A stretch of DNA of 38,591 nt, from assembly GCA_050010475.1 (NCBI GenBank), contig JBEKKY010000002.1:1-38591 (forward strand). Reading direction: 5' to 3'. Positions within the stretch are counted from its first letter, which is position 1. Every line of letters begins with the position of its first letter. Origin of the DNA: Acidobacteriota bacterium. Its GTDB lineage: Bacteria; Acidobacteriota; UBA6911. Position numbers and translations under genes: made by a program. Shown here piece after piece: positions 1 through 38,591 of the stretch. Below the pieces are notes generated by a model. The model made no database searches. It saw nothing but the letters and a program-made list of their open reading frames with translations, and had not been told where the DNA came from.

Positions 1-384
1 TATCTGACCCGCGCCGTGGCGCCGGGAATGATTCAGCGCAAACGGGGGCGAATTATAAATTTCAGCATGGTAAACGCCGACCAGCATGTCGGCCAGCCTT
101 ACATCACGGCGCATTACATTGCTAAGATCGGAGTCATCGTTCTGACCCGCTCTCTGGCCAAAATCCTTGCCCCGCATGGTATCACGGCCAATTCAATTTC
201 TCCGGGATTCATAGAAACGGGAAGCATGCCTCAAGAAGAGCTCTCGCGCTCATTCCAGAGCATCCCCGCTGGATATATGGGCACGCCGGACGACGCGGCA
301 GACGCCGTGCTTTATTTGCTTTCGGATGAGGCGCGATACGTCAATGGGACAAATATTCATCTAAGCGGCGCCTGGGGAGTGTGA
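1..384 (+). CDS. Short-chain dehydrogenase/reductase (SDR), C-terminal part; the 5' end lies outside the window
   Basis: Frame 1 is open from base 1 to the TGA at 382-384. The tail (ITANSISPGFIETG, YVNGTNIHLSGAWGV) looks like the C-terminal half of classical FabG-like SDRs. Confidence 0.8.
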   Translation, partial: YLTRAVAPGMIQRKRGRIINFSMVNADQHVGQPYITAHYIAKIGVIVLTRSLAKILAPHGITANSISPGFIETGSMPQEELSRSFQSIPAGYMGTPDDAADAVLYLLSDEARYVNGTNIHLSGAWGV

Positions 385-387
385 ACT

Positions 388-459
388 ACAGTAGTCAGTA
401 GTCAGTTAGCCAGTTCGTTGCCTCTCACTGACTACTGACTACTGACTACTGACTACTGT
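388..459. repeat. Hairpin with arms made of tandem heptamers (AGTCAGT x2-3 / ACTGACT x4-5). It fills the gap between convergent genes and is a probable bidirectional terminator.
   Basis: Left arm acagtagtcagtagtcagt (388-406) is the exact reverse complement of 441-459. The right arm carries extra heptamer copies from 427. Confidence 0.7.
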
Positions 460-1224
460 CCCGATCCTGTTCCAGCGGATTCCATCCGTCCCTGAAGAAT
501 AATAGACCTGCCGCACTTTCGCGATTACATCGCTCAGCGGAACGAAGCCGAACGCCCGGCTGTCATAGCTGTGCGCCCGGTTGTCTCCAAGAACGTAAAC
601 GAAACCATGGGGCACTTCTTTCCTGGTTCCGTCCGCACCGGTGATTGTCTCGCCGGGGAGAGCTTCAATCCTCTTGACGTATTTCTTGCTCCGATCGTCC
701 GGATACACAAGGATCACAACATCCCCCTTTTGTGGCGCGATGCGGCGATAGGCCGTGTTGTCTGCCAGTACCCGGTCTCCTAAACGAATCGCAGGTTCCA
801 TGCTTCCGCCTGCAATCTTGTATGCCTCGGCAACATTATCTTTGACATATCCGAATACGGCGCCGGAGACCAGAACCCAGCCGAGGAGCCAGACTGCGAC
901 GTAGAAATACCAGCGATTGTAGGATGCAGGCTGATAAGAGGTCGTTGCCGCCTTCCGATAGGAATCGATCACGGCAGCGGCATACAAAATGATAACGGCC
1001 AGAATTGTACAAAGAGCGCCGAAGATCAGCACTTTATCGGGCAACAGCATCGTCCATCGAAATCCGAGAATGTACAGCACCTGGAGAATAACAAAATAGC
1101 TTATTCCCTTAATCAGCTCACCGTTATATATCTGGCCAAGGCCGGGCATCGCCAATCCCATGAGAGCTGCCAACCATTTGTTCCTTCGATCCTGCTGATG
1201 CATTTCCGTTCTCCTTTTTTGCAA
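439..1224 (-). CDS. lepB: Signal peptidase I with an N-terminal multi-TM extension
   Basis: Catalytic Ser box GGSMEPAI, Lys box VKRIEALPGE and C-terminal box VLGDNRAHSYDSRAFGFVP. The N-terminal ~130 aa are hydrophobic helices with a GLGQIYNG motif. Confidence 0.85.
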   Translation of the reverse strand: MQKRRTEMHQQDRRNKWLAALMGLAMPGLGQIYNGELIKGISYFVILQVLYILGFRWTMLLPDKVLIFGALCTILAVIILYAAAVIDSYRKAATTSYQPASYNRWYFYVAVWLLGWVLVSGAVFGYVKDNVAEAYKIAGGSMEPAIRLGDRVLADNTAYRRIAPQKGDVVILVYPDDRSKKYVKRIEALPGETITGADGTRKEVPHGFVYVLGDNRAHSYDSRAFGFVPLSDVIAKVRQVYYSSGTDGIRWNRIGTVVSSQ

Positions 1225-1264
1225 TAAATACGCAAGGATGGAAAATGGGTTCCCGGATAGGTTT

Positions 1265-1480
1265 CTATTGGCATAGAGCCGGAGAGAGTAGGATCAGCGC
1301 CATTCTGATGAGATTGAATATTCCAAGCAGTATCCCGCCCGCGGACAGAATCGAAAATGTCGGATTTGAGAGAACAAAGGTGCCCGCACGTCTGCTCTGA
1401 TTATTGATGCCCATTTCGTACGTGCGTACATCGTTCATGACGCGGGTTACGAAGCTGTCGGATGGCCTAAAATTGCTCAT
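1265..1480 (-). CDS. Small membrane protein, possible anti-sigma factor partner of the upstream ECF sigma
   Basis: 71-aa ORF whose start overlaps the sigma-factor stop by 14 nt, suggesting translational coupling. The C-terminal hydrophobic helix is FSILSAGGILLGIFNLIRMALILL. There is no zf-HC2 motif, so the functional call rests on position only. Confidence 0.5.
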   Translation of the reverse strand: MSNFRPSDSFVTRVMNDVRTYEMGINNQSRRAGTFVLSNPTFSILSAGGILLGIFNLIRMALILLSPALCQ

Positions 1481-2048
1481 AGTTATTCCCTCCCAGATGC
1501 GTCTGCAACAAAAAGCGCAATCTCTCCCGGGCGCGGGACAGTCTCGATTTGACCGTGCCGGGAGAGATTTGATCGCTTACTGCGATCTCTTCCGGCGAGT
1601 CGCCCTGCAGGCTTTGCAGAATCGTGCGCTTGTAAGGCTCCGGGAGTTGTTCGAGCGCAGCACGCAGGACTAGAAGGCGTTCCTCTTCGCTCGCCGCCTG
1701 CTCGGGTGTTTTTCCCGACGCCTTCAGAGCGGCAGCCTCTTCAATCGGAATCATTGACCGGCTCTTCTTTCTCAATTCGCTGATACAACGATTGCGGGCG
1801 GTTATGAACAGCCATGCAGAGAATGGAACTCCACGCTGAATATTGAAATTTTTTATGGATTTGTAAACGTTTAGAAAGACCTCCTGGCCGATGTCTTCCA
1901 CTATCTGTTCATTGCCCATGAGGCGATAAATAAAATTCAGAAGATGCTTGTGGTATTTCTGCACAAGGAAGGAGAAGGACTCGCTATTGCCGGCCTGAAC
2001 CCTCTTTACGGCTTCGATATCGTCCAAGAATTTCCCTCCGGCGGGCAT
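1467..2048 (-). CDS. ECF-type RNA polymerase sigma-70 family factor
   Basis: Region 2-like DIGQEVFLNVYKSIKNF..FSAWLFITARN and region 4 HTH EEIAVSDQISPGTVKSRLSRARERL. At 193 aa the size is typical of group 4 sigma factors. Confidence 0.85.
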   Translation of the reverse strand: MPAGGKFLDDIEAVKRVQAGNSESFSFLVQKYHKHLLNFIYRLMGNEQIVEDIGQEVFLNVYKSIKNFNIQRGVPFSAWLFITARNRCISELRKKSRSMIPIEEAAALKASGKTPEQAASEEERLLVLRAALEQLPEPYKRTILQSLQGDSPEEIAVSDQISPGTVKSRLSRARERLRFLLQTHLGGNNYEQF

Positions 2049-2096
2049 AATCTACCTGACTCGAAGGATCAATACGCAGAAGTATGAAAACGGTTC

Positions 2097-3137
2097 CTAC
2101 AACAGGGAGATCAGATCGGAAAATAGAGCGAAGGCCGTCTGATCCACGGAAGGATTATTCTCCGCGATCACCAGCTCGCGCATGGTATCCGTGTTCAGGA
2201 TCAGAATATTGCCCAACCCTCTGATCGTGGCGAGCGGATCGGATATTTCGAGTTCCTGCAGTTCGACTTTCCCGATGACTCTTCCCCCTTGCCGGTATGC
2301 TCTCGCGACCAGCCGGAGCCTGCGGTCGCGGCGCACCGCTGCCCGCACGATTCTTCCGGTCTCCTCCGAGATGCTGCTCCGCTCGATATCCTTCGGTTTG
2401 ACACGGCTGCCCATCATCGCCTGTATCAGCACCGAGAGTTTGGCTGCCGCATCCCATCCATCAAGATCCAGGCTGGGGTCCGCCTCGGCGAGCCCGGCAT
2501 TCCTGGCGTAATCCAGGGCGGAATCGAACGAGGTTCCTTGTTCCATTTGGGTGAGGATGTAGTTTGTCGTGCTGTTGAGAATGCCTCTGAGCGAACGGAT
2601 GCGTGTCGCGGGCAACGTCTGTCGAACGAGGTTGAAAACCGGCGCTCCGTCCATGACGGTTCCTTCGTACAGGAAGCGGACGCCACGAAGCCGGGCGAGT
2701 CCCGTCAACTGGCGGAAATGGGTGGCAACCGGCCCTTTGTTCGTCGTAATGACGTGAAGACCTGCCCCCAGTGCCTCCCGGATGTATGTGGCGGCCGGCT
2801 CTCCACTGAGGTCCAATACGCTCATTTCAAAAAGGACATCGGCGCCGCATTGACGGATGAAGTCCGTGGTTGAATCACAGGTGGGACCGTTATTGAAGTG
2901 GTCCAGGTTTGAATGCCGTTTCCAAGATCCCAGGATTTTTTTGATCGGAAGCCCATTGTGATCAATGGAAGTTCCGTGATTTCTGGTCGCGATTCCGGTG
3001 ATCTTCCATTCGAGCCCGAACTCTCTGAGAAGCCATTTCCGGCGATCGATCAATAAACGCGCAAAAGCGCGCCCAACGTGCCCGAATCCGATAAATGCGA
3101 AATTGATTTGTCGTGGTTCCTGTTCCATCGGCTTCAC
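2097..3137 (-). CDS. hom: Homoserine dehydrogenase family protein (no ACT domain)
   Basis: N-terminal Rossmann motif FIGFGHVGRAF and the family block ARNAGLAEADPSLDLDGWDAAAKLSVL. Confidence 0.7.
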   Translation of the reverse strand: MKPMEQEPRQINFAFIGFGHVGRAFARLLIDRRKWLLREFGLEWKITGIATRNHGTSIDHNGLPIKKILGSWKRHSNLDHFNNGPTCDSTTDFIRQCGADVLFEMSVLDLSGEPAATYIREALGAGLHVITTNKGPVATHFRQLTGLARLRGVRFLYEGTVMDGAPVFNLVRQTLPATRIRSLRGILNSTTNYILTQMEQGTSFDSALDYARNAGLAEADPSLDLDGWDAAAKLSVLIQAMMGSRVKPKDIERSSISEETGRIVRAAVRRDRRLRLVARAYRQGGRVIGKVELQELEISDPLATIRGLGNILILNTDTMRELVIAENNPSVDQTAFALFSDLISLL

Positions 3138-3195
3138 CTTTGATTCAAATGACTGATATTACACCTGATACCCAAAATCGAAGGCACGAAAATTG

Positions 3196-3219
3196 AAACT
3201 GGGGACGCCTTCCCAGTTT
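3196..3219. promoter_or_regulatory. Palindrome in the divergent hom / DUF72 control region; function unknown
   Basis: aaactggg (3196-3203) pairs perfectly with cccagttt (3212-3219) and is followed by ttttgttt. It lies between divergently oriented genes, so it could be an operator or a leader hairpin. Confidence 0.3.
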
Positions 3220-3263
3220 TGTTTGGCCTTGATTTTCACCAAATCTTCACCTATTTTAATCCC

Positions 3264-4043
3264 ATGATCCTGGTAGGCACATGCGGCTTCCAATATCGCG
3301 ACTGGGTTCCGGTTTTCTACCCTAGAAATCTGGCCCCAGACTCTTGGCTGAAGTACTACGGCCGGAATTTCGGGTGCTGCGAGATTGGTTTCACGTACTT
3401 CCGGATTCCTGAAGTATCTGCGATTCAGCAAATTGCGGACGGGACTCGAGGGGCTCTTCAATTCGTCTTTCGCGTCCCTGCCCGGCTCTTGCAGGAACAT
3501 GCCGGCAATAAGGAACTGGCCGAAAGGTTTGCGGCAGCGTTGTGGCCTTTGAAGGAAGCCGGACAACTATCGGGAGTCCTCGCGCAGTTTCCTCCCGGGT
3601 TCGATTTCATTCGAGACAACTTCGAACGGCTCTGCCGCCTTCGGGATTCTCTCGAAAGCATTCCGTTGATCGCCGAGTTCGGCTGTGCTGCCTGGAATTC
3701 CTGTAAAGCAGCAAAACATCTGGCTTCGGTTCATATCGCCCTTGCTTGCATCGACAATGGAACGAGCCTGAACGAGAAGCCCTTTTTTTGCGTGACGGCC
3801 GAGACGGCGTACGTCCGCTTCCAGGGGCGAAATCAATCCAGGTGGCTGAAAGGGGACGGCTCCGCGCAGCACGACTACCTGTACAGCCGCGCGGAGCTTG
3901 TTGCTGCGGTTCCTGAAATCCGACGCCTGGAAAAGGAGAGTGAGCGGGTAATGGTCTTTATGAACAATCCCTGGCGAGGCCAGGCGGTTGTGAATGCACG
4001 CATGCTGATGGAAGAACTGAAGAGAATGACGAATGACGAATGA
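3264..4043 (+). CDS. DUF72 (YecE-like, UPF0759) family protein
   Basis: The N-terminus MILVGTCGFQYRDWVPVFYP fits the DUF72 opening (GTSGWxYxxWxxxFYP). I prefer the ATG at 3264 over the TTG at 3219 used by the ORF track. The last ~6 codons lie in the 4024-4112 repeat. Confidence 0.75.
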   Translation: MILVGTCGFQYRDWVPVFYPRNLAPDSWLKYYGRNFGCCEIGFTYFRIPEVSAIQQIADGTRGALQFVFRVPARLLQEHAGNKELAERFAAALWPLKEAGQLSGVLAQFPPGFDFIRDNFERLCRLRDSLESIPLIAEFGCAAWNSCKAAKHLASVHIALACIDNGTSLNEKPFFCVTAETAYVRFQGRNQSRWLKGDGSAQHDYLYSRAELVAAVPEIRRLEKESERVMVFMNNPWRGQAVVNARMLMEELKRMTNDE

Positions 4044-4112
4044 CGAATTACGAATTAGGGTCAGGCTTGGCTGTTGTTTCAATTCGTCATTCGTCATTCG
4101 TCATTCGTAATT
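4024..4112. repeat. Hairpin with arms of tandem heptamers (GAATGAC / GTCATTC) between DUF72 and imuB
   Basis: Left arm 4024-4056 and right arm 4081-4112 give about 26 bp with one mismatch. The loop is 24 nt. Confidence 0.75.
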
Positions 4113-4120
4113 TCACGAAT

Positions 4121-5311
4121 ATGGAACGAGAAATTATCTATATGAATGTGACTGCATTTCCGGTGGCGGTGGAACGAGTAATCCATCCAGAGTTGCGCGG
4201 CAAACCGGTGGTTGTCGCTCCGCTTGGAGCGTCTCGTTCAATAGTGACGGCATTATCGGCAGAAGCCTGGAGTGCAGGGATCCGTAAGGGAATGGTTCTG
4301 TCGAAGGCAATACGCTACTGCAGAAATCTGATTATTCTGCCGCCGAACGAGCCGCTTTACCTGCGGGCATCTCGAGCGATCTTCCGGGTCCTGGAAAACT
4401 TTTCACCCGTGCTTGAGCCGTCAGGCCATGGCCATGCGTATCTGGACATTACGGGCAGCGGAAGACTCTTCGGCCCGCCGCGGGACACGGCTTGGAAAGC
4501 TCAGGACGAGATACGGCGTCAGCTTCATCTGGACAGTTCGCTCGGAATTGCTTCCAACAAAATGGTGAGCCGGATTGCGTCGGAAATGATCCAGCAGCCG
4601 TCCGGCCTGCAGGATGTTCCTCACGGGAACGAATCCTCTTTCCTGGCGCCGCTGCCGGTTCGTCTGCTCCCGGGCATCGGACCTCAAACCGAAGGTCAGC
4701 TCAAAGATCTCAACATTTGCATGATCCGCGACATTGCGGCAATGAAATTGCGGCATCTCGCCCTGGCTTTCGGACGCTTCGGGTATGTGCTGCATCAGCG
4801 GGCGCTGGGAATCGACAGCACGCCGGTGAATCCGATGCGCGCCATCCCTGCTTTGGAACTGGAAACGGTACTGCCGGAAGACAGTAACGACTATGAAGTA
4901 TTGAAGCGGACACTGCGCGAACTCTGCGAAGAGGCCGGGGAACAACTCCGGGGAAGAAGGCAGCGTGCCGGCCGGGTAGAGCTGCGTATCGGGTATTCCG
5001 ATTACCGGGAAGAAGAACACAAATTCAAAATTGTTCCGCCCGTGCAGTCTTCGGCGATTCTATCTGCGCGCGCCCTGTCGGCTTTGAACGTGATTCTGAA
5101 GCGCCGCACGCGCGTGCGCAGTGTGCACCTGCGGTTGACGGATCTTTCGGTCGGGTTGGTTCAGCTGGATCTGTTCGGGGATCCGAAGCCCGAACGTCAG
5201 TCGAAGCTGGAAACAGCGCTGGACTCCTTGCGCAAACGTTACGGGAAAGCAGTCGTCAGTCATCAGTCGCCAGTCGTCAGTAAAACGGCTGAAGCAGTTT
5301 GCCATCACTGA
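4121..5311 (+). CDS. imuB: ImuB-type catalytically inactive Y-family DNA polymerase homologue
   Basis: The layout matches Y-family polymerases, but the carboxylates are lost. YMNVTAFPVAVE stands where the dinB in this window has VDMDAFYAAVE, and GHGHAYLDITGS stands where dinB has SIDEAFLDVTGS. It sits immediately upstream of dnaE2. The ATG at 4121 is preferred because the 4040 start reads through the repeat. Confidence 0.8.
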   Translation: MEREIIYMNVTAFPVAVERVIHPELRGKPVVVAPLGASRSIVTALSAEAWSAGIRKGMVLSKAIRYCRNLIILPPNEPLYLRASRAIFRVLENFSPVLEPSGHGHAYLDITGSGRLFGPPRDTAWKAQDEIRRQLHLDSSLGIASNKMVSRIASEMIQQPSGLQDVPHGNESSFLAPLPVRLLPGIGPQTEGQLKDLNICMIRDIAAMKLRHLALAFGRFGYVLHQRALGIDSTPVNPMRAIPALELETVLPEDSNDYEVLKRTLRELCEEAGEQLRGRRQRAGRVELRIGYSDYREEEHKFKIVPPVQSSAILSARALSALNVILKRRTRVRSVHLRLTDLSVGLVQLDLFGDPKPERQSKLETALDSLRKRYGKAVVSHQSPVVSKTAEAVCHH

Positions 5312-5337
5312 CGACTGACGACTGACAACTGACGACT
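5251..5337. repeat. Hairpin with arms of tandem heptamers (CAGTCGT / ACTGACG) spanning the imuB stop and ending 1 nt before the dnaE2 ATG
   Basis: Left arm 5251-5281 and right arm 5307-5337 are 31 nt each with 3 mismatches. The imuB stop TGA (5309-5311) lies inside the right arm. Confidence 0.75.
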
Positions 5338-8313
5338 ATGTTCACTCATCTGCACGTTCACTCAAACTTCTCGTTCTGCCGCGGCGCGAGCCGAATTGAG
5401 GATCTCGTTGATGCGGCTCTGGCCCGCGGCATGTCTTCAATGGCGTTAACCGACATCAACGGGGTCTACGGCCTGGTCTGGTTTCGCCAGTATGCCGCGG
5501 AGCGCGGCTTGCGTCCGATCGCAGGCGCCGAATTGCGAACAGAAACCGAACGCGCGGTTCTTCTGGCGCACAACCGCGACGGATATGAAACCCTCTGCCG
5601 CATTATTTCCCGGCGCCATTTCGAACCCGCTTTCAGTTTGAGCGGAAGTCTCATGGAGCAGAGAGAAAACCTGATCGTGATCAGCGATCGGCTCCCGCTT
5701 TTGCAGACGCTTGCCAAACAGAATGGGACCGGCCAGATCTATGTGGAGCTGAACGATCCCGTAGCGGAGTCTCCGCTTTTGAGTTTCTCCCGGGCCTGCG
5801 GAATTCCGGCGGTCGCAACCAACGACGTCTATTTCGTGGATCCATCGGATTTCCCGCTGCACCGGCTGCTGCGTGCGATCGACCTGAACGCGTGCCTGTC
5901 GCGGCTCCCTCCGGGGGAAGTGGTGAGCGAGGATCGCTGGCTTAAGCCGGAGGAGGCGATGGCACGCCGGTATCCCCACGTCACGAAGGCGTTGGAGAAC
6001 ACGCAACGAATTGCGGCCGATTGTTCTGCGGATCTGGATGCGGGCGTCGTGTTTCCGTCCTTTGACGTTCCCGATGGATCGGATCCCTTTGAATATCTGA
6101 AAGAGGAGTGTTATCGCGGGGCCGAGCGCAGGTACGGCGAACTTTCGGACTCCGTGCTGAAACGGCTGGAACACGAACTGGCGATTATCAAGGACAAAGG
6201 ATTCGCAACCTATTTTCTGATCGTAAGGGATATCGTGCGCCAGTCTGCGCGGACCTGCGGCCGCGGGTCCGCCGCCGCGAGCCTCGTCGCATACTGCCTC
6301 GGGATCACCCACGTGGAGCCTGTCACGCACAATCTGTTTTTCGAACGCTTCCTGAACGAAGGACGCACGGATCCGCCCGACATCGATATTGATTTTCCCT
6401 GGGATGAGCGTGACGGCGTTTTCGACTACGTTTTCCGGAAATACGGCGCTTCCAGGGCTGCGATGATTTCGAATCACGTGGGATTTCGGCCGCGGGCTGC
6501 CGTCAGGGAGATCGCGAAAGTGTATGGAATTCCCGAGCAGGAAATCAAATCCGTCACACAACGGATGGGCTATTACTGGTCGCTTCGCCATCTGGACGAC
6601 AGAATTAAGGATGATCCCGTGTACAAGGACATGGAATTGAAAGATCCGTGGCCTGAGATTTTCCGGCTTGCAACCAGACTGAAAGGGTATCCGCGCTATA
6701 TGTCGGTCCATTGCGGCGGAATCGTGATCGCTCCCGACCGGATCGATCGGTATGTTCCGGTCGAGCCTGCGCCCAAGGGCGTGCCGATCATCCAGTGGGA
6801 GAAAGACCAGGCGGAAGATGCCGGTTTGATCAAGATCGACCTCCTCGGAAACAGGTCTTTGTCGGTGATCCGGGACGCCCTGTCCGCGGTCAAGGAAAAC
6901 TACGGAATAGAAATCGATTATGCGCAATGGGACCCTACGACGGATCCAAAGACGCAGGAGATCTTTCGCAAAGGGGAGACCGTGGGCGTATTCTATACGG
7001 AATCTCCCTCGATGCGGCAATTACAGCAGAAGTGCCGCATGGGAGATTTCGATCACCTGGTTATTCACAGCTCGATCATCCGTCCTGCCGCCAACAAATA
7101 TATTCGCGAATATGTACGCCGCCTGAGAGGCGGCCGATACCAGTCGCTGCATCCGATGTTGGACGAGGTGTTGAGCGAGACATACGGAATCATGGTGTAC
7201 CAGGAAGACATCTCCAGGATCGCGATGGCGATGGCCGGATTCGACGCGCCGGATGCGGACCTGCTGCGGAAAGTCCTTTCGAAAAAGCGCGCCGCGAAGA
7301 AACTCGAGGAGTACAGGGTGAAGTTCTACGCCGGGGCTGCGGACCGTGGCGTTTTGCGGAAAACGGTCGACGCGGTCTGGGACATGATCATGAGTTTTGC
7401 CGGATATTCGTTTTGCAAGCCCCACTCTGCTTCCTATGCTCTGTTGTCTTATAAATCGGGCTATCTGCGCGCGCACTACCCGGCCGAGTTTATCGCGGCG
7501 GTGCTGTCCAATCAGGGGGGCTACTATTCTCCCTTCGCATATGTCTCGGAGGCCCGCCGAATGGGGCTGCAGGTGCTTCTGCCGGATATTAACGAGAGCC
7601 GCAAAGCATACTGGGGTAACGATCGGGCTGTCCGGGTGGGACTCATGCAGCTGAAGGGCCTACACGAAAGTGCGCTCGAAACCATCCTCGAACGGCGCAA
7701 AAAGGGACCGTTTGTTTCACTCGATGATTTCCTGTGCCGTGTAGATATCGATGTGGCGGACACAAAGATCCTGATCAAGTCCGGAGCCTTCGACAGCATC
7801 GCGCGGGGCGCAACGCGGCCGGAAATGATCTGGCAAGCGTTGGCTTGGAGTGAGAACCGCGCATCCCGGCGGCCGGTTGCGCGCTCCCTTTTTCAAGACA
7901 TGCCGCAGGTCGCTCCTCCGCCGGTACCCCAGTACAGTGCACGAACGGTGCTGGAGCACGAATTGGAGACTCTGGATTTTCTGATCAGCCGGCATCCGCT
8001 GTCGCTCTATGCCGATCAGCTGTCAAAACTGAAATATGTCAAAGGTGCGGATCTTCCTAAGCACGTGGGAAGAAGAATAACCACGGTGGGCTGGTGGGTG
8101 ACGGGGAAGCTCGTCACGACCAAGGATGACGAGCCGATGGAATTCATCAGTTTCGAAGACGCCAGCGCTCTTTACGAAACAGTCTTCTTTCCCCAGGCCT
8201 ACGCGCGCTTCTGCCACATCCTGAACCGTTCGCGTCCGTATGTATTAACCGGAGTTGTGGAAGAAGAGTTCGGCGTCTGCACTCTTACGGTAAATTCCGT
8301 CTGCCTGCTGTAG
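5338..8313 (+). CDS. dnaE2: Error-prone DNA polymerase III alpha-like subunit DnaE2 (ImuC)
   Basis: PHP domain opening MFTHLHVHSNFSF and pol III alpha core blocks (e.g. SVHCGGIVIAP, FCKPHSASYALLSY). The 991-aa length and the position downstream of imuB fit DnaE2 rather than the replicative DnaE. Confidence 0.9.
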   Translation: MFTHLHVHSNFSFCRGASRIEDLVDAALARGMSSMALTDINGVYGLVWFRQYAAERGLRPIAGAELRTETERAVLLAHNRDGYETLCRIISRRHFEPAFSLSGSLMEQRENLIVISDRLPLLQTLAKQNGTGQIYVELNDPVAESPLLSFSRACGIPAVATNDVYFVDPSDFPLHRLLRAIDLNACLSRLPPGEVVSEDRWLKPEEAMARRYPHVTKALENTQRIAADCSADLDAGVVFPSFDVPDGSDPFEYLKEECYRGAERRYGELSDSVLKRLEHELAIIKDKGFATYFLIVRDIVRQSARTCGRGSAAASLVAYCLGITHVEPVTHNLFFERFLNEGRTDPPDIDIDFPWDERDGVFDYVFRKYGASRAAMISNHVGFRPRAAVREIAKVYGIPEQEIKSVTQRMGYYWSLRHLDDRIKDDPVYKDMELKDPWPEIFRLATRLKGYPRYMSVHCGGIVIAPDRIDRYVPVEPAPKGVPIIQWEKDQAEDAGLIKIDLLGNRSLSVIRDALSAVKENYGIEIDYAQWDPTTDPKTQEIFRKGETVGVFYTESPSMRQLQQKCRMGDFDHLVIHSSIIRPAANKYIREYVRRLRGGRYQSLHPMLDEVLSETYGIMVYQEDISRIAMAMAGFDAPDADLLRKVLSKKRAAKKLEEYRVKFYAGAADRGVLRKTVDAVWDMIMSFAGYSFCKPHSASYALLSYKSGYLRAHYPAEFIAAVLSNQGGYYSPFAYVSEARRMGLQVLLPDINESRKAYWGNDRAVRVGLMQLKGLHESALETILERRKKGPFVSLDDFLCRVDIDVADTKILIKSGAFDSIARGATRPEMIWQALAWSENRASRRPVARSLFQDMPQVAPPPVPQYSARTVLEHELETLDFLISRHPLSLYADQLSKLKYVKGADLPKHVGRRITTVGWWVTGKLVTTKDDEPMEFISFEDASALYETVFFPQAYARFCHILNRSRPYVLTGVVEEEFGVCTLTVNSVCLL

Positions 8314-8437
8314 TGTAGGACTCAACTCGTACACCGATATCGTGAATGCGTATTGGGAATTTGGAACAGATATATGGCCAATCCGAACAAGCCCTCATTG
8401 GAACCGCAGACGTGAGATTCATATTCGATGAGGCTGA

Positions 8438-8506
8438 GGCGACACGGTATTCATTGGAGGGGGGCGGGTTTTAATCCGTGATAATCCGTGAAATCCGTGG
8501 CGTCTT
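8438..8506. repeat. Degenerate copy of the CGCCACGGATT / AATCCGTGGCG octamer-hairpin family
   Basis: The right arm has three tandem units, aatccgtg ataatccgtg aaatccgtggcg (8473-8502). The left arm ggcgacacggtattca is decayed. Confidence 0.4.
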
Positions 8507-8542
8507 TATGATAAATGTGAACCACACTCACAGGAGGAGATA

Positions 8543-9304
8543 ATGAACGGCTCACTATTGGTTCGGTTTCTTTTCTCAGCGGCGCTGCTATGTGTCACGA
8601 CTACCCTTGCATCCTATGCACAAAACAGCTTTCAGACAGATGTGATCAAGACATCCGGCGGCGATTTAAATATCACCTTCATCGGTCACGGCACTCTCAT
8701 GTTCGAGTATTCGGGAAAGGTGATCGATGTGGATCCAGTCTCGATGTACGCGGATTTCTCCAAACTTCCCAAGGCAGATCTGATCCTGGTCACACATGAG
8801 CATGCCGATCATCTGGACCCGAAAGCCATTGAAGCCGTCAAAACGCCCAAAACCACCATCATCATCAATCCAGGCTTTGCAAAAACCCTTAATCCAGACT
8901 CTGCAAAAACCCTTGCCTATGCGACCGTGATGAGAAATGGGGAAACCAAGACTGTTACCGGCATCACGATCGAGGCTGTGCCTGCCTATAACCCGGAGAA
9001 GCCGCAATTCCATCCGAGAGGCAACGGAAATGGATACGTACTTACTTTCGGGGGCAAGCGGGTCTTTGTGGCCGGCGATACCGAAAACGTTCCGGAGATC
9101 AAAGCCCTGAGAAATATCGATGTGGCATTTCTGCCTATGAATCTGCCTTTTACGATGACGCCCGAGCAGGTGGCCGATGTCGCGAAATCCATGCGGCCGA
9201 AAATACTGTACCCATACCACTACGGCAACACGGATCCCCAACTGCTTGTGAACCTCTTGAGGGACGAGGAGGGAATCGAAGTCCGCGTCCGGAATATGAG
9301 ATAG
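8543..9304 (+). CDS. Secreted MBL-fold metallo-hydrolase
   Basis: Signal peptide LLCVTTTLASYAQN, the metal motif LILVTHEHADHLD, and a strong RBS (caggaggag) before the ATG. Confidence 0.85.
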   Translation: MNGSLLVRFLFSAALLCVTTTLASYAQNSFQTDVIKTSGGDLNITFIGHGTLMFEYSGKVIDVDPVSMYADFSKLPKADLILVTHEHADHLDPKAIEAVKTPKTTIIINPGFAKTLNPDSAKTLAYATVMRNGETKTVTGITIEAVPAYNPEKPQFHPRGNGNGYVLTFGGKRVFVAGDTENVPEIKALRNIDVAFLPMNLPFTMTPEQVADVAKSMRPKILYPYHYGNTDPQLLVNLLRDEEGIEVRVRNMR

Positions 9305-9370
9305 CGAGCCTCAGCCACAGATTTCCCGGCGCGGCCGGGGACGCAACCAAACAGAAGCGTAGAACCTCTA

Positions 9371-9470
9371 TTGAACATGTGGGGACGGCTCTCCAGAGCC
9401 GTCCCGCCCGAGCGATCCTAAGACTGGAAATCCGGACGGGTCTGGGGACCCGTCCGCACATGTTTTTCAA
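9371..9470. repeat. REPIN-like doublet: two inverted copies of a ~31-nt hairpin unit (CATGTG-GGACGG-loop-CCGTCC)
   Basis: Hairpin 1 is 9382-9405 (gggacggc / gccgtccc). Hairpin 2 is 9434-9455 (ggacggg / cccgtcc). The outer stem is aacatgtg 9374-9381 with cacatgtt 9457-9464. Confidence 0.6.
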
Positions 9471-9579
9471 TTTTAAGACAACCTCTCGAGAGAGACGTGC
9501 TCGAATAAAAGCTTGCTGAAAAAGCAAGAAAATGCGCGTTTGTTATCACGGAAACGGCCAATCTGTGAAATCTGCAGGT

Positions 9580-9601
9580 AAAATGGTGACAGTCACCGTT
9601 T
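9580..9601. repeat. Short palindrome AAAATGGTGACAGTCACCGTTT, one of two near-identical copies in the window
   Basis: ggtgac/gtcacc core flanked by an A-run and a T-run. The second copy is at 26885-26907. Confidence 0.5.
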
Positions 9602-9646
9602 AGCCTGTGCTAATCTTGTCCTATTACTTCTTCGGACGGAGAGAAT

Positions 9647-11764
9647 ATGCGAAACCCCCTACTGTTCCTTCTTTGTCTAGCGTTTCTTTTTTCAATCTCA
9701 TGTTCGCAGGAGACCAGCATGAATACATCCAGAAAAGAAGGTGGCCGGCCTGACGATTCGATTCCTGCGCCAACATGGATGAAGGGAGCCTCGGCGAAAG
9801 TCGAGAACGAACTTGTCAAGCAGTATGGCGAAGTGCAGCGCGCCCGCGTGCAGCGCGGATTAAAACAGGTATCTGACTTCTGGCGTGCATCGGACGGTGA
9901 CCCGGTTCTCTTCGAAGAATTTGTTCACACGAATTTTGCCGGGAATCAAGAATCCTTGGATACGATGTTTGCCCGCTTTGAGAATCTGCTGGAACAGTAT
10001 TTCGGACATATGAGCGAGATCGACCGTGAGTTCCGTCAGCAGACAGACCTCGATTTGGGCCCCGTGCAGCCTTACGACGAGATTTTCGCAGGCTATGATC
10101 CTTTTGCGCACCTGACGGACGATTTCTTCAACAACAAACTGGCATTTGTGGTGCTGCTGAATTTTCCTTTGACGACGCTGAATGAACGGCTGGCCGAGGG
10201 TGATAAATGGACGCGCCGGCAATGGGCGGAAACCCGCCTTGCCGAATATTTTTCAAAGCGCATCCCTGCCGACGTCAATCTGGCAATCTCGAAGGCAACC
10301 GCGGAGGCAAGCCAGTATGTCTCCGAATACAATATCTGGATGCACCATCTGATCGACGATCAGAGGCGCCGCCTTTTCCCCGCCCGAATGCGTCTGCTCT
10401 CTCATTGGAATCTGCGGGATGAGATCAAAGCCGATTACCAGGATTCGCAGAACGGACTGGCGAAGCAGCGCTTAATCGAAAAGGTGATGGAGCATATCGT
10501 CGACCAGACGATCCCTGAATCGGTCATCAATAATCCTCAGCTGGATTGGAATCCATTTTCGAATGATGTGAAATCCGCCGCCGAAAAAGACTCAGATTTC
10601 GCGCCGGGCGGCAAGAAGGCGGTCAATGCACCGGAACCGAACACCCGCTATCTGAGACTGCTCGAAGTCTTCCGGGCATCCAAGCTTGCCGATCCGTATT
10701 CCCCGACTGCGCCCACTCTGATTTCACGCCGTTTCAACGAAGACCGGCAGATACCGGAAGAGCGCGTGCAGAAAATGTTCGAGCAGGTGCTCTCTTCTCC
10801 AATTGTGCCCCGCGTTGCTGCGCTGATTCAGCAACGGCTGGGCCGTCCGCTCGAGCCGTTCGACATCTGGTACAACGGTTTCCGGCCCAAGATGCAGTAC
10901 TCCGAGGCGGAACTTGACGCGAAGGTATCCCAAAAGTATCCCAACCCGAAAGCTTACGAGAAGGACATTCCTGCATTGTTGGAAAAGCTTGGGTTCGCTC
11001 CGGAGCGGGCAAGATTCGTTGCCGAAAACATCGTGGTCGACCCGGCGCGCGGCTCTGGGCATGCGATGGGAGCTGCCATGCGCCAGGCTAAAGCACATCT
11101 GCGCACGCGGGTCGAAAAATCGGGGATGAACTACAAAGGGTTTAATATTGCCGTACATGAAATGGGACACAACGTGGAGGAGACTTTTTCGTTGAATACC
11201 ATCGACTACTACACCTTGAATGGAGTCCCGAATACGGCATTTACCGAGGCGCTGGCATTCGTGTTTCAGGGGCGGGATCTTCAGCTGCTGGGGCTTCAGT
11301 CCCCCGATGCCCAGGCGGAAGCTCTCAAAGCCCTGAACGATTTTTGGGCGACCTACGAGATTTGCGGAGTCAGTTTGGTGGACATGCGGGTTTGGCACTG
11401 GATGTACGATCATCCGCAAGCCACACCGGAACAGTTGCGGGATGCGGTCCTACAGATCTCAAAGGATATTTGGAACCGATTCTACGAGCCGGTCTTTCAC
11501 AAGAAGGATGTGGTGCTGCTCGGGATCTATTCGCATATGATTGATTCCTTGCTGTACCTTCCGGATTACCCGCTTGGACATATGATTGCCTTTCAGCTGG
11601 AAGAGCACATGGAGAAGGCCGGCAGGATCGGGCCGGAATTCGAGCGGGTTGCCAGACAGGGACGGATTGCGCCGGATCTCTGGATGAGAGGTGCCACAGG
11701 ATCTCCAGTCGGCCCGGAAGACCTTCTTGCCGCAGCCGAGCGTGCATTGAGCGTAGTGAAATAA
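9647..11764 (+). CDS. Lipoprotein, putative gluzincin (M3/M2-like) zinc metallopeptidase
   Basis: Lipobox LFSISC after a hydrophobic leader. HEXXH motif VHEMGHN with a candidate third ligand Glu 30 residues after the first His (AFTEALAF), a spacing like M3/M2 gluzincins. The family assignment is tentative. Confidence 0.7.
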   Translation: MRNPLLFLLCLAFLFSISCSQETSMNTSRKEGGRPDDSIPAPTWMKGASAKVENELVKQYGEVQRARVQRGLKQVSDFWRASDGDPVLFEEFVHTNFAGNQESLDTMFARFENLLEQYFGHMSEIDREFRQQTDLDLGPVQPYDEIFAGYDPFAHLTDDFFNNKLAFVVLLNFPLTTLNERLAEGDKWTRRQWAETRLAEYFSKRIPADVNLAISKATAEASQYVSEYNIWMHHLIDDQRRRLFPARMRLLSHWNLRDEIKADYQDSQNGLAKQRLIEKVMEHIVDQTIPESVINNPQLDWNPFSNDVKSAAEKDSDFAPGGKKAVNAPEPNTRYLRLLEVFRASKLADPYSPTAPTLISRRFNEDRQIPEERVQKMFEQVLSSPIVPRVAALIQQRLGRPLEPFDIWYNGFRPKMQYSEAELDAKVSQKYPNPKAYEKDIPALLEKLGFAPERARFVAENIVVDPARGSGHAMGAAMRQAKAHLRTRVEKSGMNYKGFNIAVHEMGHNVEETFSLNTIDYYTLNGVPNTAFTEALAFVFQGRDLQLLGLQSPDAQAEALKALNDFWATYEICGVSLVDMRVWHWMYDHPQATPEQLRDAVLQISKDIWNRFYEPVFHKKDVVLLGIYSHMIDSLLYLPDYPLGHMIAFQLEEHMEKAGRIGPEFERVARQGRIAPDLWMRGATGSPVGPEDLLAAAERALSVVK

Positions 11765-11780
11765 TAGCAGAGGTCTTTTT

Positions 11781-11878
11781 GCCGGGAGCGCCGGCGTCTC
11801 GCCGGCTCCTTACTGCGTGTTGAGCATTGCAGGTTCGAAACGCTGCAAAAGAGCCGGCGAGACGCCGGCGCTCCCGGC
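11781..11878. repeat. REPIN-like palindromic element (GGGAGC-GCCGGCG-TCT-CGCCGGC unit, two inverted copies, 46-nt spacer)
   Basis: 11781-11806 is the perfect reverse complement of 11853-11878 (26 bp). Each unit is itself a 7-bp hairpin. A homologous element lies at 28118-28218. Confidence 0.8.
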
Positions 11879-11897
11879 GTTCCCAGAGGGGGGTCGG

Positions 11898-13031
11898 ATG
11901 ATTGTCGGGATACCCAAAGAGAGTTCTCAGGAGGAACGCCGGGTAGCATTGACGCCGGCGGGTGTCCACTCGCTGTTAAAGGCGGGGCAAACGGTAATCG
12001 CGCAGTCCGATGCGGGAATCGGCTGCGGCTTTTCTATCGAATCGTACAGGGAAGCCGGGGCCACAATCGCTTTTTCCGCGGAAGAAGTCTTCGCGCGCGC
12101 GGACCTGGTTGTCAAGGTGATGCCTCCCACCTTGCAGGAATGCAGCTGGATGGGCGAAGGCAAGTTCCTTTTCAGCGTGGTGCATCTTGGGTCTGCCAAT
12201 CCGGGGATCCATCAGCTCCTGCGATCGCAACGCGTCATCGCCGTTGGATTGGAGCTCATCGAAGATGCCGATCATTATATGCCGATCCTCATGGCCATGA
12301 GTGAAATTGCCGGCACGCTGGTGCCGCAGATCGCCGGGCGATTTCTGGAAACGACTCACGGCGGAAGAGGCGTCATGCTGGGCGGTTTGCCGGGAGTTCC
12401 CGCCTCTCATGTTGTTATCGTGGGCGCAGGCACCGCCGGGTCTGCGGCCGCACGTGTTTTTGCCGGCTATGGGGCCAGCGTTACCGTAATGGACGACAAT
12501 CTCAAACGGTTGCGCGTTGTGGACTCCAATTTGCCCCGAATGGTCAATACGGCACTGGCAACATCCTATAACATAGCCCGCTATGTCAGTTCGGCAGATG
12601 TCGTTGTCGGCGCCGTCTGGGTGCATGGGCAGACGGCGCCGCACGTCATCACGGAATCCATGGTTCGGAAAATGCGGCCCGGCAGCGTCATTATCGATCT
12701 CTCCATCGACCACGGCGGCTGCGTCGAAACCAGTCGGCCCACCACTCTGTCGGACCCGGTATTCAAAAAACATGGAGTGATTCATTACTGCGTTCCCAAC
12801 ATCCCTTCCTCAGTTGCTCGGACCGCTTCCCACGCGCTGAACAATGTCATCGTGCCGTTTGTCGAGGATGTGGAAGAAAAAGGCGGCGAATCATTCCGGG
12901 ATAACCTTGCCCTCCGGCGGGGAGTGTATCTGTTTTCCGGACACTGCACTCATGAAGCGTTGGCGGGTTTGCTGGGTTGTGAATACCGCAGTCTCGATTC
13001 ACTGTTGAGCACTTCGACTCGTGAGGTCTGA
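11898..13031 (+). CDS. ald: Alanine dehydrogenase family protein
   Basis: Opening MIVGIPKESSQEERRVALTPAGV, NAD motif VVIVGAGTAGSAAA, and RBS gagggggg before the ATG at 11898. The 11817 start in the ORF track reads through the palindromic element. Confidence 0.75.
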   Translation: MIVGIPKESSQEERRVALTPAGVHSLLKAGQTVIAQSDAGIGCGFSIESYREAGATIAFSAEEVFARADLVVKVMPPTLQECSWMGEGKFLFSVVHLGSANPGIHQLLRSQRVIAVGLELIEDADHYMPILMAMSEIAGTLVPQIAGRFLETTHGGRGVMLGGLPGVPASHVVIVGAGTAGSAAARVFAGYGASVTVMDDNLKRLRVVDSNLPRMVNTALATSYNIARYVSSADVVVGAVWVHGQTAPHVITESMVRKMRPGSVIIDLSIDHGGCVETSRPTTLSDPVFKKHGVIHYCVPNIPSSVARTASHALNNVIVPFVEDVEEKGGESFRDNLALRRGVYLFSGHCTHEALAGLLGCEYRSLDSLLSTSTREV

Positions 13032-13033
13032 GT

Positions 13034-14380
13034 ATGTCAACCTCGACGCCGCAACTGGATGGAAAGCGCGCTGCCGGCCGGCGAGCAACCTGGCTGGTCA
13101 AATACCTGGAAAAAAGGCGAAGCGCCGCGGAAGCGGTCAAAGCGATTCGCAGCGGCGATTGCGTTTACATTCACCAAGGATGCGCGGAACCGGAGCAGTT
13201 GGTCAGAGCCATGGTGGCACGCGCAGATGAGCTTCGAAAGGTGAAGGTCGTTCACATATTGACCACCGGCGCTGCCGACTATGTTCGTCCCGAAATGGCG
13301 GAGAGCTTCCGGCATGTCGCGCTTTTTTCCGGGGCAAATGTGCGCGAAGCGATTAATGAAGGCCGCGCCGACTTCGTGCCCATTTTCCTGAGCGAAATCG
13401 AATCGCTGTTCAGCAGCGGAGCTTTGCCCATTGATGTCGCCCTGATTCAAGTCTCGCCTCCCGATGAACACGGGTTCTGCAGCTTTGGAGTCGGTGTGGA
13501 TACGACCAAGACAGCTGCCGAATGCGCCCGCATCGTGATTGCCCAGGTCAATCCCAAGATGCCCAGAACTCTGGGCGACTCTTTCATCCACTTGAATAAA
13601 ATCCATTATGTCGTCGAAGTCACGGATGATCTCCTCGAAATTCCTATGGGGGAAATCTCTGAAACGGCGATGCGAATCGGACGCCATATCGCCGACCTGA
13701 TCGAGGACGGTTCCACGTTGCAGCTCGGGATCGGAGAAATCCCCGACGCCGTTTTGAATTACCTCACCGAAAAAAAACACCTGGGCGTCCATTCCGAGAT
13801 GGTGAGTGACGGTGTCATCGACCTGATCGAAAAAGGAATCATTACCAACGAGCAAAAGACGCTGCACTCCGGGAAAATTCTGGCGGGATTTGTGCTCGGG
13901 ACCAGGCGGCTGTTTGAGTACATCCACAATAATCCAGTCTTCGAGTTTCACCCCAGCCAGTACATCAACGACCCGTTCATTATCAGCCGCAACGATAAAC
14001 TGGTAGCCATCAACTCGGCGATCGAGCTGGATTTGACGGGCCAGATCTGTGCGGATTCGATCGGATACAGCTTCTATAGCGGAATTGGAGGACAGATCGA
14101 TTTCGTGCGCGGCGCCGCCCGAAGCAAAGGGGGGAAGCCGATTATTGCTCTGCGCTCAACAGCGCTCAATGACAGCGTCAGCCGCATCGTCCCTCATTTA
14201 AAGGAAGGGGCCGGAGTCGTGACCTCCAGGGGCGATGTCCATTATGTCGTGACGGAGTTCGGCGTGGCGTACCTGCATGGGAAAACGGTCCGGGAACGTT
14301 GCCAGTCCCTGATCAACATTGCCCATCCGAAATTTCGGGAAGAACTGGAGAGAACCGCACACGAGCGAAATTTTCTGTAG
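13034..14380 (+). CDS. Acetyl-CoA hydrolase/transferase family protein (4-hydroxybutyrate CoA-transferase-like)
   Basis: SAAEAVKAIRSGDCVYIHQGCAEPEQLV at the N-terminus and GIGGQIDFVRGA in the C-terminal domain. The start is 2 nt after the ald stop. Confidence 0.85.
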   Translation: MSTSTPQLDGKRAAGRRATWLVKYLEKRRSAAEAVKAIRSGDCVYIHQGCAEPEQLVRAMVARADELRKVKVVHILTTGAADYVRPEMAESFRHVALFSGANVREAINEGRADFVPIFLSEIESLFSSGALPIDVALIQVSPPDEHGFCSFGVGVDTTKTAAECARIVIAQVNPKMPRTLGDSFIHLNKIHYVVEVTDDLLEIPMGEISETAMRIGRHIADLIEDGSTLQLGIGEIPDAVLNYLTEKKHLGVHSEMVSDGVIDLIEKGIITNEQKTLHSGKILAGFVLGTRRLFEYIHNNPVFEFHPSQYINDPFIISRNDKLVAINSAIELDLTGQICADSIGYSFYSGIGGQIDFVRGAARSKGGKPIIALRSTALNDSVSRIVPHLKEGAGVVTSRGDVHYVVTEFGVAYLHGKTVRERCQSLINIAHPKFREELERTAHERNFL

Positions 14381-14383
14381 CAA

Positions 14384-14437
14384 AAAAAACGCCACGGATT
14401 TCACTGATTTAAGATCGGTGGAATCCGTGGCGTTTTT
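14384..14437. terminator. Bidirectional intrinsic terminator-like hairpin, CGCCACGGATT family
   Basis: aaaaacgccacggatt (14385-14400) pairs with aatccgtggcgttttt (14422-14437). An A-run and a T-run flank the stem, and it lies between convergent stop codons. Confidence 0.75.
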
Positions 14438-14474
14438 AACTCTTTGACCCCAAAACTCGGTTTAAAGAAGTTGC

Positions 14475-15467
14475 TTACTTTAAATCCTGCGCGGCTCTCT
14501 CCATGATTCGTTGCTGGGATGCAGGTGTCATTTTGGAACTCGCAAAAATCTTGTCCAGCTGTGATTTTGCCGAGTTCGCATAGGCGCCTCTAATGATGAA
14601 TGCCTTGGCGAAGTTTAGCATGGCAGCATCCATCTTTCTCGATTGCCAATAGCTCATTCCCAGGGCATAGTACGCACCATCGTTTCTCTTGTAATATTTG
14701 ACCGCGTTTTCCAAATTAGGGATAGCCAACCCAAATTGATTCTTTTGAAATGCCTCCTGTCCTATGACTCCGTAGGATACTGCATAGGCATTATCCACTG
14801 TGTTCTTCCAGGCTTGCTCGTCCGTACCGGCGGGCTTTTTTGCCTTCGACAGCACATTGAGGCATTGTTTGGCATATTTCGAGGCTTGAGCGACATTCTG
14901 GGCTGCCGCATACTTTTTCATCGTTTCCACGAGAATTTCAACGTTGTCCGGGTCCGCAGCCAGAACCTTCTCCTTCCATTGGAGAGCCTTAGCTTCATTC
15001 CCCAATTGCTGATATGCCTTTGCAATTGCCATTGCCAAGTCGGCATTTGGCTTGGCAGCATAAGCCTTTTCACCAAAGGCAGAGAAACCTTTCATATTCC
15101 CAGTTTCGGAATAGGCAACTGTCAGGGCATCTATCGTGATGGTGTCATTGGGGGCGACATCCAGAAATTTATCGCCAGCCGCGATCAACTGGTTCCACTT
15201 TTTCGCATTGGATAATTCAACGATGACCTTCTGACCCTCAGCGATCATATTTGGACGCAAGCCATTCTTGGGATTTTCTTTGAGGAAGCTTACGATCATG
15301 TCGACTTTCTTGGCGTCGTCTTTCTCCGCCTGGACATCCTGGAATACCTTGTATTGTTCTTCCGTATAGTCTTGTGCCCGCACGACAACCGGCACGAGAA
15401 CCAGGCTTGCGATAAACAAGATGCTGAGGAGCTTTTTTGAAAAATAAGAAATCGTAGGGGAATTCAT
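14475..15467 (-). CDS. Secreted TPR-repeat protein
   Basis: The ATG at 15467 is preceded by aggaga. Signal peptide LSILFIASLVLVPVVVRAQD. The body has Ala/Tyr-rich 34-aa-like repeats (AIAKAYQQLGNEAKALQWKEKVLAADP etc.). Confidence 0.75.
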   Translation of the reverse strand: MNSPTISYFSKKLLSILFIASLVLVPVVVRAQDYTEEQYKVFQDVQAEKDDAKKVDMIVSFLKENPKNGLRPNMIAEGQKVIVELSNAKKWNQLIAAGDKFLDVAPNDTITIDALTVAYSETGNMKGFSAFGEKAYAAKPNADLAMAIAKAYQQLGNEAKALQWKEKVLAADPDNVEILVETMKKYAAAQNVAQASKYAKQCLNVLSKAKKPAGTDEQAWKNTVDNAYAVSYGVIGQEAFQKNQFGLAIPNLENAVKYYKRNDGAYYALGMSYWQSRKMDAAMLNFAKAFIIRGAYANSAKSQLDKIFASSKMTPASQQRIMERAAQDLK

Positions 15468-15612
15468 ATCATAATCTCCTGGTTTGGCGCGAAGGGAATG
15501 CCCGAAGCCCTCCTCCACTGGCGTTTTTATATCACTAGCACTCATCAAAGACAATAAATGAATAAGACCGGATTATTGTAGTTTGGACCCTCTTTTGGTT
15601 ATCCTTCGTGCC

Positions 15613-16575
15613 ATGCTTATCCAAGAGATATCGCTTGAAAACATAGATTTTGAAGACGAACGATTCAGGATCAGCGAGGAGCTTGAATCCTCGCCGCTGA
15701 TGGATTCGCTGCGGGAAATCGGACAACTGAATCCGGTTCTTCTTCTTGAACGGGATTCGCGCAAGGTAATCGTCTGCGGATTTCGCCGGGTTCGTGCACT
15801 CGCACGGCTGGGCATGGCGCGAGCGCTGGCGCGAACTATTCCAGAAAAAAGTTGCGACCCGTCTCGAACCTTTGAGCTTGCCTTGCGGGATAACCTGTCT
15901 CACCGGCAACTGGATCCGCTTGAAAAGGCCAGAGTGCTGTTCAGTCTTCGAAACCACTTTGCCGTGCCGGATGAAAGGCTTGTTCAGGCTTACCTTCCGA
16001 TGTTGGGGTTGAATCCGCATGAGAACGTTTTGCGAAGTTATCTCCTCGTCCATACGATCCAACCTGCTCTGCGAAATTGCCTGAAAGACGGGCGGCTGAC
16101 GCTCTCAAGCATCGAGACTGTTGCCGAAATGCCGTATCCGGTGCAGGAAAGCATCTCCGCTTTGATGGGGAAAATTCGTCTGAGCGCCAGCCTTCAGAAA
16201 AAATTGCTGGGGCTGCTGGATGATCTTGCGGGAGCTGCAGGCAAGCCGCTGAGCGCGCCCCTCGAGAGCTCGGAAGTTTCGGAAATACTGAATGATTCGC
16301 GGCTGTCTCCCTTTCAGCGAGGCGAGAAGGTTTATGAGGTTTTGTATCGCCTCAGGTACCCGAGATTTTCAGCAGCCCTGGACCGGTTCGATGCTCAAAA
16401 GAAACTGCTTTGCCTGCCGGGTTCGATAAGGATCACAGCGCACCCTTTTTTTGAACAGCCGGGCTTGCACGTGGAATTCGATGCGCCCGATGTCGAGCGA
16501 TTTCGATATCTGGCAGCGGCGCTCCGGGAAGCCTCTCAATTACCGGAATCAGAAGAACTGTTTAACATAAAATAA
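15613..16575 (+). CDS. ParB/Srx N-terminal-domain protein with an unassigned helical C-terminal region
   Basis: LREIGQLNPVLLLE and the arginine box CGFRRVRALARLG (equivalent to ParB GERRxRA). The start is uncertain: ATG at 15613 or TTG at 15583. There is no adjacent parA. Confidence 0.7.
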   Translation: MLIQEISLENIDFEDERFRISEELESSPLMDSLREIGQLNPVLLLERDSRKVIVCGFRRVRALARLGMARALARTIPEKSCDPSRTFELALRDNLSHRQLDPLEKARVLFSLRNHFAVPDERLVQAYLPMLGLNPHENVLRSYLLVHTIQPALRNCLKDGRLTLSSIETVAEMPYPVQESISALMGKIRLSASLQKKLLGLLDDLAGAAGKPLSAPLESSEVSEILNDSRLSPFQRGEKVYEVLYRLRYPRFSAALDRFDAQKKLLCLPGSIRITAHPFFEQPGLHVEFDAPDVERFRYLAAALREASQLPESEELFNIK

Positions 16576-16589
16576 ATCAGTGCAACTCA

Positions 16590-16645
16590 CCTGGGAGCGC
16601 GGCCGCCTCGGCCGCTTTGCGGGCGGGAACGGCCGCGCTCCCAGG
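16590..16645. repeat. Perfect 16-bp inverted repeat (CCTGGGAGCGCGGCCG) between the ParB-like and SPL-like genes; a variant of the GGGAGC-hairpin family
   Basis: 16590-16605 is the exact reverse complement of 16630-16645. The left unit contains the inner hairpin gcggccg-cct-cggccgc, the same architecture as the 11781 and 28118 units. Confidence 0.7.
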
Positions 16646-16658
16646 AAGAAATTCAAAC

Positions 16659-17753
16659 ATGATTTCATATCGCCCAAAACGAATTCTTATCCAGGAGCAA
16701 TCCTGGAACGACAGTGCCACTCATGAAATCCTGGAGAAGCTGCCCGGCATAGAAATCCAAACCATTTCCGATCTGCCGGGTGGCAATCCGGGCTCTTCCG
16801 AAAAATCCACACTGATCCTGATGAGGTATCCCGGCAAGTTTCTGAAAAAATGCCAGGGTTCCGGAGCTGAGGTCTGCTGCAATTATTTTGTCGTAAGCTA
16901 TGCCTGGAATTGCCACCTCGGGTGCACGTACTGTGTCCTGCAATCCTATTTGAATACTGAAGCCCTGATCGTTTGCACCAACATCGACGAATTGATTTTT
17001 GATGTGAAGAATGCGCTGAAGCAGTCGCCGGACCGAATGTTCAGGATTGGAACCGGTGAATTGGCCGACTCCCTCGCATTGGACCACCTCACGCATTATT
17101 CGGAACGCCTGGTCACTCTTTTTGCCTCTCTCCCAAACGGAATTCTTGAACTCAAAACCAAGTCGGATCAAATTTCCAATCTCGAAGGTTTGGATCATGG
17201 TGGGCGCACGGTGATTTCCTGGTCTCTGAATTCAAAGCGCATCTGTCGCACCGAGGAACACAAAGCGGCCGCATTCGAAGAGCGGTTGGCCGCGGCCGCC
17301 CAATGTGAAAAATGGGGCTATAGACTGGGTTTCCATTTTGATCCTCTCATTTACCATGAGGGGTGGGAGGATGAGTACCAGGAGGCTATCAAGGAGATTT
17401 TTCGCGCCGTCGATCCAAGGTCCATTGCCTGGATTAGCCTGGGGGCTCTTCGTTTTCCTCCCCATTTGCGGGAGCTGGTGCGCAAACGGTTTCCCGAATC
17501 CAAAGCGCCTTATGGGGAATTTGTTCCGGGACATCATGGTAAGACGCGCTACTTCAGACCGATCCGGGAAGAGATGTATCGCAGACTGCATTCTTGGATC
17601 CATGCAGCTGCTCCCGAGGTATTTGTCTATCTTTGCATGGAGACTCGCTTTGTCTGGGAGCAAAGCTTGGGGAAAAAGGCCTGCGACAGTTTTTGGCTTT
17701 CCGATCAACTGGATTCCCGTGTTTTATCGGCTCCGCCGAAATGGGATCGGTAG
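16659..17753 (+). CDS. SPL-family (spore photoproduct lyase-like) radical SAM protein
   Basis: CX3CX2C cluster in NCHLGCTYCVLQSY, plus the SplB-like blocks FRIGTGELADSLALD, LELKTKS, VISWSLN, GFHFDPLI and WISLGALRFPP. The ATG at 16659 is preferred because the 16617 start reads through the hairpin. Confidence 0.8.
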   Translation: MISYRPKRILIQEQSWNDSATHEILEKLPGIEIQTISDLPGGNPGSSEKSTLILMRYPGKFLKKCQGSGAEVCCNYFVVSYAWNCHLGCTYCVLQSYLNTEALIVCTNIDELIFDVKNALKQSPDRMFRIGTGELADSLALDHLTHYSERLVTLFASLPNGILELKTKSDQISNLEGLDHGGRTVISWSLNSKRICRTEEHKAAAFEERLAAAAQCEKWGYRLGFHFDPLIYHEGWEDEYQEAIKEIFRAVDPRSIAWISLGALRFPPHLRELVRKRFPESKAPYGEFVPGHHGKTRYFRPIREEMYRRLHSWIHAAAPEVFVYLCMETRFVWEQSLGKKACDSFWLSDQLDSRVLSAPPKWDR

Positions 17754-17923
17754 GGAGCGGATCCCCTCCGCCGTAAGTGCTTGCGATTGTGCTACGCCTT
17801 ACGTTTACAAATATTGGCCAAAGTGCAATTAGAGTAGAAGGTTTATCTCCCCGGCGTCGATAAGAATTGCTGGAATAACAAAATGTACTTTTAACGCGAC
17901 GGGGTTCGCATAGGCGCAGTGCT

Positions 17924-19069
17924 ATGTCTACAGCGGAAAATGTCTACACAAATTCTCCTTTCGGTGCGGCCTTCCGTCCAGCCAAAATCCTAATTATCGA
18001 CGATGAGGTCGTAATTCGGGAAATCCTTGCGCGCAAGCTATCGAACCTTGGCTACAGCTGCGAATGCTGCGCCAGCGGTCAAAAGGCAATCGACTTGCTG
18101 GCGACGGGGGAATTTGACCTTGCCGTGGCGGACATCCTGATGCCTGAAATCGGGGGTGTGGCGCTATTAAAAGAGGCAATGAGAGTCTCGCCCGGAATTG
18201 CCGTCATTCTTGTGACCTCGGTTGTAGATATCGAAGTGGCTGTTGATGCATTGAAAGAAGGAGCCTACGACTATATAACGAAACCATTCAGCCTCGAGCA
18301 GGTATCGATCAGTGTCTGCCGGGCGCTTGAAAAGCGCCGGCTATTGGTCGAAAACCAGAATTGCCAGCGCACTCTGGAAGAGCAGGTTGCAAGCCGTACG
18401 CGACAGTTAAAGGAAGCGCTTGGGGTGCTCGAGCATACCTACCATTCAACTCTTGTTGCTTTGAGCAAGGCGCTCGACAGCCGCGATGCCGATTCCGACG
18501 GCCATTCTTTGCGTGTGACCGTTTATACCAAGCGGCTTGCCCAAGGCTTGAACTTAAGCGAGTCGGAGATCCGAACCATCGAACAAGGGGTGCTGCTGCA
18601 CGATATCGGTAAAATAGGAATACCCGATGAGTTGCTTCAGAAACCAGAAGATCTGGTCGGGCGGGAATGGCTTCTGATGCGCCAGCACCCCGAAATAGGC
18701 TATCGCATTCTTTCCAGCATCAAATTTTTAACCGGAGCGGCTCAGGTGGTGCTTCATCATCATGAGCGTTTCGATGGGAACGGATATCCTCAGGGGTTGC
18801 AGGGAAACCAGATCCATTTAGGCGCCAGGATCTTTGCCGTCGCCGATGCGCTTGATGATCTCACCTCCAATCGCAGGTACCAGCCTTCTGTCGGTTTCGA
18901 ATCTGCGGTCCGCGAGATAAAAATAATGTCGGGGAAGCAACTCGATCCTGATATCGTCAGCGAGTTCCTGAAAGTTCCTGCCTCTGCATGGAAAGCGATG
19001 CGGCGGGAAATTGCGGCAAAAACGAAACGGTCCGATTTCCTCTTTTTGGGACGCCGATCGGCCGAATAG
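17924..19069 (+). CDS. Response regulator with an HD-GYP output domain (c-di-GMP phosphodiesterase type)
   Basis: Receiver domain (ILIIDDE, DLAVADILMPEIGG, ITKPF) followed by HDIGKIGIPDELL and HHERFDGNGYPQGL. Confidence 0.85.
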   Translation: MSTAENVYTNSPFGAAFRPAKILIIDDEVVIREILARKLSNLGYSCECCASGQKAIDLLATGEFDLAVADILMPEIGGVALLKEAMRVSPGIAVILVTSVVDIEVAVDALKEGAYDYITKPFSLEQVSISVCRALEKRRLLVENQNCQRTLEEQVASRTRQLKEALGVLEHTYHSTLVALSKALDSRDADSDGHSLRVTVYTKRLAQGLNLSESEIRTIEQGVLLHDIGKIGIPDELLQKPEDLVGREWLLMRQHPEIGYRILSSIKFLTGAAQVVLHHHERFDGNGYPQGLQGNQIHLGARIFAVADALDDLTSNRRYQPSVGFESAVREIKIMSGKQLDPDIVSEFLKVPASAWKAMRREIAAKTKRSDFLFLGRRSAE

Positions 19070-19473
19070 CGGCCGATTCCCGTTTGCAGAAAAAAGTCTG
19101 TCGGATGTCTTCACAGCTGCCCGGAATTTCTTTCGGGCTTTTCCACGAAATAAAAAAGAGCGTCAGCCCCGATCCCTCGAGGCAAAGGATGCTCGGCGAA
19201 ATAAAAGGCAAAGCAGATTGCCAAGAACACTGCAGCAATAGTCAATAGAATGCCGAACATCGGTACTATCCAATCCGCATTTTTGGGGAAGCCGCATTAT
19301 AATCGTGCAGGAATACCTGCCGCAACCTCTATACGAAATTTGATCTAAGTCCCTGTCTTTTTGGCACGGAGCCGCGGAGAACGATTGCAGGCGGGGACGC
19401 AGAAACGACGGAGTTTCTCCGCGCTTCCGCAGCTCTGCGTGCGTTATAATTCAATGACACCAAATGGAGAAAT

Positions 19474-22041
19474 ATGGACGGCAACCTCACGATATTTCAA
19501 AATGAAGAATTCAAGGTAAAGGATCCGGTTTGCGGCATGCAATTCGCTCGAGAGCAGGCGGCCGGGGCACTGGAATATCAGGGGCAAACTTTTTATTTCT
19601 GCAACCAATCCTGTCTCGAAAGGTTCAGATCAGATCCGGCCAGATATCTGGCGCGCGATTCTCAAGTAAAGGATCCGGTTTGCGGTATGCAATTCGCTCC
19701 AGAAAAAGCGGCCGGGACGCTGGATTACCAGGGGCAAACCTACTATTTCTGCAACAAGTCGTGTTTCGAAAAGTTTCGCTCCGATCCCGCAAGGTATCTG
19801 GACTCTACAAAGACGATATCTTCCTCTCGACCGCAAAGTGGCTACACTTGTCCAATGGACCCGGAGGTGCGTCAGAGCGCTCCGGGAGCCTGCCCGAAGT
19901 GTGGAATGGCCCTCGAGCCTCTCATGCCTGCGGCCGAATCCGGAATGGAATATGTCTGCCCCATGCATCCGGAAATAGTGCAGAGCACTCCAAGTGCTTG
20001 TCCGAAGTGCGGAATGGCTCTCGAATCCCGATTTGCCGGAACACAAGAACAGGAGAATCCTGAGCTTGCCGTAATGATGCGCAGGTTTTGGATCAGCCTC
20101 ATCCTGACTCTGCCAATTCTCCTGATCGCAATGGGAGAAATGCTTTCGAGTTCCCAGTTTAAACTGGGCGTTTGGCTTCAACTTGTATTGGCCACTCCCG
20201 TTGTTTTGTGGGGCGGATGGCCCTTTTTTCAGCGGGGTTGGGTTTCCGTGGTCAACCGGAGCCTGAATATGTTCACGCTCATCGCTGTGGGCACCGGCAC
20301 GGCCTACGCATACAGCGTGTTTGCCACGCTATTCTCAAGGTTTTTGCCCCAATCTTTTCGCGGGCGCCATGGATCTCCCGAGGTCTATTTTGAAGCGTCT
20401 GCGGCAATCATAACCCTTGTCCTGCTTGGCCAAGTGCTTGAGCTCCGGGCCCGCAACCAAACGAGCAGCGCAATTCGAGCAATGCTCGGGCTTGTCCCGA
20501 AAACAGCCCGTGTTGTTGAAGAGAGGGGACTGGAACGAGACGTCCCGTTGGATCAGGTTGAACCGGGAAATCGGTTGCGCGTCCGACCGGGCGAAAAGAT
20601 CCCGGTAGACGGAACGATTCTCAAAGGGGAGAGTTCGGTCGACGAGTCCATGATAACGGGCGAGCCGATCCCGGTGGAAAAATCAAAGGGGAGCTCTGTC
20701 CGTGCGGGAACTCTAAACGGAAACGGAAGCTTCGTCATGCGCGCCGACAAAGTCGGAGGCGACACGCTGCTAGCCCAGATAGTCCGGATGGTCGGTGAGG
20801 CTCAACGAAGCCGCGCCCCGATTCAGCGCGTGGCAGACAAGGTGTCTTCCTGGTTTGTGCCTGTGGTTGTCTTCATCGCCATCATCACATTTGTGATCTG
20901 GGCATTTGCCGGCCCCGAGCCAAGAATGGCGTATGCATTGATCAACGCTGTCTCTGTTCTCATCATCGCATGTCCATGTGCTCTGGGGCTGGCAACCCCA
21001 ATGTCCATCATGGTGGGCATGGGGCGCGGTGCGGAGGAAGGCGTGTTGATCAAGAATGCTGAAGCGCTCGAATTGCTGGAGAAGGTTGACACGCTGGTCA
21101 TCGATAAAACCGGAACGCTCACGGAAGGAAAACCGCAACTCGTTTCCGTAATCGCCGCCGGCGGTCGCAGCGAAAACGAACTGTTGCGCTTTTGCGCCAG
21201 CCTGGAGCGGGCAAGCGAGCACGCTCTGTCCACCACCATCGTTACCGCTGCCCTCGGGCGAGGATTGCAGTTCAGCGGAGTGAGCGAATTTAATTCCATC
21301 ACCGGCAAAGGCATCCTGGGCTCCGTCGACGGACATTCCGTTGCGATCGGCAACAAAGGGCTTCTGGAGCAACTCGCAGTTGATCCCGGCGCCTATGCAC
21401 AAACAGCGGAAAACCTGCGCCGGAAGGGACAGACCGTAGTTTTCGTGCTGATCGACAAAATTCCTGCGGGCCTGTTGTCTGTTTCGGACCCGATCAAGGA
21501 GTCCGCTTACGAAGCTATTCAGGAACTCCATAAAGAGGGAATTCGCATCGTCATGATGACCGGAGATAATAGATCCACTGCAGAAGTGGTCGCGAGTCAA
21601 TTGGGAATCGACGAAATCGAGGCGGAAGTTTCGCCAGGCAGGAAAGGTGAGTTGCTCAAGGAACTGCAATCCCAGGGCAGGATCGTAGCGATGGCGGGAG
21701 ACGGAATCAACGATGCGCCTGCCCTGGCCCGGGCACATGTTGGAATCGCAATGGGAACCGGGACGGATGTGGCGATCCAGAGTGCCGCGGTTATTCTGGT
21801 GAAAGGGGATTTGCGTGGGGTTGTTCGTGCAAGAAAGCTCAGCCGGCGCACAATGCGAAATATCCGGCAGAACCTGTTTTTCGCATTTCTTTACAATATG
21901 CTCGGATTGCCCATTGCCGGAGGCGCGCTGTATCCGGTTTTTGGATTGCTCCTGAATCCCATGATTGCCAGCGCCGCCATGACCTTCAGCTCTATTTCCG
22001 TTATCAGCAATGCTCTCCGTCTCCGCAACATCGACCTATAA
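19474..22041 (+). CDS. copA: Copper/silver-type P1B heavy-metal-translocating ATPase with four N-terminal Cys-rich modules
   Basis: CPC motif [12 protein letters not shown], phosphorylation site DKTGTLT, and hinge [10 protein letters not shown]. The N-terminus has two YHS/TRASH-like modules ([10 protein letters not shown]...YFCN.SC) and two CPM(D/H)PEV...CPKCGMALE modules. Confidence 0.9.
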
Positions 22042-22048
22042 GTGTTTC

Positions 22049-22113
22049 TTTGAGTCTTTGGGTCTTCGAGTCTTTGAGTTGAACGCGAAGACTCGAAGGC
22101 TCAAAGACTCGAA
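22049..22113. terminator. Octamer-repeat hairpin exactly filling the gap between the convergent copA and dtxR-like stops; bidirectional terminator candidate
   Basis: 22049-22074 pairs with 22088-22113 (about 26 bp, 3 mismatches or wobbles) around a 13-nt loop. The arms are tandem TTTGAGTC-like units. Confidence 0.7.
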
Positions 22114-22782
22114 TTATTCTTTTGGCGTCTGCCAGACATAGATGTTGCGCGCGACGTCCGGTTCGAGAGCTATTTCTGTTTCCTCGCATTGCACGACATA
22201 GGCCGGCCATTTCTGAATCAACTTCAGTGGTATTCCGGGAGAAATGCCGAGGGCCGACAGCTTCAGCAGTCTCGAATGTTCTCGCGTACAGAAATAGGCA
22301 ACACTTGCCGACTCCCCTATCCTCAGTTGATCGCAAGACACTACGATAGGCCTCAGTTCGTCGCGCGCTTGCCGGCAACAGTCCCCCTCGGGGATCGGCT
22401 TGTTGTGAGGACAGTAGCGCGGATGGCCCAGGAGCGTGCAGATGGAATTGGTGATTCCCTCCGCAAGTACATGTTCGTATTCGCAGGCCGCGTCCTCGCT
22501 CTCATCGGCCTCGGCGCCCAGCACATCACAGATCAGCCTCTCGGCCAGGCGATGGCGGCGAATGATCTGTTCCGCCAGTTCACGCCCTTTGGGGAGCAGG
22601 CGGATGTGCTTCTCCTCATCAATGGTAATAAGCCCCTCATCACAGAGAATCGAAATGAGTCCCTCGGTCACTTTAATGGGCGCATTTTGGATTACCTTTT
22701 CGACCGTGGCCGGTTCCTGCTCCTCCAAGGTCCATACCGCTTCGAGCACCTCTGTTATTTCTTCCGATGTTCTATTTTCCAT
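22114..22782 (-). CDS. DtxR/MntR-family metal-dependent transcriptional regulator with a C-terminal FeoA/SH3-like domain
   Basis: wHTH N-terminus, the dimerisation/metal block RRHRLAERLICDVLG...YEHVLAEG, and a C-terminal FeoA-like segment. It lies 18 nt downstream of feoB on the same strand. Confidence 0.8.
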   Translation of the reverse strand: MENRTSEEITEVLEAVWTLEEQEPATVEKVIQNAPIKVTEGLISILCDEGLITIDEEKHIRLLPKGRELAEQIIRRHRLAERLICDVLGAEADESEDAACEYEHVLAEGITNSICTLLGHPRYCPHNKPIPEGDCCRQARDELRPIVVSCDQLRIGESASVAYFCTREHSRLLKLSALGISPGIPLKLIQKWPAYVVQCEETEIALEPDVARNIYVWQTPKE

Positions 22783-22800
22783 TGAGCATCCCCGACGGAT

Positions 22801-25065
22801 TTAATAAAACTGAATATTGAATGTGCGCAGGATCCAGCTAAGAGCGGCTCCTACTAAAATCGCAAAGGGCACAATAAAGCCCGTGATCGCCAGCGCCCGC
22901 TTCAATCCCTGCTCTTTAATAATCACAAGAAAGCTGGCCAGGCAGGGTACAAACAATGTGATCACAACCAGGCTGACGACCACTTGCTGCCCGTTCAAAA
23001 GACCTTTTCTCGCAAGATCGTAAAGGCCTGCCGCGCCGTAATCGCGGCGCAGGAACCCGAGCAGGAAAATTCCGGCTGCATCTCTCGGCAAATGCAATAA
23101 GCCGGAAAGCAGCGGCGCCATCGCAGCCTGAACCCAGCCGAGCAGGCTGCGTCCATCCACATGGACAGCATCCAACACGAAAAGAGCCAGCGTCCCCACG
23201 AGGAAAAGAGGAACCGCTTCCTTCAAATACCATTGAACGCGATACCACGTCTTCAATGCGACGTTCTTGAATTGAGGGATGCGGATAGGCGGAATTTCGA
23301 AAATAAATTCGCTGGGCTTGCCACGGATGAGCTTTGAGGAAAGAAAGCCGACCAGCAGGAGCTGAGACGCAACCACTGCAAGAACGGTCAGTATGGCCCT
23401 TTGTGAAAAGGCGGCCGCGATGCCCATCATCACCCCAAGTTGGGCCGAACAGGGGATCCCCAATGCCAGAAGCAGAATGGTGATGAGCCGCTCCCTTTTT
23501 GAACTGAGAATCCGGGTGGACATGGTGGCCATCGTGCCGCAGCCAAAACCAAGGACCATCGGGAGAACGGCTTTTCCATTCAGTCCCATAATCCGCATGA
23601 GGCGGTCCGAGAGAATCGAAAGCCTGGGCAAATACCCGCTGTCTTCGAGCAGACCAAAGGCGATGAAGAAAGTCCCCACGACCGGCATCACGATGCCGAT
23701 GGCATAAGTCAATCCCATGGACACTAGTCCGTATTTACCTGCGATCAGCTCCGCGAAGAAGCCGGAAGGAAGCAGCCTGCGCAGCAAAGGAACGAAGTAT
23801 TCACCGAACAGCACCTTTTCTATCAGTCCCACAAGCGTCTGCGCGCCCGTATAGCCGACGAACTCGTAAAGCATCACCAGGACTCCGAGGAGTATCGGAA
23901 TCCCGGTCGAGGCTCGCCGCGTCATGATCCCCAACTCGTGAACGAAGGCCCGGCTGCGCGACAACAGCATCCCAAGCGGAATGATTACGGGCGCAATCAG
24001 AAGCAGAAAATGAATCGTCTCCGGTACAAGTCCATATTCAAAGCGTCCGGAGGAGTTTTTGCCCAGCAATATGCTGCGAAGCAATCCCGCACCAGGGTAC
24101 CCTGTGCCCAATGACCCATCCAGCCAGTTCACGACCGTGTGTAGGATCACCGTAAAAGGAGTCCTGATCCGCAAAAGGCCTCCGATTTCATTCCAGACAA
24201 ACAAGAGCAATCCACAGACCAACAATCCGAGCCAGATCCTTTTGCTTGCGCTGGATTCCTCGACGAAACGGCTTACCCGTTTTTTCTTGAACAGTGGGAC
24301 CGACCGGTCGAGCAGTCTGTTTCTGATCTCGGCTATTTCCTTGGCGGGACTTGTGTGGCTGGAAGTGCGGTATCTCTCCTGCCATTCTCTCAATTGCGTG
24401 ATAGCCTGTTCGCCGCGGGCCGAAGCGAGGGCGCGCACGAGCTCGCGATCTCCTTCGGCCAGCCATTCAATCGACAACAGCGCGGGAGCAGACAGGCCAT
24501 GAAGCGATTGGATTGTTTTCGCTTCCCCAGGATTGCCCTGCAGAGGATTCCGGGGCGTCTTTGGATTTTGAATCGCATTTAAAAGCTGTCTTCGGCCCCT
24601 GGAATAGATAGCCACAGTCTCCACGACAGGAATGCGAAAGAAATCCGAAAGAGCCTGGGAATCAATCTCAATTCCACGCTCTTCCGCTTCGTCGATCATG
24701 TTCAAAACCAGCACCATCGGAATTCCGAATTCCACCAGTTGGGAGGCGATCAGAAGAGTGCGGCGCATGTTTTTGGCGTCAGCGACCTGAATGATCAAAT
24801 CCGGATTCTCGCGCAGCAGAATTTCACAGGCTACCCGCTCGTCCTCGGATTGGGGAACAAGGCTATTAACTCCCGGGGTATCAATTACTTCATAACCAAC
24901 TTCCCCAAGCTGCATATGTCCGCGAGATACTTCGACGGTGGTTCCGGGAAAGTTCGAGACAACGACGTAACTGCCGGTTAACAGCCTGAAGATAACTGAC
25001 TTGCCAACATTGGGATTTCCTACCAGAATAACTTTTTTTGAATCAGGTAGAGTTGGGGTCCCCAT
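22801..25065 (-). CDS. feoB: Ferrous iron transporter FeoB
   Basis: N-terminal G domain (VILVGNPNVGKSVIF, DTPG) followed by a large polytopic membrane domain; 754 aa. Confidence 0.9.
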   Translation of the reverse strand: MGTPTLPDSKKVILVGNPNVGKSVIFRLLTGSYVVVSNFPGTTVEVSRGHMQLGEVGYEVIDTPGVNSLVPQSEDERVACEILLRENPDLIIQVADAKNMRRTLLIASQLVEFGIPMVLVLNMIDEAEERGIEIDSQALSDFFRIPVVETVAIYSRGRRQLLNAIQNPKTPRNPLQGNPGEAKTIQSLHGLSAPALLSIEWLAEGDRELVRALASARGEQAITQLREWQERYRTSSHTSPAKEIAEIRNRLLDRSVPLFKKKRVSRFVEESSASKRIWLGLLVCGLLLFVWNEIGGLLRIRTPFTVILHTVVNWLDGSLGTGYPGAGLLRSILLGKNSSGRFEYGLVPETIHFLLLIAPVIIPLGMLLSRSRAFVHELGIMTRRASTGIPILLGVLVMLYEFVGYTGAQTLVGLIEKVLFGEYFVPLLRRLLPSGFFAELIAGKYGLVSMGLTYAIGIVMPVVGTFFIAFGLLEDSGYLPRLSILSDRLMRIMGLNGKAVLPMVLGFGCGTMATMSTRILSSKRERLITILLLALGIPCSAQLGVMMGIAAAFSQRAILTVLAVVASQLLLVGFLSSKLIRGKPSEFIFEIPPIRIPQFKNVALKTWYRVQWYLKEAVPLFLVGTLALFVLDAVHVDGRSLLGWVQAAMAPLLSGLLHLPRDAAGIFLLGFLRRDYGAAGLYDLARKGLLNGQQVVVSLVVITLFVPCLASFLVIIKEQGLKRALAITGFIVPFAILVGAALSWILRTFNIQFY

Positions 25066-25261
25066 CGCTTGAAAACTTTCTTGAAAGCGGATTTCATTCT
25101 AACCCCACGATCATATCAGAAGTCGGGGAAAATAGAAGCAAGAAGCGGTGAAGCCAGAAGCCGACAGACGAGAAGCATGGGAACGCCGATGGCGAAGGCC
25201 TTTATTCTGGCTCCTTGTTTCTAAGTTCCTGACCACTATAATTCCTTTCAGGAGTGGAACG

Positions 25262-26875
25262 TTGAAAGACAATCGAACGCAATGGCTGGAGCTGTTGGAA
25301 GCCTTTACGGCTGGTGAGAGTCAATTACGCCAGGGGGGTGGGCCGGAAAACATCGAAAGACAGCATGCTAAGAATCGGCTGACAGCGCGAGAACGGATCG
25401 ATCGTCTGATCAATGCCGGCTCGCATTTTTTCGAGCTGGCGATATTTGCCGCGCATGAAATGTATGAGGAGTGGGGAGGCGCACCCTCTGCCGGTGTGGT
25501 TACGGGGATTGGCGAGGTGGAGCATCGACTTTTCATGATCATTGCGAATGACGCAACGGTGAAGGCCGGCTCCTTCTTTCCTATGACCGCGAAAAAGGTG
25601 CTGCGCGCGCAACGCATCGCAATGGATAACCACCTGCCTCTGATTTACCTCGTTGATTCGGCGGGAGTGTTTCTGCCTTTGCAGGACGAAGTCTTTCCGG
25701 ATGAGGATGATTTTGGGCGGATATTCAGGAATAACGCGCGGCTGTCGGCAATGGGGATTCCCCAGATCGCGGCCATTATGGGGAGTTGCGTCGCCGGAGG
25801 TGCATACCTCCCGGTGATGTCGGACAAGATACTGATGACCGAAGGGAGCGGGTTGTACATCGCGGGCCCCTCCCTGGTAAAGGCTGCAATCGGGCAGGAT
25901 CTCACCAGCGAAGATCTTGGCGGCGCGCTCCTGCATTCAAAATTCAGCGGCACGGTTGATTTCCGGGAGAAAGATGATGCTGCCTGCATCCGGAGAATCC
26001 GCCAAATTGCATCCTTGATGGGCCGCCCATCGCGTGCCCCTTTTCAGCACATTGATTCTCAGGAACCGGCCGTTTCCGCAGAAGAAATCCTCGACTTGAT
26101 GCCGACAGATCCTTCGAGCGAATACGACATCCGCAAAATCATTGCCTGTTTCGCGGATAAGAGCGAGTTTATCGAATACAAGGCTGAATTTGGCAAGTCG
26201 CTGGTGTGCGGGTATGCGCGCATCGGCGGCTGGTCGGTCGGAATCGTAGCCAGCAATAAGGCCCACAATCGTGAGCTGGGAAAACCTTTTGAGGTCGGCG
26301 GCGTCATTTACGCGGACGCGGCGGATAAGGCCGCCCGGTTTGTAATGGACTGCAATGAAAACCTGATCCCTTTAATTTTTTTGCACGACGTCAACGGATT
26401 CATGGTGGGGAGGGATGCGGAAATCTCCGGGATCATCCGGTCAGGTGCAAAACTCGTAAATGTGGTCGCCAACAGTGTCGTGCCGAAGATCACTTTAATT
26501 CTGGGAGGAAGCTATGGTGCGGGGCACTACGCGTTGTGCGGCAAAGCATATGATCCGCGTTTCATATTTGCATGGCCGACCGCAAGGTACGCGGTGATGG
26601 CCGGTGCATCGGCAGCCCGTACTCTGGCCGATATCCGGGTGCGGCAGGAAGAGCAAAAAGGAAGAGAGCTCTCCCGCGAGGAAAAAGATCACATCCTGAC
26701 AAGCATTGAAGCGCAATATACCGCCGCTCTGGACCCGCGCTATGCGGCCGCTCGTCTTTGGGTAGACAAGATCATTTCACCGCTGGAAACAAGAAAGGCG
26801 CTGATTCTCACGCTGGAGGTCGCAGCCCACAACCCGGTTGTTGAACCCTTTAAAACCGGCGTCCTTCAGGTCTAA
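25262..26875 (+). CDS. Acyl-CoA carboxylase carboxyltransferase (beta) subunit, methylcrotonyl-/propionyl-CoA carboxylase type
   Basis: Carboxyltransferase blocks (LTARERIDRLI, ANDATVKAGSFFP, MGSCVAGGAYLP, GGSYGAGHYA). I prefer the TTG at 25262 with aggag 8 nt upstream. The GTG at 25148 in the ORF track adds 38 aa read from an AGAAGC repeat tract. Confidence 0.8.
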   Translation: MKDNRTQWLELLEAFTAGESQLRQGGGPENIERQHAKNRLTARERIDRLINAGSHFFELAIFAAHEMYEEWGGAPSAGVVTGIGEVEHRLFMIIANDATVKAGSFFPMTAKKVLRAQRIAMDNHLPLIYLVDSAGVFLPLQDEVFPDEDDFGRIFRNNARLSAMGIPQIAAIMGSCVAGGAYLPVMSDKILMTEGSGLYIAGPSLVKAAIGQDLTSEDLGGALLHSKFSGTVDFREKDDAACIRRIRQIASLMGRPSRAPFQHIDSQEPAVSAEEILDLMPTDPSSEYDIRKIIACFADKSEFIEYKAEFGKSLVCGYARIGGWSVGIVASNKAHNRELGKPFEVGGVIYADAADKAARFVMDCNENLIPLIFLHDVNGFMVGRDAEISGIIRSGAKLVNVVANSVVPKITLILGGSYGAGHYALCGKAYDPRFIFAWPTARYAVMAGASAARTLADIRVRQEEQKGRELSREEKDHILTSIEAQYTAALDPRYAAARLWVDKIISPLETRKALILTLEVAAHNPVVEPFKTGVLQV

Positions 26876-26884
26876 AGACGCCGT

Positions 26885-26907
26885 AAAACGGTGACAGCCA
26901 CCGTTTT
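26885..26907. terminator. Palindrome AAAACGGTGACAGCCACCGTTTT after the carboxyltransferase gene and 25 nt before dinB; a terminator-like member of the GGTGACAG family
   Basis: Stem aaaacggtg / caccgtttt with loop acagc and a T-run downstream. It is near-identical to 9580-9601. Confidence 0.5.
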
Positions 26908-26931
26908 GCTGATTTGGGATACACTGTTTAC

Positions 26932-28113
26932 ATGACACGGACAATCCTGCATGTCGACATGGATGCGTTCTATGCGGCGGTCGAGCAAAGAGATCATCCC
27001 GAATATCGGGGGAAACCGGTCATTGTGGGTTCAGATCCCAAACAGGGCAAAGGCCGCGGCATTGTTGCCACCTGTTCCTATGAAGCCCGGAAATTCGGAG
27101 TGCATTCGGCGCAGCCGATTTCCCAAGCCTGGAGATTATGTCCGCAAGGAATCTACGTCCTGCCGGACATGGAAAAATACGGGCGCGTCTCGATGCGGAT
27201 AATGGATTTGCTGTTGGAATTCACGGATTCGATCGAGCAGGTCAGTATTGATGAAGCTTTTCTGGATGTCACGGGAAGCGAAAAGCTCTTTGGCAGCGGA
27301 CCGGAGATCGCAGGAAAAATCAAAACCAGGATTCGGGATGAATTGGGCTTGACCGCCTCAATAGGAGTGGCGGCGAACAAGTTCACTGCAAAAGTCGCCT
27401 CCGATCTTAATAAACCGGACGGATTGGTAATTGTGGAGCCGGGGCACGAAAAGGAGTTTCTGGCCCCGCTTCCCGTAGGACGGTTATGGGGGGTCGGACC
27501 TAAGTTGGAGGCCAGCCTTAGACAGGCGGGACTGGAGCGGATTGGACAGATTGCAGCCCTGTCGCACAGCGATTTCACTTCAGGATTCGGGAAGGCCGGC
27601 GCGCACCTCTGGCAACTGTCTCAGGGGATCGATGATCGTCCTGTTTTTCCGGATGAAGGCTACAAATCTATCGGACACGAGATCACTTTCGAACATGACA
27701 CCGCAGATCCCGAGATGTTACACCGAACTCTTCTTGAACTTTCGGAGAAGGTGGCCCAGCGACTTCGATCCAATGGAGCGAGGGCACGAATGATTGCGAT
27801 AAAATTTCGCGAGGCTGATTTCTCGACATTCACCCGACGGACAACCTTGAATGCCCCCGTAAATACAAGCGAGGGTATTTTCACAGTCGCGGAAAAATTA
27901 ATGAAAACATTGTTGCGCGAAGGTGCGCTTGTCCGTCTAATCGGTGTTTATGCCGGCAACCTCGAAATTGAAACCGGCGGTATGCAAATGTCCTTGCTCA
28001 ATCCGGCGTCGCAAAAGGATCAGAAACTTGCGTTCGCAATGGACAACATAGTCCATCGTTTTGGGGTGCGAGCGATCACTCGCGCCGCGTTGGTGCCGAA
28101 AAAAAAGGATTGA
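26932..28113 (+). CDS. dinB: DNA polymerase IV
   Basis: ILHVDMDAFYAAVEQRD and SIDEAFLDVTGS retain the catalytic Asp and Asp-Glu positions; GVGPK helix-hairpin-helix. I prefer the ATG at 26932. Confidence 0.9.
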   Translation: MTRTILHVDMDAFYAAVEQRDHPEYRGKPVIVGSDPKQGKGRGIVATCSYEARKFGVHSAQPISQAWRLCPQGIYVLPDMEKYGRVSMRIMDLLLEFTDSIEQVSIDEAFLDVTGSEKLFGSGPEIAGKIKTRIRDELGLTASIGVAANKFTAKVASDLNKPDGLVIVEPGHEKEFLAPLPVGRLWGVGPKLEASLRQAGLERIGQIAALSHSDFTSGFGKAGAHLWQLSQGIDDRPVFPDEGYKSIGHEITFEHDTADPEMLHRTLLELSEKVAQRLRSNGARARMIAIKFREADFSTFTRRTTLNAPVNTSEGIFTVAEKLMKTLLREGALVRLIGVYAGNLEIETGGMQMSLLNPASQKDQKLAFAMDNIVHRFGVRAITRAALVPKKKD

Positions 28114-28117
28114 CGCC

Positions 28118-28218
28118 CCGGGAGCGCCGGCGTCTCGCCGGCTGGTTTGCAGGTTTAGAAAGCTGCAATGCTCCTTGTACGCAGTGAAAAAGCCGGCGGG
28201 ACGCCGGCGCTCCCGGCG
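28118..28218. repeat. Second REPIN-like GGGAGCGCCGGCG element, with its spacer inverted relative to the copy at 11781-11878
   Basis: The left unit 28118-28142 and right unit 28192-28218 are reverse complements with 1 mismatch. The 49-nt spacer aligns with the reverse complement of the 11807-11852 spacer (tttgcag, ctgcaatgctc, cgcagt blocks). Confidence 0.8.
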
Positions 28219-28285
28219 ACTTTTCACGCCCTCCGTTTAACGGTTGATGTTATTATCAATACTTTTGCAAAGGAAGGCGTTGGGC

Positions 28286-29596
28286 ATGATTCGCATTTTT
28301 AACGAAAGAGACAAGGCCAAGCTCTTTGCCCGTCTTGAGAGTCGCAGGAACCTGGTTTCTCATGACATCGTCGGAACCGTGCGCCAGATCGTCTCGCAGG
28401 TGCAGAAAGAAGGGGATCGGGCGCTTCTCAAATTCACGGAGAAGTTCGACAAAATCAAAATGACTGCGCGGCAGTTGCGTGTGCGCCATCAAACATTGCA
28501 CGCGGCTGCCAAAAAGGCGGATCCCTCCCTCGTGAGAGATCTGGAAAAGGCGATCTTTAATATCCACGCGTATCATGCCCGACAGATACAAAAATCCTGG
28601 GAGTACAGCAAACGAGGGGTCGTCCTGGGGCAGAGGGTGCTGCCTTTGGACAGTGTGGGCGTCTATGTGCCGGGAGGAAGCGCCGCGTATCCCTCATCGG
28701 TTTTGATGAACATAATTCCCGCGAAAATTGCCGGTGTCCCCCGCATCGTCGTCGTGACACCGCCCGGCACATTTCAGCAGAATCCTCTGGTTGCCGCGGC
28801 ATTGCATGAGCTGAATGCGACCGAGGTGTACACAGTTGGGGGTGCTCAGGCCATCGCGGCGCTGGCTTTCGGTACCGATACGATTCCCCGTGTCGACAAA
28901 ATCGTCGGTCCGGGCAATGCGTATGTGACGGCCGCTAAGCGCGAGGTTTTTGGCGAGGTGGATATCGATATGATCGCGGGGCCCAGCGAGGTGGTCATCC
29001 TGGCCTCGGCGGAATCCAATCCGCGCTTCATCGCGGCGGATATGCTCTCCCAGGCGGAGCACGATGCAGCGGCCTGCTCGATCTGCTTTACGAACTCTCT
29101 GCCCCACGCGATGCTTGTGCAGCGCGAATTGGAAGTTCAGATCGAATCGCTACAGAGAAAAGAGATTGCCAGGAAATCGCTGGAAAATTTCGGGGCGATC
29201 GTGATTATGGACAGCTACATTCAATCAACCCACTGGATCAATGAGATCGCGCCGGAGCATCTGGAGATATTTGCGAGCATCCCGCCATCCGCCATCGACA
29301 TGGTCCGGAATGCCGGATCCATTTTCTACGGCGACTACTCTCCTGAAGCCGTTGGAGATTATTTCGCGGGGAGCAACCACGTTCTCCCGACCGGCGGAAC
29401 GGCGCGCTTCTTCTCGCCCCTTGGCGTCTACCATTTCCAGCGAAGGACGGGCATCATCCGGTATACGAAAGAAGAGCTGTCCCGCACTTGGAAATCCATC
29501 GATGCGCTGGCGCGATCCGAAGGATTGGATGCCCACGCGAAATCTGTCAGCATCCGACAAGAAGCCGGTGGATCCCCGTTGGATAAGGAATCATAG
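28286..29596 (+). CDS. hisD: Histidinol dehydrogenase
   Basis: Family blocks YVPGGSAAYPSSVLMN, IAGPSEVVI, SQAEHD and GDYFAGSNHVLPT. The ATG at 28286 follows aggaagg. Confidence 0.9.
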   Translation: MIRIFNERDKAKLFARLESRRNLVSHDIVGTVRQIVSQVQKEGDRALLKFTEKFDKIKMTARQLRVRHQTLHAAAKKADPSLVRDLEKAIFNIHAYHARQIQKSWEYSKRGVVLGQRVLPLDSVGVYVPGGSAAYPSSVLMNIIPAKIAGVPRIVVVTPPGTFQQNPLVAAALHELNATEVYTVGGAQAIAALAFGTDTIPRVDKIVGPGNAYVTAAKREVFGEVDIDMIAGPSEVVILASAESNPRFIAADMLSQAEHDAAACSICFTNSLPHAMLVQRELEVQIESLQRKEIARKSLENFGAIVIMDSYIQSTHWINEIAPEHLEIFASIPPSAIDMVRNAGSIFYGDYSPEAVGDYFAGSNHVLPTGGTARFFSPLGVYHFQRRTGIIRYTKEELSRTWKSIDALARSEGLDAHAKSVSIRQEAGGSPLDKES

Positions 29597-29598
29597 CC

Positions 29599-30750
29599 GT
29601 GAGAAAGAATTCCCCTCTTTATGGCGTGAAATCCCAGGTTCTGAAAGTGCCTGCCTACACGCTGCACGCCTACGAAGCGGAAGTGAAGCTCAATCAGAAC
29701 GAGAATCCTTATGATTTTCCCGGTGACCTCAAGGAGGAAGCATTCCGTCGCTTCCGAAACCGCAGCTGGTCCCGTTATCCTGATTTCGTACCCGATTCGC
29801 TTCGGCTCCGGGTTGCCGGGTTTGCCGGGTGGCAAAAGGACGGTGTTCTGATTGGGAATGGCTCGAATGAGCTGCTCCAGTCGGCTTTGACTGTGTTGAT
29901 CAAGAGCCGAACCCGGGTTGCCATTCCGGCCCCGACCTTTACCGTGTATCGCCTGATTGCGAAAGTGTTGGGCGCCCGGATCGTCGATATTCTTTTAAAT
30001 CCGGATCTGACCTACAACGTCGACGACCTCATCGCAAAGTCCCGGGAATCGGGCGCGGGAGTTCTGATTATCAATTCTCCCAACAATCCGACCGGATCGG
30101 TATTGAAGAATGAGGATCTGAAACGAATCCTGGAGCAGTTCTCCGGTCACGTATTGCTGGATGAGGCGTATTACGAGTTCTGGGGCCGCACGGCAATAGA
30201 GCTGCTCAAGGATTTCCCCAGGTTGATCATCACCAGGACTTTCTCGAAAGCGATGGGGATGGCCAGTCTGAGAGTGGGATACTTGCTGGCGCACCCGGAC
30301 CTCGCCGCCCAGATTTCGAAGGCGAAGTTGCCGTATAACGTCAACCAGTTCAGCCTGACGGCTGCGGAAGTTGCACTGGAAAATGTCGAACGGTTCCGCC
30401 CGGCTATTGAAGCCGTTCTCAAGGAAAGAGACCGCCTGGCCACAGAACTCAGTCGCGTGCCTGGTCTTAAAGTTTATCCCTCCGAAGCTAATTTTTTCAC
30501 CGTCGAAGTTTCGGTGTCGCCGCGGCTGGTTTTCGAGAGTTTGTACGGGCAGGGAATCCTGATTCGAGATGTCTCTTCATATCCGATGCTCTCGAAGTGC
30601 CTGCGAATCAGTGTCGGCACGCCGGATGAAAACAATCGACTCTTATCCGCGCTCCATGCCGCTATGAGTGCCAGAGCGATGGAGGCATCGCGAGCGCCTG
30701 GGGATCCACATGAACGGACGAACAGCAACGATAACCCGAAACACCAGTGA
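29599..30750 (+). CDS. hisC: Histidinol-phosphate aminotransferase
   Basis: KLNQNENPY opening and the PLP-lysine block TFSKAMGMASLRVGY. GTG start 2 nt after the hisD stop. The 3' end overlaps hisB by 41 nt. Confidence 0.9.
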   Translation: MRKNSPLYGVKSQVLKVPAYTLHAYEAEVKLNQNENPYDFPGDLKEEAFRRFRNRSWSRYPDFVPDSLRLRVAGFAGWQKDGVLIGNGSNELLQSALTVLIKSRTRVAIPAPTFTVYRLIAKVLGARIVDILLNPDLTYNVDDLIAKSRESGAGVLIINSPNNPTGSVLKNEDLKRILEQFSGHVLLDEAYYEFWGRTAIELLKDFPRLIITRTFSKAMGMASLRVGYLLAHPDLAAQISKAKLPYNVNQFSLTAAEVALENVERFRPAIEAVLKERDRLATELSRVPGLKVYPSEANFFTVEVSVSPRLVFESLYGQGILIRDVSSYPMLSKCLRISVGTPDENNRLLSALHAAMSARAMEASRAPGDPHERTNSNDNPKHQ

Positions 30751-31300
30751 GACAAATGTGTCGGTCATACTGAATCTTGACGGGACCGGCGTCAGCAACA
30801 TTCAGACCGGGGTCCAGTTTTTAGACCATATGCTCGCTCTATTTGCGAAGCATGGGATCTTCGACCTGGATGTCTCCTGCAAAGGAGATCTCGGCGTCGA
30901 CGCCCATCATTCCGTAGAGGACATCGGCATCTGTCTCGGGTTGGCATTGGAAAAGGCTCTTGGCGATAAGAAGGGAATTGTTCGATTCGCCCATTCCTAT
31001 TTTCCGATGGATGAAACTCTGGTCCGGGTGGCAGTGGACCTGTCGGGAAGGCCGTTCCTTGTCTATAACCTGAGAGTGGAACGGGAGCGTGTAGGAGAGC
31101 TGGATTCGGATCTCATTGAGGAGTTCTGGAAAGCGGTTATCACTCACGCCCGCCTGAATCTTCATATTGAGTTGCTTTACGGGCGCAATACCCACCACAT
31201 TTTTGAATCGGTGTTTAAGGCTGCAGGCCGCGCTCTGGAGCTTGCAACCCGCATGGATCCCCGCATTCAAGGTATTCCGTCCACGAAGGGAGTCCTCTAG
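30710..31300 (+). CDS. hisB: Imidazoleglycerol-phosphate dehydratase
   Basis: RNTSETNVSV, DAHHSVEDIGICLG and GRNTHHIFESVFKA motifs. Confidence 0.9.
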   Translation: MNGRTATITRNTSETNVSVILNLDGTGVSNIQTGVQFLDHMLALFAKHGIFDLDVSCKGDLGVDAHHSVEDIGICLGLALEKALGDKKGIVRFAHSYFPMDETLVRVAVDLSGRPFLVYNLRVERERVGELDSDLIEEFWKAVITHARLNLHIELLYGRNTHHIFESVFKAAGRALELATRMDPRIQGIPSTKGVL

Positions 31301-31301
31301 C

Positions 31302-31922
31302 TTGGTGGATTCTGTTGAGACGGTAATCATTGACTATGGAATGGGAAACCTCCGAAGTGTGGAAAAAGCCGTCCAGGCTGTGGGTGGCCATCCTCTGATT
31401 TCTGGTGATCCTCAGGTGGTACTGCAGGCCGACCGGCTGATACTCCCGGGCGTTGGGGCGTTCGGCGACGCCATGGGGAATTTGCGCCGGCAAGGATTGG
31501 ATAACGCAATTCGGTCCGCGACGAGCTGCGGAAAGCCGCTCCTCGGACTGTGTCTCGGACTTCAGTTGCTTTTCACGCAAAGTGAGGAATTCGGCCATCA
31601 CGAGGGGTTGGATCTCATACCGGGAAAGGTGAAAAGATTCGACGACCCCGGCTTACGCGTGCCGCATGTGGGATGGAATCAGATTGAAGGAATTCGGCCG
31701 GATCCGCTTTTAAATGATATCGGGGAAGGAAGCTATTTTTATTTTGTCCATTCCTACTACGTGGAACCGGATAGACCCGAAGACGTTCTTCGCTGGACGG
31801 CCTATGGCCGTCGCTTCTGCTCGATTGCCTGCAGGGATAAGGTCTGGGGGGCCCAATTCCATCCTGAAAAGAGCCAGGATTCCGGCAAAAAGCTTTTACA
31901 CAATTTCCTGGCGATCCAGTAG
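31302..31922 (+). CDS. hisH: Imidazole glycerol phosphate synthase, glutamine amidotransferase subunit
   Basis: IIDYGMGNLRSV, LPGVGAFG, GLCLGLQLL (catalytic Cys) and QFHPEKS. The TTG at 31302 (or GTG at 31305) directly follows the hisB stop. Confidence 0.88.
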   Translation: MVDSVETVIIDYGMGNLRSVEKAVQAVGGHPLISGDPQVVLQADRLILPGVGAFGDAMGNLRRQGLDNAIRSATSCGKPLLGLCLGLQLLFTQSEEFGHHEGLDLIPGKVKRFDDPGLRVPHVGWNQIEGIRPDPLLNDIGEGSYFYFVHSYYVEPDRPEDVLRWTAYGRRFCSIACRDKVWGAQFHPEKSQDSGKKLLHNFLAIQ

Positions 31923-31926
31923 TGTT

Positions 31927-31975
31927 TCGGGTCTTGGAATCTTTGAGGTTAACCTCAAAGATTCCAAGACTCGAG
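31927..31975. repeat. Near-perfect 24-bp palindrome of octamer-like units between hisH and hisA; same AGTGTTTC-led family as 22049-22113
   Basis: tcgggtcttggaatctttgaggtt (31927-31950) pairs with aacctcaaagattccaagactcga (31951-31974) with one mismatch. In both elements the motif AGTGTTTC overlaps the preceding stop codon. Confidence 0.7.
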
Positions 31976-31985
31976 ACGAGGAGTT

Positions 31986-32762
31986 ATGAGTGCATTTGAA
32001 CTGATCCCGGCAATTGACCTGAAAGGGGGTAAATGCGTCCGTCTGCAGGAGGGGATTGCCTCCCGGTCGACTGAATACAGCGATGACCCCGTTGCCATGG
32101 CTCTCCACTGGGAGGAATTGGGAGCGAAGCGGCTGCATCTGGTGGATCTTGACGGAGCATTTTCGGGCGCAGCGACGCACCTGAAAATTGCGCAGTCGAT
32201 TTTCCGTGCACTTAGGATCCCGGTCCAGTTCGGAGGAGGATTGCGGACCTTCGAGCAGATCGAGACGATCCTGGACCTTGGAGCCGATCGTGCAATTCTG
32301 GGTACGGTGGCGGTAGAGAATCCTGAGATCGTAGAAACAGCTGTGCAGCGCCATCCATCGGCAATCATTGTCGGAATCGATGCGCGCAAAGGAAAGGTCA
32401 CGCTGCGAGGCTGGGTCGATCAGACAACCGTGCCCGCCGCCGAACTGGCCAGTCGCATGAAAAAGTTCGGAGTGGAACGGGTCATTTATACCGATGTTGC
32501 CCGGGATGGAATGCTTTCCGGCGTGAATTATGATGAAACGGAGAATCTGTGCCGCCAGACGGGGCTGAAAGTGATCGCCAGCGGAGGAGTGTCAAGCGTT
32601 GAGGATGTCCGCGCTTTATGGGAACGGCGCGCTTGCGGAATTGAAGGGGTTGTTCTGGGCCGGTCGCTCTATGACGGGAAAATCGATTTCGGCGATCTGC
32701 GTGCCCAACTTGAAATGTGGGGCGGCTCTCCAGAGCCGCCCGGCGCGAAGCGCCGTATATGA
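31986..32762 (+). CDS. hisA: ProFAR isomerase
   Basis: [23 protein letters not shown] and VIASGGVSS blocks. RBS aggag upstream. Confidence 0.9.
32714..32750. repeat. Copy of the ATGTGGGG-CGGCTCTCCAGAGCCG hairpin unit embedded in the last codons of hisA
   Basis: atgtggggcggctctccagagccgcccggcgcgaagcg aligns almost base for base with 9377-9414 (atgtggggacggctctccagagccgtcccgcccgagcg). Confidence 0.55.
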
Positions 32763-32773
32763 GAGCATGACCT

Positions 32774-33553
32774 ATGTTGGCGAAAAGAATCATACCTTGC
32801 CTGGATGTCTGTGAGGGCCGCGTTGTCAAAGGCACGCACTTCGTGAATCTGAGGGATGCCGGAGATCCCGTTGAAACGGCGGAACGGTATGATTGTGAAG
32901 GAGCGGATGAGCTGGTTTTTCTAGATATCACGGCCTCGTCCGACCTCCGGGATATTGTCACCCGAATGGTCCGTGCTGTCGCAGACAAAATATTTATTCC
33001 GTTTACCGTAGGCGGTGGACTGCGCACCCTTGAAGACATTCAGGCAATTCTCAGAGCAGGCGCCGACAAAGTGTCTTTGAATACGTCGGCAATTGAAAAT
33101 CCCGACCTGATTCGAGAGGCTTCGAGGTATTTCGGATCTCAATGTATTGTGGTGGCCATCGATGCTCGCAGGGTGCAGCCGTGGAACCCGGAGGATCCGC
33201 GCTGGGAAGTGACCACGCACGGCGGGAGAGTCACGCGATCTTTGGAAGCCGTCGCCTGGGCTGGAGAAGCGGCCGAACGTGGCGCCGGGGAGATATTGCT
33301 CACTTCCATGGATCGGGACGGCACACAGGCAGGATACGACAATGTGCTGAATCGCAGAGTTTCCGAAAAGGTGGGAATTCCCGTGATTGCCTCGGGCGGC
33401 TGCGGATCGCTCCAGGATATTGCGGACGCCTTCATTGAAGGAAAGGCCAGCGCTGCCTTGGCGGCTTCCATCTTTCATTTCGGACATTACACGATCGCAG
33501 AAGCCAAGCGGGAGTTGCGGAAGTGCGGAATTCCGGTGCGGCTTGCGGATTAG
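32774..33553 (+). CDS. hisF: Imidazole glycerol phosphate synthase, cyclase subunit
   Basis: [25 protein letters not shown] and IASGG blocks. Confidence 0.9.
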
Positions 33554-33565
33554 ACGCTTTACAAA

Positions 33566-33639
33566 AACAAAAACGCCACGGATTCCACGGATTAACACAG
33601 ATTAAAATCCGTGGAATCCGTGGGATCCGTGGCGTTTTT
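33566..33639. terminator. Long CGCCACGGATT-family hairpin with A-run and T-run flanks, inside the his cluster between hisF and hisI
   Basis: The left arm aaaaacgccacggattccacggatt (33569-33593) pairs with aatccgtggaatccgtgggatccgtggcgttttt (33606-33639). The right arm has one extra octamer unit. Confidence 0.7.
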
Positions 33640-33671
33640 GCTTTTAAATTCTGAATGTAAGAGAGCAGGTT

Positions 33672-33998
33672 ATGAAAAAAGTCGAGGAGCTTAAATGGGG
33701 TTCCACGGGATTGATTCCCGCGGTTGTGCAGGATGCCGCCTCCGGCGAAGTGCTTACCGTGGCGTATGTGAGCCGCGAGAGTCTGGCCAGAATGCGAGAA
33801 CTGGGCGAAACGGTTTTTTACAGCCGCAGCCGCCAGTGCCTCTGGCATAAAGGAGAGACCTCCGGCAACACTCAGAAGGTGGTAAAGATAACGACGGATT
33901 GCGATCAGGATGCAATTGTCATCCAAGTGAATCCAAAGGGTCCCGCATGCCACACTGGGGCGCGTTCCTGCTTTTTTGAGGAAGTGGAAGGGTTTTAA
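33672..33998 (+). CDS. hisI: Phosphoribosyl-AMP cyclohydrolase (monofunctional, no HisE fusion)
   Basis: [24 protein letters not shown] and GPACHTG motifs; 108 aa. Confidence 0.9.
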
Positions 33999-34079
33999 GG
34001 CCCCGGGATATCAAATCTCTTAAAGTGCTGCGGCTTCCCAAAGTTGGTCTGATATAATCGATTTTGTAAGGGAGTCAAC

Positions 34080-35336
34080 ATGCAGGATGTAATGGGAGTG
34101 GTCCTGAGCGGCGGACAAGGCCAGCGCTTGTACCCGCTCACCAAGTTCCGAAGCAAACCTGCGGTCCCGCTGGGCGGGAAGTACCGGCTCATCGATATTC
34201 CGATCAGCAACTGTCTGAACTCGCAGATCAATAAGGTTTTTGTCCTTACCCAGTTCAACTCGGCGTCCCTCAACAAGCACATTGTTCAGACTTACAAGTT
34301 CGACATGTTCTGCGGCGGATTCGTCGATATCCTTGCCGCCGAGCAGACTCCGGACAATCCGAACTGGTTTCAGGGCACTGCCGATGCGGTTCGGCAGAGC
34401 ATCAAACATCTCCTGCCGTATACCGATGTGCAGTACATCATCGTTCTTTCCGGTGATCAGCTCTACCAAATGGATTTGCGGCGTGTAATCAGTTTCCACA
34501 TCGAGCAGAAAGCCGACATCACGGTCGCCGCCGTGCCGGTATCCGCCGATTCGGCTACGAATTTGGGGCTCATGAAAGTTCAGGAAGATGGAAGAGCGAT
34601 TTCCTGGCGGGAAAAGCCGAAATTTGAGGAGTTGCCGAAGATGCGCAGCACCAGTCGCCCCGACGGACGCGACTATCTCGCCAGCATGGGGATTTATGTC
34701 TTTCACAAGCAGCTCCTGACGGATCTGCTGACGGAATCCACGGCGATCGATTTCGGGAAGGAACTCATTCCTAACGCCATTCACAGTCGGCGGGTATCCG
34801 CCTTCATCTTCGATGGATACTGGGAGGACATCGGGACGGTTCGCTCGTTTTATGAAGCGAATCTTGCATTGACCGAGATTTCGCCCAAGTTCAGTTTCTA
34901 CGACGTTAACATGCCGATTTACACACATCCCAGAAATTTGCCCGGATCAAAATTGAACAACTGCAACATCCATCAATCGATTGTCGCCGAGGGCTGCATT
35001 CTTAACGGTGCGGATGTCAAGCACTCCATCATCGGTGTTCGAAGCCGCATCGGAGGTGGAACAACCATCAAACATTCCGTCGTCATGGGTGCGGACCGCT
35101 TTGAGACCGTTGAACAGTTGGAGGAAAATGCGGCAAAGAAAATTCCCAGCATTGGAATTGGGAATCACTGCACCATCATCAACGCCATCATCGATAAAGA
35201 TGTGCGAATCGGCGACAGCGTTTCTATCATCAACGCGCATAACCTGCAGGAGAAGGACGACGATCATTACAACATCCGGGACGGCATTATTGTCGTTCCG
35301 AAGGGATCCTTGATTCGCAGCGGCACGGTCATTTGA
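34080..35336 (+). CDS. glgC: Glucose-1-phosphate adenylyltransferase
   Basis: VLSGGQGQRLYPLT..RSKPAVPLGGKYRLIDIPISNC, FQGTADAV and a C-terminal left-handed beta-helix region. Confidence 0.9.
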   Translation: MQDVMGVVLSGGQGQRLYPLTKFRSKPAVPLGGKYRLIDIPISNCLNSQINKVFVLTQFNSASLNKHIVQTYKFDMFCGGFVDILAAEQTPDNPNWFQGTADAVRQSIKHLLPYTDVQYIIVLSGDQLYQMDLRRVISFHIEQKADITVAAVPVSADSATNLGLMKVQEDGRAISWREKPKFEELPKMRSTSRPDGRDYLASMGIYVFHKQLLTDLLTESTAIDFGKELIPNAIHSRRVSAFIFDGYWEDIGTVRSFYEANLALTEISPKFSFYDVNMPIYTHPRNLPGSKLNNCNIHQSIVAEGCILNGADVKHSIIGVRSRIGGGTTIKHSVVMGADRFETVEQLEENAAKKIPSIGIGNHCTIINAIIDKDVRIGDSVSIINAHNLQEKDDDHYNIRDGIIVVPKGSLIRSGTVI

Positions 35337-35347
35337 GTTTCAATCCC

Positions 35348-36205
35348 ATGAATGAATTGTTGGCAGGCGCCCACGTCTCCATCGCCGGGGGCATGCACCT
35401 CGCATTCGAACGGGGCGCACGTCTGCAATGCACGGCTATTCAGATCTTCCTGAAAAGCAGCAACCAATGGAAAGCAAAACTGCTGACAGAGCAGGATCGG
35501 GTTCTTTTTCGGGAAGCGCGAGAGCGCAGCGCAATCAAGGCTGTCCTGGCCCATGACAGCTATCTGATTAACTTGGGGTCTCCAGACCGCGATTTGTATC
35601 GGAAATCTCTTGACGCTTTTGTGGAGGAGATGAAGCGTGCCAATTTCCTTGGTGTGCAGTCCCTGATCCTGCATCCCGGGGCGCATATGGGTGCAGGAAT
35701 TACAGCGGGAATTGCTCGGGTTGCCAGGGCGCTCACGCGCGCCCTCGATTTGATCGAACCACCGGTTCAAATTCTCCTGGAGAATACGGCAGGTCAGGGG
35801 ACCTGTATCGGTCACAGATTTGAACATCTGGCTGCCATTCTGGAACGGGTCCGGAATACGGACCGGGCCGGCGTTTGCCTGGACACGTGTCACCTGTTTG
35901 CGGCCGGATACGACATTCGCACGGCCGAAGGGTATGCTGAAACATTCCAGCAATTTGATCGCCTCATCGGTCTTGGAAATATACGGGCTTTTCACGTCAA
36001 CGACAGCAAAAAGGAATTGGGCAGCCGGGTGGACCGCCACTTCCATATCGGCCAGGGCTTTATCGGCCTCAACGCCTTCCGCTTTCTGCTCAATGACAAA
36101 CGATTCGCGGCGATACCGAAAATTCTGGAAACTCCCAAGGGTCCCGGTATCGAGGAAGATCTTATGAACCTCGCTACGCTCAAATCTTTGATCCCTGATC
36201 CCTGA
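35348..36205 (+). CDS. nfo: Deoxyribonuclease (endonuclease) IV
   Basis: GAHVSIAGG, ILHPGAH, LLENTAGQG, VCLDTCHLFAAGYD and FHVNDSK motifs. Start at ATG 35348; a TTG at 35333 overlapping the glgC stop is the alternative. Confidence 0.85.
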   Translation: MNELLAGAHVSIAGGMHLAFERGARLQCTAIQIFLKSSNQWKAKLLTEQDRVLFREARERSAIKAVLAHDSYLINLGSPDRDLYRKSLDAFVEEMKRANFLGVQSLILHPGAHMGAGITAGIARVARALTRALDLIEPPVQILLENTAGQGTCIGHRFEHLAAILERVRNTDRAGVCLDTCHLFAAGYDIRTAEGYAETFQQFDRLIGLGNIRAFHVNDSKKELGSRVDRHFHIGQGFIGLNAFRFLLNDKRFAAIPKILETPKGPGIEEDLMNLATLKSLIPDP

Positions 36206-36242
36206 TTCTAAATCCCTCATCGCAGATTCAATCGGAAAGTCT

Positions 36243-36323
36243 GAAATTATCGAATTTCGAAGTGCCAGCTGCGCTGGCTTCCAATTCTGCGTTCGAAATT
36301 CCATGTTCGATATTCGAAATTTT
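36243..36323. repeat. Imperfect hairpin of TCGAAATT-like octamers downstream of nfo, with the inner hairpin gccagc-tgc-gctggc
   Basis: gaatttcgaa (36252-36261) pairs perfectly with ttcgaaattc (36292-36301) and the outer arms are partly complementary. A one-armed GATCCCT heptamer tract (36190-36216) precedes it and encodes the nfo C-terminus. Confidence 0.4.
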
Positions 36324-36490
36324 AAATATTTTTGTTTAGTATTAACATGTCTCCACTCCGGTCTAAAATGCGGTGGCCGTCATGAGATCCCCGGAGCAGA
36401 CGGACACAGTTAGCATAATGCCCACAAGGGAACTGAGGGGCTTCATGGGCACGCTGCAATGCAAGACTGCAGCTTTCCCGCCTATACGCC

Positions 36491-38023
36491 ATGTCCATTC
36501 AACTCTTCCGAACCAAGAGTCTCGATGCGATTCTGCAGGAGAGTGTGGCTCCTGAGCGTCAGTTGAAGCGGGTTCTGGGCGCATTTGATGTCGTGATGCT
36601 AGGGATCGGCGCGATCATCGGAGCCGGAATTTTCGCGACTATTGGAACCGCTGCGGCAGGGGATCCTGCGCGGCCCGGGGCCGGGCCCGCATTGATTGTA
36701 TCTTTTATTATCACGGGGATTGGCTGCGGATTCGCGGCGCTCTGTTACGCGGAATTTTCCGCGATGGTCCCTATTTCCGGCAGCGCCTATACGTATTCCT
36801 ACGCGACACTTGGTGAGCTCGTGGCCTGGATCATCGGATGGGATCTGATCATCGAGTACGCTGTCGGCAATGTCGCCGTTGCAATCAGTTGGGCGAATTA
36901 TTTCAAGACCTTTGTCGCAGGTTTCGGTTTGATCATTCCCGACTGGCTTTCCACGGACTTCCGAACGGCGCGGAAAATTCCGGGCCTTATGGCGCACGCC
37001 CCTCATCTGTTCGGTGTGCCGATCGTCTTCAATCTTCTTTCCATCGGCATCGTCACGTTAATCACGATCGTGCTTGTTCTTGGCATACGCGGGAGCTCTC
37101 GAACCAACACGGCCATGGTTCTCATAAAACTGGTTGTTCTGTCATTCTTCGTGTTCGTCGGCATTCACTACGTCAAGCCGGCGAACTGGACGCCTTTCGC
37201 CCCGAACGGCTGGGCGGGAATCCAGGCCGGGGCCGCTATTGTCTTTTTTGCATATATCGGGTTTGACGCTGTCTCAACGGTTGCAGAGGAGGTGCGCAAT
37301 CCGAAACGCGATCTCCCGATCGGCATTATCGGATCGCTGATCGTCTGTACGATCATCTATATCATTGTCGCGGCGGTCTTCACGGGCATTATCCCCTATT
37401 CATCTCTCGTTCGGGTGCTTGCCACGCAGCAAGCGGAGCCGCTGACACTTGCGCTCCAATATGCCCGGATCGAACGGCCGCTGACACTTGCGCTCCAATA
37501 TGCCCGGATCGAACGCTGGGGTGATCTATTCATCGGCATCGTGGCATTCGGCTCCGTTGTCGCGCATACCGCGGTGCTTCTCGTTTTCCAGCTCGGCCAG
37601 CCGCGGATCTTCTTCTCGATGGCGCGGGATGGGCTGCTTCCCCAGAGCTTTGCAAAAGTCCACCCCAGGTATCGGACTCCCTATGTGACCACAATTCTGA
37701 CCGGCGCCGCCGTCGGGATCACATCTATGGTTACAAGCATCGATGAGATGGTGGACCTGACGAATATCGGGACACTGTTTGCATTCATTCTCGTGTGCAT
37801 AGGTATTTTGATCCTGCGCAAACGGGATCCGGGGCGGCCGAGGGCTTTCCGCACACCGTTCGTCCCTCTGGTCCCGATTCTCGGGATTCTTTCCTGTCTA
37901 TATCTGATGCTTGGCCTCCCGTGGATAACCTGGGTGCGTTTCGGCATTTGGCTGATCGTCGGTATGGTCATATATTTTTTCTATGGATTCAGACGAAGCC
38001 ATCTGCACCGCGCCTCTTCCTAA
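36491..38023 (+). CDS. APC-superfamily amino acid permease
   Basis: Opening LFRTKSLDAIL...LKRVLGAFDVVMLGIGAIIGAGIF, the block GSAYTYSYATLGE, and about 12 hydrophobic helices. Confidence 0.85.
   Translation: MSIQLFRTKSLDAILQESVAPERQLKRVLGAFDVVMLGIGAIIGAGIFATIGTAAAGDPARPGAGPALIVSFIITGIGCGFAALCYAEFSAMVPISGSAYTYSYATLGELVAWIIGWDLIIEYAVGNVAVAISWANYFKTFVAGFGLIIPDWLSTDFRTARKIPGLMAHAPHLFGVPIVFNLLSIGIVTLITIVLVLGIRGSSRTNTAMVLIKLVVLSFFVFVGIHYVKPANWTPFAPNGWAGIQAGAAIVFFAYIGFDAVSTVAEEVRNPKRDLPIGIIGSLIVCTIIYIIVAAVFTGIIPYSSLVRVLATQQAEPLTLALQYARIERPLTLALQYARIERWGDLFIGIVAFGSVVAHTAVLLVFQLGQPRIFFSMARDGLLPQSFAKVHPRYRTPYVTTILTGAAVGITSMVTSIDEMVDLTNIGTLFAFILVCIGILILRKRDPGRPRAFRTPFVPLVPILGILSCLYLMLGLPWITWVRFGIWLIVGMVIYFFYGFRRSHLHRASS
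37438..37515 (+). repeat. Perfect tandem duplication of a 39-bp unit inside the permease CDS (in frame, +13 aa)
   Basis: gccgctgacacttgcgctccaatatgcccggatcgaacg occurs at 37438-37476 and again at 37477-37515 with no mismatch. The protein reads PLTLALQYARIER twice. Confidence 0.95.
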
Positions 38024-38138
38024 TCCGTTGGGAGATCCACCGGCTCTGCTGGTGAGGCAGCATAAGTTTGACAAATGCTGGAGTGTGCCTTTTCTCCCCG
38101 TTCTGACAGAAATCAAGAAGATAAGAACTGCGAAATAT

Positions 38139-38216
38139 AGAATATCGAATGTCGAATGTCGAACCGCAGAAGTTGGGACCGCACTTCGAGATTCATCATT
38201 CGTTATTCGATATTCT
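38139..38216. repeat. Imperfect hairpin with arms of TCGAATGT-like octamers downstream of the permease
   Basis: agaatatcgaat (38139-38150) pairs perfectly with attcgatattct (38205-38216). The inner parts of the arms are partly complementary. Confidence 0.55.
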
Positions 38217-38306
38217 GCGGTTCAAAAAGCTGCAGGGATATAGCATGATTCCCCTTCGGCCAGCAGGTCTGAGATCGATTTCCGTTTGAACAGTTGCATA
38301 AATGAA

Positions 38307-38393
38307 CTCGAGATTCGGAATTCGAGATTAAAAACCGATAAAGAATGGAAGGACCACCATAATCGCGAATTTCGAATTTCAAATCTCGAATCG
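38307..38393. repeat. Imperfect hairpin with arms of TCGAGATT / AATCTCGA-like octamers abutting the helicase stop codon
   Basis: The left arm is ctcgagattcggaattcgagatt (38307-38329) and the right arm aatcgcgaatttcgaatttcaaatctcgaatcg (38361-38393). The tcgagatt/aatctcga blocks are exactly complementary. Confidence 0.55.
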
Positions 38394-38591
38394 CTACAAT
38401 GCCTTTAATTTTGCATACCTCTCAACCAGAGTCTTTTTTCCAACGCGGCTGAAAGTGACTGTGAGCTTGATTTCGTTCCCGGCGCGCTCCCGGCTGAGCA
38501 CAATTCCATCGCCGAACTGTTCATGGCGGACCCGCATGCCGGCTTTGAACAAAGGCCCGGAACTTGACCCTTCATCTGCTCTTTGCGAGGA
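38394..38591 (-). CDS. C-terminal end of a UvrD/PcrA/Rep-like DNA helicase (partial, continues beyond the window)
   Basis: My own minus-strand translation is open from 38591 to the stop at 38394-38396: ...GMRVRHEQFGDGIVLSRERAGNEIKLTVTFSRVGKKTLVERYAKLKAL*. This is the characteristic UvrD-family C-terminal tail (V.H..FG.G.V......V.F...G.K.L...YA.L). It is absent from the ORF track because it has no in-window start. Confidence 0.65.
   Translation of the reverse strand, partial: SSQRADEGSSSGPLFKAGMRVRHEQFGDGIVLSRERAGNEIKLTVTFSRVGKKTLVERYAKLKAL

What the first reader, a model, noticed from the sequence alone, without database searches (positions are those of the whole stretch)
15583..17753. ParB-like protein paired with a spore-photoproduct-lyase-family radical SAM enzyme: candidate uncharacterised DNA repair/modification module
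Seen: two same-strand genes lie 83 nt apart. Gene 1 has a ParB/Srx N-terminal domain with an intact arginine box (CGFRRVRALARLG) and about 200 further helical residues I cannot assign. Gene 2 has the radical SAM CX3CX2C cluster (CHLGCTYC) and the conserved SplB-like blocks (FRIGTGELADSLALD, LELKTKS, GFHFDPLI, WISLGALRFPP). Established: SplB repairs the spore-specific 5-thyminyl-5,6-dihydrothymine lesion in endospore formers. ParB-fold proteins are CTP-dependent DNA clamps or nucleases, and as DndB/DpdB-type proteins they are accessory subunits of DNA-modification systems. Nothing here suggests sporulation, there is no parA, and I saw no parS-like palindrome, so neither textbook role fits. Inference: a DNA-binding or sliding partner may deliver a radical SAM DNA lyase or modifying enzyme to its substrate, for UV or desiccation lesion repair, or for DNA base modification. 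An HD-GYP response regulator follows on the same strand 170 nt later but may be unrelated.
Basis: partly seen in the sequence, partly recalled or inferred. Interest (0 to 1): 0.7.

Follow-up and report, generated by a model that had tools for sequence, protein, structure and literature searches.

The report
ParB-like protein paired with SPL-like enzyme
A DNA-clamp-like (ParB-fold) protein and a relative of the spore DNA-repair enzyme SPL form a conserved, sometimes fused, gene pair in several phyla of non-sporulating bacteria (named records: Acidobacteriota, Thermodesulfobacteriota, Elusimicrobia), and I found no description of it in the searchable literature.

Summary
Window 15613-16575 encodes a ParB-fold protein and 16659-17753 encodes an SPL-family radical SAM enzyme.

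The pairing is not a local accident:
- All 23 Acidobacteriota genome loci found with the ParB-like protein carry the SPL-like gene directly downstream.
- 52 of 56 metagenome loci found with the SPL-like protein, each with at least 1 kb of upstream sequence, carry the ParB-like gene directly upstream. The two genes often overlap by 4 nt.
- The pair sits in at least five unrelated flanking contexts.
- One protein (P0430) fuses the two. About 20 of the 150 best family representatives carry a roughly 70-residue helical module of the ParB-like C-terminal region fused to the enzyme.

The enzyme is not an orthodox SplB. It keeps the SAM cluster and a Clostridium-type hydrogen-donor cysteine. It replaces Cys141 with Glu, does not conserve Tyr99, and has its own signature: CC, HFD, LCME and a shortened hairpin.

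The ParB-like protein keeps the nucleotide-binding GxRR and Asn but lacks both CTP-hydrolysis residues. No parA, parS, phage, plasmid or defence link was found.

Best reading: a dedicated partner tethers a radical SAM nucleic-acid lyase. The substrate is unknown.

The parts
15524..15562 (+). Two conserved upstream blocks (TTTTTATATCACTAGCA and AAAGACAATAAATGAA). Candidate promoter of the pair, lying in the divergent spacer to the TPR gene.
   Evidence: TATATCA is present in 24 of 36 distinct Acidobacteriota-type upstream regions. No shared palindrome was found. The promoter reading is inference; the consensus scan did not call it.
15613..16575 (+). ParB-like gene (320 aa; the ORF opens at TTG 15583).
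15613..15882 (+). ParB/Srx N-terminal nucleotide-binding-type domain (residues 1-90). Includes box II CGFRR at 15775-15789.
   Evidence: The profile matches ParB/Spo0J/Noc chains and Foldseek matches CDP/CTPgS-bound ParB. G37, G56 and R59 are invariant in 81 sequences. The catalytic Glu of GERR is F/W/Y throughout the family.
15883..16167 (+). Helical middle domain aligned to the ParB helix-turn-helix region (residues 91-185). Begins with the box III equivalent DNLSHR...LEKA.
   Evidence: The alignment to 4umk Spo0J extends to residue 185. N94, R98 and E104 are invariant. This part is also kept in the truncated 154-aa partner of L128.
16168..16377 (+). Enzyme-associated helical module (residues ~186-255: RLSASLQKK ... 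LYRLRYPRFS). This piece is found fused to the SPL-like enzyme in other lineages.
   Evidence: A profile of the C-terminal region (residues 186-320) hits, with its first ~70 positions, the N-terminal extensions of 21 of the 150 best family representatives. hhalign aligns residues 197-263 (330-aa numbering) to P0452 residues 16-82, E 3.4e-5. No Pfam family matches.
16378..16572 (+). Small C-terminal alpha/beta domain (residues 256-320: PGSIRI..PFFE..). Function unknown; a dimerisation role is only a guess.
   Evidence: The model shows strands 282-286 and 295-299 and helix 304-318 in 330-aa numbering. P249 and the PFFE motif are conserved.
16590..16645 (+). Perfect 16-nt inverted repeat forming a strong hairpin in the 83-nt spacer. 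It abuts the Shine-Dalgarno of the SPL-like gene and is lineage-specific.
   Evidence: -55.5 kcal/mol, z -7.3. The outer arms are kept in L009. It is absent from Rfam. Most other loci have no spacer.
16659..17753 (+). SPL-family radical SAM gene (364 aa; the ORF opens at TTG 16617).
16851..16880 (+). Cys65 (Clostridium-type H-donor position) and the clade-specific Cys73-Cys74 insertion.
   Evidence: C65 aligns with the Cys of C. botulinum SplB QSCKPSAH. This is the Ser76/Cys77 position described in PMC3467042. In 150 representatives C65 is kept in 143, C74 in 145 and C73 in 112.
16911..16934 (+). Radical SAM cluster motif CHLGCTYC (Cys85, 89, 92; Tyr91 = SplB Tyr97), followed by Val93 in place of SplB Tyr99.
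17058..17060 (+). Glu134 in GTGELAD, at the position of SplB Cys141.
   Evidence: It is E in 145 of 150 representatives.
17334..17342 (+). His226-Phe-Asp228 (GFHFDP) where SplB has Ile-Val-Ala.
   Evidence: H is kept in 150/150 and D in 149/150.
17634..17642 (+). Cys326-Met-Glu328 (YLCME). It opens a ~40-residue C-terminal extension that SplB lacks.
   Evidence: C326 and E328 are each kept in 148/150.

Best explanation
The two genes encode a dedicated two-protein system that is co-transcribed and often translationally coupled.

The ParB-like protein has four parts:
- a ParB-type nucleotide-binding N-domain;
- a ParB-type helical, HTH-like domain;
- a family-specific helical module of about 70 residues;
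- a small C-terminal domain.

I propose that the helical module docks onto the SPL-like enzyme, and that the ParB-type part holds the complex on nucleic acid, most likely DNA. The nucleotide would act as a binding or dimerisation switch rather than as fuel, because both residues needed for CTP hydrolysis in ParB are replaced.

The enzyme would use its [4Fe-4S]/SAM site to make a 5'-deoxyadenosyl radical. That radical abstracts a hydrogen from a damaged or linked base, a carbon-carbon bond is cleaved, and Cys65 returns a hydrogen, as in clostridial SPL. The remodelled pocket (Glu134, His226, Asp228, Cys74, Cys326, Glu328, shorter hairpin) implies a substrate other than, or broader than, the classical spore photoproduct.

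Shown: the genetic coupling, the fusions, the folds and the residue patterns.

Inferred: the physical docking, the DNA tethering, the nucleotide switch, the lyase chemistry and the substrate.
For: Coupling:
- 23 of 23 Acidobacteriota genome loci have the SPL-like gene directly after the ParB-like gene.
- 52 of 56 SPL-like metagenome loci with at least 1 kb upstream have the ParB-like gene directly upstream on the same strand. The median gap is 43 nt and 36 of 96 gaps are 12 nt or less, including 4-nt overlaps.
- The pair recurs in different contexts. Acidobacteriota: TPR / pair / response regulator. Desulfobacterales: purC / pair / SNase / EF-G. A third group: GT2 / pair. L124: IspG-NadE / pair / ExbBD. 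L127: epimerase / pair / FHA.

Fusions:
- P0430 (705 aa) is ParB-like N part (E 5.6e-26) plus C part (E 5.9e-15) plus SPL-like.
- 21 of the 150 best representatives show an N-terminal match to the first ~70 positions of the ParB-like C-terminal region.
- L128 has a 154-aa partner that consists only of ParB-like positions 118-234.

Folds:
- ParB-like model versus CTP/CDP-bound ParB, Noc and KorB.
- SPL-like model versus SPL at TM 0.73-0.79; the next best hit is only E 4.5e-6.

Residues:
- GxRR, Asn94, Arg98 and Glu104 are invariant in the ParB-like family.
- Phe aligns with M. xanthus Glu93 and Asn with Gln52.
- The cluster cysteines, Tyr91 and Cys65 at the clostridial donor position are kept.

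Weak hints of a nucleic-acid context: an SNase gene overlaps or follows the SPL-like gene in Desulfobacterales; an HhH-GPD gene lies nearby in L127; RecC and HU genes lie near L030.

PNP_UDP_1 (the nucleosidase/phosphorylase superfamily) is fused to module plus enzyme in Elusimicrobia. This would fit stoichiometric 5'-deoxyadenosine production.
Against: - No biochemical or genetic data exist, and nothing tested here shows DNA binding, nucleotide binding or protein-protein contact.
- The ParB N-domain is absent in the fused and truncated forms, so it is not essential to the enzyme's reaction.
- About 7% of SPL-like loci lack an adjacent partner (L058, L061, L068, L106; also L030). Two of the four Desulfobacterales genome loci carry the ParB-like gene without the enzyme within ~6 kb.
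- No palindromic loading site was found near the operon.
- Flanking genes such as purC, nadE, GT2 and an epimerase would equally fit nucleotide or sugar-nucleotide chemistry.
- The full fusion P0430 rests on a single contig.
Confidence: 0.4

Rival explanations
1. The ParB-like protein is only a transcriptional regulator of the enzyme gene. It would be an analogue of SplA in the Bacillus splAB operon, or of KorB or DndB, and would have no physical role in catalysis.
For: The regulator-first, enzyme-second order matches splA-splB. The protein has the ParB HTH-like domain. DndB, a ParB-superfamily protein, is reported as a regulator (PMC10853773).
Against: Fusions of the ParB-like protein, or just its C-terminal module, to the enzyme are not expected for a pure repressor. 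Translational coupling by 4-nt overlaps argues for stoichiometric partners. No shared palindromic operator was found upstream. There is no homology to SplA (hhalign probability 1.4%).
Confidence: 0.12
2. The pair writes a nucleic-acid modification instead of repairing damage. The radical SAM enzyme would install or rearrange a base modification, and the ParB-like protein would be an accessory subunit like DndB or DpdB.
For: ParB-fold accessory subunits are known in DNA modification systems (PMC10853773). The active site is remodelled relative to SplB.
Against: There is no restriction or other defence partner and no PADLOC hit. There are no phage or plasmid copies. The chromosomal context looks stable and housekeeping-like, with vertical-looking inheritance at 38-82% identity within Acidobacteriota. 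The enzyme retains the SPL lyase-type H-donor cysteine.
Confidence: 0.15
3. The substrate is not a polymer. The ParB/Srx domain would act as an NTP-dependent enzyme, as in sulfiredoxin or serine kinase SerK, and the SPL-like enzyme would do radical chemistry on a nucleoside, nucleotide or sugar-nucleotide metabolite.
For: Srx, SerK and SbnI appear among the weaker fold matches. Flanking genes are often nucleotide-using enzymes: purC, nadE, GT2, an epimerase and an ATP-grasp protein. A PNP_UDP_1 nucleosidase-type domain is fused in Elusimicrobia.
Against: The best fold and sequence matches include the DNA-binding HTH region of ParB, not only the Srx core. The enzyme matches the DNA-repair enzyme SPL over its full length, far better than any other radical SAM enzyme. 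The flanking genes differ between lineages, so none is a consistent third partner.
Confidence: 0.15
4. It is an ordinary spore-photoproduct lyase repairing UV damage in non-sporulating bacteria, and the partner is of minor importance.
For: Pfam SPL membership, the SPL fold, a clostridial-type donor Cys and the kept Tyr97 equivalent.
Against: It scores 110 bits against the 400-bit equivalog cutoff of TIGR04070. [quoted passage not shown] The hairpin carrying Arg304/Tyr305 is six residues shorter. The invariant H226, D228, C326 and E328 are absent from SplB. The named carriers are Acidobacteriota, Thermodesulfobacteriota and Elusimicrobia MAGs, not known endospore formers.
Confidence: 0.1
5. The adjacency is chance or inherited synteny without functional meaning.
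For: Within Acidobacteriota the whole region is syntenic (TPR, pair, response regulator, Cu-ATPase, Fe repressor, FeoB).
Against: The pair is the only element common to at least five different contexts and several phyla, and it occurs as fusions.
Confidence: 0.02

Closest known systems
Spore photoproduct lyase SplB of Bacillus and Clostridium (radical SAM; structures 4FHC-4FHG and 4RH0), encoded in the splAB operon
   Same: [quoted passage not shown] It shares the CX3CX2C cluster and the Tyr97 equivalent. A cysteine sits at the clostridial H-donor position, Ser76 in G. thermodenitrificans numbering. It is the second gene of a two-gene operon.
   Different: Only 22-28% identity. It lies far below the SplB equivalog cutoff. 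Cys141 is Glu and Tyr99 is not conserved. It adds a CC insertion, the HFD and LCME signatures and a ~40-aa C-terminal extension, and its hairpin is shorter by 6 residues. The hosts are not known endospore formers. The upstream partner is a 320-aa ParB-like protein rather than the 79-aa SplA, to which it shows no homology.
CTP-dependent ParB-family DNA clamps (chromosomal ParB/Spo0J, Noc, KorB) and the CTP-binding ParB-like protein PadC
   Same: The N-domain plus HTH-type fold. GxRR, the box III Asn and the PxE(E/K)A motif are conserved.
   Different: The residues aligned with M. xanthus ParB Gln52 and Glu93 (mutated in PDB entries 7bnr and 7o0n) are Asn/Gln and Phe/Trp/Tyr. There is no parA and no canonical parS. 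The C-terminal 130 residues differ and include an enzyme-associated module. The partner is a radical SAM enzyme, which has not been reported for any ParB, as far as my searches show.
ParB-superfamily accessory proteins of DNA modification systems (DndB and, from my own knowledge, DpdB and IbrB)
   Same: A ParB-fold protein encoded next to an enzyme that acts on, or is thought to act on, DNA.
   Different: There is no defence-island context, no PADLOC match and no mobile-element copies. The neighbouring enzyme belongs to a different family.

Membership tests
Radical SAM superfamily | CX3CX2C motif ligating a [4Fe-4S] cluster in a partial TIM barrel | tested here: met
   CHLGCTYC at residues 85-92. 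C89 and C92 are kept in 150/150 representatives and C85 in 147. The model matches radical SAM structures.
SPL family (Pfam PF20903) | Score above the Pfam gathering threshold | tested here: met
   101.7 bits against 27.
True spore photoproduct lyase SplB (NCBIfam TIGR04070 equivalog) | Score above the equivalog cutoff | tested here: not met
   110.3 bits against 400. TIGR03886 (lyase_spl_fam) also fails, at 55.9 against 437.55.
True spore photoproduct lyase SplB | Hydrogen-donor cysteine (Cys141 in Bacillus, or Cys77 in Clostridium) | tested here: inconclusive
   The Cys141 position is Glu in 145/150. Cys65 aligns with the clostridial cysteine (PMC3467042).
True spore photoproduct lyase SplB | [quoted passage not shown] | tested here: not met
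   Val in the window. Across the 150 representatives it is I 68, F 41, Y 25 and V 12.
True spore photoproduct lyase SplB | Long beta-hairpin with Arg304/Tyr305 at the tip for lesion flipping | tested here: inconclusive
   The region is 6 residues shorter and poorly modelled (pLDDT < 50 at residues 281-294), but GK.RYF is conserved.
True spore photoproduct lyase SplB | Occurrence in endospore formers, with splA upstream | tested here: not met
   The hosts are Acidobacteriota, Thermodesulfobacteriota and Elusimicrobia MAGs. The partner is not homologous to SplA.
True spore photoproduct lyase SplB | Repair of 5-thyminyl-5,6-dihydrothymine in DNA | not testable with these tools
   Needs an enzyme assay.
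ParB/Srx superfamily | ParB N-domain fold with the GxxRxxA (box II) motif | tested here: met
   G56 and R59 are invariant and R58 is kept in at least 90% of sequences. The single sequence is below the Pfam threshold, but many homologues carry PF02195.
CTPase ParB clamps (ParB, Noc, KorB) | Residues for CTP hydrolysis (the Gln of box I and the Glu of GERR) | tested here: not met
   Asn40 and Phe57 in the window. The position is aromatic throughout the family.
CTPase ParB clamps (ParB, Noc, KorB) | CTP binding and DNA clamping | not testable with these tools
   Needs binding and cross-linking assays.
ParABS partition system | Adjacent parA and parS sites | tested here: not met
   The window has no ParA-like gene and no canonical parS. 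A ParA-like gene occurs in 1 of 128 loci, L119. The probe was a single ParA-like sequence.
Anti-phage defence or DNA-modification islands (Dnd, Dpd and similar) | Match to known defence protein models, or a mobile or variable context | tested here: not met
   PADLOC gave 0 hits. There are no viral or plasmid homologues of the ParB-like protein.

The most novel reading that the evidence does not exclude
The ParB-like protein is a nucleotide-gated DNA clamp that loads on the chromosome and carries a radical SAM lyase along it. The lyase would find and directly reverse carbon-carbon cross-link lesions, for example methylene-bridged or cyclo-type damage that forms when oxygen is absent. This would be the first enzyme-carrying ParB clamp and a new direct-reversal DNA repair pathway outside endospores.
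Probability: 0.2. Interest if true: 0.85.

Novelty: new variant of a known kind. Interest (0 to 1): 0.66.

Why it matters
SPL is the textbook example of radical SAM DNA repair and is thought of as a spore speciality. This work shows a large sister clade in non-sporulating bacteria. A profile search found 940 clusters at 50% identity with E <= 1e-30; that count is an upper bound which may include other SPL subfamilies. The clade has its own active-site signature and a dedicated partner.

ParB-fold proteins are currently being recognised as CTP switches with roles beyond partition. A ParB relative whose C-terminal module is repeatedly fused to an enzyme would be a new use of that switch.

The pair gives a concrete, testable entry point into two questions:
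- What do radical SAM enzymes of the SPL family do outside spores?
- Can a ParB-type protein target an enzyme to DNA?

Tried and rejected
- **Defence system.** No PADLOC hits. PHROGs returned only generic ParB-like families.
- **Phage or plasmid origin.** No relatives of either protein in viral contigs. No plasmid match for the ParB-like protein. Plasmid matches of the enzyme are true Bacillus or Clostridium splB at 22-28% identity.
- **Known RNA element in the spacer or window.** None in Rfam.
- **Canonical parS.** None within 3 mismatches.
- **Shared palindromic operator upstream.** None.
- **Homology of the partner to SplA.** None.
- **Pfam assignment of the C-terminal 145 residues.** Only a sub-threshold RHH_1 hit at E 0.03.
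- **Link to the downstream response-regulator/HD-GYP gene.** Not conserved.
- **Auxiliary [4Fe-4S] cluster.** I first suspected one from five extra invariant cysteines in 99 close sequences. Wider sampling showed that C73 (112/150) and C216 (62/150) are not conserved, and that C65 is explained as the clostridial donor position. The idea is weakened. It could not be tested geometrically because model coordinates are not returned.
- **Net charge or pI as a DNA-binding hint.** Uninformative.
- **Literature.** Seven targeted searches found no description of the pair. The library lacks most subscription-journal papers, so this is not proof of novelty.
Full report
**1. The observation**

Gene 1 opens at TTG 15583. 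Twenty-five homologues align from the ATG at 15613, giving 320 aa ending at 16575. On its own it misses every Pfam threshold and reaches only 32.7 bits on TIGR00180, whose cutoff is 58.45. The family evidence is much stronger:
- A profile of the family matches H. pylori Spo0J (4umk) at E 3e-11 over residues 31-185. It also matches M. xanthus ParB, Noc and B. subtilis Spo0J.
- An AlphaFold model (pLDDT 89.2) matches CDP/CTPgS-bound ParB, Noc and KorB over about 200 residues.
- The last ~130 residues match nothing.

Gene 2 most likely starts at ATG 16659 (364 aa), which gives the 83-nt gap. It is a Pfam SPL member at 101.7 bits against a gathering score of 27. Its model (pLDDT 84) matches the G. 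thermodenitrificans SPL structures at TM 0.73-0.79, E 4e-23. The next best structure is at E 4.5e-6.

The response-regulator/HD-GYP gene follows 170 nt later.

**2. Is the pairing more than chance?**

*Searching with the ParB-like family.* A scan of one genome per species returned 28 loci. Twenty-three are Acidobacteriota, and all 23 have the SPL-like gene directly downstream on the same strand. The window's closest relative is an Acidobacteriota MAG (L009; 82% and 88% identity).

Four more distant relatives are in Desulfobacterales-type MAGs. Each follows purC.
- In L023 the enzyme gene is adjacent.
- In L028 it lies 3.2 kb downstream, behind two inserted genes.
- In L024 and L026 it is absent from the ~6 kb available.

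*Searching with the enzyme.* A metagenome scan returned 80 loci.
- Of the 56 with at least 1 kb upstream, 52 have the ParB-like gene directly upstream on the same strand.
- Of the 24 shorter ones, 12 show its 3' end.
- The four clear exceptions (L058, L061, L068, L106) carry unrelated genes upstream.
- Across 96 pairs the median gap is 43 nt. Thirty-six gaps are 12 nt or less, many of them 4-nt overlaps.

*Flanking contexts.* The neighbours differ between lineages:
- Acidobacteriota: TPR(-) / pair / response regulator / Cu-ATPase / Fe repressor / FeoB (the same as in the window).
- Desulfobacterales: purC / pair / SNase / EF-G.
- A low-GC group whose members are named Deltaproteobacteria or Thermodesulfobacteriota: GT2 glycosyltransferase / pair.
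- L124: IspG, NadE / pair / ExbD-ExbB.
- L127: epimerase / pair / FHA.

The pair is the only constant element.

**3. Fusions**

A profile search of 1.84 billion cluster representatives found 940 relatives of the enzyme at E <= 1e-30. Among the best 150:
- P0430 (705 aa) is a full ParB-like protein followed by the enzyme. The N part scores E 5.6e-26 and the C part E 5.9e-15; BLASTP against the window protein gives 4e-14. It is known from one contig only. There it sits between a GT2 gene and a ParA/MinD-like gene.
- Twenty-one proteins, mostly 430-490 aa, carry an N-terminal extension. It matches the first ~70 positions of the ParB-like C-terminal region, which is window residues ~186-255 (RLSASLQKK...LYRLRYPRFS). 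hhalign confirms the match for P0452.
- Two of these, P0468 and P0474, add a PNP_UDP_1 domain in front. A member of the P0474 cluster is named as Elusimicrobia and was seen on more than 20 contigs.
- In L128 the upstream gene encodes only ParB-like positions 118-234 and overlaps the enzyme gene by 4 nt.

The constant partner element is therefore the helical part. The ParB N-domain is usual but dispensable.

**4. The enzyme**

Against B. velezensis and C. botulinum SplB the clade keeps three features:
- the cluster motif;
- the Tyr97 equivalent;
- a cysteine (Cys65) that aligns exactly with the clostridial cysteine.

The SPL structure paper places that clostridial position (Ser76 in G. thermodenitrificans numbering) 4.2 A from the substrate and proposes it as the alternative hydrogen donor (PMC3467042).

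The clade differs from SplB as follows:
- Glu replaces Cys141 (145/150).
- Tyr99 is not conserved (I 68, F 41, Y 25, V 12).
- An insertion carries Cys73-Cys74.
- His226 and Asp228 replace Ile and Ala.
- The hairpin region that carries Arg304/Tyr305 in SPL is six residues shorter.
- A ~40-residue C-terminal extension opens with invariant Cys326-Met-Glu328.

It scores 110 bits against the 400-bit cutoff of the SplB equivalog model.

I conclude that it is an SPL-family paralogue. It probably performs SPL-like radical lyase chemistry, but on a different or broader substrate. This conclusion is inference.

**5. The partner**

Across 81 sequences Gly37, Gly56, Arg59, Asn94, Arg98 and Glu104 are invariant. 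These correspond to box I Gly, GxRR, the box III Asn and PxE(E/K)A.

The Glu of GERR is aromatic in every group. It aligns with the position mutated in the M. xanthus E93A structure 7o0n. The box I Gln, mutated in the Q52A structure 7bnr, is Asn in the Acidobacteriota group and Gln in the low-GC group.

From established knowledge of ParB CTPases (my own knowledge), this pattern predicts nucleotide binding without efficient hydrolysis. It was not tested here.

**6. What it is not**

- No PADLOC hit.
- No viral or plasmid copies.
- No ParA-like gene in 127 of 128 loci, nor in the window.
- No canonical parS and no shared upstream palindrome.
- No homology to SplA.
- No paper describing the pair in the searchable library.

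**7. Mechanism and rivals**

The best-supported model is a stoichiometric complex. The partner's helical module binds the enzyme, and the ParB-type part anchors it on nucleic acid under the control of a bound nucleotide. The enzyme reverses a carbon-carbon-linked base lesion.

I give the complete model a confidence of 0.4. The statement that the two genes are functionally coupled I would put near 0.9.

The rivals, scored in the structured fields, are:
- a pure regulator;
- a modification writer;
- small-molecule chemistry;
- an orthodox SP lyase.

The PNP_UDP_1 fusions and the unconserved Tyr99 suggest that SAM is consumed rather than regenerated. This is a speculative point.

**8. Limits**

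- Taxonomy comes from record titles and a few source names. Most metagenome loci are unassigned.
- Gene starts in the loci were set from profile alignments.
- Genome-level co-occurrence could not be measured, so loci without an adjacent partner may still have one elsewhere in the genome.

**9. Verdict**

This is a real, conserved two-gene module that I did not find described in the searchable literature. Both parts belong to known families, so I rate it a new variant of a known kind. Interest: 0.66.

Noticed in passing
window 16590-16645: A perfect 16-nt inverted repeat (CCTGGGAGCGCGGCCG / CGGCCGCGCTCCCAGG, 24 nt apart) lies between the two genes. The RNA fold is -55.5 kcal/mol, z -7.3. It has no U tract and abuts the AGGAAG ribosome-binding site of the enzyme gene. 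The outer arms are kept in the closest relative (L009 7008-7196) around a ~170-nt insert. It is not in Rfam and not repeated elsewhere in the window. It could tune translation of the enzyme relative to the partner.
   Followed up: partly
window 15524-15562: Two sequence blocks upstream of the ParB-like gene are conserved across Acidobacteriota loci: TTTTATATCAAAAGCA and ACAA(T/C)AAATGAA. They read like a TTTATA-N18-TACAAT promoter in the divergent spacer. The TPR gene's real start is probably the ATG at 15470, where a signal peptide begins, not the TTG at 15554.
   Followed up: partly
P0468, P0474 and P0551; L120 and L121 5001-7007: In an Elusimicrobia-named cluster and a related one, the enzyme is a three-part protein: a PNP_UDP_1 (nucleosidase/phosphorylase superfamily) domain, the ParB-like helical module, and the SPL-like domain. 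No ParB N-domain gene is nearby. The nucleosidase-type domain might remove 5'-deoxyadenosine.
   Followed up: partly
L123 619-2490 (Fusobacterium vincentii record NZ_CP084075.1): An unannotated 623-aa ORF whose N-terminal half resembles the PNP_UDP-type domains above by eye (not run against Pfam), joined to a more distant SPL-family domain that lacks the CC, HFD and LCME signature. If confirmed, the nucleosidase-SPL fusion theme would recur in another SPL subfamily, in a named Fusobacterium species.
   Followed up: no
L119 2899-7081: The single full ParB-like::SPL-like fusion (P0430) is preceded by a GT2 glycosyltransferase, as in the low-GC group. It is followed by a ParA/MinD-type ATPase carrying an N-terminal HTH_17, the only ParA-like gene seen in 128 loci.
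   Followed up: no
L101 3960-4793, L108 4053-4886, L112 4018-4959 and similar loci: In the low-GC Thermodesulfobacteriota-type group a 277-313-aa GT2 glycosyltransferase sits directly upstream of the ParB-like gene. In L108 and L112 it overlaps that gene by 4 nt, so it may be a lineage-specific third member of the operon.
   Followed up: partly
L028 8431-9147; L035 8071-8703; L036 2980-3612: A staphylococcal-nuclease homologue lies next to the SPL-like gene in Desulfobacterales loci. In L028 it has a weak Ada zinc-binding match and overlaps the enzyme gene by 16 nt. This is a weak hint of a nucleic-acid context.
   Followed up: no
L128 1094-1558: A 154-aa partner gene overlaps the enzyme gene by 4 nt. 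It corresponds only to ParB-like positions 118-234 and has no nucleotide-binding N-domain.
   Followed up: partly
window 17924-25065: The genes after the pair keep the same order in distant Acidobacteriota (L032-L034): response regulator/HD-GYP, a YHS-domain Cu-type P-type ATPase (19474-22041, with two YHS repeats at its N-terminus), an Fe-dependent repressor (22114-22782, - strand) and FeoB (22801-25065, - strand). The window's names for the genes beyond 19069 are inferred from that shared order, not from a search of the window proteins. This looks like a metal-homeostasis block, probably unrelated to the pair.
   Followed up: no
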